Origin: an uncultured SAR86 cluster bacterium | GTDB lineage: Bacteria; Pseudomonadota; Gammaproteobacteria; Magnimaribacterales; AG-339-G14 | Length of the DNA stretch: 64,000 nucleotides | Direction of reading: 5' to 3' | Assembly (NCBI GenBank): GCA_902625415.1 | Contig: CACOBG010000007.1 | Location: 6,757 to 70,756 of the forward strand | Shown here: positions 1-64,000 of the stretch, piece after piece | Layout: each line of letters begins with the position of its first letter | How positions within the stretch are numbered: the first letter of the stretch is position 1 | The notes under the pieces: generated by a model | What the model was told of the DNA's origin: nothing | The model's input: the letters and a program-made list of their open reading frames with translations, nothing else | The model's database searches: none | Translations under genes and position numbers: made by a program

Positions 1-164
1 CAACAAATTCTTATCCACCAACGAAAGAAAGCAACCCAGGAAAGAATAATTCTCTGTCTGAATTTTCTATCAATAAATATACAGGCAGGAAAGGTTAAAG
101 AAATGATGATCAAAGAAATTCCTAAAATCACATAAAAAAGAAAAGACCTTACATACGAAATCAT
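1..164 (-). CDS. plsC: Lysophospholipid (1-acyl-sn-glycerol-3-phosphate) acyltransferase, N-terminal part; runs off the window edge
   Basis: Hand translation MISYVRSFLFYVILGISLIIISLTFPACIFIDRKFRQRIILSWVAFFRWWIRIC...; ATGA overlap with the gmhB stop; gmhB-plsC is the usual order. The catalytic motif lies outside the window. Confidence 0.65.
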   Translation of the reverse strand, partial: MISYVRSFLFYVILGISLIIISLTFPACIFIDRKFRQRIILSWVAFFRWWIRIC

Positions 165-700
165 TGGCAGATAAATTTTGTTGCTGACAATAGATTTTCA
201 AAAACTCGAGCTTGAGAAGTATCATGATTTTTCAGCGTTATCTCTCCATAGCCTGTTTTAACCAATAAAGGTTTGCATTCATGTGCGAGAGCACACTGAA
301 CATCAGAAAATTTATCTCCAACAAAATAACTACCTTTAAGATCAATGCCCAGTGCCTTCTCTGCTCGGAGTAAAAGTCCGGTTTTTGGTTTTCTGCATTC
401 ACAATCATCTTCAGGTCTATGGGGACAAACTTCCACATGAAAAATATCAGATCCGTGTTCTTTAACTTTTTGTTTCATGTGAGAGTTGACTTTATCTATT
501 TGATCTTTAGAAGCCATGCCGAGACTAATACAAGCCTGATTTGTAGCAACTATAATTTTAAAATTATTGTCGGATAATAAAGATAATGCTTCTAGGCTCC
601 CATCCTCGAATTTAAAATTTGCTGGCTTTGTAACATAATCAAATAGATCCACGTTAATAACGCCGTCTCTATCAAGAATAATGTAACTCTGGTTTGACAT
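161..700 (-). CDS. gmhB: D-glycero-D-manno-heptose 1,7-bisphosphate phosphatase (HAD)
   Basis: LDRDGVIN HAD motif I, ATNQ, Zn motif CPH..CECRKP, VGDKFSD. Confidence 0.93.
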   Translation of the reverse strand: MSNQSYIILDRDGVINVDLFDYVTKPANFKFEDGSLEALSLLSDNNFKIIVATNQACISLGMASKDQIDKVNSHMKQKVKEHGSDIFHVEVCPHRPEDDCECRKPKTGLLLRAEKALGIDLKGSYFVGDKFSDVQCALAHECKPLLVKTGYGEITLKNHDTSQARVFENLLSATKFICQ

Positions 701-702
701 TC

Positions 703-2064
703 TTAACCCTTAAATAGCTTTAGAATGCTTTTCTCTATATCGCTTAAGTCGATTACTTCCTGCTCCATAGTATCTCTATCTCTAAAAGTAACTTTGTTCT
801 TTTCTATGGTGTCATAGTCAACTGTTATACAAATTGGGGTGCCAATTTCATCATGTTTGCGATAACTTTTTCCTATATTTCCAGTATTTTCAACCAAAAC
901 TCTTCCAATATTTAGCTTTAAAAGCCTGTTTTTTATTTCTAATGAAGCTCTTACTATTGCATCTACGTTCTTTTTAAGGGGAATTACAGCTACTTTTACA
1001 GGAGATAGGTGCTTTTTCAAAGACAATACTACTCTTTTCGTATCATTTTCAAGGCTTTCTTCTTTATATGCATCATTTAGAATAGCTAAAAATGCCCTTT
1101 CGACTCCAGCACTTGGCTCAATAACATAGGGTACAAGCCATTTATTTGATATTTTATCTTGGAAAGCAAGTTTTGCTTTTGAAGCTTTATTTTCCTTAGT
1201 TTTAGCTTGTATGTTGAATTCCTCTTGAGACTTAGTATGAGAGCCTAAATCAAAATCCGTTCTATTCGCAATGCCCTCCAGCTCTTCTGTTCCATGAGGA
1301 AATTTATACATAATATCAGCCGTTGCCTTGGAGTAATGGGATAATTCCTCTTTGGGGACATTGAAAATCTCTAAATTTTCTTCGTTTAGGCCCTGATCTA
1401 ACCACCATTTCATTCTTTCTTTAATCCAATATTCATGAAATTTCTCATCGTCTTTAGGCTCTACAAAATACTCCATTTCCATTTGCTCAAACTCTCTTTT
1501 TCTGAAGATAAAATTCCTAGCTGTTATTTCATTTCTAAACGCTTTACCAATTTGGGCAATTCCAAAAGGTAGTGTTCTAGAAGTGCTGTCTAAAACATTC
1601 TTAAAATTAATAAAAATATGTTGAGCTGTTTCAGGACGAAGATAGGCAATGGAAGAGCCATCGTCTACAGGCCCGATATTTGTTTTAAACATCAGATTGA
1701 AATCTCTAGGCTCTGTTAAATTTGTTGACCCACAATTTGGACACTTCATTCCATCTAAAGTATCTGCTCGCATTCTGAATTTACAATCTTTGCAATCAAT
1801 TAAAGGATCAGTGAAAGTGTCTTCATGACCTGACTGAGCAAAGATATTTTGGCTGCCCAAAATTGAAGAATCCAAACCCTCTATATCATCTCTTTGGTAA
1901 ATCATAGATTCCCACCAAGCTCTCTTAATGTTGTTGGCAAGTTCAACGCCTAGCGGTCCATAATCATAGACGCCCTGCATTCCTCCATATATCTCTGCGG
2001 TTTGAAAAATAAAACCCCTTCTCTTACAAAGAGAAACAATTTTATCCATTTTATTTTCAGCCAT
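703..2064 (-). CDS. glyQS: Glycine--tRNA ligase, alpha2 homodimeric type
   Basis: [36 protein letters not shown]-terminal anticodon-binding domain; 453 aa single chain. Confidence 0.95.
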
Positions 2065-2093
2065 GCTTGTATCTTATTAGAAGTAAGTACTTA

Positions 2094-3545
2094 CTATTCT
2101 TTCCAAAAGAATGCTGTAAATAATACCAACAAAGTATAAATTTCTAATCTTCCAAGTATCATTACAAAAGCCAAAAGAACCTTCGTAAACGCATCCATTC
2201 CTGCGTAATTATAAGCTACTTCACCAAGTCCTGGACCTAAATTATTTAGACATGCTGCTATTGCAGAAAAAGCAGTTTCTGTATCTATCCCCTGCCCCAT
2301 TAGAATAAAAGATCCAACTAAAAAAGTAAGCAGGTAAACTGTTAAAAATCCCCAAACTGAATCAGCAACTTCACTGTTGATTTTCTTTTTTCCAATTTTT
2401 AAAGGCAAGACAAGATTTGGGTGTATAAGTTTTTTAAGCTCTCTTCTAGCGTGATTCAAAAGCACCAAACCTCTTATCGCTTTAAATCCTCCAGCAGTTG
2501 ATCCCGCACAAGCTCCTATCATGCCAATAAAAATTAGTAGTTGAGGGAGGTAAGTCGGAAATGCAGTATGATCCAGAACGGTAAACCCTGTAGTTGTCGC
2601 AAACGAAGTAACGGTAAATAGGGAAGATACAATTAGATTAAAAGAAATCTCAGAGCTGCTAAACCAGATAGATATTAAGAATACTACAAAAGCAAGAAAA
2701 AGCATTTTCCAATAAAACCCGAATTCAGGATCTTTTACATAGTTGAATAATTTAAAATTTGAAAAAGAAAGATAATGCAGAGAAAAACTTATGCCTGAAA
2801 TGAACATAAAAACAACAGCCAAAATATAAATTGTGTTGTTGTTGAAGAAGGCAAAACTCTCGTTGTGATTAGAAAAACCCCCAATTGCAATCGTTGTAAA
2901 AGAGTGAACTACCGCGTCGAAATATCCCATGCCGGCTATAAAATATGAGATGAAACAAAGGAAGGTAAGAATAAGATATATGTACACCAAAACCATAGCG
3001 GTTTCAGCTATTTTCGGCCTTAACTTGCTTTGATTTATAGGTCCTTGCGTTTCGCCCCTATATAGCTGCATTCCACCAACCCCCAATAGAGGCATCAAGG
3101 CAATGGCTAATACAATAATACCAAGACCACCTATCCATTGGAGCAAGCCTCTATAAAACAGAATAGAGTAATATTCTCCGGATAGGTCAGAAAATATCGT
3201 TGCACCTGTAGTTGTTAAGCCAGAAGTTGCTTCAAAGTAAGCACTTACTATAGATAAATCGCTATTATTACCTAATATTAAGGGTAAAGTTGCGAAAATG
3301 GTAAAGAATAACCAAAGCAGAACGGTTAACAAAAAACCCTCTTTAACTCTTATCCCGTCATATTTTTTTTCAAAATTAACCAAATAAAGAAATGAGCCAA
3401 ATGCAAGGGTAATCATGAAGGAATAGGCAAAAGCTATAATATTATCTTCGTTATAGATAATTGAAACTATAATTGGCGTTAGCTGTAAAAAAGAAAAGGC
3501 GATCAAACCTATTCCCAAAACCCTAGAAATTAATCTAAACTTCAT
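2094..3545 (-). CDS. trkH: Trk potassium uptake membrane protein
   Basis: SGLTTTGAT, TIAIGGFS, TTTGF, GSTAGGFK, NNLGPG pore-loop motifs. Confidence 0.95.
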   Translation of the reverse strand: MKFRLISRVLGIGLIAFSFLQLTPIIVSIIYNEDNIIAFAYSFMITLAFGSFLYLVNFEKKYDGIRVKEGFLLTVLLWLFFTIFATLPLILGNNSDLSIVSAYFEATSGLTTTGATIFSDLSGEYYSILFYRGLLQWIGGLGIIVLAIALMPLLGVGGMQLYRGETQGPINQSKLRPKIAETAMVLVYIYLILTFLCFISYFIAGMGYFDAVVHSFTTIAIGGFSNHNESFAFFNNNTIYILAVVFMFISGISFSLHYLSFSNFKLFNYVKDPEFGFYWKMLFLAFVVFLISIWFSSSEISFNLIVSSLFTVTSFATTTGFTVLDHTAFPTYLPQLLIFIGMIGACAGSTAGGFKAIRGLVLLNHARRELKKLIHPNLVLPLKIGKKKINSEVADSVWGFLTVYLLTFLVGSFILMGQGIDTETAFSAIAACLNNLGPGLGEVAYNYAGMDAFTKVLLAFVMILGRLEIYTLLVLFTAFFWKE

Positions 3546-3576
3546 TTAAATTTCTTAAAAAGCATCTAATGTCTTC

Positions 3577-4941
3577 TTAACTCATTAAACTTGTTTCTAG
3601 CGCCGGGAATAATTTTTTATCAGACAAGAAAATAATTATATGGTCATTTTCATGTATTTTAACGTCATGATGAGCTATTTTCACTTCTTTTCCTCGAATT
3701 ACGGCACTTATTGTACATCCGTTTGGTAGTTTTATATCGTCTATTCCCTGACCAATTATCTTTGGAGTTATTTCAGGGCTTGCTATTAGCTCTAATGCTT
3801 CAGATTTACCTCTTTTAAAGGTATGAGCCCTTTCAATTTTTGCTTTTGTAATATTTTGCAAAACAACACCAATAGTAATTTCATTTGGCACTACAGTAAT
3901 GTCAACTTCTCCTTGATGTATTAGATCTAGAAAAGATTGTTTATTCATCAAAGAGAGTACCTTTTTCGCTCCAAGTTTTTTTGCCAACAATGACGACATT
4001 ACATTTGCCTCGTCACTGTCAGTTACCGAACAAAACATATCAATCGATTCAATACCTTCTTCTATCAGTAAGTCTTCTTCTGTGGCATCACCATTAAGCA
4101 CAAGAGCAGAATCTAAAGTTTCAGATAAGTAATCTCCTCTCTTTTTACTTTTTTCTATAATCTTTACAACGCTAAATTTATCTTCAAGTATTTTTGCGAG
4201 CCTTCTTCCAATCTTTCCACCACCTGCAATCATTATGTTTTTATATTTAGAATCTCTCGGTCTTATCTCTGACATTACTTTTTTAATATTTCCTTTAGCA
4301 GATATAAAGAATACTTCATCACCATCTTTTATATAGTCTTCTCCGCTCGGAATAATAATTTCTTCTTCTCTGTAAATAGCTGCAACTCTAGTATCTGCAT
4401 TAGGGATATGCTCTCTTAATTCGGAAACTTTATGGCCTGTTATGGGAGCGCCTTCTACGGCTTTTACACTAACCATTGAAGCTCTTCCATCACCAAAATC
4501 TAAAACTTGAAGTGCTCCGGGGAGTTGTACCAGTTTTGAAATGTATTCAGTAATGAGAGTTTCTGGCGAAATTAAAACATCTATTGAGTATTCCCCATTT
4601 TCAAAAATCTGACTACCCTTACCTTTAAGATATTCTCTTGCTCGAATCCGAGCCATAGTTTTAGTTTTTTTATTAAGATGTTTAATCATCTGACAAGCAA
4701 CTAAATTGACCTCGTCTCTTTCGGTCATTGCAATAGCAAGTTCTGTATCTTGAATGTTGGCGTCTTCAAGAGTTTGTGGATAGCAACAATTTCCACAAAC
4801 AATTTTTATATCGTGTTGTTCTGATTCTTTTTCGAGTTTTTCTTCGTTAAGATCGACGAGGGTTATGCTGTGACCATCTTCAGATAGAATTTCGGTTAAT
4901 TCTGATCCAACTTGGCCTGCACCTAAAATTAAGATGTTCAA
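3577..4941 (-). CDS. trkA: Trk potassium uptake NAD-binding subunit
   Basis: Two RCK domains (GAGQVG, GGGKIG); adjacent to trkH. Confidence 0.95.
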   Translation of the reverse strand: MNILILGAGQVGSELTEILSEDGHSITLVDLNEEKLEKESEQHDIKIVCGNCCYPQTLEDANIQDTELAIAMTERDEVNLVACQMIKHLNKKTKTMARIRAREYLKGKGSQIFENGEYSIDVLISPETLITEYISKLVQLPGALQVLDFGDGRASMVSVKAVEGAPITGHKVSELREHIPNADTRVAAIYREEEIIIPSGEDYIKDGDEVFFISAKGNIKKVMSEIRPRDSKYKNIMIAGGGKIGRRLAKILEDKFSVVKIIEKSKKRGDYLSETLDSALVLNGDATEEDLLIEEGIESIDMFCSVTDSDEANVMSSLLAKKLGAKKVLSLMNKQSFLDLIHQGEVDITVVPNEITIGVVLQNITKAKIERAHTFKRGKSEALELIASPEITPKIIGQGIDDIKLPNGCTISAVIRGKEVKIAHHDVKIHENDHIIIFLSDKKLFPALETSLMS

Positions 4942-4999
4942 TTATTACTCCAATAAAAATTATACTCTCAGAAGAATAATATTGTGAACTTGATTATCA

Positions 5000-5932
5000 C
5001 TATTTAAAGCTTTCATCGGAGTTAAAAAAATCTTTTGATCCATTGTAGAAACTTCTGTATTCCATTCGTTTTTTATTCTGTCTAGCTAGCTCTTTAATTT
5101 CTACACACTGATCTATTCCAGAAACTAAAAATTCTTTTTTATCAGCCTTTATAACTTTTCCGGGATCCGAAGCGGGCAGGGCATATACTTTTGCACGGTG
5201 AAAAATAATTCTTTCATTTTTATATTCTGAAAAGGCACAAGGATTAGGACAAAGACCGTTAATTTTGCCAACTATTTCTTTCGCTGATTTTGTCCAATCT
5301 ATTCTAGCTTCGTCTTTAGTTACTTTAGGAGCATAAGAAGATTCATTTTCATTTTGTTCTGTAAGTGAAAAATTATTTTCCTCAATAGAATCAATAACAT
5401 GTAGTATATTTCTAGATGAAATATCGCTCATAATTTCCTCTAAATCTTCAGTATTCGTTCCTTCCTCAATAGGAAATTTTATGCTGTTTACAATTGGACC
5501 CGTATCGAGACCGGCATCCATTTTCATAAATGTAATCCCTGTTTCTCGGTCGCAGTTAATTATGCTTCTTTGAATTGGAGCTGCACCTCTGTACTTAGGT
5601 AATAAAGATGTGTGAATGTTAAAGCTTCCATGTTTTGCCACGTTCAAAAGATCTTCACTAATGATGTGTCCAAAAGCAAAGACAAGAAGAAGATCAATAT
5701 TAAGTTTTTCCAAGGTAGGTCTGAACTTTCTATCTTTGATTTCATCGTAAGAAAAAATTTTAATTTTTTTCTCTTCTGCAAAAACTCTGATTGGACTTTT
5801 AACAAATTTTAAACCTCTGCCCGAACGCTTTTCTTCTGCACAAATCACTCCAACCAAATCGTGTTTGGACTCATAGATGGTTTCAAGAGTTTCAAGGGCA
5901 ATCTTAGGCGTAGCAGCAAATAAGATATTCAT
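5000..5932 (-). CDS. fmt: Methionyl-tRNA formyltransferase
   Basis: NIHTSLLPKYRGAAPIQ, MDAGLDTGP; coupled to def. Confidence 0.96.
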   Translation of the reverse strand: MNILFAATPKIALETLETIYESKHDLVGVICAEEKRSGRGLKFVKSPIRVFAEEKKIKIFSYDEIKDRKFRPTLEKLNIDLLLVFAFGHIISEDLLNVAKHGSFNIHTSLLPKYRGAAPIQRSIINCDRETGITFMKMDAGLDTGPIVNSIKFPIEEGTNTEDLEEIMSDISSRNILHVIDSIEENNFSLTEQNENESSYAPKVTKDEARIDWTKSAKEIVGKINGLCPNPCAFSEYKNERIIFHRAKVYALPASDPGKVIKADKKEFLVSGIDQCVEIKELARQNKKRMEYRSFYNGSKDFFNSDESFK

Positions 5933-6429
5933 TATTTCTGTTTGACAATTTTATTTCGGATTCTTCTTCTTTTCAGTTCAGAAATATGATCGACGAATAA
6001 TCGGCCGTTGAGGTGATCAAGTTCATGCTGGACAACTTTCGTTAATAGTCCTTCGGGTTTAATTTCTTGTTTTTTTCCGTTTAGATCTTGATAAGAGAGT
6101 TTAATATCTGATGGTCTTGAAATTTTCTCAAAAAAACCCGGGACACTTAAGCAGCCTTCATCGTAATCTTCAGTTTTAGAAGGATCCAAAATTTGGATTG
6201 CAGGATTGACGATTACTAAAGGTTCATTTTTTTCTGGACTGATGTCGATAACAGCTACTTGTTTAGCAACGCCAATTTGAGTAGCTGCCAATCCAATTCC
6301 ATTCACGGAGTGCATGGTTTCGAACATATCATCCGTTAAAGTTTTCAACTCTTCGTCAAAAGTTTCAACAGGTTTTGCTTTAATACGTAAATCTTGATCA
6401 GGAAATTTTAAAATTTTTCTTATTGCCAC
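5932..6429 (-). CDS. def: Peptide deformylase
   Basis: GIGLAATQ, EGCLS, QHELDH. Confidence 0.97.
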   Translation of the reverse strand: MAIRKILKFPDQDLRIKAKPVETFDEELKTLTDDMFETMHSVNGIGLAATQIGVAKQVAVIDISPEKNEPLVIVNPAIQILDPSKTEDYDEGCLSVPGFFEKISRPSDIKLSYQDLNGKKQEIKPEGLLTKVVQHELDHLNGRLFVDHISELKRRRIRNKIVKQK

Positions 6430-6490
6430 GATTGTTATTCAATTTATTTTTATCATCTGTAAAATAACATTTTAGTTAAGGAGATCAAAA

Positions 6491-6976
6491 ATGAAAGTTT
6501 CAATTGTCATGGGTTCTAAATCAGATTTAGATTTAGCAAAAGCTGCTGGAGAAATTCTCGATACACTCGACGTTCCATACAAAATAAATATTTTAAGTGC
6601 GCACAGAACACCAGAGCTATTGCATGCTCATATAGATGAGGCCATTGCAGATGGAGTGAGAGTTTTTATCGGCATTGCAGGTTTGGCTGCTCACTTGGCA
6701 GGAAATGTTGCTTCCAAAACTACTTTGCCAGTCATCGGTGTGCCTGGAGACGGCGGACCTTTGAATGGTTTTGATGCTCTTCTTTCAACTGTACAGATGC
6801 CAAAAGGTGTACCTGTAGCAACAGTTGCTATAGGTAAGGCAGGAGCTATTAATGCTGGATATCTAGCTGCTCAAATGCTATCCACAGGCAATGATGAACT
6901 CGCTAAAAAGGTAAAAAACCTCAGAGAAGAGCAAAAAGAGGCCTTAAAAAAAGAAAACGAGGAGCTTCAAGGCTAA
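6491..6976 (+). CDS. purE: N5-CAIR mutase / AIR carboxylase catalytic subunit
   Basis: IVMGSKSD, SAHRTP, AAHLAG, STVQMPKGVPVATV. Confidence 0.95.
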   Translation: MKVSIVMGSKSDLDLAKAAGEILDTLDVPYKINILSAHRTPELLHAHIDEAIADGVRVFIGIAGLAAHLAGNVASKTTLPVIGVPGDGGPLNGFDALLSTVQMPKGVPVATVAIGKAGAINAGYLAAQMLSTGNDELAKKVKNLREEQKEALKKENEELQG

Positions 6977-6989
6977 ATTATCAAGGAAA

Positions 6990-7493
6990 ATGATTTACGC
7001 ATACCCAACTGAGGGAGTTTGGGGGTTGGGCTGTCTGCCTGATTCAGAAGAAGATGTAAAAAAAATTTGTTTCCTTAAACAAAGAACCTTGGACAAAGGA
7101 TTAATTTTAGTTTCAGGACATTTTTCCCATTTTGATGCCTACCTATCTCACTTGTCTGAAGATCTGATAAACAAAACAAAAAGTAAATGGCCTGGAGCTC
7201 ATACTTGGTTAGTTCCTGCAAACGATAATGTTCCTCCTTGGATAAAAGGCAACAGCGATTTTGTCGCTTTGAGGCAGAGCGTTCATCCTTCAATTATTGA
7301 GCTCTCTGAAAGGTTAAATAGTGTTATCACATCTACTTCAGCGAACATTTCGTCAGAACCTCCAGCAAAAAATGCTAAAGAAGTTAGGAACTTATTTGGT
7401 GATGAGGTATCTATATTGGAAGGAGAGCTTGGCGGAGCAGAGAAACCTACTCCAATACAAAATTTAATAACTGATGAATGGATAAGAAATTAA
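6990..7493 (+). CDS. tsaC: Threonylcarbamoyl-AMP synthase (YrdC/Sua5 family)
   Basis: AYPTEGVWGLGC, K.R...KGLIL, STSANIS. Confidence 0.92.
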   Translation: MIYAYPTEGVWGLGCLPDSEEDVKKICFLKQRTLDKGLILVSGHFSHFDAYLSHLSEDLINKTKSKWPGAHTWLVPANDNVPPWIKGNSDFVALRQSVHPSIIELSERLNSVITSTSANISSEPPAKNAKEVRNLFGDEVSILEGELGGAEKPTPIQNLITDEWIRN

Positions 7494-8326
7494 AACTCGC
7501 TGTAATTGGCAAGCCGATAACTCACTCAAAGTCTCCTTATATCCATCAAGACTTTGCCAATCAATTTAATGCAAAAATTGAATTCGGAAAAGATGAAGTT
7601 ACACCAGATACCTTAGAAACATGGCTTACTGACTTTTTTAAGAATGGCGGTAAAGGAGTTTCCATAACACTTCCACTTAAAGAAGCAGCTTTAAATTATG
7701 CAGATGAAATTTCTGATCGAGCCAGACTTGCCTCAGCATGCAATGTCGTTTATGCGAAAGATAAAAAATTATTCGGGGATAATACAGATGGTCACGGTTT
7801 GATAACAGACTTAGAAAATAACCTAAAGGTCACTTTGAAAGATAAGAAAATATTGATTTTGGGAGCTGGAGGGGCTGCGCGTGGAATTATTCCCTCCATT
7901 ATCGAAAAAAAACCAGCGAAGCTGAAAGTAGCTAACAGAACTGAAAGCAAAGTTCTATTACTAAAAAAAGACTTAGAAGGAAAAGTTGATCTAAAAGAAA
8001 AAAATACAATATTTGAAGTCGGAGACCTTTCGGATGACTTTTTGTTGGATGATTCCTACGATATTGTTATCAACTCAACTTCAATTTCAACGCAAACTGG
8101 AGAATCCATAGGGCTGCCAAAAGCCTTATTTAATGGGACAAAGCTTGCTTACGATCTCTTTTATGCTGCAGAAAAGACAGCTTTTATGCAGGAGGCCTTA
8201 GCAGGTGGAGCTGAAAAAGTATCGGATGGCTGGGGCATGTTGGTTGAGCAGGGCGCAGAGTCTTTTAAATTATGGACTAATCTTATTCCAGATACTTCTA
8301 GATTGCTGGAAAAGCCTATTGATTAA
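7478..8326 (+). CDS. aroE: Shikimate dehydrogenase
   Basis: HSKSP, NTDG, GAGGAARG, DLFY, GWGMLVEQ. Confidence 0.94.
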   Translation: MDKKLKLAVIGKPITHSKSPYIHQDFANQFNAKIEFGKDEVTPDTLETWLTDFFKNGGKGVSITLPLKEAALNYADEISDRARLASACNVVYAKDKKLFGDNTDGHGLITDLENNLKVTLKDKKILILGAGGAARGIIPSIIEKKPAKLKVANRTESKVLLLKKDLEGKVDLKEKNTIFEVGDLSDDFLLDDSYDIVINSTSISTQTGESIGLPKALFNGTKLAYDLFYAAEKTAFMQEALAGGAEKVSDGWGMLVEQGAESFKLWTNLIPDTSRLLEKPID

Positions 8327-8379
8327 GGGTTATTCATATATAATTCTTGCACGTAACGCCCACAAAAAAACTTTTTGAG

Positions 8380-9513
8380 ATGTATTTGAAAAAACTTATT
8401 CTGTGCCTCATGGCATTGTTCTTAGCGCCTCTGTCTTTTTCGGCCTGGGACGACATCAATATGACCCCTGGTGTTAACGCCATTGCCCAAGAAATCTTTG
8501 GCTTGCACATGACCATTTTTTGGATTTGTGTCGTCATCGGTACATTGGTTTTGGGCTTTATGGTTTTTCTGATCATTAAGTACCGCAAGAAAGAGGGCGT
8601 GGAACCTGCTGACTTTGATGATAATCCAAAACTAGAACTAACTTGGACAATATTGTTCGCTCTGATTCTCGTGGGTATGGCAATTCCTGCGACTTCAACC
8701 ATGATAAAAGCTTACGATGATGAAGAAGGGGACATTAACATCCTGATCACTGGACATCAGTGGAAATGGCAGTATGAATATATGGAAGACGAAGTAAGTT
8801 TTTTCAGTAATTTAACAACATCTTTAGACGCCAGAAACAACATAGCCCCCAAAACAGAAACTTATCTGTTAGAGGTTGATGAGCCTCTCGTAATTCCTGT
8901 GAACAAAAGAGTAAGATTTTTAATTACTGCAAATGATGTTATTCATTCTTGGTGGGTACCAGACTTTGCCGTTAAGCAAGATGCCATTCCTGGTTTTATA
9001 AATACCGCTTGGACATTCGTTGATGAGCCGGGAGTTTATCGCGGACAATGTACCGAATTATGCGGTGTCTATCACGGTTACATGCCAATTGTTGTAAAGG
9101 CAGTTTCAGATTCAGATTATAAAGATTTCATTCAAGGCAAAAGAGATTTGAAAGCTCAACAAGCCTTGCTTACCGAGAAGCTTTGGGAAACAGATGAGCT
9201 TTTTGCAATCGGAGAAGAGGTTTATTTGAAAAATTGTGTCGCCTGTCACCAAGTTAATGGTGCAGGAATTCCACCGGTATTCCCAGCTTTAGCTGGAAGC
9301 GAGATTGTCATGAATGATAAAGGCAGACAAGTAGAAATTTTAATGGAAGGAGTTCAAGGTGCAGCAATGCAATCTTATGCGGAACAACTTTCCGAAGTAG
9401 AGATCGCAGCAGTTATTACCTATACCCGTAAGGCATGGGGCAATGATGCTGGAGGCGACGGCGAAATTGTCGTGCCTAAAGAAATTCTAGATTATAAAAA
9501 CAACAAACTATAA
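8380..9513 (+). CDS. coxB: Cytochrome c oxidase subunit II with fused C-terminal cytochrome c
   Basis: CuA ligands DVIHSW, CTELCGVYHGYM; heme motif CVACH; ATG 8380 preferred over TTG 8347. Confidence 0.96.
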   Translation: MYLKKLILCLMALFLAPLSFSAWDDINMTPGVNAIAQEIFGLHMTIFWICVVIGTLVLGFMVFLIIKYRKKEGVEPADFDDNPKLELTWTILFALILVGMAIPATSTMIKAYDDEEGDINILITGHQWKWQYEYMEDEVSFFSNLTTSLDARNNIAPKTETYLLEVDEPLVIPVNKRVRFLITANDVIHSWWVPDFAVKQDAIPGFINTAWTFVDEPGVYRGQCTELCGVYHGYMPIVVKAVSDSDYKDFIQGKRDLKAQQALLTEKLWETDELFAIGEEVYLKNCVACHQVNGAGIPPVFPALAGSEIVMNDKGRQVEILMEGVQGAAMQSYAEQLSEVEIAAVITYTRKAWGNDAGGDGEIVVPKEILDYKNNKL

Positions 9514-9531
9514 GAGAAGGAGCTGTAAAAC

Positions 9532-11136
9532 ATGAGCGCAGTAATAGAAGGACATCACGACGACCATCATCACCATGGTCCAGCTAAAGGAATAAGCCGT
9601 TGGTTGTTTACTACCAATCATAAAGACATAGGTTCTTTATACTTATGGTTCAGTTTCATCATGTTATTTATTGGTGGAGCAATGGCTATGGTCATCAGAG
9701 CTGAGCTCTTTGAACCAGGTAGTCAAATTGTTTCTCCTGAGTTCTACAATCAAATGGTTACCAATCATGGATTGATTATGGTATTCGGTGTCATCATGCC
9801 AGCTTTCGTGGGCTTCGCAAATTGGTTGGTACCAATGCAAATTGGCGCTCCAGATATGGCTTTACCAAGATTAAACAATTTAAGTTTTTGGATATTGCCT
9901 GCAGCTTTTGGTGTTTTGATAGCAACTTTCTTCATGGAAGGCGGCGCTCCAAACTTTGGATGGACTTTCTATGCACCACTCTCAACAGAGTATGCGCCAC
10001 CCACAGTAACTTACTTCATTTTTGCAGTGCACATTATGGGTGCTTCTTCCATTATGGGTTCAATCAACGTTATTACTACCATTTTAAATATGAGAGCTCC
10101 TGGCATGACTTTAATGAAAATGCCCCTCTTTGTATGGACTTGGCTGATTACTGCTTATCTATTGATCGCGGTAATGCCAGTTCTTGCTGGTGCTGTAACC
10201 ATGATGCTTATGGACATCCATTTTGGAACGAGTTTCTTCAAAGCCGGAGGAGGGGGAGACCCTGTTTTATTCCAACATGTTTTCTGGTTTTTTGGACATC
10301 CTGAAGTTTACATAATGATTTTGCCTGCTTTTGGAATTGTGTCTCACATTATCGAGACTTTCTCGAGAAAGCCTATTTTTGGTTACGAATCTATGGTTTA
10401 TGCAATAGCATCAATTGCATTGTTATCGTTCGTAGTTTGGGCTCACCACATGTTTACGGTTGGGATGCCAATTGCGGGCGAGTTGTTTTTCATGTATTCG
10501 ACAATGTTAATTGCAATTCCAACAGGAGTTAAAGTCTTCAATTGGCTATCAACAATGTTCAAAGGCTCACTAACTTTTGAAACACCTATGTTGTTTGCCA
10601 TTGCGTTTGTAGCGCTCTTCACTATTGGAGGGCTGTCAGGAATCATGCTTGCTATTGCTCCTGCTGATTTCCAATATCACGATACTTACTTTGTAGTTGC
10701 TCACTTTCACTATGTTTTGGTTCCAGGAGCTTTGTTCTCTATCATTGCTGGAGTTTATTACTGGCTTCCGAAGTGGACGGGTTACATGTATGACGAATTT
10801 ATGGGCAAAACGCATTTTTGGCTTTCCTTTGTTTCAGTGAATTTAACTTTTTTCCCAATGCATTTTGTCGGCTTAGCTGGAATGCCAAGAAGAATTCCAG
10901 ACTACGCTATGCAATTTGCGGATTACAACATGATCGTAAGTGTTGGGGCGTTCCTATTTGGGTTATCGCAATTACTCTTTTTATACGTAGTACTCAAAGC
11001 AATTTTCTACGGCAAGAAGGCTACCGGACAAGTTTGGGAAGGAGCCAAAGGTCTGGAGTGGACTTTAGATTCTCCGCCTGCTTATCACACCTTTGAAACA
11101 CCTCCTAACTTGGAGTCAGGAGAAGCCAAAGCTTAA
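9532..11136 (+). CDS. coxA: Cytochrome c oxidase subunit I (A-type)
   Basis: WFFGHPEVY, WAHHM, AHFH; His-rich N-terminus. Confidence 0.98.
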   Translation: MSAVIEGHHDDHHHHGPAKGISRWLFTTNHKDIGSLYLWFSFIMLFIGGAMAMVIRAELFEPGSQIVSPEFYNQMVTNHGLIMVFGVIMPAFVGFANWLVPMQIGAPDMALPRLNNLSFWILPAAFGVLIATFFMEGGAPNFGWTFYAPLSTEYAPPTVTYFIFAVHIMGASSIMGSINVITTILNMRAPGMTLMKMPLFVWTWLITAYLLIAVMPVLAGAVTMMLMDIHFGTSFFKAGGGGDPVLFQHVFWFFGHPEVYIMILPAFGIVSHIIETFSRKPIFGYESMVYAIASIALLSFVVWAHHMFTVGMPIAGELFFMYSTMLIAIPTGVKVFNWLSTMFKGSLTFETPMLFAIAFVALFTIGGLSGIMLAIAPADFQYHDTYFVVAHFHYVLVPGALFSIIAGVYYWLPKWTGYMYDEFMGKTHFWLSFVSVNLTFFPMHFVGLAGMPRRIPDYAMQFADYNMIVSVGAFLFGLSQLLFLYVVLKAIFYGKKATGQVWEGAKGLEWTLDSPPAYHTFETPPNLESGEAKA

Positions 11137-11138
11137 AA

Positions 11139-11675
11139 ATGTCCAGCATAAGAAAAAGTGTTTCCAAACTGTTTCTTGCAACAGTAGGAATGTTTTTATT
11201 TGGTTTTGCTTTGGTGCCCTTATATGACGTTTTTTGCGAAATAACTGGTCTAAACGGAAAAGTTACAGGCCCAACATTCTCGGAGTACGAAAATGTCGGC
11301 AACAGAGAAATTAAAATAATTTTCACTACAACCAACAATGATGATATGCCGTGGTTTTTCGATTCTTCAAAATCTCAGATGAGAGTTAAGACTGGGGAGC
11401 AAAACCTTTTGAACTATGTTTTTACAAACACCACGAACAAGCCAATGATTGCTCAAGCAATTCCTAGCGTGTCTCCTGGAAAGGGAGCTCAGTATTTCCA
11501 CAAGACGGAGTGTTTCTGTTTCGAGCAACAATTCTTAGAACCAGGGGAAAGCATAACGATTCCTTTAAAGTTTGTGATAGATCCAGACTTACCAAAAGAC
11601 ATTTCTTCACTAGCTTTAGGCTATACTCTTTTCGACATAACAAAAGACTTGGTACAAAAACAAGCAAGCAATTAA
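11139..11675 (+). CDS. ctaG: Cytochrome c oxidase assembly protein Cox11/CtaG
   Basis: PLYDVFCEITG, CFCF Cu motif. Confidence 0.94.
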   Translation: MSSIRKSVSKLFLATVGMFLFGFALVPLYDVFCEITGLNGKVTGPTFSEYENVGNREIKIIFTTTNNDDMPWFFDSSKSQMRVKTGEQNLLNYVFTNTTNKPMIAQAIPSVSPGKGAQYFHKTECFCFEQQFLEPGESITIPLKFVIDPDLPKDISSLALGYTLFDITKDLVQKQASN

Positions 11676-11679
11676 TACA

Positions 11680-12582
11680 ATGAGTTCTGAATCTTCTTAT
11701 TACGTTCCAGATAGTAGTAAGTTGCCCATTTTTATGGCTTTTGGGCTTTTGCTTTTTGTCTTGGGAGCTGGTGGAACCATAAATGATTTAGGTAAGGAAA
11801 GCTCAAATTCGTATTTGTTGCTCATGGCCTCTTTCGCTGTAATTTGGGGCGTAATGTTTGTTTGGTTCAGTAATGTAATTAGCGAAAACAATCAAAAACT
11901 CTATAGCGATCAGTTAAACAGATCTTTCGTTCATGGCATGGCATGGTTCATATTTTCCGAAGTCATGTTTTTCTTTGCATTCTTCTTAGCTCTAGGATAC
12001 GTGAGGCTCTTTGCAGTCCCTTGGCTTGGAGGCGATGGCGAGAAAGGAATTACAAATATCCTTTGGCCTGCTTTTGAATCGGCTTGGCCGGTTATGGAAA
12101 CTCCAGATAATGAAAACTTTCCTGGAGCATATAAAAATATGAACATACCAGGGATTTCTAAACTTCACACTTGGCTACCTTTCTGGAATACGCTCTGTCT
12201 GGTTACTTCAAGCGGAACGATAGCATTAGCCGAATCAGCACTGAAAAAAGGCAACAGGACATCTTTTAAAAGTTGGATGGTCGTAACAATTTCTTTAGGC
12301 TTTATCTTTGTATTTTTGCAAGGTCTAGAATATTACGAAGCATACGCTCATATGGGTTTAACGCTTGGCGCTGGAATTTATGGTACAACATTCTTTTTAT
12401 TGACGGGATTTCATGGTTTTCACGTATGTCTTGGGGCAATCATACTAACCATCATGACAATTAGAGGATTTAATGGAGCTTTTTCTAAACATGATCATTT
12501 TGGGCTTGCTGCTGGATCATGGTATTGGCACTTCGTAGATGTAGTTTGGATACTACTCGTTTTGGTCGTTTATGTATTTTAA
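11680..12582 (+). CDS. coxC: Cytochrome c oxidase subunit III
   Basis: FIFSEVMFF, TGFHGFHV, WYWHFVDVVW. Confidence 0.96.
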   Translation: MSSESSYYVPDSSKLPIFMAFGLLLFVLGAGGTINDLGKESSNSYLLLMASFAVIWGVMFVWFSNVISENNQKLYSDQLNRSFVHGMAWFIFSEVMFFFAFFLALGYVRLFAVPWLGGDGEKGITNILWPAFESAWPVMETPDNENFPGAYKNMNIPGISKLHTWLPFWNTLCLVTSSGTIALAESALKKGNRTSFKSWMVVTISLGFIFVFLQGLEYYEAYAHMGLTLGAGIYGTTFFLLTGFHGFHVCLGAIILTIMTIRGFNGAFSKHDHFGLAAGSWYWHFVDVVWILLVLVVYVF

Positions 12583-12785
12583 CCCCAAGGGGAATTTAGA
12601 CCCAATTGTCCAGTGAACAATCCATATCCGATAGTAAGTAAGAGAAGCATCGCTATTGTTACTCTCACTCTCAAACTGTAAATAGCCCTGACCGTATTAC
12701 CTTTATCTTTTAACAAGAAAAATGCACTCGAAAAAAGACTCACCAACATTGCTAGGGCAAGCACAGCGATTATAAATTTAAGCAT
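12579..12785 (-). CDS. Twin-transmembrane small protein (DUF2909-like) of cox clusters
   Basis: Two hydrophobic helices, SLRVRV motif; antisense position between coxC and SURF1 as in other gammaproteobacterial cox clusters. Confidence 0.8.
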   Translation of the reverse strand: MLKFIIAVLALAMLVSLFSSAFFLLKDKGNTVRAIYSLRVRVTIAMLLLLTIGYGLFTGQLGLNSPWG

Positions 12786-12790
12786 TGGGT

Positions 12791-13477
12791 ATGAATTTTT
12801 CTAAATATTTAATTGTTTCGATTTTCGTTCTCGTTTTTGTTGGCGCATTATCTCTTGGCGTATGGCAAATTGACAGAGGCTATGCCAAAAAAGCATTAGA
12901 AAATGCCTTTTCAGAAAGACAGTCTCTTCCAGTAGAAACAAATCCTGGAGAGCTGAATCAAGATTTATATTATAGGAATATACAAATTTCGGGAGTTTTC
13001 GGTAAAAAAACTTTTTTTGTGGATAATAAAACGTTTAACGGCAAGGCTGGCTACGTGGTTTTCAATCCATTTACTTTAGTAAGTAAAGAAAAAATTCTCG
13101 TTTCAAGGGGCTGGATAGAATCTGAACAAAGGGATTCTTTACCAGAACTTTCTTTGCCAAAAAAAAATTTAAAACTAGATGGAATGATAAGACCCTTTAC
13201 CAAAGACTTTGTTCTTAAAGACCAAGCTAAAAAGTTTGGTGAGAACTTCATAATCCAAGGATTGGATAAAGATCTAATGGAAGAATTAAGCGGGAAAAAG
13301 TTTACGCCATATGTGTTCGAATTATCGGCTTTATCTAACTTAAGTTTTGAGCCAATTTGGCAGCCAACTTCATTAAAATCAACCAGACATTTTGGCTATG
13401 CTATTCAGTGGTTTGCTCTCGCCTTGGTTGTTTTGTTTGGTGGCCTCTACCTATTTAGAAAGAGGAAAGTAATATGA
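12791..13477 (+). CDS. surf1: SURF1/Shy1 family heme-insertion protein
   Basis: LGVWQIDRG, LVSRGWI, HFGYAIQWF; ATG 12791 (TTG 12785 alternative). Confidence 0.9.
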   Translation: MNFSKYLIVSIFVLVFVGALSLGVWQIDRGYAKKALENAFSERQSLPVETNPGELNQDLYYRNIQISGVFGKKTFFVDNKTFNGKAGYVVFNPFTLVSKEKILVSRGWIESEQRDSLPELSLPKKNLKLDGMIRPFTKDFVLKDQAKKFGENFIIQGLDKDLMEELSGKKFTPYVFELSALSNLSFEPIWQPTSLKSTRHFGYAIQWFALALVVLFGGLYLFRKRKVI

Positions 13478-14055
13478 AAAACAAAGGCTTTCTTTTGGCT
13501 TTGATAATTTTTGGAACTCCTTTTTTGGTAATTTCCTTGTCTACTTTTTGGTATTACGCGGGGCTTGGTCCCAAAGCAACAGTCAATTATGGCACAATGA
13601 TAGAACCGCCGGTTGATTTGGGTAGTTTAGAGCTTGAGTTGAATTATCAGCCTTTGAATATTGATTCAATGGAAAGAAAATGGATGATTATTCATTTTTT
13701 AGACGATAGATGTAACGAAGACTGTTTAGAGGCCTTTTATTTTTCTAGGCAAATTAATACTGCGATAGGAAGAGAAAAGGACAGAGTTAAACGCTTTTAC
13801 GTCGCATCTTCCAAGACACAGGAAAAAGTAAAAAAACTATTTCAAAGTGAAAAAAATTTAACCGCAATATCTGCTAAAAATTTAAATTTATTAAGACAAA
13901 AAATGACTGAGGCCGGTATAAACCCCTTCATTCAACCAGGCTTTCTCTTAGCAGATCCGCTTGGGAATATCATTTTGTCCTATCAAGGAGATATCGATCC
14001 CAAAAAGATCCTATCTGATATAAAAAAATTATTAAGAGCATCGAAAATTGGCTAA
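13474..14055 (+). CDS. Cox-cluster-associated membrane-anchored thioredoxin-like protein
   Basis: N-terminal TM, NYGTMIEPP, C...C, DPLGN; conserved slot between SURF1 and ctaA. Confidence 0.75.
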   Translation: MKNKGFLLALIIFGTPFLVISLSTFWYYAGLGPKATVNYGTMIEPPVDLGSLELELNYQPLNIDSMERKWMIIHFLDDRCNEDCLEAFYFSRQINTAIGREKDRVKRFYVASSKTQEKVKKLFQSEKNLTAISAKNLNLLRQKMTEAGINPFIQPGFLLADPLGNIILSYQGDIDPKKILSDIKKLLRASKIG

Positions 14056-15043
14056 TTTAAAAAAAATTCAACTGATTGCATTGCTAGGAATATTTCTAGC
14101 TTTTACTGTAGTGGGGTTAGGTGCTTGGACAAGGCTTGTAGACGCAGGCCTAGGCTGTCCCGATTGGCCAGGCTGTTATGGCTTTGCTATTTGGCCAATG
14201 TCAGAATCTGAAATTTCACTGGCTAATGAACTTTATCCTGAGAGAAAATTTGAAATAGCCAAAGCAGTCCCAGAAGTAGTTCATAGATATTTTGCCGGGT
14301 CACTTGGCTTGCTTATCATTGGACTTTTTCTTTTTGCAGTTTTTTCTAAACCAAGAAATTCCTTTATTGTAAAAATTACCGCTACTATGACCGCTTTGGT
14401 TTTATTTCAATCACTTCTTGGTTATTTTACCGTTAGCTTGAAACTTTGGCCTCAGGTTGTAACTGCTCACCTGCTCGGTGGGTTTGCTACGACAACCCTA
14501 ATTTTCCTGACGTATCTGAAATTAAAAGAAATTAACTTAGAGAATATTAATTATTTTTCAGTATCTAAAAATACATTAAGAGCTCTTAATATTGCTTTTC
14601 CAATTTTGATTGCTCAAATTATTATGGGGGTGTGGCTTAGTTCAAATTATGCGGCCTTAGCTTGTTCTGATTTTCCGCTATGCAAAGGACAAATTCTTCC
14701 AGATGCTGATTATGTGAAAGGTTTAAACTTTGCTCAAAGAATCGGGCCTGACTATTTAGGTGGTCAATTAGATCATCAATCAAGGGTGGCAATTCACCTT
14801 GTTCATAGATTCGGCGCATTGATTGTGACTTTATACTTTTTGTTTTTAACCTACTTGTTCGCAAAAGAAAAAAATTATTTTATTTCCGGTCTTATAGGAG
14901 CTTTGCTTTTTCTTCAACTTGCATTAGGCATATCAAACATTATTTATAGACTTCCACTTTATGTTGCAATAGCTCATAATCTTGGAGCTCTTTTCCTATT
15001 ATTAGGTTTATCATATGCTAGATTAAGGTCCCGTGAATACTGA
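14048..15043 (+). CDS. ctaA: Heme A synthase (COX15/CtaA)
   Basis: GAWTRLVDAGLGCPDWPGC, EVVHR, AHLLGG, HLVHR, AHN. Confidence 0.93.
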   Translation: MANLKKIQLIALLGIFLAFTVVGLGAWTRLVDAGLGCPDWPGCYGFAIWPMSESEISLANELYPERKFEIAKAVPEVVHRYFAGSLGLLIIGLFLFAVFSKPRNSFIVKITATMTALVLFQSLLGYFTVSLKLWPQVVTAHLLGGFATTTLIFLTYLKLKEINLENINYFSVSKNTLRALNIAFPILIAQIIMGVWLSSNYAALACSDFPLCKGQILPDADYVKGLNFAQRIGPDYLGGQLDHQSRVAIHLVHRFGALIVTLYFLFLTYLFAKEKNYFISGLIGALLFLQLALGISNIIYRLPLYVAIAHNLGALFLLLGLSYARLRSREY

Positions 15044-15932
15044 AGTCATAACTCAATCCCAAAGGTTTCCTTTTTCTGGTTATCTTAAGCTCACCAAACC
15101 GTCAATTATCTATTTACTTGTCCTTACTTCAGCTACAGCAATGTTTTTGGCTGATGGGTTTTCAGGAAATTTGATGAAAGTAGCATTTGGATTATTAGGC
15201 ATAGGATTGATTGCCTCATCCAGCGCTGTAATTAATCAAATTCTTGATGTTGAAGTAGACAGCAAAATGGCAAGAACTAAAAACCGACCTATAGTTATAG
15301 GAGAAATTTCTGTAACAAATGCAAAGATTTTTGCAACAGCTCTATTAATTGTTGGAGCTATTATGTTGCTATTCTTTATAAACGTACTAACTCTTTTACT
15401 AACTCTTTTTACTTGGGCCTTCTATTCTTTTCTTTACACCAAAATACTCAAGTTTGCAGGCACTCAAAATATTGTTATTGGGGGGATAGCGGGAGCAATG
15501 CCGCCACTACTTGGTTGGACTGCAATTACTAACTCCATAGATGCCTTACCTTTGTTGATGGTCTTAATCATATTCATTTGGACGCCCCCTCATTTTTGGG
15601 CCTTATCAATAAATAGGAAAGAAGATTACGTAGCTGCAAAAATTCCCATGATGCCCGTTGTTAAAGGTACCGAGTACACAAAAATTCAAATTACTCTTTA
15701 TTCTGTTTTATTAGCTGTATCGTCTCTTTTTCCTTTTGCGACTGGCTACTTAGGCGGTTTTTATTTTTTCAGCGCAATTACTTTAAATGCTATATTCATC
15801 GGATTATCTATAGCCTTAATTTTTGATAAAAAAAACAAATTAGCTTTACCATTATTTCTTTACTCCATTGTCTTCTTAACAATATTGTTTATTTGCATGG
15901 CCCTTGATAAGTTGATTCCAATTCAATTATGA
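15033..15932 (+). CDS. cyoE: Protoheme IX farnesyltransferase (heme O synthase)
   Basis: LTKP, DSKMARTKNRP, WTPPHFWAL. Confidence 0.95.
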   Translation: MNTEVITQSQRFPFSGYLKLTKPSIIYLLVLTSATAMFLADGFSGNLMKVAFGLLGIGLIASSSAVINQILDVEVDSKMARTKNRPIVIGEISVTNAKIFATALLIVGAIMLLFFINVLTLLLTLFTWAFYSFLYTKILKFAGTQNIVIGGIAGAMPPLLGWTAITNSIDALPLLMVLIIFIWTPPHFWALSINRKEDYVAAKIPMMPVVKGTEYTKIQITLYSVLLAVSSLFPFATGYLGGFYFFSAITLNAIFIGLSIALIFDKKNKLALPLFLYSIVFLTILFICMALDKLIPIQL

Positions 15933-16567
15933 GTAACAACAAATCTATAAGAATTACTGTTGCGTCATGCTTGCTCTTTGTCTCCATGGTTGCAGGGCTT
16001 TTTGTATATACAACAGTATCTCCTAAAGAATTGACTGCAGCAGAATACAAACAAATAGGTTTTTATAAACTGGTTCGAACTAGGCAAATAAATAATTTTG
16101 AGCTTATCGAAGGGAGCAATAAGTTTTCTAATAATGATCTCAAGGGAGCATGGGATATATTATTTCTTGGTTTTGCATCTTGTCCTGATATGTGCCCGAT
16201 GACTATGAAGAAAATGGCAATGGCGAACAGTAGTCTTCCAGAAGAAATATCTTCAAAAGTAAATTTTAGAATGATCTCTGTTGATCCAGATCGCGATACT
16301 CCAAAAAAGATGCAGGAATATGCATCGGCATTTAATCCAAATTTCTCTGGAATTACCGGAGATATTGAAGTTATTTATAAGTTGGCCACAGATTTGACCT
16401 TACCTTTTGTTCCGGTGGTAGGCTCAGATAATTCCAATTACGATATGGATCATAGTATGAATCTTGCTGTTATCGACCCTAATGGTAATTATTTCGGATT
16501 TTTTAAGTCTCCTCATATGCCAGAAAAAATGGCAGAGGTTTTAGAAAGTATAGTTTCTTTCAATTAA
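15929..16567 (+). CDS. senC: SCO1/SenC copper chaperone
   Basis: CPDMCP, SVDPDRDT, DHS. Confidence 0.92.
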   Translation: MSNNKSIRITVASCLLFVSMVAGLFVYTTVSPKELTAAEYKQIGFYKLVRTRQINNFELIEGSNKFSNNDLKGAWDILFLGFASCPDMCPMTMKKMAMANSSLPEEISSKVNFRMISVDPDRDTPKKMQEYASAFNPNFSGITGDIEVIYKLATDLTLPFVPVVGSDNSNYDMDHSMNLAVIDPNGNYFGFFKSPHMPEKMAEVLESIVSFN

Positions 16568-16577
16568 AAATTTTTTA

Positions 16578-16630
16578 TTTAAAAAAATTTAAAAATTATA
16601 TATAGTTTCTTAATGAGAATAATTCTCATA
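16578..16630 (+). promoter_or_regulatory. Putative sigma70 promoter overlapped by a Fur-box-like palindrome
   Basis: TTTAAA(16578-83)-17 bp-TATAGT(16601-06); perfect 8-1-8 palindrome ATGAGAAT-A-ATTCTCAT at 16613-16629. Confidence 0.65.
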
Positions 16631-16653
16631 AAAATTTAATTGGGAGAAAAAAT

Positions 16654-17061
16654 ATGACCGCAGAACAAATAATGTTCAATTTCCAAAGCGGAAGAATGGT
16701 AGACGCTTTGGCTTTTATAGGAACTATTATAGCCATTTGGTTGGCTTTAAGAGTTGCAAACATGACAGGAGAAAATCCTGCCTCAAATCTTGTTACCAAA
16801 CTTGTATCAACTGGTTTTTGTGCCTGTATTATCGCTGGAAGCTGGCAAGCTTATACTTTCGCAGCTAATACTTTCATTATCACAGCTAGAAGAATTCAAG
16901 ATAATATAGAAAATGCTCCAAATCCTGAAGCTGCTCAAAACTTCATTGACTATGTTGGGACGACTCAAACATCAGCGACCCCAACTCCTTTGGGAATAGC
17001 ATTTTTAGCAATTGTAACCATCATGCTTCTTACTTTAATTTGGTTACCAAGAAATAACTAA
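16654..17061 (+). CDS. Unknown 3-TM membrane protein, paralog 1 of 3
   Basis: SD GGGAGA; three hydrophobic segments; shares W..R.A, N...K, A.NF...G, IW.P with the next two ORFs. Confidence 0.85.
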   Translation: MTAEQIMFNFQSGRMVDALAFIGTIIAIWLALRVANMTGENPASNLVTKLVSTGFCACIIAGSWQAYTFAANTFIITARRIQDNIENAPNPEAAQNFIDYVGTTQTSATPTPLGIAFLAIVTIMLLTLIWLPRNN

Positions 17062-17079
17062 TAATAGGAGAAGAAAGAT

Positions 17080-17493
17080 ATGGATCAGTTTCAAATAGGA
17101 ATGCTCTATAATGGGCTATTTACGTCAAATGCAATTTTTACAGGCGTCTTCATATTTCTTTTATGGATGATGTTTAGAGGTGCAAACCAATCTCACGAAA
17201 GAGGGGCAAACCTAATACAAAAAATTCTAGGTTCAGTAGTCTCGCTTTGTGTCATTGCTTTTAATTTAAATATGTTTAGCCAAGTTTTTGCGAATGTAAA
17301 CAACTATGCATACAGCTTATCTCAGCTTGATGAAATTAGCGAAGCTGGACAGGCATTTGTAAACGCAACCGGCGCTACAGAGGTTATTACTCCATCAATT
17401 ATACCTGGTGATCCAATAAGTATAGTTTTCTGGGCCATAATCACTCTGACTTTGTTAGCAACGATTTGGACGGCCCCGGAGCCAAAATCCTAA
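17080..17493 (+). CDS. Unknown 3-TM membrane protein, paralog 2 of 3
   Basis: SD AGGAGA; WMMFRGA, NLIQKILGS, AYSLSQL, IWTAP. Confidence 0.85.
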   Translation: MDQFQIGMLYNGLFTSNAIFTGVFIFLLWMMFRGANQSHERGANLIQKILGSVVSLCVIAFNLNMFSQVFANVNNYAYSLSQLDEISEAGQAFVNATGATEVITPSIIPGDPISIVFWAIITLTLLATIWTAPEPKS

Positions 17494-17502
17494 AAAAAAT
17501 TT

Positions 17503-17532
17503 AAAAAGGGAGGATTAACCTCCCTTTTTTTT
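17503..17532 (+). terminator. Intrinsic (bidirectional-type) terminator
   Basis: AAAAAGGGAGG-ATTAA-CCTCCCTTTTTTTT. Confidence 0.85.
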
Positions 17533-17562
17533 ATTTCATTTTAAAAGTTTAAGGAGGAAAAA

Positions 17563-17982
17563 ATGGAAGAAACACAAGTATGGAGCCTTTTTGCAATGCA
17601 GAACGTAGGCATCTCAATATATTTTGTTGGCATGATGTTTTTAGTATGGGTGGCATTTAGAGTTTCAAAAGGAATAAGTGAAGGTACAAACAACATTCTT
17701 ACGAAAGTCGTCGGTTCGGTTTTTGGTTTAGGAGTAGTATTTTTTGGTCTTCAAATTAATGCAATCGGAGACTATGTTGGCGGATCTGCTGCATACTCAC
17801 TCTCGCAACTTAAATCATCAGGCATAGAAGTATCGCCAATGGCAGAAAACTTTATTGCGATGAATGGAGCAGGATCTGCCCCTGAATTTTCTATATATCC
17901 TGGTGTAGTTGGAGTGATTTGGTGGTTGAGTGTTTTAATTATTATTCTTTTTCCAATCTGGGGACCGAAGTCTTCAAATTAA
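17563..17982 (+). CDS. Unknown 3-TM membrane protein, paralog 3 of 3
   Basis: SD AAGGAGG; WVAFRVS, NILTKVVGS, AYSLSQL, IWGP. Confidence 0.85.
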   Translation: MEETQVWSLFAMQNVGISIYFVGMMFLVWVAFRVSKGISEGTNNILTKVVGSVFGLGVVFFGLQINAIGDYVGGSAAYSLSQLKSSGIEVSPMAENFIAMNGAGSAPEFSIYPGVVGVIWWLSVLIIILFPIWGPKSSN

Positions 17983-18001
17983 ATTTGAATAAATAATTTA
18001 G

Positions 18002-18028
18002 AAAAAGGGAGGGAAACCTCCCTTTTTT
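18002..18028. terminator. Bidirectional intrinsic terminator between paralog 3 and the qor-like gene
   Basis: AAAAAGGGAGG-GAAA-CCTCCCTTTTTT between convergent genes. Confidence 0.88.
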
Positions 18029-18998
18029 ATATTTCTATTACAACTTTTCCGGTAGCAGTTCTATCTTCTAAAGATTTTATTGCCTCGACCGCCTGATCTA
18101 AAGAATAGCTTTTTGTAATTTCTGGTTTCAGCTTGCCATCACTATGCAAGGCAAACAATTCTTCAAAATTTTTAGCATTCTCTTCGGGCTCCCTTCCAGT
18201 AAAGCTTCCCCAGAAGACTCCAACTATTGAGCAACCTTTTAGAAGGGCCAAGTTAGTTGGAACGCTAGGAATTCCCGCAGGAAAGCCAATAACCAGTACT
18301 CTGCCTTTCCAGTTTACACATCTCATGCATTGCAAAAAGATATCTCCACCTACAGCATCGTAAATAACGTCTGCTCCTAAGCCATCAGTTAATTCTTTCA
18401 CCTTCTCTTTTAGTTCGCCATCGCCATAGTTAACCAACTCATCAGCACCCAACCTTTTAGCAATATCTAATTTTTCTTGGTTACTAGCAGCGGCTATAAC
18501 TCTGGCACCCATTGCTTTACCAATTTCTATGGCAGTTGTACCGACTCCGCCTCCTGCTCCAGTTACTAATAGTGTTTCGCCTTTCTTTAATTCTCCTCTT
18601 TGCTTTAAAGCATAGTAAGTAGTTCCGTAATTTAGTGGGAAAGCTGCGCCATCTTTGAAATCCATTGATTCAGGTAATGGCATTAAAGTAGCAGCATAAG
18701 CAGATGTTTTTTCTGCTATCCCGCCATTACCGACCATTGCAATTACTCGATCTCCTTCTTCCCAATCAGCAACACCTTCACCTACTTCGGAAATAACTCC
18801 AGCAATCTCTCCTCCCGGAGAAAATGGAAAGGGCGGCTGAAACTGATATTTTCCTTGCACAATTAAGACATCTGGAAAACTCACTCCAGCAGCTTTGACA
18901 TCAATCACAACCATACCTGGCTCTGCTCTTGGATCTTCTATTTCTTCTACTTTATGTGAATCTACTGGACCAAATTCTCTACAGACGTATGCTTTCAT
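18027..18998 (-). CDS. NADPH:quinone oxidoreductase (zeta-crystallin/MDR family)
   Basis: PGGEIAG, GAGGGVG, YDAVGG, GKVVI; no Zn ligands. Confidence 0.88.
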   Translation of the reverse strand: MKAYVCREFGPVDSHKVEEIEDPRAEPGMVVIDVKAAGVSFPDVLIVQGKYQFQPPFPFSPGGEIAGVISEVGEGVADWEEGDRVIAMVGNGGIAEKTSAYAATLMPLPESMDFKDGAAFPLNYGTTYYALKQRGELKKGETLLVTGAGGGVGTTAIEIGKAMGARVIAAASNQEKLDIAKRLGADELVNYGDGELKEKVKELTDGLGADVIYDAVGGDIFLQCMRCVNWKGRVLVIGFPAGIPSVPTNLALLKGCSIVGVFWGSFTGREPEENAKNFEELFALHSDGKLKPEITKSYSLDQAVEAIKSLEDRTATGKVVIEI

Positions 18999-19044
18999 AT
19001 TTCTCCTAAAACCAAATTAATTATTTTTTTAATAGAAACAAACC

Positions 19045-20595
19045 TTATATATCGTTTACGAATTTATCAAGATAAACCTCAAAATCTTCTTCTTCAAGCT
19101 TTTCTAGCTCTTTAAATTTCTTCAAGGAACTTTCTGCTTCTTCTGAGAGGTAATTTAAATCGGTATCAATATTTTTAAGTGAATTTGAATGTTTTTTGGA
19201 TAATTCTAAATTCAGCTCCTCCCAAGTCTTATTTTTAGTTTTCAACTCTTTTATTATTTTTCCAGAGGGTGTTAAGGATGGATCGTTTAACTTTTTTTCT
19301 TGTTCATCAAAAGATTTAAAAACCTTGTCTCTAAAAAGATTCATTTCTTGTGGCATTTGCTCAAAAATAGATCTCAGAGAGTCAATGACTTTCATACCAC
19401 AATCTTTGATAGTGATTCTTTCATTGTTTTTATGTAATTTAAGATCAGGATTTCTACCATTTTTTACAACGTTTTCCCAATTAAATAAAAGTTCTTTTAT
19501 TTCAGACTGAGTAGCTTTTTTGTTTTCATCAAAAAAACAGCCTATCAAATAGGCCTCTAAAAAATAGCTTGTATTTTCATCAATGCCGGCAGGTAAAAAA
19601 GAATTATTATCCAATGCTCTTATTTCTAAGTAGTCTATACCCTGATCTCGCAAAACGTTTATAGGTCTTTCGCCAGGAGGCGTGACTCTTTTTGGTCTGA
19701 TAGAACTGTAATATTCATTTTCAATTTGAATGATTGATGTATTTATTTGAATTCTCTTTCCATTATTAATCAGACCGACTTCACCGTACCTTTTGTGTTC
19801 TTTCGTAAGAGCATGCCTTAAATCTTTCAAGTATTCCTCAATATTATTGTAAGCAATATAAAGTTTATCTTGAGCTTCTGACATGTAACCTAATTCGCTC
19901 ATTCGAAGGCAGGTTGCATGCTCCAAAAAGAGATCTTCGCTGTTTAGTTCACTGAGAAAGTTTTCTCTGTTCGTAATAAAAGTTTTTGGAACCACTGGAC
20001 TTGATCCAAAAAGATAAAGAATCATCCAAGCATTACGTCTAAAATTTCTTATTAAACTCAGATAAGATTTATTTTTAAAGGTTTGGAGATCTTCTTCGCC
20101 TCTTAAATTTTCAAAGAAGGCATCTTTAAAGGAAAAATTATAATGAATGCCAGAGACTGTTTGCATCATCGAACCGTATCTATAGCTTAATCCTGATCTG
20201 TACAAAGTTTTTAGAAGTCCAGAATTTGAAGTTCCGTAATCAGCGAGCCGTATTGAATCTTCGTCCTCTATTTTGCAAGGGATGCTACTTGGCCAAATGG
20301 TCTCAGAAGTTTCTTCAACAACAAATTTACAGATTTCATTCAGATTTTTAAGGACACCTTCTACCGAGGAATGAGTAGGTGTTATCAATTCTAATAGGGC
20401 TTCAGAAAAATCTGTAGTTATGTATTTATTTGTAAGAGCTGAACCTAATGAGGAAGGGTGGTCAGCACTTGAAATGGTATTATCTTTTGAAACTCTAAGG
20501 GATTCTTTTTCAATTCCTCGAGAAATTGAATTTTCTAGGTTTATATCACCCTTATCGGCTAGAAGCGATAAGGCCTCTCCCAAAGACCTTGTCAT
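19045..20595 (-). CDS. gshA: Glutamate--cysteine ligase
   Basis: RGIEKESLRV, TTDFSEALLELIT, GIHYNFS, IENEYYSSIRPKR, YLEIRALD. Confidence 0.95.
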   Translation of the reverse strand: MTRSLGEALSLLADKGDINLENSISRGIEKESLRVSKDNTISSADHPSSLGSALTNKYITTDFSEALLELITPTHSSVEGVLKNLNEICKFVVEETSETIWPSSIPCKIEDEDSIRLADYGTSNSGLLKTLYRSGLSYRYGSMMQTVSGIHYNFSFKDAFFENLRGEEDLQTFKNKSYLSLIRNFRRNAWMILYLFGSSPVVPKTFITNRENFLSELNSEDLFLEHATCLRMSELGYMSEAQDKLYIAYNNIEEYLKDLRHALTKEHKRYGEVGLINNGKRIQINTSIIQIENEYYSSIRPKRVTPPGERPINVLRDQGIDYLEIRALDNNSFLPAGIDENTSYFLEAYLIGCFFDENKKATQSEIKELLFNWENVVKNGRNPDLKLHKNNERITIKDCGMKVIDSLRSIFEQMPQEMNLFRDKVFKSFDEQEKKLNDPSLTPSGKIIKELKTKNKTWEELNLELSKKHSNSLKNIDTDLNYLSEEAESSLKKFKELEKLEEEDFEVYLDKFVNDI

Positions 20596-20604
20596 AAATT
20601 TTTT

Positions 20605-22128
20605 TTAGATAATTGGCCCAGCCTGTCTAATTGCGTCTGAGATATCGAATTTATCTATATTTTCCTTAAATTTAGCTGCCAATTCTTTAGCAGCGTTGTC
20701 ATAATCATCCTTACTAGACCATGTTTCAGCTGGGTTTAAAAGCTTCGTATCGACACCATTAAGCTTTGTAGGTACTTTCACATTCATTATTTCTAGTTTT
20801 TCAGTTCCAGCGTCATTTATAGAGCCATCTTGTATGGCTTTAATAACGGCTCTAGTTACAGGAATATCAAAGCGCTTACCAACCCCATAAGGGCCTCCAG
20901 TCCAGCCTGAATTAACGATAAAAACCTTACTACCAAACTCTTCTATTCTTTTCACAAGTAATTCCGCGTAAACCTTAGCGGGCCTTGGAAAAAAGGGTGC
21001 GCCGTAACAGTTTGAAAAAGTAGAGTCGATATCAGATGATGAACCTAGCTCTGTCGAACCTACTTTAGCTGTATAACCACTGAGAAAATGATAAGCGGCA
21101 GCCTCTTTAGATAAAATCGAGACTGGCGGCATGACGCCTGTTAAATCACAAGTAAGAAAAATTATGTTTTGAGGTTCTCCTCCATAATTTTTTTCTAGGT
21201 GCTGCTCAACATGACTTAAAGGATAAACCGCTCGAGTATTTTCAGTGAGAGTTTGATCGGTGTAGTCAATTTCCAAAGTAGAAGGATTGAAGATGACATT
21301 TTCAACAACTGAACCATGTTTTATGGCATTCCATATGACAGGTTCATTTTTTTGGGATAAATCAACCGTCTTAGCATAGCAACCACCTTCGATATTAAAG
21401 ACGATTCCATTTCCCCAGCCATGTTCATCATCTCCAATGAGCCATCTTTCTGGATCAGCAGAAAGAGTAGTTTTGCCTGTACCCGATAAACCAAAAAATA
21501 AAGATACATCTCCATCAACTCCAGCATTGGCTGCACAATGCATCGGCAATACATCTGCATCTGGCAAGATAAAATTCATAACTCCGAACATAGACTTTTT
21601 CATTTCTCCGGCATATGCGATTCCAAGAATCAGAACTTTCTTATCACTGAAATTAACCATGATAGCTCCATCCGAGTTTGTGCCATGTAGTTCAGGCTTA
21701 CACTCAAAGTTTGGTAGAGATCTCAAAGTCCATACCTCTTTTTTAGCAGGATTAAACGAACTTGGTTTTATGAATAAACTTTGACAAAAAACATTATGCC
21801 AAGCCAATTCATTTTCAACATGAACCGGCTGATAATGTTCATCACTTGCACCAACATGCATGTCGGCTATAAAAATATTTTTATCTTTTATGTAATCTTC
21901 AGATTCTTGCCAAAGCTTGGAAAACTTTTCAGGCTCTATTGGTTGGCTGTCAGCATTCCAATTGACAGTATCATGGGTAATTTCATCATCAACTATGAAC
22001 TTATCTGCTGGACTTCTGCCCGTCCTTTTTCCTGTGGTAACAACTAGAGCACCATTACTCGCGATGACACCTTCTTTATTATCAACTGCAATTTTTATAA
22101 GGTCGTCAATTGGCAAGTTAGAATTCAA
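20605..22128 (-). CDS. pckA: Phosphoenolpyruvate carboxykinase (ATP)
   Basis: [43 protein letters not shown]. Confidence 0.96.
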
Positions 22129-22226
22129 GTTTAGTCCAGATATAAAAATTAGTTAAAAAAGGTAGATTATTATGCCAAACTTCTTAAACACTTCTCAAGG
22201 GAGAAGGGAATTGTTCTTATTTTATA

Positions 22227-23165
22227 ATGAATGAAACTATAGATTTAAAAAGCGGTCAGCAAGGGTATTTAGAATACAAATCATCTAATCCTTTTGAGTT
22301 CTATCATATTTTAAATGAGCTAGATAAAGCTCCTCAAATTGATGCACAGGGCTGGTTGATATTTCCTGAAAAGGGGAATGGCCCATTTCCAGTCATATTT
22401 TGTGTGCATGGTAGCGACAACTGGGCAGGGCACCATCATGAGCACATATTAAATTTTTTAGAAGCAGGGTTTGCGATTTTCAGGGTACATAGCTTTGACT
22501 CGCGAGGCGTTGCATCTACTGTTGAAGATCAGATGTCTGTCACTGCAGCCATGATGATGGTGGATACTTTCGAGGCTCTTAAAATTGTATCAAGACACCC
22601 CGATATTGACTCTTCAAGAATTGGCATTACCGGTTGGAGCTTAGGCGGAACAGTAAGTTTTTATTCATTTTGGGAGCCCTTAGCTGAAAAATTAGCTCCC
22701 AATGGCGAAAGATTTAAATGTTGTTTGCCCTTTTACCCAGCAACGTATATCAAACCTGAAGAGAATAGGTGGAACTCGGGACCAATCTTAAATCTTGTTG
22801 GCGAAAGTGATAATTACACTCCAGCGGCCTTGGTGCATCAAATGTCAGATATCGTAAACGCATCTGGCGGTAACAGCTCAGTAATATCTTATCCTGGAGG
22901 AGAGCACAGCTTTGATTCCATAAATCCAGTTACGCATTGGCCTGATGCTATTGCAGTATCTGAAAAATTTTGTTCTGTTGCCAAGGATGGCAACATGACT
23001 TATGAAACCGACTCAGGAGAAAAGTTGGGTATGAATCAACCGGAAGACAGAATGAAAATTTTCGAATCCGGAGAAATTCATTTTGGAGCTAGTACGGGAG
23101 GCGACTGGTCAATAAGACGTCAATGCCAAAAAGATGCTTTGAATTTTTTTAAAAAGAACCTTTAG
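22227..23165 (+). CDS. Dienelactone-hydrolase-like alpha/beta hydrolase
   Basis: GWSLGG nucleophile elbow, GESDNYTP, GEHSFD. Confidence 0.8.
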   Translation: MNETIDLKSGQQGYLEYKSSNPFEFYHILNELDKAPQIDAQGWLIFPEKGNGPFPVIFCVHGSDNWAGHHHEHILNFLEAGFAIFRVHSFDSRGVASTVEDQMSVTAAMMMVDTFEALKIVSRHPDIDSSRIGITGWSLGGTVSFYSFWEPLAEKLAPNGERFKCCLPFYPATYIKPEENRWNSGPILNLVGESDNYTPAALVHQMSDIVNASGGNSSVISYPGGEHSFDSINPVTHWPDAIAVSEKFCSVAKDGNMTYETDSGEKLGMNQPEDRMKIFESGEIHFGASTGGDWSIRRQCQKDALNFFKKNL

Positions 23166-23170
23166 CTTTT

Positions 23171-23551
23171 TTAAAAAATAAAATCTCTTTTCGTATAACG
23201 CCAGTATGCAATTACAAAAACAATAAATTCATTTGCAAAAGCAATTGCGGTCCCCGTACCAAAGCTGTTATCTAGAAAAAAGCTTAAAGTTCTCCCAATC
23301 AAAAAACTTCCCATTAAAATACCGAAAGTTAAATAAACTTTTTTTCTAAGCCTAACTCGATAGATGCTTATTAAAGACATTAAGCCTAAAATAGTGAAAA
23401 AGGAATACCAAGCTCTAGTTTCGCTTAAAAAGAAATCAGAAGATTGATTTACACCAATCATATTGGAAATAATTTCTGGAAAGAAAAGCCCTAAAATCCC
23501 AAAACCGAACCATTCGATCCCAAATATAAAAAGAAAAACTTTATCTAACAT
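23171..23551 (-). CDS. Four-helix membrane protein (DUF4345-like)
   Basis: Hydrophobic helices, SETRAWY, GRTLS; family call tentative. Confidence 0.55.
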   Translation of the reverse strand: MLDKVFLFIFGIEWFGFGILGLFFPEIISNMIGVNQSSDFFLSETRAWYSFFTILGLMSLISIYRVRLRKKVYLTFGILMGSFLIGRTLSFFLDNSFGTGTAIAFANEFIVFVIAYWRYTKRDFIF

Positions 23552-23576
23552 TGATTTTTAATTTTTTTGATAGCAT

Positions 23577-24398
23577 ATGTATTTATTTAAGCATATAAAT
23601 AGCAGCATGACTAAAAGAGCCTCGTTTTACTTTATTGGCACTTTATTTATTCTTATTTTGGGAGGCTGGTTTGTAAATGGAAAATATTGGGAGTATTACG
23701 TTATAGATAGAGCAAAAGCACTTGGTCATGAACTTAACGATGAGGAGTTAAAATACTGGACAAAAAATATTCGAAGTTACAATTCACCAAATCGTTTTGA
23801 TGCAGACATTGAGCAATTTGTTCAACAGGATAAGATTTCTTTCCCCCCAATAAATCAATTTCTATTTATAGGAAGTTCCTCAATCAGACTTTGGGACTCC
23901 TTGGAAGAAGACATGAAGCCGCTTAAGGTTATCAACAGAGGTTTCGTAGGGGCACATATTAAACATATAAACCGACATCTAGACAAAATTGTTTTTCCTT
24001 ATAAGCCTAAGGCAATCGTATTTTTTTGCGGATCAAATGATATCAATGGATGGAATTCTCCTCAGGACGTTTTTGCTGAATTTGAAATTTTTTTTGATTC
24101 CGTAAAAAAAGAACTTCCTAAAACAAAGATCTTTGCAATAGGTATTCAGCCTTCACCTAGCAGGTTCGATCAAAGACCAAGACAGCTAGAATGGAACGAT
24201 TTGGTAAATAATCTGTCAAAGACCGATCCTAATTTGGTTTTCGTCGATGTCTCCACTGCAATGTTATCTTCTGATAATAAACCAAGGCTTGAGCTCTATA
24301 CTTACGATACCCTTCATATGAATAAAAAGGGCTATAAAATTTGGACCAAATTGGTCAGGGAAAATTTGAAAAAATATTTTCCAGATGACTTTCTATGA
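23577..24398 (+). CDS. SGNH/GDSL-family esterase, membrane anchored
   Basis: FIGSSSIRLW, NRGF, GSND, DTLH. Confidence 0.88.
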   Translation: MYLFKHINSSMTKRASFYFIGTLFILILGGWFVNGKYWEYYVIDRAKALGHELNDEELKYWTKNIRSYNSPNRFDADIEQFVQQDKISFPPINQFLFIGSSSIRLWDSLEEDMKPLKVINRGFVGAHIKHINRHLDKIVFPYKPKAIVFFCGSNDINGWNSPQDVFAEFEIFFDSVKKELPKTKIFAIGIQPSPSRFDQRPRQLEWNDLVNNLSKTDPNLVFVDVSTAMLSSDNKPRLELYTYDTLHMNKKGYKIWTKLVRENLKKYFPDDFL

Positions 24399-25252
24399 AA
24401 TTAAAGCTGTATCACGCTAAATGGTCTTTGTGCAGCCAAATGGTTCGAGTTGCCATGGAAGAAAAAGGGCTTTCTTATGAAAGCAATTTGATAAAACTTT
24501 GCGATCAATATCCAGAGGCTGAGAATCTATCTCCTGAATATCTCGCAATAAATCCAAAAGGTATCGTGCCTTCATTAGACTTGGGTGGCGAAATAGTCAC
24601 GGAAAGCACAAACATTATTAAAAAATTAAATTCTATTCCTGGTGAAAACGACATAGACTTGTGGCCAGCAGATGTAGACCAAGAGAAACTAAATGCTTGG
24701 GTAGAAGATACCACTCTAACTGATGGCGTTCCTTTAGGGAAAACTTTAGGTACAGCAATACCCCCTTTCTCGATAATTCTTATAAATTTCATGGTTAAAA
24801 AATATTTATCTATTTTTCAAGCCATTAAAGTCTTTTGGAAACATCCCTTGAGAGAAAGAGGGCGCTTTTTTTTAGTCATGAAATTTTTCAATATTCAGAA
24901 GCCAGTAGCAGCTAGGAGCTACAGAGTATTGGCAAAAAGCCTTCTTGATATTGAAAAACATTTAGAAAACTCTGACTCATACTTTCTAGGTAAATTTTCG
25001 CACATAGATATAAATTTAATGTGCTGCTTTCATAGGCTTATCGACGTAAGACTTGAAAAGATTCTAGAGACAGATGAACTGCCAAAAGTAAAAAGTTATT
25101 GGAAACTATTAAAAAGTAGAAAAAGTTACCAAAAATGCATTTTAGATTTCTACGGAGAAAAGGAAAATGGAGATATTGAAGAGGTGTTCGGATCAAATGT
25201 TTCTATGCACTTAGAGCCTCTTAAGAGCATGATCAAAAAATATAAAACCTAA
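24395..25252 (+). CDS. Glutathione S-transferase family protein
   Basis: SLCSQMVR, NPKGIVPSL, ESTNII, FSHIDI. Confidence 0.85.
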   Translation: MKLKLYHAKWSLCSQMVRVAMEEKGLSYESNLIKLCDQYPEAENLSPEYLAINPKGIVPSLDLGGEIVTESTNIIKKLNSIPGENDIDLWPADVDQEKLNAWVEDTTLTDGVPLGKTLGTAIPPFSIILINFMVKKYLSIFQAIKVFWKHPLRERGRFFLVMKFFNIQKPVAARSYRVLAKSLLDIEKHLENSDSYFLGKFSHIDINLMCCFHRLIDVRLEKILETDELPKVKSYWKLLKSRKSYQKCILDFYGEKENGDIEEVFGSNVSMHLEPLKSMIKKYKT

Positions 25253-25265
25253 GCCTTAAGCTTCT

Positions 25266-25427
25266 CTAATGAGCCAAAGGATGTTTTATATGGAATTTTC
25301 TTTTTTTGTGTCTCAACCTAACAAGATGGGCATATAAATTATCGCTTCTTTGCGAGAGCGTTTTCTTCAAACGAGCCCTTCTTTGTCTTGCATGGATTGA
25401 TCGGCCTAACCGTTCATTTCTATCCAT
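25266..25427 (-). CDS. 53-aa highly basic small protein (not in ORF track)
   Basis: Hand translation MDRNERLGRSIHARQRRARLKKTLSQRSDNLYAHLVRLRHKKRKFHIKHPLAH; fills a 250-bp gap; no clear SD. Confidence 0.55.
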   Translation of the reverse strand: MDRNERLGRSIHARQRRARLKKTLSQRSDNLYAHLVRLRHKKRKFHIKHPLAH

Positions 25428-25501
25428 ATATTTAAGATTAGCTATTCTTGACTGATATAGCTACTACTTTAAAATTATTAAAAAAAACTTTGTGATAATT
25501 A

Positions 25502-25813
25502 ATGTTTATTAAAAAAATCATCTTTGCAATACTATTTCTTTTTAGTATTCATGGTCTAAGCGCCGAAGAAAAAAAGACTCCTCCTGTAGTAAAAGAAACC
25601 ATTAAATTTAAAGAATTAACAGAGTTTGATGCGTGCTTTTTAATTTATAGAGCACCAATCAGCTTCAATTTAAAGGATATGTTAAGAGACTACATGAAGT
25701 TCAGAGAATTTGAGTGCGCAAAATACGACGAAATTTTAAAGCGTGCTTCAGTAATAAAAGGTTCTTCTTTTCCAAAAAATTCAAAAGCTTACGAAGTAAA
25801 TAAAAAAAAATAA
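25502..25813 (+). CDS. Secreted hypothetical protein
   Basis: Signal peptide ending GLSA; two Cys. Confidence 0.65.
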   Translation: MFIKKIIFAILFLFSIHGLSAEEKKTPPVVKETIKFKELTEFDACFLIYRAPISFNLKDMLRDYMKFREFECAKYDEILKRASVIKGSSFPKNSKAYEVNKKK

Positions 25814-25842
25814 TTTTCAGGCAATCTTATATACTTTAATTA

Positions 25843-27741
25843 ATGAGCCAAAACTATAATCATCCTTTGAGTACTCTTAGCGCATCTGAAATAGAAGATG
25901 CAGTTTCTATTCTCAGAAAATCTAACAAAGAACATGAAAATTCTTTCTTTAGTTACATTTCCTTAGAAGAGCCAGACAAAAAATTACTCAAAGAAAGCAC
26001 TAATTTAGACAGGTTTGTAAAAATTGTTGGAGTAGACCAAAAATCCATTGGTTTTGAAGCCGAAATAAATATCTCAAAAAAAGAGCTTTTGAAAGAAGAG
26101 AAAATTTCTAATAAGGCAGGACCAACTTATACCTTGGCTGAGATCTTTAAGGCGATTGAGCTAACTATGGGCGATGAGAATTATCAAAAGGCATTGGGAA
26201 AAAGAGGTATAAAAGATTTGAGTCTCATTCAAATAGACCCCTGGCCGGGTGGAGGGTTCGTCAATAAGAACATTAAAAATGGTAATAGAGCTCTCAAAGC
26301 AATATCGTTTTTAAAAGATAGTGAAAAGGACAATGCTTATGCTCGGCCTATTCAGGGCTTGATCGCGCATATTGATCTTACTGAGAGTAAGGTTGTGGAA
26401 GTAGAAGATCATGGTGTTGTTGAAGTTCCTAAAGCTCACGCTAGATATGATAAAGACGGCCAAGAGTCGTTAAGAGAAAATCCAAAGGAAATCGCCATAA
26501 CTCAACCTGAAGGAGTAGGATTCTCTGTTGAAGATAACTTGATTTCGTGGGAGGGTTGGCAACTAAGAGCTTCTATTGATCCCATTGAAGGCTTAGCCTT
26601 ACATCAGGTTTCTTTAAATGATAGACCAATTTTCTACCGAGCAGGATTATCGGACATGGTAGTCCCTTATGGCTCATCTGATCCAATGCACTGGTGGAAG
26701 GCAGTTCACGATGGTACTGAATATGGATTTGGCACTATGACAAATTCTTTAACTTTGGGATGTGATTGTCTCGGGGAAATTCACTACTTGGATGCACATA
26801 AGTTATCCTTTGATGGTTCCGTCGAAACAATCGAAAATGCGATATGCATTCATGAAGAAGATTTTGGCGTTCAGTGGAAACATAATGATTCCACCCAAAT
26901 GGGATACAACGAAGTAAGGCGATCACGTCGTCTCGTAGTAAGTTCCTTTGCAACTATTGGTAACTACGATTACGGCATATTTTGGTATTTATATTTAGAT
27001 GGCACGATTCAATTAGAGATTAAACTAACCGGTGTAGTTGGCATAAGCGCATTCCATGAAGATATCCATAAACAAGGACAAGATTTTAAAATTTCTCCAG
27101 AATTAGCTTCACCAATTCATCAACACCTTTTTAATGTAAGAATTGATTGGGATTTGGATGATGGCGACAATCAGTTATATGAAACTAATGTTGAGCCCTT
27201 ACCTATTAATAACGCAAACCCAGAAGGCACTCAATTTCAAGCTGTTTCATCTCATTTAACAAAAGAGAGTGAAGCACAAAGGAATATTGCTCCAGAAAAA
27301 AGTCGCTCATGGAAAATCGTAAATCCCAAAAAGCTAAATAAAGTTGGCTTGCCAACAGCCTACAAGATACTTTATGGAAATACACCAACGCTGCTATCAA
27401 ATCCCGATTCTCCGCCAGGAAAAAGAGCTTCATTTGCGAAACACAATATTTGGGCAACGCCGTTTCAGAACGAAGAAAGATCTGGAGGAGGCAGACATAC
27501 TGTAATGCATTCTGGAGAAGGTGGTTTAGAAGAGGTTACCGCTAAAGACAGAAACATAAGCGAATGCGATTTGGTTACATGGCTTACTTTTGGGGTAACA
27601 CATTTACCACGTCCGGAAGACTGGCCTGTAATGCCTGTAGAGTATTGTGGGGTTCACCTAATCCCGGTTGGTTTTTTTGATCAAAATCCTACAATTAATC
27701 TCCCTCCAAGTTGCTCGTCTAGGTCAAAAAGCAATAAGTAG
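25843..27741 (+). CDS. Copper/TPQ primary amine oxidase
   Basis: TIGNYDY TPQ motif, Cu ligands HQH and THLPRPED, LGCDCLG; no signal peptide. Confidence 0.93.
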   Translation: MSQNYNHPLSTLSASEIEDAVSILRKSNKEHENSFFSYISLEEPDKKLLKESTNLDRFVKIVGVDQKSIGFEAEINISKKELLKEEKISNKAGPTYTLAEIFKAIELTMGDENYQKALGKRGIKDLSLIQIDPWPGGGFVNKNIKNGNRALKAISFLKDSEKDNAYARPIQGLIAHIDLTESKVVEVEDHGVVEVPKAHARYDKDGQESLRENPKEIAITQPEGVGFSVEDNLISWEGWQLRASIDPIEGLALHQVSLNDRPIFYRAGLSDMVVPYGSSDPMHWWKAVHDGTEYGFGTMTNSLTLGCDCLGEIHYLDAHKLSFDGSVETIENAICIHEEDFGVQWKHNDSTQMGYNEVRRSRRLVVSSFATIGNYDYGIFWYLYLDGTIQLEIKLTGVVGISAFHEDIHKQGQDFKISPELASPIHQHLFNVRIDWDLDDGDNQLYETNVEPLPINNANPEGTQFQAVSSHLTKESEAQRNIAPEKSRSWKIVNPKKLNKVGLPTAYKILYGNTPTLLSNPDSPPGKRASFAKHNIWATPFQNEERSGGGRHTVMHSGEGGLEEVTAKDRNISECDLVTWLTFGVTHLPRPEDWPVMPVEYCGVHLIPVGFFDQNPTINLPPSCSSRSKSNK

Positions 27742-27753
27742 TTTGGGCTTGAA

Positions 27754-29472
27754 ATGAGCGTAGAAGATTCTTTCAAGCCTGGAGTTACTCAAACGGGCCC
27801 CAAGGGACAGTTGGCGCACCCTATAACTTTGGAACACAGTAAGCGTTTAGAAAAAAAGCTTTATAAAGTTGGTGAAAATTCTTGGTCTTTAATTGGTAAT
27901 GGTCTTTCCAATCAATCTTTTGTAGAGGGGCCCGAAGGTTTGATTTGTATCGATACTGGAGAAAGTAATCAGGAAATGGCCGCAGCTTTGAAGGAAGTGA
28001 GAAAGGAAACCCAAGCTCCAGTTGTAGCATGTATCTACACGCATTTTCATTACGTTGGAGGCACGCAAACACTCGTTGACGAAAATAAAAAGTTAGCTAT
28101 TTGGGGACATGATGGTATTCAAGCTAATTTAGATAGATTTGGCGGAGAGGTAGCACCCAGAGTAACGAGAGGATTGGCTCATCAGTTTGCGACTTCCATG
28201 CCACAAGAAGGACCCGATGGCATTGTCAATTTGGGGTTGGGGAACTTTTTTCGTAACCCAGAGCATGCTCCTTTTACTAATGGTTACATTCCACCGAAAC
28301 ATACATTTGTTGAGCCGACAAAAGCAAAAATTGCTGGCTTAAAAGTAGAGTTTTTTCCTGCTCCATCCGATGCAACCGATTCCATTACAATATGGTTTCC
28401 TGATTTAAAGCTGGCTATTAACAACCTTTTGTGGCCAGTTTTATTCAATGTATTTGCCATAAGAGGAGAAGAATATAGAGATCCAAGAATTATGATGAGG
28501 GGCCTTGATCATTTGTCTGATCTTAATGCAGAAAAGCTAATTGGCGCACATGGACCTCCTTTCGAGGGAAAAAAAGAAATAAAGAAAATTATTACTAATT
28601 ATAGAGATTCACTTCAATTTTTATGGGATCAGACCGTTAGATGTGCGAACAAGGGTTTGACCTTAAATGAAACCATAAGCGCTATCAAATTGCCTTCTCA
28701 TTTTAAAGAACACTATACTACTCAACAGTTGTACGGGGTTGTAGAACATCATGTCAGACAGATCTATACGGGACTATTCGGCTGGTTTGACGAAGACGAG
28801 GCTAATCTTTTTCCAATTCCCTCTCCTGAACGTTCTCAAAGACTCATTGCAGGATTTGGAGGAATAGAAAAAGTTAGAACTATAATCGATGATGCTTTAC
28901 GAAATGACGATTATCGCTGGGCTTTAGAACTTTCATCATGGTTGGTTAGGTCAGAGCTAAATAATCACGGAATAGCTGATGCAGGAGAACCTAAAGACAG
29001 AAAACGTCTAGCAGCCGCTTTAAGAGGAATAGCTTATTCGACGTCTGCAGCTAATATCAGGAATTGGTGTATTACGAGAGCATTGGAACTTGATCAAGCT
29101 TTAAACCTGAGCCGTTTTAGGAGTCATCGTTTCAACAAAAGAGAGCTTGAAAGACGTAAAGCTTCTAATTCGCTAAAATTACTAAGAGTATTATTGGTTC
29201 CCGAGAGAACCTCTGAAATAGATTTGAATTTAAAAATAAGCTTTGACGATGGCGAGACCATAACTTATTCAATCAGAAATTCAATTGCATTAGTAAGGAA
29301 GGCTGAAGATTCAGATCTCAGCATTTCATTAAGTAAAGATTCATGGTTTGATGTTTTATGTGGCAAAAAAACTTTATCCGAATTGATGCTTGAGAAAACT
29401 ACGAATACTAAACATGAAAAAGAAATTAAAAAATTCTTTTCATGTTTCGATTTACCAAGCCTTATGAGTTAA
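27754..29472 (+). CDS. Alkylsulfatase-like (SdsA1/BDS1) MBL-fold protein with dimerization and SCP2-like domains
   Basis: IDTG, THFH, IRGEEYRD, YTGLFGWFD, C-terminal SCP2-like region; metal motif atypical. Confidence 0.8.
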   Translation: MSVEDSFKPGVTQTGPKGQLAHPITLEHSKRLEKKLYKVGENSWSLIGNGLSNQSFVEGPEGLICIDTGESNQEMAAALKEVRKETQAPVVACIYTHFHYVGGTQTLVDENKKLAIWGHDGIQANLDRFGGEVAPRVTRGLAHQFATSMPQEGPDGIVNLGLGNFFRNPEHAPFTNGYIPPKHTFVEPTKAKIAGLKVEFFPAPSDATDSITIWFPDLKLAINNLLWPVLFNVFAIRGEEYRDPRIMMRGLDHLSDLNAEKLIGAHGPPFEGKKEIKKIITNYRDSLQFLWDQTVRCANKGLTLNETISAIKLPSHFKEHYTTQQLYGVVEHHVRQIYTGLFGWFDEDEANLFPIPSPERSQRLIAGFGGIEKVRTIIDDALRNDDYRWALELSSWLVRSELNNHGIADAGEPKDRKRLAAALRGIAYSTSAANIRNWCITRALELDQALNLSRFRSHRFNKRELERRKASNSLKLLRVLLVPERTSEIDLNLKISFDDGETITYSIRNSIALVRKAEDSDLSISLSKDSWFDVLCGKKTLSELMLEKTTNTKHEKEIKKFFSCFDLPSLMS

Positions 29473-29475
29473 AAA

Positions 29476-30009
29476 GTGCCAAATAAAATTTTACTTTTTC
29501 TTCTTGTTATATTTTTTGTTCCGCTTTTCAGTGAAGAAATGATTATCGGTAAAAAAACTATTCAACCAGGTATTGAGTTAATTTTCGAGGGCGCACCTAA
29601 AGATACTATTTTTCCAAAAGACTCACATTTAGCTGAAAAGGATACTGATATACACATAGAAATGCTTGCTTATTGGACCGATGATAATAGCGCTTCTGCT
29701 CCAGCTAGAAGCTTTGTCGCCTATCTTAATGTATTGGCAGAAATTAAAAGTAAAAACGGATTTTCAAAAAAGGTTAAATTAACCCCACATCTTAATTTAA
29801 TAGATAACCTGCATTATGCTCAAAATGTAAAGCTTCCAGGCAGAATAGATGATTTATACGACATTACTTTCACAATTTCACCTCCTAAAAAAGAAGATTT
29901 GGGTATTCACTACGATTGGAATTCAAAGTTTGGAGGGTTGATAAAAAAGACTTCTTTTACTTTTAGAAATCTAGATTTTGAAAAAATTGCCCTAAAATCC
30001 AGAAGATAA
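29476..30009 (+). CDS. P19/Tpd/FetP-like periplasmic metal-binding protein
   Basis: Signal peptide; HIE, FVAYL, D..HYAQNVKLPG, GIH; GTG start. Confidence 0.75.
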   Translation: MPNKILLFLLVIFFVPLFSEEMIIGKKTIQPGIELIFEGAPKDTIFPKDSHLAEKDTDIHIEMLAYWTDDNSASAPARSFVAYLNVLAEIKSKNGFSKKVKLTPHLNLIDNLHYAQNVKLPGRIDDLYDITFTISPPKKEDLGIHYDWNSKFGGLIKKTSFTFRNLDFEKIALKSRR

Positions 30010-30010
30010 T

Positions 30011-30181
30011 ATGAAAAGATTAAATCCTGAAACAGGCAAACCTTTTGAAATTGGTGATGAAAGGCCTGCATCAGATATTCAAGACGGAAAAGTTTTTGGG
30101 GGATATTACACCTCAATGTACAAAGAAAGACCAAAAAAAGGTATTTTTTTTGAAGAGTTTTGGGTTGAAAAAACTAATTAA
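30011..30181 (+). CDS. 56-aa hypothetical protein (not in ORF track)
   Basis: MKRLNPETGKPFEIGDERPASDIQDGKVFGGYYTSMYKERPKKGIFFEEFWVEKTN; 1 bp after the upstream stop, 5 bp before the next gene. Confidence 0.78.
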   Translation: MKRLNPETGKPFEIGDERPASDIQDGKVFGGYYTSMYKERPKKGIFFEEFWVEKTN

Positions 30182-30186
30182 GATTC

Positions 30187-30984
30187 ATGAAAATAGAACT
30201 ACACGAAAAAAATAGATCTTTTGCTTGGCAAACAAAGAAACCACCATTTAGCTTCCTTTCTAAAGCTCAAGTTCAGCAATATGATGAACAAGGCTTTTTT
30301 CTACTAAAAGACGCTTTTACGCAGGAAGAAATTAATCAAGTTCTAAATGAAATAGATCCTTTTGAAGAAAAAGTAACAGAAGATTTGCGTCAATATGAAG
30401 ATGGAAAGTTTTTAATTTCAAGAGCTGATGATATTACTTTTACTACGCATTTAGTTTTGTACTCAAAATTTCTCAAAGCATTTGCTAGTCACAGAGTTTT
30501 TAAAGGATTGTGTCAGGACTTAATTGGTGGTGACGTAAGATTATACTGGGATCAAGCAGTGTATAAGAAAGCGGATACACAAGAAGATTTTCCCTGGCAT
30601 CAAGATAACGGCTACACTTTTGTCAACCCTCAAGCTTATTTAACTTGTTGGATTCCTTTAACTGACACTGACGAAACCAATGGTTGTCCATGGGTAATAC
30701 CGAAGCTACATAAAATGGGAACACTTAAACATGAAATCACTGAATTAGGTTACAAAATAAAACTCGATGACTCAGAAGCTATTCCGATTCCAGCTAAAGC
30801 AGGAGATATTGTAGTCTTTTCCTCTTTGACTCCTCATTGCACTGGACCAAACAAAACAGAGTCAGTTAGAAAGTCTTACATTTTGCAATATGCTCCTAAT
30901 GGCGCTGTTAGATATCCTCCTTTTTCTAATAAAGAAGAGGCAAACAATCCTGACAGACAGTTTTTTGTAAATAAAAAATCTTAG
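30187..30984 (+). CDS. Phytanoyl-CoA dioxygenase (PhyH) family Fe(II)/2-oxoglutarate oxygenase
   Basis: PWHQD, TCWIPL, NGCP, PHCTGPN..R. Confidence 0.88.
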   Translation: MKIELHEKNRSFAWQTKKPPFSFLSKAQVQQYDEQGFFLLKDAFTQEEINQVLNEIDPFEEKVTEDLRQYEDGKFLISRADDITFTTHLVLYSKFLKAFASHRVFKGLCQDLIGGDVRLYWDQAVYKKADTQEDFPWHQDNGYTFVNPQAYLTCWIPLTDTDETNGCPWVIPKLHKMGTLKHEITELGYKIKLDDSEAIPIPAKAGDIVVFSSLTPHCTGPNKTESVRKSYILQYAPNGAVRYPPFSNKEEANNPDRQFFVNKKS

Positions 30985-32024
30985 TTTTCTATTAGGCCAA
31001 ACTCTTTGGCACTCTCAGCAGCAGATTTTACAGCCTCTTTAGCAGATCTTGGATTCCAGCCTAATAAATTTCTTGCCTGTGAAGAATCCATACTTCTTTC
31101 TTTGCCTAAGCCCTCAGCAATCATTTTTAAAGCAGGCAGGAAAAGCGCTAGAAACTTAATTAGCCAGTTAGGCGCTACTCTCTTTGGAATTTTGGAAGCA
31201 GATTCTGGAAAGATTTCTGAGAGATACTCATTTTGATCTTTCATGAACATGTTTTCTGCTGAGCAAACAAATCGTTTGCCTGCCGCTTCAGGCTTGGTCA
31301 TCGCTAATAATTCAAGCGAAGCAACATCTCTTACGTCAACTACTCCCATATCCCAATTTGGGACAATCGGATATTTACCATTCATCATATCTAAAATTGC
31401 ACCAACACTTACACCAAAGTCTTCCTCTAAAATTGGGCCAAAAACCATAGCCGGCAAGACCGTAGAGAGTTCCATGCCAGTGGTGTCTTTTTTTATAAAA
31501 TCCCAAGCAGCCTGTTCAGCTAAAGTTTTTGATTTGGCATAAACATTTGTAGTTTTGCTTTCCGGATTAGTCCAATCCTCTTCATTGAAGACGCCTTGTT
31601 TATCTGTGCCATACATAATTGCAGCAACAGAGGAAGTAATAACAACTCTTTTTACTCCTGCTTTTGAAGCAGCTTCTAGAACTCTAAGAGTCCCTTCAAC
31701 AGCAGGCTTAACCATTTCATCCTCATTTTTAGGTAGCTCCATACCAATTGGCGACGCAACATGCAAAACATAATCACATCCTTTGACTGCTTCATCCCAG
31801 CCTTCATCAGATGACAAATTTGCCACTTGCCAATCAACTGAAAGATCTGATTTTCCTTCATGTTTTTCTAAACCAGTTAATAGTATTTGGTTAAGTTTAT
31901 TGGTTCTCGATAAATCTCTTACTGTAGCTTTCACGTTATAACCAGCTGCAGCAAGTTGAATAATGCAATGAGATCCAATAAATCCTGAACCACCTGTGAC
32001 TAATACTGTTTCTTTATTTTCCAT
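30981..32024 (-). CDS. NAD-dependent epimerase/dehydratase-type aldehyde reductase (extended SDR)
   Basis: TGGSGFIG, HVASP, TSS, YAKSK, VDVRD. Confidence 0.88.
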   Translation of the reverse strand: MENKETVLVTGGSGFIGSHCIIQLAAAGYNVKATVRDLSRTNKLNQILLTGLEKHEGKSDLSVDWQVANLSSDEGWDEAVKGCDYVLHVASPIGMELPKNEDEMVKPAVEGTLRVLEAASKAGVKRVVITSSVAAIMYGTDKQGVFNEEDWTNPESKTTNVYAKSKTLAEQAAWDFIKKDTTGMELSTVLPAMVFGPILEEDFGVSVGAILDMMNGKYPIVPNWDMGVVDVRDVASLELLAMTKPEAAGKRFVCSAENMFMKDQNEYLSEIFPESASKIPKRVAPNWLIKFLALFLPALKMIAEGLGKERSMDSSQARNLLGWNPRSAKEAVKSAAESAKEFGLIEN

Positions 32025-32102
32025 ATCTAATCAATAATAAGTTTTAAAAAAATTTTTTGTTATTTAATCTAGAATAACCCATAAAGGAATTTTAAAAAAT
32101 AT

Positions 32103-32360
32103 ATGACTGATAAAGAGTATTGGAAAGCAAATATAAAGCTATTAATTATTCTCTTGTCCATCTGGCTTATGATCTGGTTTGGATTTGGAATAGTTCTTTC
32201 GGATTTTTTAGATCAATTTTCAATAGGTGGATTCAAATTAGGCTTTTGGTTCGCTCAGCAAGGAAGTATCTATGGTTTTGTGATCCTTATTTTTGTTTAT
32301 GTTTTTGCCATGAATCGCATTGAAAAAAAACTTAAGGATAACAAAGAGGATAAGAGTTGA
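32103..32360 (+). CDS. DUF4212 small membrane partner of SSS transporter
   Basis: YWKAN, GFWFAQQGSI. Confidence 0.88.
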   Translation: MTDKEYWKANIKLLIILLSIWLMIWFGFGIVLSDFLDQFSIGGFKLGFWFAQQGSIYGFVILIFVYVFAMNRIEKKLKDNKEDKS

Positions 32361-34105
32361 GCGCCCAAGCATTAACTTATCTTTTTGTAGGACTTTCTTT
32401 TATGCTCTACATCGGCATTGCTATTTGGTCGCGCGCAGAATCTACTAACGATTTTTATGTTGCTGGGAAAGGGGTGAATCCAGTTGCAAATGGAATGGCG
32501 ACTGCAGCCGATTGGATGTCAGCATCATCTTTTATTTCCATGGCAGGCCTGATTTCTTTTCTCGGGAAAGATGGAGCGGTATATTTGATGGGCTGGACTG
32601 GAGGATACGTTTTATTGGCCCTATTGCTAGCGCCTTACTTAAGAAAATTTGGCCAATATACTGTTCCAGATTTTATAGGCACGCGTTATTACTCAAAAAC
32701 TGCCCGACTCGTTGCAGTACTTTGCTTAATTTTTATTTCTTTTACTTATGTTTCAGGACAAATGAGAGGGGTTGGAATAGTCTTTTCAAGATTTTTGGAA
32801 GTCGAGATAAACATTGGAGTTATTATTGGAATGATTGTAGTTTTTTTCTACGCAGTACTCGGTGGAATGAAAGGGATTACCTACACTCAAGTCGCTCAAT
32901 ATTGTGTGATGATTTTTGCCTACCTAGTACCAGCAATATTCATTTCCATTTTGATAACTGGAAATCCTGTACCTCAATTAGGTTTCGGAGATACTTTAGT
33001 TAATAGCTCCACCTATTTATTGGATAAATTAGATCAACTCTCTATTGATCTAGGTTTCAATGCATATACAGAAAGTACCAAGTCAAATATTGATATTTTT
33101 TGTATCACTGCTGCTTTGATGTTTGGCACCGCAGGATTGCCGCATGTAATTGTTAGATTTTTCACTGTGCCAAAAGTCAGTGATGCCAGAAAGTCAGCCG
33201 GATATGCTCTGATATGCATTGCTATTTTGTACACGACCGCACCTGCGGTAGCTGCTTTTTCAAGGGTAAACTTTATTGAATCCATTCAAGAAAAAAGCTA
33301 TCTAGATTCACCAGATTGGTTTAAAAATTGGGAAAATATCGGCCTAATTGCTTGGAAGGATAAAAATGATGACGGATTGATAAATTATTCAGTAGGCAAA
33401 GCATTTGAAGAGGGTCGTCCAGATTTTCTTGACTCAAGAGGGTCACAAGGAGAGCGCGAAATAAAAAATCCTATTACAAAAGATAATGATAACGAGGTTT
33501 ATATTGATCAAGACATTATGGTGTTAGCTAATCCTGAAATTGCAAAATTACCTGCGTGGGTAATGGCGTTAGTAGCTGCTGGAGGTTTAGCAGCTGCCTT
33601 ATCTACAGCAGCTGGTTTGCTTTTAGTAATATCTTCATCGATATCTCATGATTTACTCAAGAAAACCTTTATGCCCAAAATCAATGAAAAACAGGAGCTA
33701 TTTTATGCAAGGTGTTCTGCAGCAATTGCAATTTTCATAGCGGGACTTTTTGGAATCTATCCTCCAGGCTTTGTAGCACAAGTTGTTGCCTTCGCATTTG
33801 GCTTGGCAGCCTCCACAATATTTCCTGCAATATTTTTGGGTATCTTTCTCAAAAGATTAAATAAGGAAGGTGCTATCTTTGGTATGTTAGGCGGTTTGTT
33901 ATTTACTTCTAGTTACATCATCTTTTTCAAATTCATATCTCCAGAATTAAATAATCCTGAAAATTGGCTTTTTGGCATCTCTCCTGAAGGAATTGGTTTT
34001 CTAGGTATGTTTGTGAATTTTATGATTGCTATTTTTGTTTCTGCTTTAACTGCCAAACCACCAATTAAAGTAGAGCAGATGGTTGATAAAATAAGACTGC
34101 CATGA
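32357..34105 (+). CDS. Sodium:solute symporter, ActP-like (monocarboxylate permease family)
   Basis: NGMATAADWMSA, GTAGLPH, AAALSTAAGLL; paired with DUF4212. Confidence 0.9.
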   Translation: MSAQALTYLFVGLSFMLYIGIAIWSRAESTNDFYVAGKGVNPVANGMATAADWMSASSFISMAGLISFLGKDGAVYLMGWTGGYVLLALLLAPYLRKFGQYTVPDFIGTRYYSKTARLVAVLCLIFISFTYVSGQMRGVGIVFSRFLEVEINIGVIIGMIVVFFYAVLGGMKGITYTQVAQYCVMIFAYLVPAIFISILITGNPVPQLGFGDTLVNSSTYLLDKLDQLSIDLGFNAYTESTKSNIDIFCITAALMFGTAGLPHVIVRFFTVPKVSDARKSAGYALICIAILYTTAPAVAAFSRVNFIESIQEKSYLDSPDWFKNWENIGLIAWKDKNDDGLINYSVGKAFEEGRPDFLDSRGSQGEREIKNPITKDNDNEVYIDQDIMVLANPEIAKLPAWVMALVAAGGLAAALSTAAGLLLVISSSISHDLLKKTFMPKINEKQELFYARCSAAIAIFIAGLFGIYPPGFVAQVVAFAFGLAASTIFPAIFLGIFLKRLNKEGAIFGMLGGLLFTSSYIIFFKFISPELNNPENWLFGISPEGIGFLGMFVNFMIAIFVSALTAKPPIKVEQMVDKIRLP

Positions 34106-35274
34106 CTGTAATTAAATATTTTACTCTAATTTCTTTTTTACTAATTTCGCCCTTGTCTTTTTCTGAAAGTCAGGACAAAAATTATCAGGCACGTCTTCAA
34201 GATGTCATAAAGGCAAGAAAGCTCATGGATAGAAAAAGAGAAAGAGATGAGCTTAAAGATCTTGCTCAAGAATTAGCACAAGAGATTTTAATTATCGATA
34301 CTCATATAGATACGCCGATTCAACTTTATATGCAGCAGGATAAAAATGGATCATATGAAGACATCACAAAGGCTTCTTCCTTGCATTTTGATTTCGATAG
34401 AGCTGTAAGTGGAGGGCTAAATGTACCTTTTTTTGTTATCTTTACACCGCCATCTGCAGAAGAAAAAGGTACATCCTTTGAAATGGCTGAAGAACTCATT
34501 CAGATTCTTGAAGATATAATGAATAAAAATCCTAAGAAATTTAGATTGGTGAAATCCCCGGAAGAAATTACAAACGATAAAGATATTATGCAGGTTGTTT
34601 ACGGAATGGAAAATGGCGCTCCAATTGAAAGTAAGCTTTCAAATATAAAATTATTTTCCGATATGGGGATCAATTACATTACTTTGGCACATTCGAAAAG
34701 CAATCATATTTCAGATTCTTCTTATGATGAAAATAAAAATTGGGGAGGATTAAGCCCTTTCGGAAGAGAAGTTGTTGCTGAAATGAACAAGCAAGGAGTA
34801 ATGATAGATATAAGTCATGTGTCTGATGCAGCCTTTTATGAAGTTCTAAGCCTTACAAAGACACCCGTTATTGCTTCTCATAGCTCATTGAGGCATTTCG
34901 TTCCTGGATTTGAGAGAAACGTTTCTGATGACATGTTGCGAGAATTAGCTAAAAACGAAGGCGTCATTCAAATTTGTTTTGGTTCTGAATTCATTGCTGA
35001 GAAACGAAAATACCCAAAACTTGTTGTCACCGTTCAGGATGTTGCTGACCATATAGATCGGGTAAAAAATTTAGTTGGTGTTGATCACGTTGGAATAGGC
35101 TCCGATTACGATGGTTGGCGAAATTTCCCCGTTGGCTTAGAAGACACTTCTACTTACCCAAATCTAATTGAAGAGCTTTTGAAAAGGAATTATTCAAAAG
35201 AGGAAATCAAACAGATCTTCGGAGGTAATTTATTAAGGGTTTGGCGAGAAGTAAAAAAATTCTCGGAGTCTTGA
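34102..35274 (+). CDS. Membrane (renal-type, M19) dipeptidase, secreted
   Basis: Signal peptide; DTHID, GMENG, DISH, SHS, HVGIGSDYDG. Confidence 0.9.
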   Translation: MTVIKYFTLISFLLISPLSFSESQDKNYQARLQDVIKARKLMDRKRERDELKDLAQELAQEILIIDTHIDTPIQLYMQQDKNGSYEDITKASSLHFDFDRAVSGGLNVPFFVIFTPPSAEEKGTSFEMAEELIQILEDIMNKNPKKFRLVKSPEEITNDKDIMQVVYGMENGAPIESKLSNIKLFSDMGINYITLAHSKSNHISDSSYDENKNWGGLSPFGREVVAEMNKQGVMIDISHVSDAAFYEVLSLTKTPVIASHSSLRHFVPGFERNVSDDMLRELAKNEGVIQICFGSEFIAEKRKYPKLVVTVQDVADHIDRVKNLVGVDHVGIGSDYDGWRNFPVGLEDTSTYPNLIEELLKRNYSKEEIKQIFGGNLLRVWREVKKFSES

Positions 35275-35298
35275 TAGAAAAATCTCATTTGCTATATT
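35271..35298 (+). promoter_or_regulatory. Putative sigma70 promoter for the 35334/36037 gene pair
   Basis: TTGATA-16 bp-TATATT with extended -10 TG. Confidence 0.5.
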
Positions 35299-35333
35299 AA
35301 ATTTCCAAAATATTTTTTTTAAGGAGAGAAAAA

Positions 35334-36020
35334 ATGAAAAAACTTTTAATTTTTATTGTAACTTTTGTTGCGAGTACCGCTTATGCAGTTCCAGCAATGA
35401 ATGTTTTTACAATCAATACTTCTGACCCAATGGGTTACATGGAATGGGCGAGAAAAAGCGCTCCAATCACAGCACCTCCGTCAAACGCATCAGCCGCGGG
35501 CGTGTGTTTGTCTACAGCCGGAGCTGAAGAATTTGGTGATATGTACTTTTTCAATCTATTTGATAGCAATGTAGATTCTTTGAGTGGAGACTACTACAGC
35601 CCCGAGATTGCAGCTGAGATTGCGAAGATTGCAAACAAAAGAACTGTCAGAATGGTAGATCATTACACACCAATGGAGCCAGCTGGAGAAGGTTTTGAAG
35701 TAGGGTTAACTTATTCAAATTACAATTTGAATGTCTATACAAAAAATCCTCAAGCATATATGGAAGCTCTCAAAGACTATGAAGCTGCAGCACAAGCTAA
35801 TGGTTTTGAAGATGTTACCTTAAGTGCTTTTCAAATAAATACAGGCGACTATTCAGGTCAAATTTTGGTTGTCACACAAGCACCCAATGCAAAAAGACTT
35901 GGGCAATTTCTGGATGCAAGAAATGAAGCTTGGTCTACTTCTCTAGGAAATAGATTTCCAAAATTAAGGAAACTAAAGAGAGGCATCATGATGAACTGTG
36001 AAGTTGTCTACGTAAGGTAA
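35334..36020 (+). CDS. Secreted hypothetical protein with an internal two-domain repeat (dimeric alpha/beta-barrel-like)
   Basis: Signal peptide AYA; DPMGYME and NPQAYME half-repeats; SD AAGGAG. Confidence 0.8.
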   Translation: MKKLLIFIVTFVASTAYAVPAMNVFTINTSDPMGYMEWARKSAPITAPPSNASAAGVCLSTAGAEEFGDMYFFNLFDSNVDSLSGDYYSPEIAAEIAKIANKRTVRMVDHYTPMEPAGEGFEVGLTYSNYNLNVYTKNPQAYMEALKDYEAAAQANGFEDVTLSAFQINTGDYSGQILVVTQAPNAKRLGQFLDARNEAWSTSLGNRFPKLRKLKRGIMMNCEVVYVR

Positions 36021-36036
36021 TTTAAGGAGAAAAATT

Positions 36037-36777
36037 ATGAAATTTATAAAAATATCTTTACTTGCTACTTTATTGATAAGTACTTCAGCAATTGCGCAAC
36101 AATTTGCAGCGACAGGTATGCATGCGGGCTTTGGAGTTAATTCAGTTAATCCAATGGCTACTTTTCAAAATGTTAGCAAATATATGGAATCAGAAGATTT
36201 TAAAAAATTAGGCATTACTGCTGGCTTATATGCAAACAACGTTAATGGTGCTGATGATACAACTCACCTTATCGAGTTTTATTATCCAGATGCTGCGTCG
36301 TATCAAAAAGCTGTTGATATGGCCACTACTTCATCCGCAGTAGCTAATTTAGTATCAACCGCAGCGCAAAATGGTACGCAAAATACTTATGAATCTGTGT
36401 ACATCAATGTTAGAGAAAAAATCACAGCAGCTGATGTAGAAAAAAATAAGGTTTTTTATGTATGGCGCGTGGAAACTACTGATCTTCCAAGATATCTCCG
36501 TGAGTGGGACAAAATGATTGAAGAAATAGAAGAAGAAGGCATAGCTGGCGATTCTTATGGCATGAAAGTTGCTTTTGCAGGAGCCGTTCACGGTGAAACT
36601 CTATTCGTTTGGGCGGGTTACGAAAATCAGCAACAAATGATTGAACAATTGGCAGTATTTAATGATTCAGAAAGCTTTGCTAATTTTAATAATAGAACTC
36701 AAGGCTTTTCTTCAATAGTTGCTAATGAAATATCAACTCAATTAGCTTTATGGAATGGAGCTCTATACACTGAGTAA
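36037..36777 (+). CDS. Secreted hypothetical protein with an internal two-domain repeat (NIPSNAP/DABB-like)
   Basis: Signal peptide AIA; THLIEFYYPDAA and TLFVWAGYENQQ half-repeats; SD AAGGAG. Confidence 0.8.
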   Translation: MKFIKISLLATLLISTSAIAQQFAATGMHAGFGVNSVNPMATFQNVSKYMESEDFKKLGITAGLYANNVNGADDTTHLIEFYYPDAASYQKAVDMATTSSAVANLVSTAAQNGTQNTYESVYINVREKITAADVEKNKVFYVWRVETTDLPRYLREWDKMIEEIEEEGIAGDSYGMKVAFAGAVHGETLFVWAGYENQQQMIEQLAVFNDSESFANFNNRTQGFSSIVANEISTQLALWNGALYTE

Positions 36778-38059
36778 ATTTAAAAAGGCGGGGCGACTCG
36801 CCTTTTTAATTGGATTAATTTTTTTGCTGAACTCCTGCGGAGGAGGTGGTGGAGGTAGTAGTCCCGTAGAAGTAACTGAAACCACGCAAGCTGGTTTCTC
36901 CTACTCATCTTTTAGTGCTTGGATATCAGCTTTTAATAAGTTTGAAAGCGACTGTGAGTCGGAAAATGCAAATTGTACAGAACAACAGGCAAGGTCATTA
37001 CTGGAAAGTGCAATTTCGTCATTATCAATTGAAACTGAAGCGATACATGTTTATTACACTTCACCAGGAGTAGGAGGGATAGGTTTCAATCCTGGCGAAT
37101 CTTCCTATAGATATTTCATACAAGGAAATAGCTTATTTGAAACTTGGAAATTTGATTCAGCAACATTCGGATCTGTTGCATATCCTGGTTTTGAAGTAAC
37201 TTCAGATTTTTTTAGCTACCCAACATTTTCATACAATTTTCCGGGCTCGCTTAGTGGCTTATTATCTTTAGAACATGAAAGAATAGGCGTGACAGATAGT
37301 TCTCTTAATGAAAAAGTCTTCAAAGGAATACATATAAGACCTCTAGAGAATTCAGGAATATTCTGGACTGGGACTCAGTATAACTGGGCTGAAATTGCAG
37401 AATTTGATTATGGGAATACTTGTGATTATTCAGGAGACCCTCGTTATTGTTTGAGAATTTCACTAGATAATAAAGTAGATATTTCTGTCACAGGAACAAT
37501 CTTTGGGTTTAAAACTTTTAGTGGTGATATGCCTGCCTCAGGATCTTTTAGCTATAGATCTTATGCTGTTTCTAAAGGAGTTTATGAGAAAGGAGACCTA
37601 GACTTTCTCTATTCGGGAAACTCTATAGATGCTTATAATACTTCTAGTTGCAATGTCACAAATCCCTCTCACAAATCTTGTGCTTGGAAAACTTCAGTTG
37701 CCGTCTCGGCTGAACAATTTATTTCAGTAAACTTTTCAGAGAATACATTGACAGGCTCAATTGGTATGCAAAATTTTTATTATGAGTCTTCATCAGGAAC
37801 CATGACACTTTTAGATAACGCTAGCTACGCTCCACATAAATCCACACTCGATAACCTCTCTATATCTGCAACTATCACTGGCAATAGTTTTTCTGGCACT
37901 GTATCTAACTCTCATTTCAGCGGATCAATATATGGAAATTTTTATGGACCTAGTGCCAGCGAAATTGGAGGAGTGATTGTCTTAAATACTCTTCCTAATA
38001 CTTCTTACTATCTATCAGATGCAGCTTTTTCAGTGATAGTTATATCTGGAAAAAAATAA
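36755..38059 (+). CDS. Surface lipoprotein with C-terminal TbpB-like beta-barrel
   Basis: Lipobox LNSC then GGGGGGSS linker; GNFYGPSASEIGGV barrel motif; Ser/aromatic-rich. Confidence 0.7.
   Translation: MELYTLSKFKKAGRLAFLIGLIFLLNSCGGGGGGSSPVEVTETTQAGFSYSSFSAWISAFNKFESDCESENANCTEQQARSLLESAISSLSIETEAIHVYYTSPGVGGIGFNPGESSYRYFIQGNSLFETWKFDSATFGSVAYPGFEVTSDFFSYPTFSYNFPGSLSGLLSLEHERIGVTDSSLNEKVFKGIHIRPLENSGIFWTGTQYNWAEIAEFDYGNTCDYSGDPRYCLRISLDNKVDISVTGTIFGFKTFSGDMPASGSFSYRSYAVSKGVYEKGDLDFLYSGNSIDAYNTSSCNVTNPSHKSCAWKTSVAVSAEQFISVNFSENTLTGSIGMQNFYYESSSGTMTLLDNASYAPHKSTLDNLSISATITGNSFSGTVSNSHFSGSIYGNFYGPSASEIGGVIVLNTLPNTSYYLSDAAFSVIVISGKK
36781..36808 (+). terminator. Intrinsic terminator after the 35334/36037 pair, inside the 5' end of the lipoprotein ORF
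   Basis: TAAAAAGGCG-GGGCGACT-CGCCTTTTTA. Confidence 0.7.
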
Positions 38060-38062
38060 CAC

Positions 38063-39112
38063 TTAATTAATTTTTAGGTATTTTTTAATTGCTTTAATTT
38101 CATCTTCGTCATATGGAGAACCATCAATTCTATAAATATCGTGAAACCATTCTTTAGGCTCTGGCAACACATCTCCCTCATTTACGAATTCACCTTTCTT
38201 CTTTTTGTCTTGGAGCTCTAAAATTGTTGACCAACCAAAATGAGTCTGACTTTTACCCGCGACAAATCCCCAGTTGTAACAACCTACATTTTCTTTTTTA
38301 AAGATGGGCAGCGAAAATTCAAAAGTGGTACCAAATTCTCTTGCCATATACTCGGTACACAACAAAGGTCTTCCAAATTCTTTGAGTCTTTCAATAGTAG
38401 GCTCAAGTTTTTCTGCTTCATAAGTATGAAAAGTTATTACATCTGAATTTTCACCATTGAGCTTTAAGATTTCATCTCCAATTGCACCATCCAAACATGA
38501 AGTTAGAGGTTGAGAAGGTCTAACTTCGAAAGCCCATTCCCAAGTATATTGAAGTAATTTTAGAGCTTTATCACCAATTCCAAATTGACCAGGTTCGTTA
38601 TAAATATCCCACATCAAAATTCTTTCATCGCTTGAGTAGTCTTTGAGGACGCCTTGGACAAATTCTTTTAATCTGCTTAATTCATTTGCATCAATTCTTT
38701 TCTCATCAACTTGATTGACTAATTCCATACCAGGACTTTGCTTCCAACCAGAGTTGTGAACTCCTTTAACTGGCAAGGGTTGTTTGCCTAATTTTGGATA
38801 GGGCCGGTGACAATCGTCAAAAAGAACAATAATTGGTCTGATATTTCTTTTTTCACAAATATCTAAAAATCTATCAAAAGTTTTTTTGAACTTATCTTTC
38901 TCTGACCAAAGCAAATCATGCAAGTAAACCCTTAAAGAATTGAAGCCAAGATCTTTTGCCCAATCTAACTCTCTTTCAATTGTTTTTTCATCAAAAGTAT
39001 CTTCTTGAAACATTTCCAGTTGATTTATTGCTGAACTTGGCAAAAAGTTGCAACCAACAAGCCATGGTTGTTCTTTGTACCAACTATTTGCTTTTTCTTT
39101 TGACCACTTCAT
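38063..39112 (-). CDS. Clan GH-A (GH5-like) glycoside hydrolase
   Basis: WDIYNEP acid/base, CTEYMAR nucleophile; no signal peptide. Confidence 0.82.
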   Translation of the reverse strand: MKWSKEKANSWYKEQPWLVGCNFLPSSAINQLEMFQEDTFDEKTIERELDWAKDLGFNSLRVYLHDLLWSEKDKFKKTFDRFLDICEKRNIRPIIVLFDDCHRPYPKLGKQPLPVKGVHNSGWKQSPGMELVNQVDEKRIDANELSRLKEFVQGVLKDYSSDERILMWDIYNEPGQFGIGDKALKLLQYTWEWAFEVRPSQPLTSCLDGAIGDEILKLNGENSDVITFHTYEAEKLEPTIERLKEFGRPLLCTEYMAREFGTTFEFSLPIFKKENVGCYNWGFVAGKSQTHFGWSTILELQDKKKKGEFVNEGDVLPEPKEWFHDIYRIDGSPYDEDEIKAIKKYLKIN

Positions 39113-39122
39113 GTTTTAAAGT

Positions 39123-39539
39123 TTAATAAATCAGAATAACAATTGAAAACATATAACAACCACAAACTCCTGAGGTGAGATTTTTTCTTAGTTTTAAATA
39201 ATCAGGATTAGTAAATTGAGGATTGACCTTGGACTCTAAGAGATAGAAAAGAAAAAATAAGAAAAACAACAAAGTCATCGCATAAATAAGATTTATCCAA
39301 GCCAATAGAATTGCTCCAAATCCCAAAAGAGAAAAAACAATGGCTAGAACAAGATTTTTCCTATTTGTTGCATCAATACCCCAAATAATTCCTGATAAAA
39401 AAGAGATTATTATGCCTCCATATACAACTAATAATTGAAAAGAAATCTCTTCGTAAGTTTCTCCAAAAATCCAAGGCAGGATTGTGAGAGCTGCAAAGGG
39501 TAGAAAGCCTAAATAACCAAGGGTAATTTTAGTTTGCAT
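39123..39539 (-). CDS. DUF3429-like membrane protein
   Basis: LGYLGFLPF, YGGIIISFLSGIIWG, LR..LT. Confidence 0.8.
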   Translation of the reverse strand: MQTKITLGYLGFLPFAALTILPWIFGETYEEISFQLLVVYGGIIISFLSGIIWGIDATNRKNLVLAIVFSLLGFGAILLAWINLIYAMTLLFFLFFLFYLLESKVNPQFTNPDYLKLRKNLTSGVCGCYMFSIVILIY

Positions 39540-39764
39540 TTATCCATGAGCCATTTTGAGAAGAGTCATGAAAAGTATACCTGTTCCAATAACACCACTG
39601 ATCAGTATTATTAGGTCAACAACAAACACCTGAAAAAGCTTCAGCCAAGATCTTTCTTTGCCTTCTTTGATATCTTGCAAAAGATACATAAAAGCACTTA
39701 TCTTAAAAAGCACAAAAGCAGTTAAGAAAGTTATGCCGCCAAGAATAAAAATCCCAGAGTTCAT
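39540..39764 (-). CDS. Two-TM hypothetical protein (74 aa)
   Basis: Two hydrophobic helices; in line with neighbouring genes. Confidence 0.6.
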   Translation of the reverse strand: MNSGIFILGGITFLTAFVLFKISAFMYLLQDIKEGKERSWLKLFQVFVVDLIILISGVIGTGILFMTLLKMAHG

Positions 39765-39780
39765 CTTAGATTAGTTACAT

Positions 39781-40992
39781 TTAAAGTTTGTAACCTGACT
39801 GGCCGTGTTCAGCCACATCCAGACCTTCTTCCTGAGAATCATCTGATACTCTCAATCCAAATATAGATCTTGTAATAAGTAATAAAATAATTGAGCCAAC
39901 CAAAGTAAATAGTCCAACACTAACCGCACCAATAACTTGTGTAGTCATTAAATCACTAAAACTAGAACCTTCGTCGTATCCAATTCCACCATAACTTTCT
40001 GCAGTCAAAAACGGAATAAGCAAAATTCCCAACAGTCCACCAATACCATGAACAGCAAAAACATCTAAAGAATCATCAATATTAAAAGTTTCCTTAACGA
40101 TATTGACCATGTAGTAGCAAACTCCACCGGCAATCAAACCAATGATCAAGCCACCCATTGGGCCAACTGAGCCACTTGCTGGAGTAATGGAAGCTAGACC
40201 TGCTATACAACCTGTAACAGCTCCAACCAAAGAAGATTTACCAAACTTAACTTTTTCAATGATGATCCAGACAATAGTCGCTGTAGCTGCTGATATGTGA
40301 GTCACCAAAATTGCCATTCCAGCATCACTATTTGCAGCCAATGCGCTACCGCCATTGAAGCCGAACCAACCAACCCATAACATACATGCTCCCATCATGG
40401 TTAAACCTGGGTTATGCGGAGGTTGTACAGAATTTGGGAAGCCATCTCTTGGGCCTAGAAAGTAGGCTATAACTAGAGCGGTTATACCTGCAGTAAGGTG
40501 TACCACAAGTCCACCGGCAAAATCTCTTACTCCCATTTCATAAAGCCAACCACCTTCTGCCCAAATCCAGTGAACCACGGGAGCATAAATTAAAATTACC
40601 CATAGTAAAGAAAAGGCGGCCACAAAACTGAATTTTATTCTTTCTGGGTATGCTCCAACAATCAAAGCAGGAGTTATGATGGCAAAGGTCATTTGGAACA
40701 TAAAGAAAACACTTTCCGGAATGTCTCCAGACATGCTATCCCTCGATAAATTTGCTAGAAACAGATTTTCTAAATCTCCAACATAAGCTCCAGTTCCACT
40801 AAAAGCAATACTGTAGGCAATTACCAGCCAAGCGATTGAACTGATGCACGCAATGGTGAAACAATGCATCAAAACTGAAAGAATGTTACTAGCCCTTACA
40901 AGACCTGCATAAAATAATGCTAAGCCAGGCAAGGTCATAAATAAAACTAGGGCAGTGGATGTAATTATCCAAGCTGTATTTCCAGTATCCAT
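39781..40992 (-). CDS. amtB: Ammonium transporter (Amt)
   Basis: DTGNTAW, FQMTFAIIT, DFAGGLVVH, WVGWFGFNGGS, DVFAVHG; ATG 40992 with SD AAGGGGA. Confidence 0.95.
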   Translation of the reverse strand: MDTGNTAWIITSTALVLFMTLPGLALFYAGLVRASNILSVLMHCFTIACISSIAWLVIAYSIAFSGTGAYVGDLENLFLANLSRDSMSGDIPESVFFMFQMTFAIITPALIVGAYPERIKFSFVAAFSLLWVILIYAPVVHWIWAEGGWLYEMGVRDFAGGLVVHLTAGITALVIAYFLGPRDGFPNSVQPPHNPGLTMMGACMLWVGWFGFNGGSALAANSDAGMAILVTHISAATATIVWIIIEKVKFGKSSLVGAVTGCIAGLASITPASGSVGPMGGLIIGLIAGGVCYYMVNIVKETFNIDDSLDVFAVHGIGGLLGILLIPFLTAESYGGIGYDEGSSFSDLMTTQVIGAVSVGLFTLVGSIILLLITRSIFGLRVSDDSQEEGLDVAEHGQSGYKL

Positions 40993-41088
40993 AGTGTATT
41001 CCCCTTTAAGTGTAAGATAAAACTTTAACAAAAAGTTTTTTGGTAAATGAGTCTAAATTAGTGCAATAAATGCACTATCAAAGGGCAG

Positions 41089-41604
41089 TTAAGAACTTTC
41101 AGGATATTTTGAAAGAATTTGAGAAATTATTTCGTTAGCCATATCTTGATCATCAAGAGAATTGGTATTTATTCTCATATTTGCATACCAAACAACTTTA
41201 TCTAATTCTTCATCAAAAAATTTTACTGATAAGTAGTTTAAAGGAGGAAAGTCATTGGTATAAAACTTGTGAGAAAAAGGATCATTTCTGTAACCATAAA
41301 AAAAATGCGAAGAATTTACTTGTCTATATCTCTCTTTCTCTTTTACTGAAAAGCTTATTTTTAAGGACGACTTGTTATTTTGGTTTAATCCAAGTTGAGT
41401 AAGAGATGAAGATAAGGCTTTAGCAATTCTATTTATCCTTATCGGGTTTTCTTCCTCATCGGATTCAACTCTGAAAGGGTCAGGTTTGAAAATTTTAAAA
41501 TCTTTATATTTGGCAGCAGAGAAAGCTTCATCTGAATCGACTTTGACAACAAAGCCAGAAGCACAAGATGTGAGCAAAACTAAAATTATTAACCTAGCTA
41601 TCAC
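41089..41604 (-). CDS. DUF4136-like lipoprotein
   Basis: Lipobox LTSC; VVWYA and C-terminal ..ILSKYP pattern. Confidence 0.6.
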   Translation of the reverse strand: MIARLIILVLLTSCASGFVVKVDSDEAFSAAKYKDFKIFKPDPFRVESDEEENPIRINRIAKALSSSLTQLGLNQNNKSSLKISFSVKEKERYRQVNSSHFFYGYRNDPFSHKFYTNDFPPLNYLSVKFFDEELDKVVWYANMRINTNSLDDQDMANEIISQILSKYPESS

Positions 41605-41659
41605 TCCAATATTATAACTTTGTTATAGTAATCAGAGTAAATTTTTTAAGGAGAGAAAA

Positions 41660-42397
41660 ATGAAAAAAATGTTAATAGTTCTGATGTTACTAGCTCCCTC
41701 ATTGAGTTTTGCATCACCTACTTGGGTTGAATACCTTATAAAAGTGGATAGTCCCGAAAGTGCAGCAAAAATTGTAGCTGCTACAGATAAATTTATGTCT
41801 TCTGAATTTGTTAAGAACAATTTTAAAGGATCTTTGCACTTAAATGCTTATATCGCTGGCGGCAAGGTAGAGGAAACTCATTCTTTTGCAATTCTTCAGC
41901 CAAGCTTAGCTGAACATGAGATTTGGCTAGCCAAAGTTAGTGATCCAAATAATGAAGAAGTGAGAAAATTTGGTTCCGTGCTTAATGCAAACTCTGAAGG
42001 AGTTGGCTCAAGAATCAATGTATTCATTCAAACATATGGAACACCTTCAAACAAAGATACTGTTTGGGCAATTTATCCATTTAGAACGAAGGCTTCAAAT
42101 GTTGAAGATATAGTAGATGCTACTGAAGATTTAGATGAAGCAATTAAAGATTCATTTCCAGGACAGTTTGGTCTTTCAGAAAGAATGGCTGGCGGGGGCA
42201 TGCAAACCCATTTGTACACGGTAGGTTATGAATCCCTAGCTGAAATGGAGCAATGGGAAGATTCCGCTTCTAGAGATACAGGCCTTTCTCCATTTGATAA
42301 AGAAATGGATAAGTTAGTAGAGTGGCATGAAAGAGAAATAGTGAGAAACATAAGGGTTTATGATTCTGCAATGACTCTTCAAGATTTCGTTGAATAA
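41660..42397 (+). CDS. Secreted hypothetical protein with an internal two-domain repeat (NIPSNAP/DABB-like)
   Basis: Signal peptide SFA; THSFAILQPSLAE and THLYTVGYESLAE half-repeats; SD AAGGAG. Confidence 0.8.
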   Translation: MKKMLIVLMLLAPSLSFASPTWVEYLIKVDSPESAAKIVAATDKFMSSEFVKNNFKGSLHLNAYIAGGKVEETHSFAILQPSLAEHEIWLAKVSDPNNEEVRKFGSVLNANSEGVGSRINVFIQTYGTPSNKDTVWAIYPFRTKASNVEDIVDATEDLDEAIKDSFPGQFGLSERMAGGGMQTHLYTVGYESLAEMEQWEDSASRDTGLSPFDKEMDKLVEWHEREIVRNIRVYDSAMTLQDFVE

Positions 42398-42398
42398 A

Positions 42399-43199
42399 AT
42401 GAAAATTTTTACAGCCGCTTTGTCCACCCTTGTTTTAGTTGTAGCTTGTAGCTCAGCAGAAGATGAAATGGAAGTTTCGTTTTCAAACCTTGGTTCGGAT
42501 GATTATCCGCAAATGTTTTATATGGAGTATGTTCCATGTCAGGAAGGCGTTTATTACACCGCAGAAAATTTCAGAAATGAAGTTCTTCCTGAGTGGCAAG
42601 ATTTATTGGTGGAGGTTAATTCGCCATTGGTATCCTCATATGGTATTCAACATGTTCAAAGGCTATCTTCTGATAATGAAGACGGCTTTTGGCAGTTGAT
42701 ATGGAATACCAAAGCCGATGCTGAGGCTGCATGGAAAGTTTGGAACTCAAATGAAAATGTTGCTAGATGGACAGAGGATACAGCTGAGATTCTTTCTTGT
42801 GACGGTGAAAACAAATTTTCGTTTGATGCTTATATAGCAAGAGCAAATGATACTTTTGGGGAATTTGACACTACCAGCTTTACCTCTGAATATTTTCAGT
42901 GCTTGTACAAGGAAGGTAAAGAGGGAGCAGATCTTCGTGAAGTTATAGGAGAACTTGAAACGTTTCTAGAGGATGCTAATTCTCTTCCAGGACCTTTTAG
43001 TTATGTAATTTTGGGTCCCGATTATGAAACGAGCGAAGTTGACTTTTTCTGGGGAAATTTTTATCAATCGGAAGAAGCAAGGCAATCCTTTGATGCCGAG
43101 TGGCAAAAACTTGATCCTGATGTTGAGGAAAGTTGGAATATGGTTTCAGATTGTGAAGAGCCTAGATATTACAACTCAGGAATAGTCCCAACGAGCTAA
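42399..43199 (+). CDS. Lipoprotein with two Cys-paired repeated domains
   Basis: Lipobox VVAC; halves YVPC...FWQLIW...SCD and YFQC...FWGNFY...DCE; ATG 42399 preferred. Confidence 0.78.
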   Translation: MKIFTAALSTLVLVVACSSAEDEMEVSFSNLGSDDYPQMFYMEYVPCQEGVYYTAENFRNEVLPEWQDLLVEVNSPLVSSYGIQHVQRLSSDNEDGFWQLIWNTKADAEAAWKVWNSNENVARWTEDTAEILSCDGENKFSFDAYIARANDTFGEFDTTSFTSEYFQCLYKEGKEGADLREVIGELETFLEDANSLPGPFSYVILGPDYETSEVDFFWGNFYQSEEARQSFDAEWQKLDPDVEESWNMVSDCEEPRYYNSGIVPTS

Positions 43200-43202
43200 A
43201 TA

Positions 43203-44099
43203 TTATTTAGTTTTAAATAAAGCTAAGCAACCGAAAATGCCTGGTTCGTCCTCCGTTAGGAGGTCGACCTGGGTTCTTTTTATTAATTCAGTATATTTTG
43301 GATTGATTTCTGTAGAAAAATATTTGAGTATTTTTTCTGTCATTAAAATTGGTTTTAGGGCATTTAAAATAGATCCTCCTAAAATTACTTTTTCACATGA
43401 AAAAGATAAAACCAAATCGTTGATGATTGAAACAAGTGTTTTGAGAAAATTCTCTATTATAAAGAGCTCATCTTTACTTCCACTTAAAGCAGAAGATATT
43501 ATCTTTTCAGAAGAAAGTTTTCTCTCGAATTTTTCTTCATAAAGTTTCTCAATGCCTGGGCCACTTAAGATATTTTCAAGAGAAAAAAATTTTTCGTTAT
43601 CTCTCAAGTTGAAATTTTCTAAGATGCCTCTAGTTGGACTCAAAGTATTTCCAAATTCTGTGGGAATAATTTGACTGTTAATAATTAGTGTCACTCCCAG
43701 ACCAGTTCCTGGCCCTATTAATATGGTATTCTCGTTTGAGGGAATTCCATTTCTAATGGGCAAAAAACTTTCTTGATTAATTTCACTCAAAGACTGAGCT
43801 ACTGCCTCCCAATCGTTTAAAAGCAAGCACTCTTTTAGGTTCAGTTTAGTCTTCAGTTCACTCGCATTAATTAACAAATCTCTATTCGTGAGACTTATAG
43901 AACTCTGATTATTAGGACCAGCTGCAGCAATAACGAGACAATCAATTTCGTTCTTTTCTTCTTCTAATAATTTTGCAAGAAAAGAAATAAAATCTTTATC
44001 GGTAATTTTTTCTTTTGATATTTCGGATAAGGTATTTTCTATGAAAAATGCATATCTGATATTTGTTCCACCGAGATCAATTAAAAGGGCGTTTCTCAT
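43203..44099 (-). CDS. glk: Glucokinase (Glk family)
   Basis: DLGGTNIR, AAGP, LLNDWEA, GPGTGLG, TEFG, SGPG. Confidence 0.85.
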   Translation of the reverse strand: MRNALLIDLGGTNIRYAFFIENTLSEISKEKITDKDFISFLAKLLEEEKNEIDCLVIAAAGPNNQSSISLTNRDLLINASELKTKLNLKECLLLNDWEAVAQSLSEINQESFLPIRNGIPSNENTILIGPGTGLGVTLIINSQIIPTEFGNTLSPTRGILENFNLRDNEKFFSLENILSGPGIEKLYEEKFERKLSSEKIISSALSGSKDELFIIENFLKTLVSIINDLVLSFSCEKVILGGSILNALKPILMTEKILKYFSTEINPKYTELIKRTQVDLLTEDEPGIFGCLALFKTK

Positions 44100-44212
44100 T
44101 TTTTATCTTTGTAATACCTTCGGAATATATGACTACCGACGGCTACAAAGATAAACCACACAAATGAGAACGTAAAGAAGAATACGTTTGCTAAAAAAGT
44201 AGGGTTTTCCAT
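44096..44212 (-). CDS. 38-aa single-TM microprotein (not in ORF track)
   Basis: MENPTFLANVFFFTFSFVWFIFVAVGSHIFRRYYKDKK; stop overlaps the glk start (ATGA). Confidence 0.65.
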   Translation of the reverse strand: MENPTFLANVFFFTFSFVWFIFVAVGSHIFRRYYKDKK

Positions 44213-44293
44213 AGAAAGGAATTATTAAGTCAAAATAATTTAAGGTTTAAAAGAGGGTAGTGATTTAAATTCTATTAATATTACAATGTAATT

Positions 44294-44731
44294 ATGAAAT
44301 TTTACCCACCACATTATTTATTGTTTCTCTCATTATGCATGCTACTCACTTGGTACTTTGGAGAATCTTCACCACAAAACCTGCTTCTAATAATCTTTGG
44401 GCTTGGTTTAATTGGATTTGGTTTTTTATTGGCTTTCAATTCAATTGCAAAATTTATAAGAGCGAAGACTGGCGTTGTACCTTTTAGCGAGTCTACTACC
44501 TTGATTACAGAGGGTTTTTATAAATACACAAGAAACCCAATGTATGTTGGTATGAATTCTTTTTTATTAGGATTATTGATCATCCTAAATAATCCAATTA
44601 ATTTTATCTTTTTAATTATTTTCTTTTTTATCGTAAGAAATTTGTTTGTCATTAAAGAGGAGGTGCAGATGGAAGAGACTTTCGGAGAAGATTATTTAAC
44701 TTATAAAGGAAAGGTAAGACGCTGGTTGTAA
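44294..44731 (+). CDS. Isoprenylcysteine carboxylmethyltransferase/PEMT-family membrane methyltransferase
   Basis: YTRNPMYVG, EE...FGEDY..Y...VRRWL. Confidence 0.85.
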   Translation: MKFYPPHYLLFLSLCMLLTWYFGESSPQNLLLIIFGLGLIGFGFLLAFNSIAKFIRAKTGVVPFSESTTLITEGFYKYTRNPMYVGMNSFLLGLLIILNNPINFIFLIIFFFIVRNLFVIKEEVQMEETFGEDYLTYKGKVRRWL

Positions 44732-44735
44732 AAAT

Positions 44736-45899
44736 CTAGTTGAGTGCTTCTTGAGTTACTATTGTCTTAATTTGAGCACCATCTCCCAGAAAACCACTTA
44801 ATTCATCAAAGAAGTTATCGGGATCTAGTCCGCATGCTTCAGGAGCTAATACTCCAAATTTGGTAATCTTTTTCTCAAGTAACATTTTCAATCCGCACGC
44901 CAATGGATAGCCAGTTGCTGCACCCATAGACATATTTTCTTCAAAACCGTCTAGCGTAACAGCAACAATAGTTTCTGTTTCGTTTTTCAAACCCTGAGCC
45001 AGTCCATAAACCTCAGGCAGGGAATTTAAAATATCCTTGGGCTTACTCACCTGATTTTTTTCAAGTTGTTCCAATATATTTGTTGCTTGACTCTTCGAGA
45101 GCAGCTTTATTTCAATGAAGAATCTAATCATTTTGAAGACAAAAACATTAATTAATTCGTTACCATGCATTAAATTTAAGCTTGTTGATATGTCTGGATA
45201 GTGATGAGGGAAAGTTATTGCTTCAGGATGACCGAAAATTCTTGCTTTAAATTTACCTAACTGAGGATATTGAACATTTACTTTTGTTAAGGGCCTTACC
45301 ATTTTAAATTTTTTATTCATATAAACTTTAACTTGTCCTATCATCTGTTCAACACCATGCTCCATTGCAGCATTGGCTCCCGTTTGAGAACTGTCTTCTT
45401 CTGGCTTTGCCTCAGAGACATCCCAGCCTGTATAAACATTTGAAACTTTATCCAACTCGTTCATAGCTTTCAAAGCAAGCATATTAGTTATGCCTGGACT
45501 GGCTCCTAATCCTAAAATAGCAATCTTGTTTTTTTCCTCAGCTAATTTGTTTAGGGAAAACATTTTTTCAGTTGGCTCCCAATCATCACATATATCTAAA
45601 TAATGACAATTTTGCTCCAACGCAATCTCTAAGATTGGATAAGCAAGCTTAAAAAATGGACCTGTGAGATTAAGAACTACGTCTGTGGAAGCTGTAACTT
45701 TTCTAAGAGAATCTCTGTCTAAAACATCTAGGCCTATTCCGGTAACCCTGTCATCGTTAAAGGATTTAGCATAATCAGAAGCAGCAGTTTCGTTTATATC
45801 GGCGATAGTTATAGAATCAATTCCACCTATAGAGCTGACTGCTGAGGAAGCAAATCTTCCCATGCCACCACTACCTCCTAAAATCAAAACATTCATCAA
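44736..45899 (-). CDS. Saccharopine-dehydrogenase-like NAD(P)-dependent oxidoreductase
   Basis: GGSGGMG, NLTGPF, HYLDICDD, GASPG, HPE. Confidence 0.8.
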   Translation of the reverse strand: MMNVLILGGSGGMGRFASSAVSSIGGIDSITIADINETAASDYAKSFNDDRVTGIGLDVLDRDSLRKVTASTDVVLNLTGPFFKLAYPILEIALEQNCHYLDICDDWEPTEKMFSLNKLAEEKNKIAILGLGASPGITNMLALKAMNELDKVSNVYTGWDVSEAKPEEDSSQTGANAAMEHGVEQMIGQVKVYMNKKFKMVRPLTKVNVQYPQLGKFKARIFGHPEAITFPHHYPDISTSLNLMHGNELINVFVFKMIRFFIEIKLLSKSQATNILEQLEKNQVSKPKDILNSLPEVYGLAQGLKNETETIVAVTLDGFEENMSMGAATGYPLACGLKMLLEKKITKFGVLAPEACGLDPDNFFDELSGFLGDGAQIKTIVTQEALN

Positions 45900-45996
45900 T
45901 AAGCATTAAACATGAGTAAAGGATATTTTCAAAATTTTTTAAAAATTGATAGATTTAGGATTAAATTTATCAAGAATAGATAATGGAGAAAACTAC

Positions 45997-47031
45997 ATGA
46001 CTAATAAAATCACAGAAGATCCAAGAATAGATCCAAGAATCAAAGAACAATGGAAAGATATAAACTTTCCAGAGGTATCGTTTGAAAGCTCTTCTAGAGA
46101 AGAAATGCTAGCTAAGGTAAATTCTGAAGAGGGACAAGTGGAACTCATGTTGTATGAAGCTTTTTTTAACGATCCTAGGTTAGATGATGCTATCTCATTT
46201 GATGGACTTAAAAACGAAACTATTGAAATCGAGTCGCAGCCAGATGGCAATAAAATAAAACTTTTAAATATTCGTCCCGACAATGAGGATATTCTCCCTT
46301 GTGTTTATTACATACATGGAGGCGGTATGGAGATTGGCTCATGTTTTTATAAGCTATACCAAGCATTTGGCAGATTGATTGCACATCAAAATGTTTCAGT
46401 AATTATGGTGGATTTTAGAAATGCCAGAGTGCCATCATCAGTTCCAGAAGTAGCACCTTTTCCGGCAGGATTGAATGACTGCGTTTCAGGCTTTGATTAC
46501 ATCAAAACCAATGCAAAAAAACTCAATATTGATTCGGAAAGAATTGTTATTTCAGGAGAAAGTGGCGGGGGAAATTTAACTATTGCGACGGGACTGAAAT
46601 TATCTCAAGCCGGTAGATCAAATGAAGTTAAAGGTCTTTATGCTTTATGTCCTTACATCGCTGGTATTTGGCCATTACCTGAAAATCCTTCTTCTACAGA
46701 AAATAATGGCATCATGCTTGATTTACATAATGATCATGGTGCTGTGGTTTATGGTATAGAAGAATGGGAAAAGCGAAATCCTCTCGCTTGGCCAGGTTTT
46801 GCAAAAGAGGAAGATGTAAAGGATCTCCCCAAAACTTTCATTAGCGTTAACGAATGTGACCCCTTGAGAGATGAGGGCATAAATTTTTATAGATTGCTCA
46901 GAAGGGCGAACGTTGAAGCTCAATGCAGGGTGCTATCTGGAACCATTCATGGAACAGATACCATGGTGCTCTCTTGTCCAGAAGTTAGCTTGGAAACGGC
47001 AAGAAGTATTGCTGCCTTTACGGGAGATTAA
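45997..47031 (+). CDS. HSL-family alpha/beta hydrolase (esterase/lipase)
   Basis: HGGG, GESGGG, DPLRDE, H; ATG 45997 with SD GGAG. Confidence 0.9.
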   Translation: MTNKITEDPRIDPRIKEQWKDINFPEVSFESSSREEMLAKVNSEEGQVELMLYEAFFNDPRLDDAISFDGLKNETIEIESQPDGNKIKLLNIRPDNEDILPCVYYIHGGGMEIGSCFYKLYQAFGRLIAHQNVSVIMVDFRNARVPSSVPEVAPFPAGLNDCVSGFDYIKTNAKKLNIDSERIVISGESGGGNLTIATGLKLSQAGRSNEVKGLYALCPYIAGIWPLPENPSSTENNGIMLDLHNDHGAVVYGIEEWEKRNPLAWPGFAKEEDVKDLPKTFISVNECDPLRDEGINFYRLLRRANVEAQCRVLSGTIHGTDTMVLSCPEVSLETARSIAAFTGD

Positions 47032-47610
47032 TTAAAAAATATTAACTAGCCAGATAAGTAGATAGTGCCCTATGAATCCATAGAGGCCGATTGCAATAAT
47101 TGGTTTGTTGGAAAGCCCAATTTCTTTATTAAATAAAATCGCATATACAAAAAGCGGAATATAGCAGAACAGAGAGCTTACCATTCCTGGACTAAAAATA
47201 TTTTGCGCTGTTGATATACCAATATGGAAGCTTGCGTTTGCCATGGTGAGAGCATTATTAAAAAGAAAAAATATTCCAAATATTTTTTCCGATCTTGCTC
47301 TCGATATAACTAATGCTGGTAATAGAATCAGATAAGGCGTTAGGTTTAGTAAAGTAACTTCCAATGGTGAAATATCCATTCCATTTCTATATGCCCAATT
47401 TAAAAAATGGTAGTAATCTCCGAATAAAAGAGGGGATAAAACGTACTCTTCAAACTGATGAGCAGAAAGCGCTAACAAAGGTAGAAGGGCTAGCATATAC
47501 TTGCTCTTAGCTCGATAAAGATAGATACAAATTCCTAAAAAAACGATAAAAGAAATTGTAAAAAAGTTTTGCATCAGCAAAACCAGAGGCGCATCAAAGG
47601 TTGGACTCAT
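47032..47610 (-). CDS. HXXEE-domain membrane protein
   Basis: HQFEEY, HIG, PG; ATG 47610 overlaps the upstream stop (TAATG). Confidence 0.78.
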   Translation of the reverse strand: MSPTFDAPLVLLMQNFFTISFIVFLGICIYLYRAKSKYMLALLPLLALSAHQFEEYVLSPLLFGDYYHFLNWAYRNGMDISPLEVTLLNLTPYLILLPALVISRARSEKIFGIFFLFNNALTMANASFHIGISTAQNIFSPGMVSSLFCYIPLFVYAILFNKEIGLSNKPIIAIGLYGFIGHYLLIWLVNIF

Positions 47611-48557
47611 TAGGCCACAATACCCCAAATTCTTGTCATAAACCAAAAACAACCCATGCCGCCAATTCCATAAGTTACGAGACTTCGAAATACTTTTTTT
47701 AGATCTACTTTATTGAGTAAGAAAATAATTATTCCCACAACAGGAATTATCATAAGCTGACCAATTTCAATTCCTATATTGAAGAACAATAAAGATAGGA
47801 AAAGTTGATCATTGGCTATGCCGATCTCTGATAAAGCTCCAGCAAAACCAAATCCATGCAAGAGACCAAAGCCAAAAGCCATCAACCATGGTCTTTTTAC
47901 ATCAGTCTCTGCTTTAGTTAATTCATATGCCAAATATATGATCGTCAATGCGATCAAGGCTTCAGTACTTGCTGAAGGAAGTTTAAAAATATCCAAGACA
48001 GAAATTGCAAGGGTAATGCTATGTGCCAAAGTAAATGCTGTTATTGTTTTAAACAATGGAACAAATCCTGAAATTAAAAAAATAAGTCCCAAAACAAATA
48101 CGATGTGGTCAATTCCACCGAGCAGGTGTTCTATTCCCAAGTAAAAATAACCAGTTGGATAAACTTGTTTGTCTTCGGGAATGACAATCTCCGGAGCTTT
48201 AAGATTCATCAAACCTTCAAATCTATCTCCATCGAAATGATTTACCGTCACCAGGGCATCGTTAAGAATACTCAGACCACTTACTTGAATCGCTTTACCT
48301 TTTAGAGATTCAGAACATTTCAAATTTATTTTTTCAGAGATGTATTTTCCTTGCCTAAAGGGAAGGTCTTTCTCGATTTCACAAATTTCAGGAAAAGTAA
48401 GCTCTGGAGAGGTACCAAGGTTTTTTATTGGCGTCATCCAAAGGGCTTCGTATTCAAGCTCTACGGTCTCATCTATTAATAAATGGGCAGGATTGAATTC
48501 ATGGGCAAAAAAAGCGGATGAAAAAAAAACAAATAAAGAAAATAAAACTTTAGTCAT
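47610..48557 (-). CDS. HupE/UreJ family protein
   Basis: Signal then AHE; GIEHLLGGIDH, FTLAHSITL, GLLHGFGFA, FNIGIEIGQ. Confidence 0.9.
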   Translation of the reverse strand: MTKVLFSLFVFFSSAFFAHEFNPAHLLIDETVELEYEALWMTPIKNLGTSPELTFPEICEIEKDLPFRQGKYISEKINLKCSESLKGKAIQVSGLSILNDALVTVNHFDGDRFEGLMNLKAPEIVIPEDKQVYPTGYFYLGIEHLLGGIDHIVFVLGLIFLISGFVPLFKTITAFTLAHSITLAISVLDIFKLPSASTEALIALTIIYLAYELTKAETDVKRPWLMAFGFGLLHGFGFAGALSEIGIANDQLFLSLLFFNIGIEIGQLMIIPVVGIIIFLLNKVDLKKVFRSLVTYGIGGMGCFWFMTRIWGIVA

Positions 48558-49356
48558 TAAAGAGGTATTTTGGATTAATGATTACTTGATATTTATCTCT
48601 CAATTCGAACAGGTAGGAATCTAAAGTTTTTTGTTTTTCCTCCAAATAAAAATCAACTTCTACCTTTTCTTTTACTTGATTCAAACTGGGAGTAACGCTT
48701 TCAACTTTATTGAGTAGCTTAACAACATGGAAGCCATACGCTGATTCAACTGGACCAAGCCAAGTATCAAAAATGGGTTCTTCAAAAACTGTACTAAATT
48801 GATTACCAAAATCTCTTTGTATCTCAAATCTGGATTTTTCAACAAAATTTTTCCCTAGCATGAAAGGATCGCTTTTAGGCAAAGTATCCTCATTCTGTTG
48901 AATAGTCTTTAAAGCCTCTTCTGATCTTTGTTTGCCATTTCTTTCCGAAGAAAAGTAAAGATGAGTAAAAGTAAATCTTTCAGGAAAAATATATGACTCT
49001 AAATTTTTCTCAAAAAATTTCTGAAGTTCATCTAGTTTTGGAGGAGCAATAGAAGTTTCTTCTCTTAAAAAAGATATTTTTTGAGCAAGTCTTCTTTTAA
49101 TTATCCGATCTTCTAGGTCAAGATTTAATCTCAAAGCTTCTCGGTATAAAATCTCTTCTTTGATTACGTCATCAATGATGTTTTTGATGTCAGTTCTGGT
49201 TGGCGATCTACCAACCTGGATTTCCCAAGCGTATATCAAGCTTTCAATTTCTTGATCGGAAATAAAAATATTAAGCTCATCCTCATCATAATTGAAAACT
49301 AAGTCAAATATTAAGATGACAACACCTATCCCAAAAAAAGCAAATATTTTCTTCAT
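48550..49356 (-). CDS. PpiC-type peptidyl-prolyl isomerase-like protein, membrane anchored
   Basis: EEILYREA..L.LD, DRIIKRRL, FG..F, GPVESAYGFHVV. Confidence 0.85.
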   Translation of the reverse strand: MKKIFAFFGIGVVILIFDLVFNYDEDELNIFISDQEIESLIYAWEIQVGRSPTRTDIKNIIDDVIKEEILYREALRLNLDLEDRIIKRRLAQKISFLREETSIAPPKLDELQKFFEKNLESYIFPERFTFTHLYFSSERNGKQRSEEALKTIQQNEDTLPKSDPFMLGKNFVEKSRFEIQRDFGNQFSTVFEEPIFDTWLGPVESAYGFHVVKLLNKVESVTPSLNQVKEKVEVDFYLEEKQKTLDSYLFELRDKYQVIINPKYLFND

Positions 49357-49371
49357 TTTATGTATCTGAAA

Positions 49372-50820
49372 CTATTGAAAATTGGGCGGTATTTTAAATC
49401 CACCTCTCAAATCTCGAACGATTTTGGCAACTTCGATACAAGTTTTATCCTCTAAATAAGGACCTGTTATTTGCATGCCAATAGGTAGATTTTTTGAAGA
49501 CATACCTATTGGAACATTCGTGCTTGGCAATCCAGCCGAAACCGCAGGACCAGCCCACAAAGTTGCTCTGAGATATTCATCATCTTTGCCGTTCACAGTG
49601 AGCTTTCTTTCATGAACTGGATTATGGTTATGTTTAAAAGCCGGAGTAATAGAGGTAGGACATAAAATTACATCATATTTTTTAAAGAATTCTCTCCATT
49701 TCTGACGCATATTTTGTCTCATGGCATTTACTACAACCCAGTCTGAGTATTTTAAAACAGATCCTCTAGCAACCTTCGCAAGTTCAGACTTGTCGTTTTG
49801 ATCTAAACCTTCGTTTAACTTAGCGAGTGTTTCAAAAGTTTCTTGCGGGGAGCCAGCAAGCATCAGAGGATTTAAAAGTTGACTATAAATATTATCGATT
49901 TCTTCAAAACTTATTGGTAGGTTCGCTGTTTCAACTTGTGCACCAGCATGTTTTAAATCATCTGCTGTTTCAGTAATTAGATTTGTTATTTCATCATCTA
50001 CCTCTGCATAGGGTTCATCAGGCCAGATTGCGATTTTCAGTTCTTTAATTTTTTTTGTTCTGGCTTTTGGCAATTTAATTTTCCAGGCTGGACTATCTTG
50101 CATTTGAGCTGCAACTAAAACATCCAGTGCAATTTCCAAGTCCTCGGGGGATCTTGCAAGCGGACCCGCTACAGATAATCCGTTACCAGTTAATACTGAA
50201 CCTGGTGGAGGAGGCATATGTCCAACTTCAGAAATGATGTTGTAACTTGGCTTATGGCCAAAAAGACCGCAGAAGTGAGCAGGCACTCTAATGGATCCAC
50301 CTATATCCGAGCCAAGCTCTAGTGGCGTCATACCTGAAGCTAAAGCAGCGGCAGACCCTCCAGAAGAACCGCCTGGAGTTCTTTCTAAATCCCAAGGATT
50401 ATTGGTAGTGCCGTAGATTTTATTAAAGCTTTGCAAATCTGATGAAAGAAACGGCACGTTGGTTTTACCAAAAATAATTGCTCCGGCATCAATCAATCTT
50501 TGAACTGCCTCTGCATTTCGTTTTGGAATGTTGTCTTGCCAGGCAGGGTTTCCACCAGTCGATACAATGCCCTCCACCTCAAAAGCATCTTTTATGGTCA
50601 TGGGCAAGCCATGCAAAGAACCTAGTTTAGATTTAGAAGCAGTTTTTTTGTCTGCCTGTTTTGCTTTTTCTAGTGCTCGTTCAATATCTAATGCAACTAC
50701 TGCATTGATTTTTGGGTTTACAGCTTCAACTTGTTTTAAAAAGGACTCAAGGACCTCTTGAGCAGAAACCTCTTTTTGTTTTATCTTTTTAAGAATCTCA
50801 TGAGCATTTTCAAATATCAT
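49372..50820 (-). CDS. Amidase signature family enzyme
   Basis: GLPMTIKD, GGSSGGSAAA, GSDIGGSIRVPA. Confidence 0.92.
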   Translation of the reverse strand: MIFENAHEILKKIKQKEVSAQEVLESFLKQVEAVNPKINAVVALDIERALEKAKQADKKTASKSKLGSLHGLPMTIKDAFEVEGIVSTGGNPAWQDNIPKRNAEAVQRLIDAGAIIFGKTNVPFLSSDLQSFNKIYGTTNNPWDLERTPGGSSGGSAAALASGMTPLELGSDIGGSIRVPAHFCGLFGHKPSYNIISEVGHMPPPPGSVLTGNGLSVAGPLARSPEDLEIALDVLVAAQMQDSPAWKIKLPKARTKKIKELKIAIWPDEPYAEVDDEITNLITETADDLKHAGAQVETANLPISFEEIDNIYSQLLNPLMLAGSPQETFETLAKLNEGLDQNDKSELAKVARGSVLKYSDWVVVNAMRQNMRQKWREFFKKYDVILCPTSITPAFKHNHNPVHERKLTVNGKDDEYLRATLWAGPAVSAGLPSTNVPIGMSSKNLPIGMQITGPYLEDKTCIEVAKIVRDLRGGFKIPPNFQ

Positions 50821-50846
50821 TATGCTTAGTAATTCTCTGTTAAATA

Positions 50847-52955
50847 CTAGTTAGTATTTAAAGGTTCTTCAGTTTCTTGAACGCTGTCCATTATCGATCT
50901 GATTGTAAAAACGCCACCTGGATTTGGAACATTTGGAATGTACCAGATTGGGCTTGACCAAGCACGTTCTTGAAAAGTTTTCGGTAAGTCTTCTCTGGGT
51001 TTCAATCCAGCTTTTATCGCATCCCAAGTAGTCCATGGGCAACTGGGGTTTTCCAAAACCCTCACATAGTAAAAAGCTTTTTCATTTTTATTGAAATCAG
51101 GATCTGTCCAAACAGTTTTAAGTTCAGCCGATCCCACATCATTCGATATTTCACAAGTTTCAGTATTTACCGTAGCGCCATTATCTGGACATCTATTTGT
51201 TATTGGATTTACTTTAGCTCCGTTGGAACAAACTACGTCATAAACTGTTTCTTTTGGCTCAGCATCAAATTGATTGATAGTGCCTTTAATAATTTGAACT
51301 CTTTGTAGCGGCGCTCCATTTTTTGCTCTTTGTGCCCAAACGAAAAAGTTAGGAATATTGCTACCTTTGGAAACTAAGTCTGAACCCATGGGAACACCGT
51401 TGCGATAAGCCTCACTGATGACGTTTTCACTATTAAGGTCTAATTCATTCAAACGATAGCCACCAAAGAAACGAACTGAAATCCTATTTCCACTAGTAGC
51501 AAAAGTCTCTTTTCTTCGCAAGGCGCTAAAAATTGATTCTCGCGTATTTTCTTCAGCCCAAACTGCAGCCAAACCCGATGCACCCCATTGAGTGAATCCG
51601 GACTCTAAATAATTTCCTTCTTGGCCTTCGTAAATTTCAATTGGCAAACCCGTATCACCAAAATTACCCTGACGTCCTAAAATCGTTTGTTGATAATCAG
51701 TTACAGGCACTGAACCTCTTCCTTCTGGAGTAGCATCAATGATTCCAATTTTTGACCAAAAATCAGATTCGTCATATGAAGAAGCCCCAGTATGCGTATC
51801 GGACGAGCCAATCAAACCAAATTTATAAGGATTTCCTCGATCTTCCCACTCAAGAACCATTCCTCTAAAAAAAGCATCTCTTACATAACCACCAGCAGGC
51901 AAAGAGTAAGTTCTAGGAAAGCTTCCTACTCTAGAATTCATGATACCAAAATCTGCCCATTCATCATTAGGTGACAAAAGAGGGTGGGTATCGCTTGTGC
52001 CTTTAACTTGAGTCATTTCTACAATAGGTTCATTCCTCATTCGTAATGCGGAATAAGTTTTATCAATAGGTGACCCATCAAATTGTTCCACTTCAAACAT
52101 CTGTCCATTTGACCCATTTGAATTATGTGGCATAGCAATAGAATCTATGCCTTTATCCCTTAGCTTATCCATCCATGCCCACAAATCCTCTGGATTAATA
52201 GAATCGATTCTAGTCCAAGGTCTTTCAGGCGCTTTAGAACCTTCAAAAATTACATTTCTATGTAAATTACCATTTTCTACATCCGTAGAAGTTGTGAATT
52301 CATAACCAATGAAGGTTGTAAAATTCCCAGGATCATTGTGTTCGTTCGCAGCTCTTGCAACATCTGCCCAAGATGACTTGTGAGTTTCATCATCAAAAGA
52401 GCGTATCGCCAATGAAATATGATTTGATAGGAAAGCCTGAATAAATTTTGGATGATACCAAGGATAAGGATTTGCAATTGCTTCAACGGCACCTCTGAAG
52501 CTCCCTAATCGAAATGCAGAAGACTCTAAAGTTTGGTTCTCAGGAGCATTTATATTGTGATAAATCTCTGCGCCTGGAAGAGTGGAGGCATAGGTTGAGG
52601 TATCAGCCCAAGCTTGGATCATACCAAGAAAAAAACCATGATCAGTAACTGCATAAAAATCCAATGGCTCTCTAAGTTTCATATCGAAGCCCAAAGCATG
52701 CTTTATAGTGTCACCTTTTGCATATCTGTAAGCATCATCAGGAGAGGCAGTTGTGCCAAATACATATGCATCGAATGAATATCTCGTGTGAACATGAAGA
52801 TCACCAAAGTAGGCATTTCTTAGTTCGTTAAAGTCTTTGCTGGGAGCAGGCGCAGGTTTCCCTTCAATAGAAAAATCCACTACTTCTAATGAAGTATCTG
52901 TACATCCAATAAAAATTAATGCCGTAAAAATTAAAGCGCTGATATTTTTTTTCAT
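50847..52955 (-). CDS. DUF3604 lipoprotein (PHP-like metallohydrolase)
   Basis: Lipobox FIGC; YFGDLHVHT, AVTDH, GYEFT, LHRNVIF, PHNSN, GSSDTH, QERAWSSPIW. Confidence 0.88.
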   Translation of the reverse strand: MKKNISALIFTALIFIGCTDTSLEVVDFSIEGKPAPAPSKDFNELRNAYFGDLHVHTRYSFDAYVFGTTASPDDAYRYAKGDTIKHALGFDMKLREPLDFYAVTDHGFFLGMIQAWADTSTYASTLPGAEIYHNINAPENQTLESSAFRLGSFRGAVEAIANPYPWYHPKFIQAFLSNHISLAIRSFDDETHKSSWADVARAANEHNDPGNFTTFIGYEFTTSTDVENGNLHRNVIFEGSKAPERPWTRIDSINPEDLWAWMDKLRDKGIDSIAMPHNSNGSNGQMFEVEQFDGSPIDKTYSALRMRNEPIVEMTQVKGTSDTHPLLSPNDEWADFGIMNSRVGSFPRTYSLPAGGYVRDAFFRGMVLEWEDRGNPYKFGLIGSSDTHTGASSYDESDFWSKIGIIDATPEGRGSVPVTDYQQTILGRQGNFGDTGLPIEIYEGQEGNYLESGFTQWGASGLAAVWAEENTRESIFSALRRKETFATSGNRISVRFFGGYRLNELDLNSENVISEAYRNGVPMGSDLVSKGSNIPNFFVWAQRAKNGAPLQRVQIIKGTINQFDAEPKETVYDVVCSNGAKVNPITNRCPDNGATVNTETCEISNDVGSAELKTVWTDPDFNKNEKAFYYVRVLENPSCPWTTWDAIKAGLKPREDLPKTFQERAWSSPIWYIPNVPNPGGVFTIRSIMDSVQETEEPLNTN

Positions 52956-53001
52956 AATCTCCCCTAGTGATATTTATATTAATGCAATCAAAGTAAAACT
53001 T

Positions 53002-54060
53002 CTAATTTAAATCTGAAAGGTTTATTTCTTCCGTACCAACAGGTAAAACAACGAAAGTTCCATCTCTCGACAAGGTCCAGTCCGTTCTTATCTCATCAAC
53101 GCCTCTTACAAAAACGTTCTCCATGATTCCATTTCGCGGAGCTGGGGTAAGGTGATAAAAGATTAGGTGTCCTACTTTTGCCATGTTTGCTAGTTTCGCT
53201 GCTTCTATAGGCGTCATATGATAAGTCTTTATGTCTTCAAGTACCTTTACTAAGGGCTGATTGGAATCTCTTTCTAAAATAGCTTTTTGCATTATATTAA
53301 TGATGTGATTTGCTTGAGCTTCAGCAATCAAAACATCGGCATTTTCAGAATTAACAGCAATGTTTTCATCGTAAGACGTGTCTCCGGTTATGACCAACGA
53401 TCTTCCTTTGTAGTCAAAACGATAACCAAGGGCAGGCTCAATTGGTTCGTGGGTCACTTTAAAGGCTGTAATTTTCAAACCGTTTTTGTTGTAAATGATA
53501 GGATTGTTTAGATCGACAATGGTTGTATCAAAGCCGACAGACTTAATTGGCGCAAGCGCCTCACCATGATGTTCATTTCTGAACCCATAGTCTAATTTAT
53601 ATGCCATTTCGAAGCCTGCGGTTACGATATCCGTGCCTTCAGGCCCATATACAGAAAGTGCTTTTGGACGACCTGGTAACCAAGTTGCCAAATGAAGATC
53701 TGCTAAATCTGAAATATGGTCAGAGTGGAGGTGAGTGAATAGCACCGCTTTAATTTTATTTGTTGGGACGCTGTATTTTCCTAAATTAACATTTGCTCCA
53801 TCTCCTATATCAACTATAAAAATATCCTCCCCTGCTTTTACAGCAACACAGGTTTGTGCTCTTCCAGGCGATGGTAGCGGAGATCTTGATCCACAAATGA
53901 GAGCGCTCAACGCGTCTTCTTCAGGGAAAGGACTGTCAGCTGTAGCTAAATTTGAAACAGCTGTTTTTATTACCAAATCTTGTACAAATGGAACTCTTAA
54001 AGAAACAAAAACAATTAAGAAGAGAATAAAAATGACGCCTAAAATTTTCCAAATTCTCAT
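53002..54060 (-). CDS. MBL-fold hydrolase of the RNase Z/arylsulfatase (AtsA-like) group, N-terminally anchored
   Basis: THLHSDH, VTHEP, TGDT, YH, YHLTP. Confidence 0.85.
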   Translation of the reverse strand: MRIWKILGVIFILFLIVFVSLRVPFVQDLVIKTAVSNLATADSPFPEEDALSALICGSRSPLPSPGRAQTCVAVKAGEDIFIVDIGDGANVNLGKYSVPTNKIKAVLFTHLHSDHISDLADLHLATWLPGRPKALSVYGPEGTDIVTAGFEMAYKLDYGFRNEHHGEALAPIKSVGFDTTIVDLNNPIIYNKNGLKITAFKVTHEPIEPALGYRFDYKGRSLVITGDTSYDENIAVNSENADVLIAEAQANHIINIMQKAILERDSNQPLVKVLEDIKTYHMTPIEAAKLANMAKVGHLIFYHLTPAPRNGIMENVFVRGVDEIRTDWTLSRDGTFVVLPVGTEEINLSDLN

Positions 54061-54098
54061 AAATCCTCCATAATTTGGAATAGTAAATATACTAAAAT

Positions 54099-54137
54099 AA
54101 TCTAACTATTGACAGTATGCATGTCAAAATATACCTT
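54099..54137. promoter_or_regulatory. Palindromic bidirectional promoter/operator TTGACA-N7-TGTCAA
   Basis: Perfect -35 on both strands (54109-14 and 54127-22), each 17 bp from a TAnnnT hexamer. Confidence 0.6.
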
Positions 54138-54154
54138 ATAAATTTAATAGAAAT

Positions 54155-55453
54155 ATGACAAAAATAAATGACCCATTAACTCTTCCTTGTGGACAAGTTA
54201 TCAAAAATAGAGTTTGTAAAGCCGCTATGACAGAAAGAATTGCTCTGGGCAATAACTTTACTAACGAAAAGCATATAGAACTTTATAAAATGTGGGGTGC
54301 AGGCGACATCGGTATCTTACTTACAGGCAACGTCCAAGTGCACCGAGATAATTTAGAAGGTCCAGCTAATGTTGCAATTGAGGCGGATACTTATAAAGAA
54401 CAAATGCCGATGTTAAAAAATTGGGCTGAAGCTGCAACTCTAGAAGGCAGTAGACTGTGGATGCAAATTTCACATGCCGGAAGACAAACTCCAGGTGAGA
54501 TCAATATGAGCCCCATGTCACCCTCCGACGTACAATTGAAAATTCCTGGCAGGAAATATGGTAAACCAATTCCTATGACCGAGGAAGATATTCAAGATGT
54601 CATCAATCGATTTGTGTTTACGGCAAAAATTGCTCGAGAGTCAGGATTTGATGGCATTCAGCTGCATTCCGCTCATGGCTATCTACTCTCTCAATTTTTA
54701 TCTCCTGATATCAATCAAAGAACTGATGCTTGGGGCGGATCATTGGAAAATCGAGCGAGAATTCATCTGGAAATCATCAAAAAATGCAGAGAGGAAGTGG
54801 GTGAAGATTTTGCAATTTCAATAAAAATGAACTCGGCAGATTTTCAAAAAGGGGGCTTTTCTCCAGAGGACTCCATTCTAGTAGCAAAATTATTTAGCGA
54901 TTCAGGGATAGACAATATTGAAATTTCCGGTGGAACTTATGAGCAGCCAAGATTACTGGGTTTGGATAAGGTGAGCATCAATCCAAAGAGGAGCGAAAAC
55001 AGAAAAGAAAGCACCATTGCTCGAGAGGCATATTTCCTTTCTTATGCAGAAGAAATAGCAAAAGTTGTAAATATTCCTTTGATGGTAACTGGAGGATTTC
55101 GGACTAAAGATGGTATGGAAGCAGCATTAGCAGACGGAGCTTGTGAAATAGTTGGAGTTGGCAGACCCCTTTGTGCAAACCCTTATGCGATTAAGGAACT
55201 ATTGGCCGGACAGATTGATGAATTACCAAAATACGAAAAAACTTTGTCGATTGGCCCTTGGTGGCTCTCACCGACAAGCCCTTTCAGGTTAATTCAGGCA
55301 ATTAATGCTTTTAGTGCCCAAGCTTGGTTTTACCAACAAATTAAAAAAATGGGTAAAGGGTTAATGCCAGACTTAAATCTCAAACCCTGGAAAGCATTTA
55401 GAGAGGATGCTAAGGCTGATCAAGAGGCTATAAAAGAATATCAAAATTTTTAA
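54155..55453 (+). CDS. NADH:flavin oxidoreductase (Old Yellow Enzyme family)
   Basis: KAAMTE, QISHAGRQ, HSAHGYLLSQFLSP, EISGGTYE. Confidence 0.9.
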   Translation: MTKINDPLTLPCGQVIKNRVCKAAMTERIALGNNFTNEKHIELYKMWGAGDIGILLTGNVQVHRDNLEGPANVAIEADTYKEQMPMLKNWAEAATLEGSRLWMQISHAGRQTPGEINMSPMSPSDVQLKIPGRKYGKPIPMTEEDIQDVINRFVFTAKIARESGFDGIQLHSAHGYLLSQFLSPDINQRTDAWGGSLENRARIHLEIIKKCREEVGEDFAISIKMNSADFQKGGFSPEDSILVAKLFSDSGIDNIEISGGTYEQPRLLGLDKVSINPKRSENRKESTIAREAYFLSYAEEIAKVVNIPLMVTGGFRTKDGMEAALADGACEIVGVGRPLCANPYAIKELLAGQIDELPKYEKTLSIGPWWLSPTSPFRLIQAINAFSAQAWFYQQIKKMGKGLMPDLNLKPWKAFREDAKADQEAIKEYQNF

Positions 55454-55478
55454 TTCAAATTCAAAGGAGCTAAAAAAA

Positions 55479-55889
55479 ATGAAAGTAGAAAACAAAGTAA
55501 TGCCAAATGAAAAACAAATGGAAGAGTTTTTAGAGGAAGGTCATGATGAGCCTATCTTTATGGTCAACTTGTTAAAATTCAAAGAAAAGGCAGAGTATCC
55601 TGATAAAAGAAAAACTGACCTCACAGGTAAAGAAGCCTATGCAATCTATGGAAAAGAAGTTGTAAAACATCTCGAAAAAGTTGGAGGTAAACCAATTTTT
55701 GGCTCAGAAGTCACGAGACTCATGTTGGGCGAGGTAGAAGAGCTTTGGGATCAAGTGGCTATTGCTATGTACCCTAATAGAAAAGCGATGTTGAAAATGA
55801 TTTCAGATCCTGATTATATTGAAAGTGCCCAACACAGAGTTGCTGGTTTAGCTGGTCAATTAAACATTGAAACAAAATTGAGAGATTAA
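55479..55889 (+). CDS. DUF1330 family protein
   Basis: MVNLLKF, AYAIYG, WD...YP, HRVAGL. Confidence 0.85.
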   Translation: MKVENKVMPNEKQMEEFLEEGHDEPIFMVNLLKFKEKAEYPDKRKTDLTGKEAYAIYGKEVVKHLEKVGGKPIFGSEVTRLMLGEVEELWDQVAIAMYPNRKAMLKMISDPDYIESAQHRVAGLAGQLNIETKLRD

Positions 55890-56341
55890 TGAAGACTTTA
55901 AAAATTTTAGGACTTTTAAGCCTTTTGGTTTTTTCCTTTTCACTTCTTGCGGCAAAATACGACAAAAAAGTTGATCCTTCTGAGCTGTATGATAAGGCTA
56001 CTAATCATTTGAAAAATGAAGAATATCGTAAGGCTTTAAGGGTTTTAGGTAAATATACAAAATCCAAGCCGAAAGATGCTGATGGTTGGACGTTGTATGC
56101 TTTCACACAAAGAAAGTTAAAAAATTATAAGAAAGCAGAAGTTAATTACGAAAAAGCTTTGAAGTTAGATCCTGAAAATAAAATTGCTTTGGAATATCAA
56201 GGTGAATTATTTGTAGAAACCGAACGCTTAGGACTAGCTCAAACCAATCTTAACAAACTCAAAGAATTGTGTCCTACATCTTGTGATGAGCTTGAACAAT
56301 TAAAAAAGTACATCAATCAAGAAGCTGATAAATCTCTGTGA
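55889..56341 (+). CDS. Secreted tetratricopeptide-repeat protein
   Basis: Signal peptide; TPR pattern ADGW..Y..ALKLDP...ALEYQGE. Confidence 0.8.
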   Translation: MKTLKILGLLSLLVFSFSLLAAKYDKKVDPSELYDKATNHLKNEEYRKALRVLGKYTKSKPKDADGWTLYAFTQRKLKNYKKAEVNYEKALKLDPENKIALEYQGELFVETERLGLAQTNLNKLKELCPTSCDELEQLKKYINQEADKSL

Positions 56342-57195
56342 TTATTTTAGACGGTAGTATGGGCAACGAATTGCTCAAACGAACAAACAAGCCTTCTTCA
56401 GGTTTGTGGTCAGCGCAATTTCTCATAGACTCTCCGAATCTAGTAAAAGAAGTCCATCAGGCTTATGTCGATGTTGGTGCTCAAGTGATTACTACTAATA
56501 CCTATTCAACTATTCCAAGTTATCTTCAAAAAGAAAATAAAACACATTTAATGCATGACTTGATTGTGAAGGCTGGAGAAATTGCTCGTGAAGTTGCAGA
56601 TGAAAATGCTCAAGAAATTATAGTCGCCGGCAGTTTACCGCCTTTAGATGAGAGTTATCGTCCAGATCTAGTTCCAGATGAAGCCGATTCTATTCCTATT
56701 TATGAAGAATTAATCGATGGGCTAAATCCTTTTATCGATATTTTTCTTTGTGAAACGGTTTCTTCAATTCCAGAAACTTCAAATATTTTAAAAGCAGTCT
56801 CAAATGCAGCTGAGAAAGATAAAAAGATATGGCTTTCATGGACTCTACTTGAAGATAAAAGCACCAGACTAAGAAGCAAAGAAACCATTGAGGAAGCTTT
56901 TGAGCTTGCAGAAAGTTTTAATATTGACGCGTATTTATTTAATTGTACTGATCCAATTGCAATTACTGAGGGTATTAAAAAGCTATCCGATCTCACGGAT
57001 AAACCAATTGGTTGCTATCCAAACATATTTGGAGTTCCTTTTGATTGGACTTTAGATAATAGTATCCAATTGGAACCCAGAAACTTATCCATTAAGCAAT
57101 TCGTTGAGTATAAAAATTTATGGAAAGATTTAGGAGCATCTATCATTGGTGGATGCTGTGGGTTAGGACCCGATTATATTAAAGCCATCGCATAA
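56338..57195 (+). CDS. Homocysteine S-methyltransferase family protein
   Basis: LDGSMG, TNTY, AGSLPP, CET, FNC, GGCCG Zn ligands. Confidence 0.88.
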   Translation: MIILDGSMGNELLKRTNKPSSGLWSAQFLIDSPNLVKEVHQAYVDVGAQVITTNTYSTIPSYLQKENKTHLMHDLIVKAGEIAREVADENAQEIIVAGSLPPLDESYRPDLVPDEADSIPIYEELIDGLNPFIDIFLCETVSSIPETSNILKAVSNAAEKDKKIWLSWTLLEDKSTRLRSKETIEEAFELAESFNIDAYLFNCTDPIAITEGIKKLSDLTDKPIGCYPNIFGVPFDWTLDNSIQLEPRNLSIKQFVEYKNLWKDLGASIIGGCCGLGPDYIKAIA

Positions 57196-57197
57196 AA

Positions 57198-57240
57198 AAA
57201 TTCTCCAGAAGACAAACCGCTCTCTGGAGAATTTATTTTT
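57198..57240. terminator. Bidirectional terminator between convergent genes
   Basis: AAATTCTCCAGA...TCTGGAGAATTT flanked by A and T runs. Confidence 0.75.
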
Positions 57241-57249
57241 TTAAGCTTT

Positions 57250-58227
57250 TTAAGCTACAAATTGCGAAAGTCTGCTTTTAATAATTTCTTCTGCATCAGA
57301 AACTATTCTTTCTACCAGCTCTTTACAAGTCGGGATGTCATGAATTAGTCCAGCAACCATTCCGCAACTCCAAGCACCGGCATCCATAGTACCTTCTTGC
57401 ATGATTTTCGGATAGACGCCAGCTACTTCATCCATGATGTCGGTGATTTGAATTTCGTCGCCCAAGGCTTTTTCTTTTTCAAGGATCTTTTGCACTGCAT
57501 CGTTTGCCAAAACTCTTTCGGTATTTCTTAAAGGTCTCATGATCAATTCGGTATCCAATTCAGATGCAGCAACCAAAGCTTCTTTAACGTTTTGGTGCAC
57601 CGGAGCTTCCTTAGTTGCAATAAATCTTGTACCCATATTTATTCCATCTGCGCCCATGGAAAGAGCAGCAGCAAGTTGCTGGCCATTACCCATACCACCT
57701 GAAGCAACAAAAGGAATTGAAAGTTCTTCAGCAGCTCTTGGCAGAAGAATCATATTCGGTATGTCATCTTCTCCAGGGTGGCCACCGCACTCAAAACCAT
57801 CAACACTGACTGCATCACAGCCAATTTTTTCTGCTTTTAAAGAATGTCTTACAGAAGTACATTTGTGAATGACCTTAATACCAGCACCTTTAAGGTCAGG
57901 CATGTAAGCTTCAGGACTTCTGCCCGCGGTCTCAACGATTTTTACTCCACCTTCAACAATAGCTTTGATGTAACCAGGATAATCAGGCTCTTGAAAACCA
58001 GGCAAAAAAGTTAAGTTTACGCCAAAAGGCTTATCGGTCATTTCATGACATTTTGCAATTTCTTTGGCCAGGTCATCAGGAGTTTTTTGGGTTAGACCGG
58101 TAATGATTCCTAGCCCACCTGCGTTGGCAACTGCAGCAGCCATTTCTGCGAAACCTACATAATGCATTCCTCCTTGAATAACTGGATGTTCAATATCGAA
58201 CATTTCGGTGATTTTTGTTTTTATCAT
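57250..58227 (-). CDS. Nitronate monooxygenase / FabK-like flavin oxidoreductase
   Basis: IQGGM, PFGVN, ECGGH, ASGG, MGTRF. Confidence 0.9.
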   Translation of the reverse strand: MIKTKITEMFDIEHPVIQGGMHYVGFAEMAAAVANAGGLGIITGLTQKTPDDLAKEIAKCHEMTDKPFGVNLTFLPGFQEPDYPGYIKAIVEGGVKIVETAGRSPEAYMPDLKGAGIKVIHKCTSVRHSLKAEKIGCDAVSVDGFECGGHPGEDDIPNMILLPRAAEELSIPFVASGGMGNGQQLAAALSMGADGINMGTRFIATKEAPVHQNVKEALVAASELDTELIMRPLRNTERVLANDAVQKILEKEKALGDEIQITDIMDEVAGVYPKIMQEGTMDAGAWSCGMVAGLIHDIPTCKELVERIVSDAEEIIKSRLSQFVA

Positions 58228-58259
58228 TTTTTCTCCCTAATAAATTGAAGGTTTAATTT

Positions 58260-58278
58260 AAAGCCCGTAAGGCTTTTT
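58260..58278 (-). terminator. Probable weak intrinsic terminator after the GMC gene
   Basis: Minus strand AAAGCC-TTAC-GGGCTTT. Confidence 0.45.
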
Positions 58279-58299
58279 GTCTACCAAAAGGCTATTTTT

Positions 58300-59976
58300 T
58301 TAAGCCCAAGATGACTTAATCATATCAGCTGCTTTTTCTCCAATCATAATGGTTGGCGCATTTGTATTCCCTCCGACCAAGGTCGGCATGATGGAGGCAT
58401 CAACAACTCGAACATTTTCCAGCGCATGAATCTTGAGCTCATGATTTACAACACTCATATCGTCAGAACCCATTTTGCAAGTTCCAACTGGATGGTAGAC
58501 GGTGTCTGCTCGGGCACGCATAGCTTCTTCAATATCTGCATCGCTATTGATATCGACCGGATCTTGGACTTTTCTGGTAAAAGGTCTCAAAGGTTCAGAA
58601 TCCATAATTTCCATCATTTTGCGATAACCCTTTATCATGACATCCATATCTTCTCGCTCGGAAAAAAACTTGGGATCAATTTTTGGCGAGTCAAAAGCAT
58701 CATTTGAATTAAGTGTAACCTCACCAGTAGATTTGGGTCTCAACAAACAAACATGACAACCCAGACCATGACCAAATGCAATGGTTCTGCCATGATCAAT
58801 GATTTTTGCCAGTACAAAGTGCAGTTGGATATCTGGAATATCCAAACTTTCCTCAGTTTTTATAAAGCCTCCAGCCTCAGCTACCGTAGAGGTCATCTGC
58901 CCCTTTCTAGTGAATAGATATTTCAAAAGTTCAAACGGCTGACGGTATAAAAGCGATTTAAATGAGAAACCCAATAAATCCGTATCATCCACCGGATGAT
59001 TGGTAATGTAGTCGATGTGATCTTGAAGATTTTTCCCTACTCCCGGGATATTAAAGATGGTGTCTATCCCATGTCTGTTCAGTTCTTCTGTGGGACCTAT
59101 GCCAGAGCGCATTAAGATTTGCGGTGAGCCGAAAGCTCCAGAAGACACAATAACCTCTCGGTGACATTTAAAATGAATTTTATTTTTTTGTTTATCAAAA
59201 CAATCAACGCCAGTTGCTTTATTACCTTCAAACACAATTCTATCGACTTGGGTATCGGTTAAGACGGTAAGGTTGGGTCTATCTAAGTTTGGCGTAAGAT
59301 AGGCTGCAGCGGCACTCCATCTTCTACCTTGTTTTTGTGTCGTGTGATAATAACCAATGCCCTCCTGATCAGCACCATTGAAGTCATGGTTTTCTTTGTA
59401 AAATTTTGTTCCTGCCTCAATAAAGTAGTCCTTGTATTTTGAATTATTCTCCACAGCAGTAACATTCAAAGGCCCTTCTTGACCATGAAATTCATTGTCT
59501 ACCAATTCGTTGTGTTCCGCTTTTTTAAAGTAAGGTAAAACTTCATCATAAGACCAGCCAGAATTTCCAAGTTTTGACCAATGATCGTAATCCCAACGAT
59601 GTCCTCTCACATAGAGCATGGCATTTATTGAACTCGAACCACCTAAAGTTTTTCCTCTGGGTTGATAGCCTTTACGATGTTCTTCGAGCTCTTCTTTCAT
59701 CGTATGAGTTTGACCTGTTGGGTCAGCGACAACGACTTCTGTAGCAGGTAATTTTTCTTTAGCAAAACCTTTTTGAGGTTCGGTTTCAAAAGCCCAATTC
59801 ATTTTACTTGTTGGTCCCATGTAAGCGAAAAGTGCAGGAACATGAATCCGAACGTCTTTATCTTTAGAACCAGCTTCTATTAAGCAAACTTTGTGATTGG
59901 GATTTTCTGACAGTCTTCCAGCAAGAACACAGCCTGCTGAGCCCGCTCCCAAAATAATATAATCGAATTCGTTCAT
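58300..59976 (-). CDS. GMC oxidoreductase (choline/alcohol dehydrogenase-like)
   Basis: GAGSAG, PRGKTLGGSSSINAM, GKNLQDH, YHPVGT, GNTNAP. Confidence 0.92.
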   Translation of the reverse strand: MNEFDYIILGAGSAGCVLAGRLSENPNHKVCLIEAGSKDKDVRIHVPALFAYMGPTSKMNWAFETEPQKGFAKEKLPATEVVVADPTGQTHTMKEELEEHRKGYQPRGKTLGGSSSINAMLYVRGHRWDYDHWSKLGNSGWSYDEVLPYFKKAEHNELVDNEFHGQEGPLNVTAVENNSKYKDYFIEAGTKFYKENHDFNGADQEGIGYYHTTQKQGRRWSAAAAYLTPNLDRPNLTVLTDTQVDRIVFEGNKATGVDCFDKQKNKIHFKCHREVIVSSGAFGSPQILMRSGIGPTEELNRHGIDTIFNIPGVGKNLQDHIDYITNHPVDDTDLLGFSFKSLLYRQPFELLKYLFTRKGQMTSTVAEAGGFIKTEESLDIPDIQLHFVLAKIIDHGRTIAFGHGLGCHVCLLRPKSTGEVTLNSNDAFDSPKIDPKFFSEREDMDVMIKGYRKMMEIMDSEPLRPFTRKVQDPVDINSDADIEEAMRARADTVYHPVGTCKMGSDDMSVVNHELKIHALENVRVVDASIMPTLVGGNTNAPTIMIGEKAADMIKSSWA

Positions 59977-59996
59977 TCTTCTTCTCCTTATAAAAT

Positions 59997-61004
59997 TTAT
60001 TCCATAGTGATGGAAATTTTTCCGAAATGCTTATTGTCAATTTGATGTTGGAAGGCGTTTGCTAATTCAGATAAATCAAACGAATCGCTTATGACGGGCT
60101 TAATTTTAGAATTCTCTAAATAATCAACCATAGCTTTTTGTGATTGATGATTAGCCATAGCGATACCACTGGTTCTTACCTGTTTAAGAAAAATTCTTGG
60201 CAAAACTAATTCGTTAGCCGCAGGCCCACTCAATACTCCGATTAACGCAATATGGCCTCCAAGTTTCACTGCTCTAATTGATTCATTGAAGGTTTCTCCT
60301 CCGCCAACTTCAACAACATGGTCCACCCCTTCATTGTCAGTAACTTCCAGAACCTTTTCTCCCCATTTGGGATGCTCTTTATAATTGATAACTTCATCTG
60401 CACCAAGTTCCTTTAGCTTTTCAGCTTTCTCTTCTGAAGAAGTAGTAGCAATGACTCTGGCTCCCATTTCTTTTGCAAATTGTAAAGCGATAATTGAAAC
60501 ACCCCCAGTTCCCTGTACCAAGACCGATTGCCCTGACTCAAGCCTCCCTTCGTCAACCAAAGCACGCCAAGCAGTTAATCCAGCACAGGGCAGAGTAGCT
60601 GCTTCTTGCAAAGACCATTTGGAAGGCATTTTTGTGACTGCAGTTTCTTTGATTGCAATGTATTCAGTAGCATATCCATCTTGATTGTCACCAATGAAAC
60701 TGAGAAATTCGTATCGGGGTGGACCATCTATCCAATTAGGGAAGCAGGCACTCATTACTTGATCACCAACTTGCCAATTTTGCACAGCTGAACCTACTTC
60801 AGTAACTTCACCTGCAGCATCGCCGAGTAACACCCTCCCGTCGTCTGTGGGTATCAAACCCAATGCGCACATCAAATCATGATAATTGAGACTGCTTGCG
60901 TTTACTTTAATTAAAATTTCATCTTCTTTTGGTTGAGGAATATCTACTTCTGTAAGTTTAAATTTGTCCAATCCACCGGGTTTTTCAAGCTGCATTTGTC
61001 TCAT
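59997..61004 (-). CDS. NAD(P)-dependent alcohol-dehydrogenase-like MDR protein (Zn-independent type)
   Basis: SLNYHD, DAAGEV, LPCAGLTAW, GTGGVS, HFGKI. Confidence 0.88.
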   Translation of the reverse strand: MRQMQLEKPGGLDKFKLTEVDIPQPKEDEILIKVNASSLNYHDLMCALGLIPTDDGRVLLGDAAGEVTEVGSAVQNWQVGDQVMSACFPNWIDGPPRYEFLSFIGDNQDGYATEYIAIKETAVTKMPSKWSLQEAATLPCAGLTAWRALVDEGRLESGQSVLVQGTGGVSIIALQFAKEMGARVIATTSSEEKAEKLKELGADEVINYKEHPKWGEKVLEVTDNEGVDHVVEVGGGETFNESIRAVKLGGHIALIGVLSGPAANELVLPRIFLKQVRTSGIAMANHQSQKAMVDYLENSKIKPVISDSFDLSELANAFQHQIDNKHFGKISITME

Positions 61005-61247
61005 CTATGTCTCCTCACTTTTTTTGTTTTTATTAGAACAAAAAAGCGTTGGGAAATGAATGAAAATCCATAATTTAAAAAGAATAAAAAAATATTTTTT
61101 TATAACCTAAATGAAAAATCTTATAATTTTTTATGAAATTTTTGAAAAAACAAGGTCTCGTGTCTGGTAAAAAAGCCTTGAAGTACTATACTTTCAGCGT
61201 TTTTAGTCGTTTGTATTTTATTGAATCACTTAATTTTCAATAAAAGT

Positions 61248-61309
61248 GCAAAAAGTGGCATTTTTGCTATTTTTCAGTCAATTTTGTCCTCTTTTTACAG
61301 TTGTATAAT
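61248..61309 (+). promoter_or_regulatory. Putative promoter (-10 TATAAT 61304-09) with upstream inverted repeat GCAAAAA-N6-TTTTTGC
   Basis: Consensus -10, no good -35 at 17 bp; 7-bp perfect inverted repeat at 61248-61267. Confidence 0.4.
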
Positions 61310-61422
61310 GCTTTCGATTTTGAAAGGTTGCTTAGTAAAAGTTTTAATTCATTAAATGAACTTTTAAGAAAATTTGTTCTCTACTAAGTATCTAAATTAA
61401 CCATCAGCTTAAGGAGTTAGCG

Positions 61423-61515
61423 ATGATAAATAGAGTGGTTACTGGAACTTTAGGATTTGGTTTTTGCCTCTCTTTTATACTTTATCTAGGAGTGATAGGA
61501 ATTAATTTTTTCTAA
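61423..61515 (+). CDS. 30-aa hydrophobic peptide (not in ORF track)
   Basis: MINRVVTGTLGFGFCLSFILYLGVIGINFF; SD AAGGAG 6 nt upstream; followed by a strong terminator. Confidence 0.65.
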   Translation: MINRVVTGTLGFGFCLSFILYLGVIGINFF

Positions 61516-61552
61516 TCCTGTAAAGCAATAAATTTATAAAGTTCTCCCCCCT

Positions 61553-61585
61553 AATCCCCTCGTCGAGACGAGGGGATTTCTTTTT
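61553..61585 (+). terminator. Strong intrinsic terminator
   Basis: AATCCCCTCGT-CGAG-ACGAGGGGATT followed by TCTTTTT. Confidence 0.85.
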
Positions 61586-61609
61586 GAAAAACATTAATTT
61601 AGAGTGCTT

Positions 61610-61732
61610 ATGACTAAACAATGCGAAGAGTGTCAAAAAGATTTACTGTTTAGCTATTTTTTAAAACAAAGAGGCGGTTTCATCGATCTAAGGAAAGTCT
61701 GTCGATCTTGTGAAAGAAAGAATTTTTGTTAA
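61610..61732 (+). CDS. 40-aa CxxC...CxxC zinc-finger microprotein (not in ORF track)
   Basis: MTKQCEECQKDLLFSYFLKQRGGFIDLRKVCRSCERKNFC; weak SD. Confidence 0.55.
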   Translation: MTKQCEECQKDLLFSYFLKQRGGFIDLRKVCRSCERKNFC

Positions 61733-61736
61733 TTTT

Positions 61737-63164
61737 TTAAGAAGAACAAGAGATTTCTAATTTTTTACCCCATTCAGGCGGAGCATTTGCAAAATCATCA
61801 AATTCTGAGTTTTCTTCATAAGGATTTTTAAGCACCTTAAGTAAATCTTTTAATTTTGTGAAGTCTGACTTTTCTGCATCTTGAATGGCTTCTTGTGCTA
61901 AATAATTTCTTAAAACAAACTTTGGATTTGCTCGTGTCATCATTTTTGATCTATCCTCGGAAGAGGTTTTTTCAAAACTCAAACGGTGTTGATATTTTTC
62001 ATGCCAAGATTTACCTTCGTCATCTTCAAACAGAGAATCTTGTTCTTTTGCAAGGTTTCTGAAGGTCAAGGTATAGTCTTTTTTATTTTTTTGCATCCAA
62101 GAAAGAAACTCTTCAATCAATTTCAAATCGTCTGCTTGCTCAACCAGCAAACCTAATTTTCTTCTGAAAATTGCTGTAAGTTCATCATAAAAAAACCCCT
62201 CATAGGAATTTATTATTTCTTTGGTTCGTTCTATTTCAATATGATCTTTTAAAGCTGCAGCTAGTGCATGACAGTTCCAAAGACCTATTGAAGGTTGGTT
62301 ATTGAATGCGTAACGACCGCTGTGATCTGAATGATTACAGATAAAACCAGGGTTGTAATCATCCAAAAAGCCAAAAGGCCCAAAATCAAAAGTTTCTCCT
62401 AGGATAGACATGTTATCGGTATTCATTACACCATGGGCAAAACCGAAAGCTTGCCATTTGGCAATAAGTCTTGCCGTCGAAGAAACTATTTTCTCGAATA
62501 AATCGGTATAGCCAGCTTTGGATGCTCTTAACTCAGGAAAATAATTTTCAATGACATGATTCAGCAAAATTGGAATTAATTCTGATTTTTTATTATGCAT
62601 AAGATATTCAAAGTGCCCAAATCGAATATGAGTTTTTGCGACTCTTACCATCATTGCTCCAAATTCGGTCGTTTCCCTAAAGACCGGTTCATCGCTACCG
62701 ATCATGATTAAAGACCTCGAACTTGGAATGCCAAGATGATGCATGGCCTCGCTACACAAATATTCTCTGATCGTTGATCTTAAAACTGCGCGGCCATCTC
62801 CAAATCTTGAGTAGGGTGTTTTGCCAGCACCTTTTATGTGTAAATCCATTAAGCCGTCTTCGGTTTGTATTTGGCCCAGCAAAATTCCTCTACCATCTCC
62901 CAATTGGGGGACCCAAGAACCAAATTGATGTCCGGCGTAGGCCATTGATAGAGGCACACTGTGTTTAAAAGCTTTATTGCCATTTATGAAGGGCACCAAA
63001 TCTTCAGCATTAAGATCTTTAGGAAAGCCTAAAAGCTCTGCTAGCTCTTCATTAAAATGTATGAGTTTTGGGTTATCAAAAGGTGTCCAATTTTGCTTAT
63101 GAAATAAATCTTCCGGTAAATCGGCGAAAGGATTTGAAAATTTAAAGCCTTCTAGTTCCTGCAT
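61737..63164 (-). CDS. selO: Protein adenylyltransferase SelO (YdiU)
   Basis: YAGHQFG, QLGDGRG, KGAGKTPYSR, GVMNTDN, DFGPF, C-terminal SCSS. Confidence 0.95.
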   Translation of the reverse strand: MQELEGFKFSNPFADLPEDLFHKQNWTPFDNPKLIHFNEELAELLGFPKDLNAEDLVPFINGNKAFKHSVPLSMAYAGHQFGSWVPQLGDGRGILLGQIQTEDGLMDLHIKGAGKTPYSRFGDGRAVLRSTIREYLCSEAMHHLGIPSSRSLIMIGSDEPVFRETTEFGAMMVRVAKTHIRFGHFEYLMHNKKSELIPILLNHVIENYFPELRASKAGYTDLFEKIVSSTARLIAKWQAFGFAHGVMNTDNMSILGETFDFGPFGFLDDYNPGFICNHSDHSGRYAFNNQPSIGLWNCHALAAALKDHIEIERTKEIINSYEGFFYDELTAIFRRKLGLLVEQADDLKLIEEFLSWMQKNKKDYTLTFRNLAKEQDSLFEDDEGKSWHEKYQHRLSFEKTSSEDRSKMMTRANPKFVLRNYLAQEAIQDAEKSDFTKLKDLLKVLKNPYEENSEFDDFANAPPEWGKKLEISCSS

Positions 63165-63196
63165 ATTAGTTAATTATATAGGTTAGAATTTGTCTA

Positions 63197-63886
63197 ATGC
63201 TCAAAGATGAAAAACTAAATTTAGACTTATATCAAAACCTCAATTCCAATCGGGCACCAGAAGATTTTCATCATGTGGCCTTTAAAACCATTAATTACGA
63301 AGCCATGGTTGATTTTTATTCCAGACTTTTTGTTTGCGAACCTTTATATACCAGCGAAGAATTAACGTTTTTAGCTTTTGATGAAGAGCATCATCGAGTA
63401 GCTATTGCCAACACTGCTGGTGTTTTTAAAAATCTTGGATTTATTCCGAAAACCATTATGCGAATCAAAAATTGGATGAATCGCTCTTTACCTTCAATTG
63501 TTGGCTTGGATCATATTTCTTACAAATTAAATCCAATAGAAAAGTGGTTCGAGTTTTACCACAAAGCCAAAGAGCAGGGACTGGAACCTTATTGGACGAT
63601 CAATCACGGATGGATTACTGGCATGTATTACAAAGATCCAGATGGCAATTTGGTGGAAATATTTTTTGAACATTGGCGTAACAAAGAAGAATTCAAAACC
63701 AATATTTCTCCAGATTTTTCCGATGAACCCATTGGAACCAACATGGATATCGATGTGCTTTATGATATGTTTAAACATGGCGCATCTTTTGAAGAGCTTA
63801 TTCAAAAAGGCAATACTGTCCCAAAGGGGAAGAAACCAGTTGCTGGCATGGATGCGGTTATGAATATGCGAAAAAAATTCAAATAA
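63197..63886 (+). CDS. VOC (glyoxalase/extradiol dioxygenase) family protein
   Basis: FHHVAF, DEEHHR, LDHISY, MYYKDPDGNLVE. Confidence 0.82.
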   Translation: MLKDEKLNLDLYQNLNSNRAPEDFHHVAFKTINYEAMVDFYSRLFVCEPLYTSEELTFLAFDEEHHRVAIANTAGVFKNLGFIPKTIMRIKNWMNRSLPSIVGLDHISYKLNPIEKWFEFYHKAKEQGLEPYWTINHGWITGMYYKDPDGNLVEIFFEHWRNKEEFKTNISPDFSDEPIGTNMDIDVLYDMFKHGASFEELIQKGNTVPKGKKPVAGMDAVMNMRKKFK

Positions 63887-63963
63887 TTCAATTCCTGCAA
63901 ATTAATCTTTTTTCTTTTAAAGATTCAACTATGATAAATCTTTAAATATTTTTAGGAGAAAAC

Positions 63964-64000
63964 ATGAAAAAAATAATTATTATTTTAATGACGTCTTTGA
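63964..64000 (+). CDS. Start of a probable secreted protein (truncated by the window end)
   Basis: SD AGGAG then MKKIIIILMTSL. Confidence 0.55.
   Translation, partial: MKKIIIILMTSL

Follow-up and report, generated by a model that had tools for sequence, protein, structure and literature searches.

The window considered here (the whole stretch of 64,000 nucleotides analysed, from the genome of a SAR86 cluster bacterium) carries a single gene for an alpha2-type glycyl-tRNA synthetase (GlyRS) at a place where other Gammaproteobacteria have glyQ and glyS, the genes of the alpha2beta2 enzyme. The native GlyQ/GlyS does the same cellular job and is encoded at the same origin-proximal position, upstream of gmhB-plsC, but it is unrelated to the alpha2 GlyRS outside the catalytic core and requires two genes rather than one. 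How did the one enzyme come to stand where the other is expected, when did this happen, and from where did the gene come? The answer that I hold with considerable confidence is that a Thermus-like alpha2 GlyRS displaced glyQ-glyS in place, in the ancestor of the order to which this bacterium belongs, and that vertical descent has handed it down from then on.

The identity of the gene as an alpha2-type glycine--tRNA ligase is confirmed. Its intact reading frame begins with ATG, and the product contains the class II core of the G/H/P/S/T group of aminoacyl-tRNA synthetases (PF00587, residues 137-330, E 2.3e-13) and, in the same chain, a C-terminal HGTP anticodon-binding domain (PF03129, residues 357-449, E 2.1e-20). 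Two equivalog models are exceeded by a wide margin: NCBIfam NF003211 (glycine--tRNA ligase; 582.4 bits, cut-off 312) and TIGR00389 (449.9 bits, cut-off 243.3). The protein atlas entry reads "glycine--tRNA ligase", and an alignment of 21 GlyRS sequences that includes the window protein has about 80 invariant columns (for example, those of the RPETAQ segment). The closest solved structure is that of Thermus thermophilus GlyRS (1ATI, E 1.2e-168), by homology to which the window protein is predicted to be a homodimer. The gene has a GC content of 0.350 (GC3 0.282), as compared to 0.348 for the genome, and its neighbors are similar. A first-pass annotation, made from the sequence alone, had described a single GlyRS of 453 amino acids and of the alpha2 type directly upstream of gmhB-plsC, and both the profiles and the coordinates of the open reading frames (Table 1) uphold that description.

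Table 1. Position of the GlyRS gene and its neighbors within the window.
Feature	Coordinates	Strand	Basis or remark
Alpha2-type (homodimeric-type) glycine--tRNA ligase, 453 aa, intact	703..2064	(-)	PF00587, PF03129, NF003211, 1ATI
gmhB (D,D-heptose 1,7-bisphosphate phosphatase)	161..700	(-)	2 nt downstream of GlyRS; HAD-IIIA models
plsC, 5' part (1-acyl-sn-glycerol-3-phosphate acyltransferase)	1..164	(-)	Full gene on contig, PF01553
Spacer of 29 nt, trkH stop to GlyRS start	2065..2093	(-)	ORF coordinates, junction sequence
trkH, upstream neighbor in the window's genus	2094..3545	(-)	PF02386
trkA-fmt-def, co-directional with GlyRS-gmhB-plsC; all together an origin-proximal block	3577..6429	(-)	

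The order of genes on the contig is dnaA-dnaN-recF-gyrB (+) / plsC-gmhB-GlyRS-trkH-trkA-fmt-def (-) / purE-tsaC-aroE (+). The product of gmhB falls slightly below the cut-off of NF006506 (173.6 bits, cut-off 178) and lies above the cut-offs of the HAD-IIIA domain models TIGR01662 and TIGR01656. The full plsC gene (L037 6210-6920, minus strand), whose product matches PF01553, shares 4 nt with gmhB and adjoins gyrB. The intervals on either side of the GlyRS gene, to gmhB and to trkH, are too short to contain any remnant of glyQ or glyS. A scan for promoters and terminators gave results at the level of chance (22 promoter-like sites, 22.3 expected), and I therefore draw no inference from it regarding transcription units.

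The place of the gene takes on meaning by comparison with 20 glyQ loci from other Gammaproteobacteria. The order glyQ-glyS-gmhB is found in 14 of them, gmhB and/or plsC directly follow glyS in 17, and in 8 the glyQ-glyS cluster lies beside gyrB/dnaA. The window's gyrB / plsC-gmhB-GlyRS is that same arrangement, and thus the GlyRS gene occupies the ancestral glyQS slot, one gene in place of two. The assertion in the first-pass annotation that the locus is the same is therefore borne out, and so is the saving that it estimated, roughly 1.6 kb, since glyQ and glyS together occupy about 3.0 kb (in locus L057) and the alpha2 gene 1.36 kb. At the upstream side, the map of Pseudomonas suggested that an lpxL-type gene might flank glyQ in other Gammaproteobacteria. 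No such gene was found adjoining glyQ in the 20 sampled loci, and for that reason only the downstream boundary of the slot is claimed.

A comparison of the locus across the clade extends this picture. Thirteen further members of the order, drawn from all four of its families, keep the arrangement trkH-(lipid A acyltransferase)-GlyRS-(gmhB)-(plsC)-gyrB, where parentheses mark genes that are present in some and absent in others. The junction between GlyRS and gmhB, 2 nt here, is tight and is conserved in families f1 and f2 and also in a second order, discussed below.

Families f2, f3, and f4, and one genus of f1, have the acyltransferase gene (PF03279, lpxL-type) between trkH and GlyRS (L184:1551-2414, L187:3899-4768, L191:3956-4810, and L195:3880-4689). 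Genera g2 and g4, like the window's genus, do not have it at this locus. The gene gmhB is gone from the locus in f3, and both gmhB and plsC are gone in f4. These local absences are stepwise secondary losses of envelope-related genes.

Does the cell possess the native enzyme as well? Neither PF02091 (glyQ) nor PF02092 (glyS) finds a match in this genome, a metagenome-assembled genome (MAG) of 1.22 Mb in 25 contigs. Taken alone, this is weak evidence that the alpha2 enzyme is the sole GlyRS, since the MAG is 90.6% complete and lacks tRNA-Gly and tRNA-Asn as well, and glyQ and glyS could lie in the unassembled 10%, with the alpha2 gene an extra copy. Against such an explanation, no match to glyQ over the cut-off was found in 60 other genomes of the order (4 families, 14 genera), amongst them the single-contig genomes G017, G041, G043, G045, G046, and G059, which are 92-97% complete. 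(A match of only 17 bits in G042 is broken by stops.) Furthermore, not one of 300 sampled members of the class has both types of enzyme, and in this genome the native site is occupied. I find the notion of a hidden glyQS scarcely credible, and the alpha2 gene, the sole candidate, appears to be the cell's only glycyl-tRNA synthetase.

The search of this genome and its sister genomes that the annotation had proposed found neither glyQ nor glyS in this genome and no glyQ over the cut-off in the others, in accord with the absence that it had supposed, and it found the alpha2 gene in 59 of the 61 genomes of the order (this one included), at 63-97% identity. All four families carry it, in the same synteny. 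Contamination or a chimeric contig is ruled out as a source of the arrangement, since numerous independently obtained genomes, closed ones included, show it too.

One genome of the same genus, G007, presents a full-length GlyRS match (C2:233914-235269) with 11 in-frame stops and, inside it, a clean sub-match at 92%. The region is probably an indel-rich assembly rather than a pseudogene, because no other GlyRS was seen in G007.

To place the order within its class, I surveyed 300 genomes, sampled evenly across Gammaproteobacteria. glyQ is present in 279, an alpha2 GlyRS over the cut-off in 16, and neither type in five incomplete genomes. (Genomes G097, G174, G318, and G328, flagged as unpublished, were counted only amongst the 279.) Outside the order, related alpha2 genes have displaced glyQS in no fewer than nine families of the class, where they reside at unrelated, lineage-specific loci, so that integration in place is not the rule. 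Four of those families also include a sampled genus that has kept glyQ; in three of them (f82, f108, and f123) the sampled locus reads glyQ-glyS-gmhB, and in the fourth, f147, no gmhB was found after glyS at the sampled locus. All 16 carriers of the alpha2 gene in the class sample have genomes of 2.5 Mb or less, and in all four mixed families the carrier is the one with the smaller genome. The smaller enzyme tracks small genomes, which fits genome reduction.

Two of the surveyed genomes merit description. In G179, of family f123, the alpha2 gene lies elsewhere and the old site (L222, G179:C7:10000-26000) now reads gyrB / plsC, having lost gmhB, glyS, glyQ, and a 430-aa gene, all of which are present in the family-mate G332. 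G166, which bears glyQ, contains an 847-aa frame (C1:1623939-1626260) with partial matches to alpha2 GlyRS below the cut-off (E 3.9e-37 and 2.7e-28) and one TAG inside. This frame is possibly a paralogue resembling GlyRS, or else a copy in decay.

The distribution could in principle be turned around: the alpha2 enzyme would be ancestral in this lineage and the glyQS of other Gammaproteobacteria the incomer. A tree that holds all 35 gammaproteobacterial alpha2 sequences together as one group is indeed not rejected (AU p 0.79). However, glyQ prevails throughout the class sample, within a conserved glyQ-glyS-gmhB-plsC order, and is present even in genera that share families with alpha2 carriers. 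Moreover, the GlyRS subclades disagree with a tree of 39 genomes based on RpoB and RpoC, on which the type of GlyRS must change 8 times, at least 6 of the changes being forced by strongly supported branches. I consider an ancestral alpha2 enzyme to be highly improbable.

From where, then, did the gene come? The phylogeny of alpha2 enzymes was built on a labeled sample taken from at least 599 pattern matches, which contains no Deinococcota. All gammaproteobacterial alpha2 sequences fall within one well-supported clade (SH-aLRT 94-97), as three subclades, and the same clade also holds a subclade of sequences from Chlamydiota, Verrucomicrobiota, Elusimicrobiota, and Holosporaceae/Alphaproteobacteria. 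The representative P0002, with which a homologue search was made, is from Blastocatellia. The gene is of foreign origin, because it falls in a clade that crosses phyla and is discordant with the species tree.

Since the labeled sequences include no Deinococcota, Thermus was compared not by tree but by bit scores against the PDB entry 1ATI: 658 for a gammaproteobacterial member of the clade, 625 for a chlamydial member, 565 for the window protein, and 397 for the next outgroup. These scores place the Thermus GlyRS in or beside this bacterial alpha2 clade. The first-pass annotation had listed eukaryotes, archaea, Bacteroidota, Actinomycetota, and Thermus as the typical holders of the alpha2 type, and of these only the last describes the gene, which is Thermus-like and groups with sequences from the PVC bacteria, Elusimicrobia, and Alphaproteobacteria. 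On this sample, the tree does not separate the relations amongst the subclades. The simplest reading is that the gene entered the class once and then spread amongst its members, and I leave the donor unnamed.

Two observations from outside the class concern members of this same clade. Loci L075 and L076 come from single-cell genomes (G398 and G399, 1.1-1.5 Mb) labeled as Alphaproteobacteria/Pelagibacteraceae, whose alpha2 GlyRS nests with those of the order. No glyQ was seen in them, and between their GyrB and that of this genome the identity is only 48-52%. If the labels are right, this suggests that the GlyRS gene has been exchanged between small-genome marine lineages of different classes. 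The other is a groundwater MAG labeled as Elusimicrobia (G396; L079:942-4398), in which an intact alpha2 GlyRS gene lies, in divergent orientation, across recO from relics of glyQ and glyS. The glyS relic (267 aa) covers model positions 120-319 of 536 and the glyQ relic (164 aa) positions 69-188 of 278; both are internally deleted, they lie within 1.3 kb, and the latter is the sole glyQ match in the genome. The arrangement resembles an unfinished displacement beside the old locus, at a stage when the relics had yet to be lost.

The closest relatives of the window gene belong to the second order mentioned above (family f162, with genomes of 0.9-1.2 Mb), in which 33 of 37 genomes carry the alpha2 gene, directly upstream of their own gmhB-plsC. 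Their GlyRS proteins share 62-68% identity with the window protein, a similarity like that between families of the order. Because the alpha2 gene is present in all four families and in the second order, and has native composition, the swap must be considered ancient and not specific to this genome: it is fully ameliorated, order-wide, and compatible with vertical descent since. The AU test does not reject a GlyRS tree in which the order forms a single group (p 0.62). The first-pass annotation had spoken of a replacement of glyQS by a horizontally acquired gene, and had counted vertical inheritance of the alpha2 type amongst relatives against that reading. Displacement, slot, and foreign origin stand. 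The event is not this genome's own, and the type is indeed inherited by the relatives, in both orders.

Was there one displacement or two? A single event in an ancestor common to both orders is possible. The alternative is two separate events in place, the copy of f162 having been transferred from this order, or the reverse, and having landed again upstream of the recipient's own gmhB-plsC. The GlyRS proteins of the two orders are close but the surrounding genes are distant (GyrB 48-49%, gmhB 30-43%, and plsC 25-30% identical between f162 and this genome), and so a later transfer between the orders may have taken place. Ordinary Gammaproteobacteria have a GyrB more similar to that of this genome than f162 does, and for the most part the gmhB and plsC of f162 are not closer than theirs either. 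The freely built GlyRS tree interleaves the sequences of f162 with those of the order, and the two orders are neighbors but not sisters on the RpoB+RpoC tree, both of which speak for two events. On the other side, the AU test does not reject an RpoB+RpoC tree constrained to group the two orders (p 0.27), and keeping the order monophyletic in the GlyRS tree yields a higher likelihood than does the quick tree built without constraint. Furthermore, the GyrB of f162 sits on a very long branch (too long to place, and for this reason RpoB+RpoC replaced the single-gene GyrB tree), so that its low identity may reflect rate only. On balance, I judge two separate events to be rather doubtful.

The displacement in place may be pictured as follows. 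A bacterial alpha2 gene resembling that of Thermus would have entered an ancestor common to the entire order, and perhaps to the second order too, and would have landed within the glyQS operon or beside it, at the origin-proximal site gyrB / plsC-gmhB-[glyS-glyQ]. There it would have taken over the expression context of the operon for itself and for gmhB-plsC. As a bacterial alpha2 GlyRS it would have charged tRNA-Gly bearing the unchanged bacterial identity set, no co-evolution of the tRNA being called for, and glyQS would then have been deleted. Selection for a smaller gene set may have favored fixation, by virtue of the 1.6 kb or so saved, and vertical inheritance would have followed.

It is conceivable that the gene instead integrated elsewhere near the origin and that streamlining deletions later removed glyQS and brought it up against gmhB, so that the two genes would share a region rather than a site. 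Some 7-8 kb of genes that lie between glyQ and trkH in the larger relatives G332 and G209 are indeed absent here. The further local losses within the order (of lpxL in some genera, gmhB in f3, and gmhB with plsC in f4) fit this course of events, as do the unrelated sites of the alpha2 gene in other lineages. What argues against a secondary position is the conservation of the 2-nt junction between GlyRS and gmhB in f1, f2, and the second order. In addition, were insertion random amongst about 1,200 genes, there would be less than a 1% chance (a post hoc estimate) that any of about 8 acquisitions fell directly upstream of gmhB. Arrival by deletion thus seems to me unlikely, and I retain direct displacement at the slot.

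An incoming synthetase must be able to charge the tRNA that it meets. No tRNA-Gly gene was found in this MAG by ARAGORN, whose search gave 32 tRNAs in the genome (G000), with neither tRNA-Gly nor tRNA-Asn. The cluster of tRNA-Tyr and tRNA-Thr genes ahead of tufB (C2:109991-110264) has a gap of 114 nt that contains no tRNA, and relaxed settings gave no tRNA-Gly there either. The absence is most likely a gap in the assembly, because both tRNA-Gly genes are present, at other positions, in the complete genome of the family-mate G017. Those two, tRNA-Gly(GCC) and tRNA-Gly(UCC), have G1-C72, C2-G71, G3-C70, and the discriminator U73. Along with C35 and C36, these constitute the standard bacterial identity set of tRNA-Gly.

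The alpha2 GlyRS of T. thermophilus is paired with a U73 tRNA-Gly and charges tRNAs with either A73 or U73 (PMC3990555). Since an enzyme of the Thermus type accepts U73, the takeover would have been possible with no change in the tRNA (its substrate being read from the relative G017), and for the same reason the swap would be easy and recurrent. By analogy with the Thermus enzyme, the window protein is predicted to glycylate the tRNA-Gly of its host.

The likeness to Thermus has its limits. The Thermus GlyRS (1ATI, 1B76, and 1GGM) has the same two-domain build, a class II core and an HGTP domain. The two proteins align over their full length, except that the Thermus chain of 505 aa contains a stretch of about 40 residues with no counterpart in the window protein (residue 103 of the query aligns to residue 145 of the chain). 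U73 is common to the tRNA-Gly of Thermus (PMC3990555) and that of the window's host lineage, as read from the relative. Unlike Thermus, the host is a mesophilic, AT-rich marine gammaproteobacterium.

That the type of GlyRS is patchy within Proteobacteria is already published: this and other phyla contain species with either bacGlyRS or arcGlyRS, the two hardly ever occur in one genome, and the smaller GlyRS seems to be favored in reduced genomes (bioRxiv 10.1101/2023.05.29.542759). The counts found here, 279 and 16 with one type or the other and 0 with both out of 300, agree with the mutual exclusivity described there. That study does not include this order, the conserved slot, or repeated spread within a class, and none of the three was found in the literature searched, in which no paper paired "SAR86" with "glycyl-tRNA synthetase".

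A broader proposition is possible, though I would stop short of calling it probable: that one Thermus-like alpha2 clade circulates in small-genome marine Gamma- and Alphaproteobacteria and has brought about at least 6-8 independent displacements of glyQS in a tree of 39 genomes, and that in two orders it sits exactly in the vacated slot. If this is true, then capture of an operon or promoter at the native locus would be a preferred route for the swapping of essential translation genes, and L079 would be a snapshot of the intermediate.

The order described here adds an order-wide, well-documented case to the long-noted and unexplained patchiness of two unrelated types of GlyRS, a case that exhibits the exact ancestral slot and in which the swap would have required no change in the identity of tRNA-Gly. 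There is a practical consequence as well, in that these abundant marine lineages will receive too low a score from annotation pipelines and from sets of essential or marker genes in which glyQ/glyS are expected. The alpha2 clade offers natural material for the study of how essential translation genes are exchanged.

What the first reader, a model, noticed from the sequence alone, without database searches (positions are those of the whole stretch)
16654..17982. Candidate novel system: three tandem, diverged paralogous 3-TM proteins after the cytochrome c oxidase cluster
Seen: ORFs of 135, 137 and 139 aa with strong SD sequences and one architecture: TM1 ending W-x-x-[LF]-R-x-[AS], loop N-x-x-x-K, TM2, an extramembrane segment (AYSLSQL in paralogs 2 and 3; A/G-x-x-F-x-x-x-x-G in all), TM3 ending IW-x(1-2)-P. 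They are clearly homologous but strongly diverged, so the triplication is old and retained. No conserved His/Cys/Met ligand is visible, and I recognise no family. Inference: subunits of a hetero-oligomeric membrane complex (channel, transporter accessory or respiratory-chain modulator) switched on by a Fur-type regulator next to an iron- and copper-expensive oxidase.
Basis: partly seen in the sequence, partly recalled or inferred. Interest (0 to 1): 0.85.

Follow-up and report, generated by a model that had tools for sequence, protein, structure and literature searches.

The report
Iron-regulated swappable membrane-protein cassettes in SAR86
Three small membrane-protein genes next to the cytochrome oxidase genes of a SAR86 marine bacterium belong to an undescribed family that sits behind a conserved iron-regulator (Fur-type) binding site and is swapped as whole gene cassettes between otherwise near-identical genomes; its function is still unknown.

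Summary
Three real, homologous genes (135, 137 and 139 aa) encode three-helix inner-membrane proteins, and no Pfam, NCBIfam, PHROG, PADLOC, PDB or viral-structure match exists.

- **Regulation.** The palindrome upstream (16612-16630, TGAGAAT-N-ATTCTCA) is a Fur-family operator placed just after the -10 hexamer. It is conserved in 20 of 24 SAR86 loci. It matches validated Caulobacter Fur sites. Elsewhere it precedes fur genes, FTR1, FbpA-type and other iron genes.
- **Copy number.** The array is not an old, retained triplication. SAR86 genomes carry one type-1 gene plus 0-3 type-2/3 genes. Other marine bacteria carry a single copy with no cox linkage.
- **Cassette turnover.** Backbones 95-100% identical carry family genes only 54-61% identical, with breakpoints at the start codon and the terminator. 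Genomes with distant backbones share 96%-identical copies.
- **Selection.** Each cassette type is under strong purifying selection (dN/dS 0.02-0.16).

Function is unknown. My working model is an iron-starvation-induced, type-specific factor facing the periplasm, with a protective or specificity role. A cytochrome oxidase subunit is unlikely. This is a new protein family with an unusual population genetic signature in a very abundant ocean bacterium.

The parts
15929..16567 (+). sco1/senC, the last gene of the cytochrome c oxidase biogenesis cluster. It forms the conserved left flank of the cassette locus.
   Evidence: ORF. The ortholog in L001 carries PF02630. This flank is conserved in all 24 SAR86 loci.
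16578..16606 (+). Promoter-like site: TTTAAA, 17 nt spacer, TATAGT. The -10 hexamer is 16601-16606.
   Evidence: Consensus scan. A TATAGT hexamer in the same position relative to the operator recurs in L004, L007, L010-L012, L015, L030 and L142.
16612..16630 (.). Fur-family operator AATGAGAATAATTCTCATA. The core 7-1-7 palindrome TGAGAAT-A-ATTCTCA is at 16614-16628. It starts 5 nt after the -10 hexamer and ends 23 nt before the ATG.
   Evidence: It is the only strong site in the 64 kb window, at 24.3 bits against 13.1 for the next best. Equivalent sites occur in 20 of 24 SAR86 loci, and 0 of 500 shuffles reach their score. It matches footprinted or EMSA-validated Caulobacter Fur sites (PMC2724300). 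The exact palindrome precedes fur, FTR1, ZnuA, FbpA-like, TonB-receptor, SIP and heme oxygenase genes in metagenomes.
16654..17061 (+). Paralog 1, the 'type-1' gene (135 aa). Predicted membrane helices are about residues 16-34, 49-70 and 113-131.
   Evidence: Orthologs are 51-97% identical. dN/dS against L007 is 0.096.
17080..17493 (+). Paralog 2 (137 aa). It lies 18 nt after paralog 1 and has its own Shine-Dalgarno sequence.
   Evidence: dN/dS against L007 is 0.056.
17503..17529 (.). Hairpin with A-run, GGGAGG stem and T-run (terminator-like in both directions), closing the paralog 1-2 module.
   Evidence: -18 kcal/mol. The AGGGAGG...CCTCCCT motif occurs only twice in the 64 kb window, and both copies lie after cassettes. 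It is part of a 58-nt direct repeat with the second hairpin region.
17563..17982 (+). Paralog 3 (139 aa). It forms a separate module that begins only 33 nt after the internal hairpin.
   Evidence: dN/dS against L007 is 0.054.
18001..18028 (.). Second hairpin of the same type. It closes the array and is shared with the convergent downstream gene.
18027..18998 (-). Convergent zinc-type alcohol dehydrogenase / quinone-oxidoreductase-like gene. It forms the conserved right flank of the locus.
   Evidence: ORF. The ortholog in L001 carries PF08240/PF00107. It is present in all SAR86 loci. A 41%-identical homolog lies co-directionally after a family gene and a GST in L142.

Best explanation
**What it is (shown).** The three genes encode members of an undescribed family of inner-membrane proteins of about 135 aa.
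- Each has three membrane helices.
- The acidic N-terminus and an acidic helical segment of about 40 residues face the periplasm.
- A basic loop carrying the near-invariant Arg and Lys, and a short basic tail, face the cytoplasm.

**Organisation in SAR86 (shown).** The locus always lies between sco1 and a convergent quinone-oxidoreductase-like gene. It holds one type-1 gene followed by zero to three type-2/3 genes. These are arranged as modules of one or two genes, each closed by a hairpin.

**Regulation (operator shown; metal response inferred).** A Fur-family operator directly follows the -10 hexamer. I infer that the array is repressed when iron is sufficient and expressed under iron starvation.

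**Population genetics (shown).** The coding cassettes are exchanged by recombination. One breakpoint is at the first start codon and the other is at the 3' end or terminator. As a result:
- near-identical backbones carry deeply diverged alleles;
- distant backbones can share near-identical alleles;
- each allele type is under strong purifying selection.

**Working mechanism (inferred).** The proteins form small oligomers in the inner membrane. Their outward-facing helical cap would be the selected, type-specific surface. It would bind or block something that reaches the periplasm when iron-regulated TonB-dependent outer-membrane gates are open. That makes this an immunity-like, exclusion-like or specificity factor, and not a part of cytochrome oxidase.

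**My confidence by layer.**
- Gene family, topology class and cassette turnover: about 0.9.
- Fur-family control: about 0.8, with iron as the signal about 0.7.
- The protective or specificity role: about 0.3.
For: **Genes and homology:**

**Novel family**
- No curated family matches.
- No solved or viral structure resembles the confident models; the best Foldseek E-values are 0.57-0.72 against PDB and 0.46 against the viral library.
- About 300 representative clusters exist among 1.84 billion proteins, nearly all standalone proteins of about 130-145 aa.
- Every source that names them calls them hypothetical.

**Topology**
- N-tail: K+R 0.31, D+E 1.9 per sequence.
- Loop 1: K+R 1.9, plus the near-invariant Arg at the end of helix 1.
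- Long loop: D+E 4.2, K+R 1.4.
- C-tail: K+R 1.5 in 4.6 residues.

**Operator**
- Conserved about 40 nt before the ATG and just after the -10 hexamer in 20 of 24 SAR86 loci and in L142.
- Scores 17-20 bits on three of six validated Caulobacter Fur sites, such as ATTGAGAACCATTCTCAAA.
- Among 82 genes that follow the exact palindrome in metagenomes: FUR 8, FTR1 5, ZnuA 5, FbpA-like binding proteins 4, Plug 2, plus SIP, heme oxygenase, Haem_bd and Rrf2.
- In low-GC marine contigs it precedes FbpA-like genes (3), gltB and nrdD-like genes.

**Cassette turnover**
- The window and L030 are collinear at 87% DNA identity up to base 16653 and again from 17987, with essentially nothing alignable between. 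L007, at the same flank divergence, is collinear throughout.
- L009 vs L014: flanks 99-100% protein identity, family genes 54% and 61%.
- L012 gene 3 vs L030 gene 4: 96% identical, although SCO1 is only 58% identical.
- Breakpoints are mapped.

**Selection**
- dN/dS within a cassette type is 0.02-0.16.
- Cassette dS is often below flank dS: 0.16-0.43 against 0.8-2.0 for L030 vs L031.

**Independent exchange:** L008 vs L022 have gene 1 at 57% and gene 2 at 94%.

**SAR86-specific turnover:** outside SAR86 the single copy diverges in step with its neighbours.
Against: - No experiment or expression data were available. Fur binding and the iron response are inferred from sequence alone.
- ZnuA-type genes also follow the same palindrome, so a Zur- or Mur-type paralog cannot be excluded.
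- Four SAR86 loci (L013, L016-L018) and nearly all single-copy loci lack the operator.
- For the protective or specificity role there is no partner. No toxin, phage, TonB, receptor or transporter gene is adjacent in about 40 loci.
- There is no PADLOC or PHROG match, and the family is absent from viral contigs.
- Single-copy orthologs in other bacteria evolve normally, and in the SAR11-like loci they sit among housekeeping genes. That points to an ordinary physiological ancestral role.
- SAR86 is free-living at low cell density (PMC3358033), which makes bacteriocin warfare less plausible.
- The neighbouring QOR-like gene also shows allele swapping: L011 vs L012 are 86% identical there against 96-97% for ctaB and sco1. 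The whole region is therefore a recombination mosaic. Part of the pattern may reflect a recombination hot spot and not selection on this family.
Confidence: 0.4

Rival explanations
1. Iron- or nutrient-uptake accessory. The proteins would be inner-membrane partners for substrates delivered by TonB-dependent receptors, acting as a channel, a docking site or a handover point. The cassette types would represent alternative substrate or niche specificities.
For: - A Fur-family operator controls the array.
- The cap facing the periplasm is acidic and the N-terminal Glu is conserved.
- SAR86 has very many TonB-dependent receptors but very few inner-membrane ABC systems (PMC3358033). Its receptors respond to iron in situ (PMC11069385).
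- Single-copy orthologs in other marine bacteria behave like ordinary physiological genes.
- Flexible nutrient-acquisition genes are typical of marine oligotrophs (own knowledge).
Against: - No metal-ligand residues or polar intramembrane residues are conserved.
- The family is never adjacent to a receptor, TonB/ExbBD, a binding protein or a permease in about 40 loci.
- Foldseek finds no resemblance to any solved transporter fold.
Confidence: 0.2
2. A neutral birth-and-death gene family at a recombination hot spot. The proteins would have a generic membrane role, such as stabilising the membrane or a complex during iron stress, with loose sequence requirements. The allelic diversity would then reflect easy homologous exchange between highly conserved flanks, not type-specific selection.
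For: - The neighbouring QOR-like gene is also swapped between lineages.
- The modular gene-plus-hairpin units and the 58-nt direct repeat fit tandem duplication and unequal crossing-over.
- Only a handful of positions are conserved across the family.
Against: - Strong purifying selection within each type (dN/dS 0.02-0.16) shows tight constraint.
- Alleles 40-60% identical coexist on backbones with dS of only 0.2-0.3.
- Identical types persist across very distant backbones.
- The fixed rule of exactly one type-1 gene in first position argues for function-driven architecture.
Confidence: 0.15
3. One reading: accessory or alternative subunits, or modulators, of the aa3-type cytochrome c oxidase or of another respiratory complex, expressed under iron limitation.
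For: - The genes are invariably adjacent to the cox biogenesis cluster in all 24 SAR86 loci, with no terminator detected between sco1 and the array.
- Their size and helix count resemble prokaryotic oxidase subunit IV (own knowledge).
- The same palindrome precedes a respiratory operon (Alternative Complex III) in another low-GC genome.
Against: - There is no cox linkage in any non-SAR86 genome.
- No COX4_pro or other oxidase family is hit; the only trace is COX7B in 1 of 72 members at E = 0.046.
- The cassettes vary to 40-60% identity while CoxC, CtaB and SCO1 are 85-100% identical in the same genome pairs.
Confidence: 0.08
4. The same locus, but controlled by a Zur- or Mur-type Fur paralog. 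The array would then respond to zinc or manganese starvation and not to iron.
For: - ZnuA-family genes are among the genes that follow the exact palindrome (5 of 82).
- A distant family member lies near an ABC-3 (ZnuB-like) permease and a CobW/COG0523 gene.
- The SAR86 site scores poorly against the classical E. coli Fur consensus in the SAR86 matrix, at -5.7 bits.
Against: - Most annotated genes behind the palindrome are iron-related: FTR1, FbpA-type binding proteins, TonB-receptor plug, SIP, heme oxygenase, gltB.
- The closest experimentally validated sites are Fur sites.
- Read directly, the site matches 14 of 19 positions of GATAATGATAATCATTATC.
- No operator was found at the L160 locus.
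Confidence: 0.1

Closest known systems
Fur-repressed iron-starvation genes with the operator overlapping the promoter (Fur-alpha-type box of Caulobacter crescentus, PMC2724300; classical Fur box of Gammaproteobacteria)
   Same: A 19-bp inverted repeat, TTGAGAAY-N-RTTCTCAA, lies directly downstream of the -10 hexamer. The same sequence precedes iron-uptake genes and fur genes in other genomes.
   Different: The product is not a known member of any described Fur regulon. The half-site GAGAAT differs from the classical gammaproteobacterial GATAAT at one position per arm. Binding and the metal response have not been tested.
Immunity proteins of pore-forming colicins and pyocins (small inner-membrane proteins with 3-4 membrane helices; own knowledge)
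   Same: They are small polytopic inner-membrane proteins without catalytic residues. They are strongly polymorphic, occur in tandem arrays of variable copy number and are exchanged horizontally. Each type is tightly conserved.
   Different: There is no sequence or fold match. No toxin gene lies next to any member. Single-copy orthologs in other bacteria evolve like ordinary core genes. The host is a dilute planktonic organism.
Hypervariable genomic islands of abundant marine oligotrophs (SAR11, Prochlorococcus; a hypervariable region was also inferred for SAR86 in PMC3358033)
   Same: Conserved core flanks surround content that differs between close relatives.
   Different: This is a micro-island of 0.4-1.9 kb that holds only members of one protein family. 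It keeps its promoter, operator, ribosome-binding site and terminator. The breakpoints sit exactly at the coding boundaries.
Prokaryotic haem-copper oxidase subunit IV (CyoD/CtaF type, about 110 aa, three membrane helices; own knowledge)
   Same: Similar size, similar helix number and a position next to oxidase genes.
   Different: There is no sequence match. The family has an extra periplasmic segment of about 40 residues. It is not linked to cox genes outside SAR86 and is hypervariable.
Class I holins (three helices, N-out/C-in; own knowledge)
   Same: The same predicted topology and small size.
   Different: There is no PHROG or Pfam match above noise. No endolysin or phage genes are nearby. 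The charged C-terminal tail is missing (only 4-6 residues). The family is absent from viral contigs.

Membership tests
Fur regulon (Fur-family operator) | Inverted-repeat operator that matches a Fur consensus | tested here: met
   The site has a perfect 7-1-7 palindrome and matches 14 of 19 positions of GATAATGATAATCATTATC by direct reading. The SAR86 matrix gives 17-20 bits to three of six validated Caulobacter Fur sites, although it gives -5.7 bits to the E. coli consensus itself.
Fur regulon (Fur-family operator) | Operator overlaps the promoter or transcription start | tested here: met
   The operator begins 5 nt after the TATAGT hexamer. The same layout occurs in other SAR86 loci and in L142. 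The promoter itself is only a consensus match.
Fur regulon (Fur-family operator) | The same motif lies upstream of bona fide metal-homeostasis genes | tested here: met
   Among 82 genes behind the exact palindrome: FUR 8, FTR1 5, ZnuA 5, FbpA-like 4, Plug 2, plus SIP and heme oxygenase. Low-GC marine contigs carry it before FbpA-like, gltB and nrdD-like genes. This was not shown within one SAR86 genome.
Fur regulon (Fur-family operator) | Fur binding and metal-dependent transcription | not testable with these tools
   Needs EMSA or footprinting and expression data.
Pore-forming bacteriocin immunity proteins | Sequence or fold membership in a known immunity family | tested here: not met
   No such Pfam or NCBIfam hit appears in the 3 window proteins or in 72 diverse members. 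Foldseek against PDB finds no hit.
Pore-forming bacteriocin immunity proteins | Adjacent cognate toxin gene in at least some genomes | tested here: not met
   None was found in about 40 loci examined.
Pore-forming bacteriocin immunity proteins | Small polytopic inner-membrane protein; polymorphic; present in arrays | tested here: met
Oxidase subunit IV (COX4_pro/CyoD type) | Sequence match to the family | tested here: not met
   No hit.
Oxidase subunit IV (COX4_pro/CyoD type) | Co-occurrence with oxidase genes across taxa | tested here: not met
   This holds only in SAR86. All 13 non-SAR86 loci lack cox neighbours.
Known anti-phage defence systems (PADLOC) or phage proteins (PHROGs) | Profile match, or presence on viral contigs | tested here: not met
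   PADLOC gives 0 hits. The best PHROG hit has E = 0.059. Three viral-contig scans found no relatives.
Class I holin | Holin family match, neighbouring endolysin, charged C-terminal tail | tested here: not met
   Phage_holin_2 is hit by 1 of 72 members at E = 0.045. There are no lysis genes nearby. The C-tail is only 4-6 residues long.
T4SS pilin / VirB2-like | Family match and neighbouring type IV secretion genes | tested here: not met
   PF18895 is hit by 4 of 72 members, best E = 4.9e-4. The window's paralog 1 gives only a sub-threshold TrbL hit, 14.6 bits against a 25.9-bit cut-off. No secretion genes occur in any locus.
Integron gene cassette | attC recombination site and a nearby integrase | tested here: not met
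   The hairpins are GC stems with A-run and T-run, typical of intrinsic terminators. The flanks are cox and QOR-like genes with no integrase.

The most novel reading that the evidence does not exclude
SAR86 keeps a dedicated, Fur-controlled expression slot. Interchangeable genes for a new class of small inner-membrane proteins are recombined into and out of that slot. These proteins would be type-specific protective determinants, immunity-like or entry-exclusion-like, against agents that exploit iron-regulated outer-membrane transporters. Alternatively they would be type-specific handlers of different iron sources. The cassette types would be maintained by frequency-dependent or niche-dependent selection across the global SAR86 population.
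Probability: 0.3. Interest if true: 0.85.

Novelty: categorically new. Interest (0 to 1): 0.7.

Why it matters
SAR86 is among the most abundant heterotrophic bacteria in the surface ocean, and iron limits large parts of that habitat.

If the model holds, this locus would add three things:
- A new protein family and fold to the bacterial iron-starvation response.
- A compact, easily typed marker of population structure in SAR86: a polymorphic cassette between two conserved genes.
- A tractable entry point to what drives balancing or diversifying selection in streamlined planktonic genomes, whether phage, toxins or iron-source niches.

It is directly testable for two reasons. A SAR86 isolate now exists (PMC11582366). 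Iron-addition metatranscriptomes with SAR86 reads also exist (PMC11069385).

If the variation instead proves to be a neutral consequence of a recombination hot spot, the finding shrinks to an uncharacterised Fur-regulated membrane protein family. That would still be new, but of modest interest.

Tried and rejected
**Family and structure searches**
- Pfam, NCBIfam, PADLOC and PHROGs on the three proteins: nothing above threshold.
- Pfam on 72 diverse members, to look for a recurring weak family: none. The best were T4SS_pilin (4 of 72), DUF202 (4) and Colicin_V production protein (3), all weak.
- Profile search against PDB sequences: one chance-level hit at E = 0.039.
- Foldseek of two confident models against PDB and one against BFVD: no hit with E < 0.4.
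- Rfam on the locus: only sub-threshold hits caused by the hairpins.

**Context searches**
- A conserved partner gene in single-copy genomes and in distant members: neighbours are unrelated.
- Viral contigs: three scans, no relatives.
- CC_0155, the Caulobacter gene behind the most similar Fur site, might have been a homolog. It is a DUF2061 protein.
- The SAR11-like copy might have sat in a glycosyltransferase island. It sits among housekeeping genes.

**Operator checks**
- Weaker operator-like sites in the window, at 49117 and 41161, fall inside long ORFs and are probably chance.
- L160, which has ABC-3 and CobW neighbours, has no operator and no second family copy.

**Technical failures**
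- The first genome scan with the mixed alignment failed for lack of a conserved stretch. I repeated it with the type-1 alignment.
- Two Pfam calls failed on wrong coordinates. As a result the small minus-strand ORF behind the Henriciella palindrome was never annotated.
Full report
**1. The observation**

The window holds three consecutive + strand ORFs at 16654-17061, 17080-17493 and 17563-17982, of 135, 137 and 139 aa. Each has a good ribosome-binding site. They follow coxB, coxA, ctaG, coxC, surf1, a thioredoxin-like gene, ctaA, ctaB and sco1. A convergent zinc-type dehydrogenase / quinone-oxidoreductase-like (QOR-like) gene comes after them.

The three proteins are 25-32% identical pairwise over the BLASTP local alignments, or 26-31% to paralog 1 in the MAFFT alignment. 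BLASTP E-values run from 6e-14 to 3e-8. Profile-profile probabilities between their orthogroups are 98.3-98.5%.

**2. The family**

No Pfam, NCBIfam, PADLOC or PHROG model matches above threshold. Scanning 72 diverse members individually shows no family that recurs.

A word-indexed search of 5.8 billion proteins finds 74 clusters, all from marine metagenomes, with no Pfam domain and no descriptive name. All of them fall into three orthogroups that correspond to the three window genes. An exhaustive profile search of 1.84 billion representatives finds about 300 clusters, nearly all standalone proteins of 130-145 aa. Sources that name them call them hypothetical.

AlphaFold2 gives confident models:
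- Paralog 2: pLDDT 88.6.
- Paralog 1, with a 72-sequence alignment: pLDDT 94.0, pTM 0.81.

Both models show two long helices (about residues 3-40 and 46-83), a short helix (about 91-101) and a third membrane helix (112-130). Neither model has a structural neighbour in the PDB or in BFVD; the best E-values are 0.46-0.72.

Charge distribution over 72 members fits the positive-inside rule. The N-tail and the segment of about 42 residues between helices 2 and 3 are acidic and face outward. Loop 1 and the C-tail are basic and face inward.

The best-conserved positions (paralog 2 numbering) are:
- an N-terminal Glu;
- Trp29 and Arg33 at the inner end of helix 1;
- Lys48, Ser/Thr52 and Phe54 at the start of helix 2;
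- a 3-4 periodic set in the outside helix (A77, L80, L83, S87, A90, I94);
- Trp130 at the inner end of helix 3.

No His, Cys or Met column is conserved.

**3. Distribution and copy number**

A scan of one genome per species returns 32 loci. SAR86 single-cell genomes and MAGs carry 1-4 tandem copies, always between sco1 and the QOR-like gene.

Single copies occur in Porticoccaceae, in SAR11-like genomes labelled 'Pelagibacteraceae' or 'Rickettsiales', and in Henriciella, Hellea and Rhodobiaceae MAGs. In those genomes the neighbours are unrelated to each other and to cox. They include a fatty-acid hydroxylase, CotH, a polysaccharide deacetylase, a glycosyltransferase, NnrU, an MFS_2 transporter, SnoaL and a cellulase, and in the SAR11-like loci housekeeping genes.

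A neighbour-joining tree places the first gene of the main SAR86 clade with the single-copy Porticoccaceae and L026 genes. The first genes of L030 and L031 group with Henriciella. The downstream SAR86 copies form a separate clade with several subtypes.

In the multi-copy arrays the rule is one type-1 gene first, followed 8-24 nt later (66 nt in L012) by 1-3 type-2/3 genes. L020 has only the type-1 gene. The array is built from modules of one or two genes, each closed by a hairpin with an A-run, a GC stem and a T-run. In the window, the AGGGAGG...CCTCCCT hairpin occurs only at these two places in 64 kb. It is part of a 58-nt direct repeat spaced 498 nt apart, which is one module length.

**4. 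Regulation**

A perfect 7-1-7 palindrome, TGAGAAT-A-ATTCTCA (16614-16628), lies 5 nt after a TATAGT hexamer and about 25 nt before the ATG.

Equivalent sites exist in 20 of the 24 fetched SAR86 loci, as 14 distinct sequences including the window's. None of 500 shuffles of each upstream region reaches the observed score. The site is the only strong match in the 64 kb window. Four SAR86 loci (L013, L016-L018) and almost all single-copy loci lack it. One Hellea locus has AATGAGAACCGCTCTCAAA at -99.

Three lines identify the palindrome as a Fur-family operator:
- It matches 14 of 19 positions of the classical Fur box by direct reading.
- It is nearly identical to Caulobacter crescentus Fur sites validated by gel shift and footprinting, such as ATTGAGAACCATTCTCAAA and TTTGAGAATGGTTCTCAAT (PMC2724300). 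These score 20 bits in the SAR86 matrix.
- A metagenome scan for the exact sequence TTGAGAATNATTCTCAA returned 120 contigs. Among the 82 non-redundant genes that start within 160 nt downstream of it were 8 FUR-family regulators, 5 FTR1 iron permeases, 5 ZnuA-type proteins, 4 FbpA-type binding proteins and 2 TonB-receptor plugs. A siderophore-interacting protein, a heme oxygenase, a haem-binding protein and an Rrf2 regulator were also there.

In low-GC marine contigs the palindrome precedes three FbpA-like genes, gltB and two nrdD-like reductase genes. Two further family loci were recovered this way. One of them, L142, comes from a more distant organism and has the layout TTGACG, 17 nt, TATAGT, operator, family gene, GST, QOR-like gene.

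Repression at high iron and expression at low iron is therefore the expected behaviour. The metal identity and the actual binding remain inferred.

**5. The unexpected part: cassette turnover**

L030 and L031 have flanking proteins 85-99% identical to the window's. Their family genes are only 40-52% identical and differ in number.

At the DNA level the window and L030 are collinear at 87% identity up to base 16653, one base before the first ATG. They are collinear again from 17987, five bases after the last stop. Only a 177-nt patch is alignable in between. L007, with the same flank divergence, is collinear throughout.

| Pair | Flank identity (CtaB / SCO1 / QOR-like) | Family genes |
|---|---|---|
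| L009 vs L014 | 99 / 100 / 99% | 54% and 61% |
| L013 vs L017 | 99 / 98 / 91% | gene 1: 64% |
| L008 vs L022 | 96 / 92 / 97% | gene 1: 57%; gene 2: 94% |
| L004 vs L011 | 97 / 94 / 86% | gene 1: 90%; gene 2: 32% |
| L012 gene 3 vs L030 gene 4 | 63 / 58 / 87% | 96% |

A 60-nt sliding comparison of L009 and L014 shows 82-98% identity through the promoter and operator up to the ATG. Identity is 35-78% inside the genes. It recovers within the last 40 nt or so of gene 2 and the terminator.

Nei-Gojobori estimates show three things:
- Within a cassette type the genes are under strong purifying selection. dN/dS is 0.02-0.16, against 0.007-0.09 for the flanks.
- Cassette dS is often lower than flank dS. 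In window vs L007 it is 0.18-0.42 against 0.53-1.31. In L030 vs L031 it is 0.16-0.43 against 0.8-2.0. Cassettes have therefore been shared more recently than their backbones.
- Different types on close backbones are saturated. In L009 vs L014, dS is 1.3-2.8 for the cassettes and 0.2-0.3 for the flanks.

Outside SAR86 the single copy diverges in step with its neighbours. The turnover is therefore a SAR86 feature that coincides with multi-copy status and the Fur operator.

One caveat applies. The QOR-like gene also shows allele swapping (L011 vs L012), so the whole region is a recombination mosaic.

**6. Interpretation**

Shown:
- A new family of N-out/C-in three-helix inner-membrane proteins.
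- A conserved Fur-family operator at the promoter in SAR86.
- A multi-allelic locus exchanged by recombination, with purifying selection within types.

Inferred: induction by iron starvation.

The function is unknown. The pattern has these elements:
- deep allele classes that are tightly conserved;
- independent exchange of each gene;
- variable copy number;
- an outward-facing domain;
- co-regulation with iron uptake.

This pattern resembles specificity or immunity loci more than fixed subunits of a conserved enzyme. I therefore favour a type-specific protective or specificity role at the periplasmic face, with confidence of about 0.3.

The rivals are an uptake accessory, neutral birth-and-death at a recombination hot spot, an oxidase modulator, and Zur/Mur control in place of Fur control.

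Against the favoured role:
- No partner gene is ever adjacent.
- There are no defence-library or phage-library hits.
- The family is absent from viral contigs.
- The single-copy orthologs behave normally elsewhere.

**7. Comparison with what is known**

The operator belongs with Fur boxes. The proteins belong to no described family.

Small polytopic immunity proteins of pore-forming bacteriocins are the nearest functional analogy, but the defining tests of family match and adjacent toxin are not met. Oxidase subunit IV, class I holins, T4SS pilins and integron cassettes were considered, and each fails its defining tests (see the membership table).

The SAR86 genome literature mentions a hypervariable region and many TonB-dependent receptors, but not this locus (PMC3358033, PMC11582366). 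SAR86 receptors respond to iron in situ (PMC11069385). That dataset could test the predicted regulation.

**8. Verdict**

This is a real, new protein family with a well-supported Fur-type regulatory site and a striking cassette-exchange signature in a globally abundant bacterium. The mechanism remains open.

Noticed in passing
window 18027-18998 (-) and the orthologs in L011/L012: The QOR-like gene next to the array also shows allele swapping. L011 vs L012 are 86% identical here, while ctaB and sco1 are 96-97% identical. Conversely, the window and L031 are 99% identical here although sco1 is only 88% identical. The recombination mosaic therefore extends beyond the family genes.
   Followed up: partly
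L142 529-3199: In a more distant low-GC relative (QOR-like gene only 41% identical to the window's), two family genes are arranged divergently. The operator-controlled one is followed on the same strand by a GST gene and a QOR-like gene. This may be an operon that links the family to quinone or glutathione metabolism.
   Followed up: partly
L102 12440-14221: The exact same palindrome sits between ctaB and the multi-haem actA gene of an Alternative Complex III operon in another low-GC genome. This suggests Fur-type control of an iron-rich respiratory complex.
   Followed up: partly
L028 5720-5990 and L032 about 5842: In two Henriciella MAGs a perfect TGAGAATGATTCTCA, with extra half-sites nearby, lies about 500 nt downstream of the family gene. 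It is about 20 nt upstream of a small minus-strand ORF that I read by eye. My coordinates for that ORF failed translation in the Pfam call, so it was never annotated.
   Followed up: partly
L013, L016, L017, L018 upstream of gene 1: This SAR86 subclade lacks the Fur-type operator. L016 instead has the overlapping palindromes TGCAA-N5-TTGCA and TTGCA-N7-TGCAA about 95-100 nt upstream. These may be the site of a different regulator.
   Followed up: no
window 17503-17562: Only 33 nt separate the internal hairpin from the start of paralog 3, which leaves no room for a separate promoter. Paralog 3 would then depend on read-through of the hairpin, which may set a lower expression level. The same layout recurs after internal hairpins in L007, L010, L011 and L031.
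   Followed up: partly
L160 497-5249: A distant family member (146 aa) lies 15 nt after a GYD-domain gene. It is within 4 kb of an ABC-3 (ZnuB-like) permease and a CobW/COG0523 gene, which is a zinc-starvation type of neighbourhood. No operator was found there.
   Followed up: partly
window 12579-12785 (-): A 68-aa ORF lies on the opposite strand between coxC and surf1. The equivalent gene in L001 carries PF11137 (DUF2909), a small protein often found in cox clusters.
   Followed up: no
window 41161-41179 and 49117-49135: These are the next-best operator-like sites in the window, at 11.7 and 13.1 bits. Both fall inside long minus-strand ORFs and are probably chance matches.
   Followed up: partly
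L062 8090-10567: In a low-GC marine contig the palindrome sits between a cytochrome P450 gene and an FbpA-like ferric-binding protein gene that are transcribed divergently.
   Followed up: no

Follow-up and report, generated by a model that had tools for sequence, protein, structure and literature searches.

The four exported proteins encoded at this locus raise the question of whether they form one family and, if so, what such proteins may do in the periplasm. They lie in a 64,000-nucleotide stretch of DNA from an uncultured SAR86 bacterium (Magnimaribacterales), referred to here as the window. The initial annotation had read them as two separate pairs of secreted proteins with a duplicated dimeric alpha+beta barrel (DABB) domain, perhaps heterodimeric ligand carriers in an undescribed system. 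The four open reading frames, here called A1, A2, B1 and B2, were found where it had placed them (Table 1). For B2, the start is most likely, judging from the sequence, the ATG at 42399, one base past the B1 stop codon; the alternative TTG at 42390, given by the ORF tool, would make the two genes overlap. Export of all four agrees with our reading of the sequences, in which three Sec signal peptides are predicted, with cleavage between MKKLLIFIVTFVASTAYA and VP in A1, after ...STSAIA and before QQ in A2, and after ...SLSFA and before SP in B1, while B2 has the lipobox LVVAC followed by SS.

Table 1. Features of the locus, in positions of the window
Feature	Position	Strand	Description
Promoter-like site of the A1-A2 operon	35271..35298	+	sigma-70-type, TTGATA-16-(TG)CTATATT, extended -10, TGCTATATT
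A1 ribosome-binding site	35321..35326	+	AAGGAG, conserved in relatives
A1	35334..36020	+	228-aa tandem DABB protein, predicted Sec-exported
A2	36037..36777	+	246-aa paralogue, predicted Sec-exported; distant homologue of A1 and B1 by profile
Neighbouring gene, outside the family	36755..38059	+	434-aa predicted lipoprotein, TbpB-type C-terminal beta-barrel
Intrinsic-terminator hairpin, end of the A operon	36780..36809		13-bp stem, A-tract before, U-tract after
Inverted repeat	41613..41627		TATAAC-TTT-GTTATA, B1 promoter region, overlaps a -10-like hexamer
B1	41660..42397	+	245-aa protein, predicted Sec-exported, internal duplication
B2	42399..43199	+	266-aa predicted lipoprotein, lipobox LVVAC, internally duplicated, four invariant Cys

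Pairwise BLASTP detected no similarity among A1, A2, B1 and B2. With an HMM of the mature region of A1, A2 scored 28 bits, its homologue P0020 scored 39 bits and one B1-family member 16 bits, compared with 7.8 bits for the best of 3,900 shuffled control sequences. By hhalign, B1 is collinear with A1 over 205 columns and with A2 over 149 columns, and in a profile search across all ORFs of the window the families recover each other as top cross-hits. On this profile evidence A1 has distant homologues in A2 and B1. B2 showed no sequence link to A1, A2 or B1 and, by the same kind of evidence, is a separate, internally duplicated sequence family. The family was rightly taken to be unannotated, as searches of Pfam and NCBIfam with the four proteins and about 60 homologues returned nothing above cutoff. 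By sequence none of the proteins falls into a curated family of the DABB clan (ABM, Dabb, EthD, NIPSNAP, DUF1330 and others). NIPSNAP, EthD and DUF1330, to which the proteins had been likened, share their fold superfamily, but DUF1330 appeared only in two A1-family members (E 0.16-0.17), NIPSNAP and EthD gave no match, and sequence membership in these families could not be upheld.

The fold is clearest in A1, whose AlphaFold2 model (pLDDT 93.4, pTM 0.86) repeats the b-a-b-b-a-b order twice and whose N and C halves match each other by hhalign (prob 95.5, E 1.5e-8). The best Foldseek match of this model is 2pgc (E 2e-11, TM 0.71/0.77, about 217 columns), followed by the tandem 'putative monooxygenases' 3mcs and 3f44 and then by Cld, HemQ and DyP; at full length it can be overlaid on 2pgc, 3mcs and 3f44, all tandem DABB proteins, with TM 0.59-0.77. 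Of the two proteins modelled, A1 and B2, it is A1 that shows two units packed sheet to sheet into a barrel within one chain. The A1 family comprises 97 representative homologues. Y35, R103 and G171 are the only residues kept in 95% or more of the family sequences; no His is conserved across the family, and the family-wide conserved residues include no set that looks clearly catalytic. C58 and C222, judged from the alignment, are a covarying cysteine pair that joins both halves, since 24 of 28 sequences have both, four have neither and none has only one.

A duplicated DABB fold is thus strongly indicated by the model for A1, is extended to A2 and B1 by homology, and is only partly borne out for B2. 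The half-repeats proposed for all four proteins are likewise evident in A1 and in B1 (N half against C half, prob 96.4, E 1.2e-9), weak in B2 and lacking in A2, whose own halves gave no match by hhalign, while its C half matches the N half of A1 (prob 55.6) and its N half that of B1 (prob 28.6). A2 homologues are all at least 67% identical and are confined to the SAR86 subclade of the window. The motif TH-x5-[YQ]-x-[SD]-x-A, earlier noticed as common to A2 and B1, occurs once in A2 (THLIEFYYPDAA) and twice in B1 (THSFAILQPSLA, THLYTVGYESLA), where each half has a TH...S.AE motif. The B1 family is present in 27 species genomes, nearly all of SAR86. Its alignment has 43 invariant columns and many conserved acidic residues; of its four conserved His, H60 and H184 never vary, and H74 and H86 are kept in 90% of sequences or more.

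In B2, the two halves match weakly (P 0.0075, 97 collinear columns), and the four invariant Cys are spaced by 87 and 84 residues in corresponding motifs, EYxPCxxG and EYxQCxxxEG; the N half of B2-like paralogues matches the C half of B2 (prob 97.2, E 3.5e-11). The AF2 model of B2 is poor overall (pLDDT 48), and residues 155-259, in the C half only, fold as b-a-b-b-a-b with moderate confidence (block-mean pLDDT 52-84). Other SAR86 genomes hold many B2 paralogues with Sec-type signals.

The best match of A1, 2PGC, is a marine-metagenome protein of unknown function (jcvi_pep_1096685590403, JCSG 2007), classified in SCOP as 'marine metagenome family DABB3'. Like A1 it is of marine origin and builds an alpha+beta barrel from two ferredoxin-like units in one chain, and profile comparison indicates that the A1 and 2PGC families are homologous over their full length (hhalign prob 88.6, E 2.7e-6, 186 collinear columns). 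The match of the 2PGC family is weak for A2 and B1 (prob 14) and absent for B2; the motif hLLxVGYxSxxxxE is common to 2PGC and B1. Members of the 2PGC family, of about 207 aa, have no signal peptide and are cytoplasmic, as their ORFs begin with MSxTNYV right at strand 1, whereas each of the four window proteins has a signal peptide or a lipobox. The A1 cysteine pair is absent from this family, whose genes occur singly amid catabolic enzymes (SDR, dienelactone hydrolase, 2OG oxygenase, MaoC, MFS). The notion of an undescribed system thus survives as regards annotation, but the fold itself is already described in 2PGC, a detectable homologue of A1 that was solved in 2007. The ABM-type (PF03992) proteins 3MCS, 3F44, anthrone-oxidase-like 5F9P and PenE 9KDP resemble A1 in tandem layout and size, match its model at Foldseek E 1e-9 to 1e-5 and have a similar strand 3-helix 2 motif. 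ABM chemistry is cofactor-independent and could operate in the periplasm. These proteins are cytoplasmic, whereas those of the window are exported, and no catalytic residues could be aligned; the PF03992 gathering score was reached by no window protein.

Arrays of the family are found in 20+ genomes of the abundant SAR86 lineage, the isolate HIMB1674 among them, with 3-5 paralogues per array, and the family was in this sense correctly described as expanded. The separation into two pairs, on the other hand, is a lineage-specific state, as A1, B1 and B2-type genes elsewhere share a single tandem array, [B2-like]n-A1-B1-[B2-like]n. The A slot is hypervariable: near-identical strains carry both A1 and A2, only one of the two, or a third type, and A3 with A2 is also found. 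The B1-B2 unit is constant where the A slot varies. Outside SAR86, family members are isolated genes in unrelated contexts, and at the loci examined no conserved neighbour indicates a pathway.

The expression signals claimed for the first pair, a promoter, strong ribosome-binding sites and a terminator of its own, are all present. The promoter-like site has 10/12 consensus matches plus the TG and is conserved in the SAR86 relatives L014-L016, L019 and L025; AAGGAG ribosome-binding sites were read upstream of family genes in the window, and the context of the A1 site (TTTTTTAAGGAGAGAAAAAATGAAAAAA) hardly differs from that in B1. The terminator hairpin (dG -17.8 kcal/mol, z -5.0) is kept at the end of the A slot in ten relatives, regardless of the last gene. 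Upstream of B1, most of the 12 relatives compared also have the inverted repeat, L023, L024 and L026 with variants of one or two bases. Metatranscriptome contigs from independent runs cross the A1-A2 junction (X3, 35479-36251; X5, 35904-36279), and the family is transcribed in the sea; of the earlier term 'highly expressed', transcription itself was seen, in qualitative form only.

The gene that follows A2 encodes a lipoprotein outside the family, with a lipobox (LLNSC), a Gly-rich linker and a match to PF01298 (E 8.5e-13; 49.4 bits, cutoff 26), the combination of lipobox and TbpB-type beta-barrel expected of TbpB/Slam-dependent surface lipoproteins. Its score for NCBIfam slam_lipo NF041636 lies below cutoff (42.9 against 80 bits), and the neighbouring ORFs scanned, a part of the window, include no Slam (DUF560) and no TonB-dependent receptor. 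This gene is missing from 13 of 14 syntenic relatives and, from this comparison, is a strain-specific insertion, with its ORF running through the terminator of the A operon; no metatranscriptome contig covers it.

Considering these results, we propose, with about even confidence, that the four genes belong to a tandem-duplicated multigene family of SAR86 whose exported tandem-DABB proteins putatively handle small organic molecules. The products would be Sec-exported to the periplasm, with B2 lipid-anchored, and each would contain two ferredoxin-like b-a-b-b-a-b units fused together, a single chain thereby forming the barrel for which cytoplasmic relatives need two; disulfides would stabilise the exported forms. 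The genes would have arisen by tandem duplication, and the single array would be the ancestral layout, from which the lineage of the window would have come to hold A1 with variable partners in the hypervariable slot and, about 5 kb away, a stable unit of B1 and B2. A1 and A2 would form a bicistronic operon bounded by the promoter and the conserved terminator, and B1 and B2 are spaced tightly enough for translational coupling. On this reading the proteins are not obligate heterodimers, but B1 probably acts in concert with a protein of the B2 type.

It was originally suggested that A1/A2 and B1/B2 are heterodimers carrying lipids or other TonB-imported substrates through the periplasm, and the DABB fold does commonly bind hydrophobic ligands. 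The genes of each pair are adjacent and either co-transcribed or closely spaced, and a B2-type gene follows B1 at every locus but one. SAR86 also relies heavily on TonB-dependent transporters (PMC11582366). We nevertheless consider this unlikely: A1 and A2 are not co-conserved and are not obligate partners, given the near-identical strains with either alone, with a third type or with A3 and A2; the B2 orthologue is solitary in L010-L012; every chain is already a pseudo-dimer, as in the A1 model; and no TonB-dependent receptor, transporter or inner-membrane partner is linked at any locus examined. Periplasmic handling of haem or metal, in the manner of IsdG, HemQ, DyP, EfeB or N-terminal Cu/Ni-binding (ATCUN) proteins, is similarly improbable, even though the CDE superfamily (chlorite dismutase, HemQ or coproheme decarboxylase, DyP/EfeB) has two ferredoxin-like units per chain as A1 does and is matched by its model at E about 1e-6. 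EfeB and DyP are exported to the periplasm. The His and acidic residues of B1 would suit such a role, as would an ATCUN-like X-X-His motif, D-[DG]-H, at the predicted mature N-terminus of 21 of 27 B2-like paralogues elsewhere in SAR86. The TM to the haem enzymes is only 0.5-0.58, however, below that of 2pgc; these enzymes are larger and bind haem by a proximal His, which the A1 and B2 families lack, there being no His among the invariant columns of B2; EfeB is exported by Tat, whereas the window proteins have Sec-type signals; the DDH motif is absent from all four; and neither a Fur-box-like site upstream, by eye, nor linked iron genes were seen.

Tandem arrays of divergent exported paralogues are also typical of orphan immunity clusters, and the arrays could be collections of variants rather than metabolic modules, their members being envelope proteins that evolve fast under diversifying selection, such as immunity proteins or decoys directed against phage or against toxins that act in the periplasm. 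The genes bounding the A slot have 82-98% identity across strains, A1 alleles share only 55%, and A2, A3 and a surface-lipoprotein gene are present or absent by strain. B1 and B2 orthologues, on the contrary, are kept across the order at ordinary rates (43-93% identity; 80-93% against similarly conserved flanks), toxin, T6SS and CDI genes are absent nearby, relatives of A1 are found as single genes in unrelated marine phyla, and we know of no immunity family with a DABB-type fold, all of which makes this explanation very unlikely. Periplasmic stress or chaperone-like proteins that lack a specific ligand, comparable to the plant Dabb/SP1 'stress-responsive' barrels, are likewise very unlikely. 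The strong expression signals and a TH...F.S.E motif that resembles the Dabb signature would fit them, and SP1 and Dabb proteins are among the weak, mostly DABB-type Foldseek matches of the B2 model. Those matches depend on a low-confidence model, however, no Pfam Dabb match was obtained, and the many conserved polar residues of B1 suggest a specific site.

For the tandem-DABB family as we propose it, the role would be periplasmic binding or processing of small organic substrates without nucleotide cofactors, as in relatives of the ABM, Dabb and 2PGC type. This is weakly suggested, by analogy, by the structural neighbours of known function, all of which bind small molecules or haem, and by the setting of the cytoplasmic 2PGC-family genes among catabolic enzymes; sub-threshold PF03992 (ABM) matches in 3 of 21 B1-family members (best E 0.031) point weakly the same way. 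The extreme divergence of the paralogues and the strain variability of the A slot would fit non-enzymatic roles too. The family is real and unannotated; each of its exported proteins would reproduce in one chain the dimer of a widespread fold that binds small molecules, and the paralogues would differ in substrate.

The four ORFs for exported proteins reported in the initial annotation, referred to here as A1, A2, B1 and B2, were recovered as described by ORF calling, in a region with a G+C content of 36 %. Only one base separates the B1 stop codon from the ATG of B2; an alternative TTG start at 42390, proposed by the ORF tool, would overlap B1. The promoter, strong Shine-Dalgarno sites and terminator described for the first pair were also found, as a promoter-like site, as AAGGAG ribosome-binding sites, which precede A1, A2 and B1 alike, and as a 13-bp hairpin that relatives retain at the end of the A1-A2 site (the slot) regardless of which gene comes last. 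The initiation contexts of A1 and B1 are near-identical over 28 bases, TTTTTTAAGGAGAGAAAA(A)ATGAAAAAA, and are kept in relatives. A perfect inverted repeat that may be an operator overlaps the B1 promoter at its -10 region; most of 12 relatives keep it, and three show changes of one or two bases. Inspection by eye of the upstream regions revealed nothing convincing as Fur or Pho boxes, and no Rfam family was detected in the window or in the four array loci scanned.

Location of the exported barrel genes and associated features (positions refer to the window unless a locus, L, is named)
Feature	Position	Description
A1	35334-36020	228 aa; Sec signal peptide, small residues at -3 and -1
A2	36037-36777	246 aa; Sec signal peptide, small residues at -3 and -1
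B1	41660-42397	245 aa; Sec signal peptide, small residues at -3 and -1
B2	ATG start 42399	266 aa; lipobox LVVAC
Promoter-like site upstream of A1	35271-35298	TTGATA, 16 nt, TG-extended TATATT
Initiation context, A1	35310-35340	
Initiation context, B1	41637-41666	
Hairpin, 3 bases 3' of A2 stop	36780-36809	13 bp; A-tract 5', U-tract 3'; dG -17.8 kcal/mol, z -5.0
Inverted repeat, B1 promoter	41613-41627	TATAAC-TTT-GTTATA
Slot	35275-38062	M19 dipeptidase-GH5 interval; equivalent in L013-L031; hypervariable
TbpB-like lipoprotein gene	36755-38059	+ strand; 434 aa; TbpB-type C-terminal barrel, PF01298
Third paralogue type	L023 3637-4350; L031 2915-3628	237 aa
Contigs crossing A1-A2 junction	35479-36251; 35904-36279	metatranscriptome runs X3; X5
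Segment of high contig depth	32136-32669	small DUF4212-like ORF and start of sodium:solute symporter gene
Leader box sites	L005 7128-7229; L032 5642-5722; L033 6420-6500; L035 7187-7287; L036 6372-6451; L038 6363-6444	
B2-like genes examined for D-D-H	L005 8752-11036; L006 8774-9532	also B2-like genes of L028-L038

The fold is the well-known dimeric alpha+beta barrel (DABB). The AlphaFold2 model of A1, built on a 28-sequence alignment (pLDDT 93.4, pTM 0.86), contains two ferredoxin-like β-α-β-β-α-β units, and the two halves of the protein match one another (E 1.5e-8); homologues of A1 comprise 97 representatives with identities down to ~20 %. Its top Foldseek match in the PDB is 2PGC (E 2e-11, TM 0.71/0.77, ~217 columns), a tandem DABB protein from a marine metagenome, solved by structural genomics and uncharacterised since 2007. 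Next in the ranking are 3MCS and 3F44, both tandem 'putative monooxygenases', with chlorite dismutase, HemQ, DyP, aldoxime dehydratase and sulfur oxygenase reductase lower down. On collecting the 2PGC gene family from metagenomes, its profile was found to match the A1 family over 186 collinear columns (prob 88.6, E 2.7e-6). The signal peptide of A1 has no counterpart in the 2PGC family, which makes A1 the exported relative of a tandem barrel that resides in the cytoplasm. Gene neighbourhoods of the 2PGC family hold assorted catabolic enzymes with no pattern, a literature search found no paper on 2PGC or on exported DABB proteins, and searching PDB sequences with the A1, B1 and B2 profiles gave nothing significant, the sole hint being B1 against 2PGC (E 0.44). 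Cysteines C58 and C222 of the A1 family occur together in 24 of 28 sequences, are both missing in the other four and are never found singly, a pattern that would fit a disulfide stapling both halves in an oxidising compartment. The A1 family conserves few polar residues and not a single His, which argues against His-ligated haem in A1.

As BLASTP detected no pairwise similarity among the four proteins, profiles were needed. An HMM of the mature region of A1 scored A2 at 28 bits, the A2 homologue P0020 (67 % identical to A2) at 39 bits and one member of the B1 family at 16 bits, against a maximum of 7.8 bits among 3,900 shuffles. Alignments by hhalign were collinear over 205 columns for A1-B1 and 149 columns for A2-B1 (P 3e-4 to 8e-4), and the three families are each other's top cross-hits among all window ORFs; on these profile comparisons we accept A1, A2 and B1 as distant homologues. 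The halves of B1 also match one another (E 1.2e-9), and the shared TH-x5-[YQ]-x-[SD]-x-A motif noted earlier is real and corresponds to a strand 3-helix 2 signature visible in 2PGC too. In B1, 43 columns are invariant, with many His, Asp, Glu, Asn and Trp among them, and the protein looks as if it has a specific site. The likeness to NIPSNAP, EthD and DUF1330 suggested in the initial annotation does not extend to membership of those sequence families, nor of ABM or Dabb; neither the four proteins nor ~60 homologues matched any Pfam or NCBIfam family at threshold.

B2 is, as judged from its sequence, a separate family, and even with an enlarged profile of B2 and its paralogues (B2-like, B2L) the best match to A1, A2 or B1 was an unconvincing prob 13.7. 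Evidence for an internal duplication comes from four invariant Cys whose spacing and motifs agree, and from the match of the N half of B2-like paralogues to the C half of B2 (prob 97.2, E 3.5e-11). The proposed DABB fold holds for A1, from its model and top match to 2PGC, and in B2 extends only to residues 155-259, which form a β-α-β-β-α-β unit at moderate confidence in an otherwise poor model (17 sequences, pLDDT 48); the Foldseek matches of B2 are weak (E 2e-3 or higher) and mostly of DABB type, a hint only with such a model. A lone B2 orthologue (44 % identity) occurs in another SAR86 lineage, with no conserved partner genes in its genomic context. Among Sec-type B2-like paralogues, 21 of 27 carry [AS]-D-[DG]-H at the predicted signal-peptidase site; their predicted mature N-terminus, D-D-H, would be an ATCUN-like X-X-His Cu(II)/Ni(II) motif, which is not present in the B2 of the window.

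Loci were retrieved with the B1 alignment, and all fetched loci were scanned with the four HMMs. The B1 family is present in 27 species-level genomes, nearly all labelled SAR86 and including the cultured isolate HIMB1674, whose published description does not mention these proteins. The claim of two separate pairs describes the layout of the window correctly; elsewhere in SAR86, in the more distant genomes, the genes lie in a single contiguous array, [B2-like]n-A1-B1-[B2-like]n. Examples are B2L-B1-B2L-B2L-B2L (L005), A1-B1-B2L (L006) and A1-B1-B2L-B2L in HIMB1674 (L035). With arrays usually of 3-5 genes and a minimum of two (L008), the paralogue numbers agree with the claim of an expanded family, and the linkage of A1-, B1- and B2-type genes across the order independently supports B2 as part of one system. 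Beyond SAR86, relatives of A1 stand singly as 'hypothetical' genes, in surroundings that are unrelated to one another and show no conserved partner genes; they were seen in Woeseia, Hyphomonadaceae, Acidobacteriota, Myxococcota and other gammaproteobacterial MAGs. SAR86-type B1-B2 genes at 89 % and 51 % identity also lie on contigs labelled as Flavobacteriales (L017) and Terriglobia (L030) MAGs, labels that are probably binning errors. Distant arrays at six loci (see table) carry a conserved leader box, AGAGAnAGTTGGGGAGCATTCTC, followed by a genome-specific hairpin and the ribosome-binding site GGAGAGGT. The box occurs once per locus, shortly before the array begins, and the window lacks it. 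It has no Rfam match, and RNAalifold gave no consensus structure for the leader because the hairpins are out of register; the box may act as a cis-regulatory RNA or as an operator.

Within the subclade of the window, synteny runs SSS symporter, M19 dipeptidase, slot, GH5, DUF3429, Amt, DUF4136, B1, B2 and glucokinase. B1-B2 are constant (75-93 % identity, similar to the flanks), and the genes flanking the slot are 82-98 % identical across SAR86 genomes, with seven gene combinations in the slot itself: A1 and A2 (five genomes), A1 alone (one), an A1 allele alone, 55-57 % identical (five), A2 alone (one), a third type with A2 (L031), a TbpB-like lipoprotein with the third type (L023), and A1, A2 and a TbpB-like lipoprotein (the window). 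The two A1 alleles share only 55 % identity. Given this variability of the slot, obligate A1/A2 heterodimers are unlikely; the initial annotation had raised heterodimers as a possibility. The third type (A3) is an exported paralogue ~25 % identical to A2, with TH motifs in both halves. The TbpB-like ORF of the window opens inside the 3' end of A2 and continues across the conserved terminator hairpin. Of 14 syntenic SAR86 relatives, 13 lack the gene, so that it resembles a recent insertion, placed just past the terminator and lacking a promoter of its own; this distribution and its position beyond the terminator led to its rejection as a member of the conserved A1-A2 operon. No Slam or TonB-receptor partner for it was found among the neighbours scanned.

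In four marine metatranscriptomes, A1-A2 is covered by near-identical contigs; contigs of two independent runs span the junction of the two genes, and none covers 36942-38543. This coverage fits a bicistronic A1-A2 mRNA ending at the hairpin, and fits equally well sampled strains without the TbpB-like gene. Coverage of B1-B2 is thinner. The high expression claimed earlier stays a qualitative statement, as contig depth is a poor measure of expression. Within the 16 kb examined, one segment that takes in the start of the symporter gene has a depth far above the rest (up to 155, run X2); either this segment is truly expressed at a high level, or it is conserved and attracts cross-mapping.

Taken together, the genes are tandem duplicates that carry strong expression signals. 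Their products are exported, one of them with a lipid anchor, and are disulfide-containing alpha+beta barrels in which a single chain forms a pseudo-dimer. All relatives of known function use the cleft between their sheet and helices to bind or transform haem or a small molecule, and many of them, such as ABM oxygenases, isomerases and cyclases, need no nucleotide cofactor; such cofactor-free chemistry would suit the periplasm. By analogy, we favour a periplasmic role in which small organic substrates would be bound, or processed without cofactors, and in which paralogues would differ in specificity, a reading that is weakly supported. Conserved adjacency and the 1-nt gap make a functional partnership of B1 with B2-type proteins plausible, and no partner transporter or regulator was identified at the loci examined. 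A more speculative and rather unlikely scenario is that the exported tandem barrels are a new class of SAR86 periplasmic ligand handlers, either carriers or cofactor-free enzymes, which would replace classical solute-binding proteins behind the many TonB-dependent transporters of SAR86; the B1 and B2-type core would perform a common step, and the strain-variable slot (A1 alleles, A2, A3 and occasionally a TbpB-like surface lipoprotein) would set the substrate range, leading to niche partitioning among co-occurring strains.

If these were ordinary stress or structural proteins, the finding would amount to no more than additional families within a fold superfamily that is already very large. The new features are the export signals, the disulfides, the tandem arrays, the hypervariable slot and the restriction of A2, B1 and B2 to SAR86. 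The family is real and unannotated, a new branch of that superfamily in an ecologically dominant organism with an isolate. Three to five or more exported paralogues, together with strong signals and in situ transcripts, point to an important envelope function missed by annotation, and the array in the isolate makes this function directly testable. The hypervariable slot is in addition a candidate marker of strain-level ecological differentiation.
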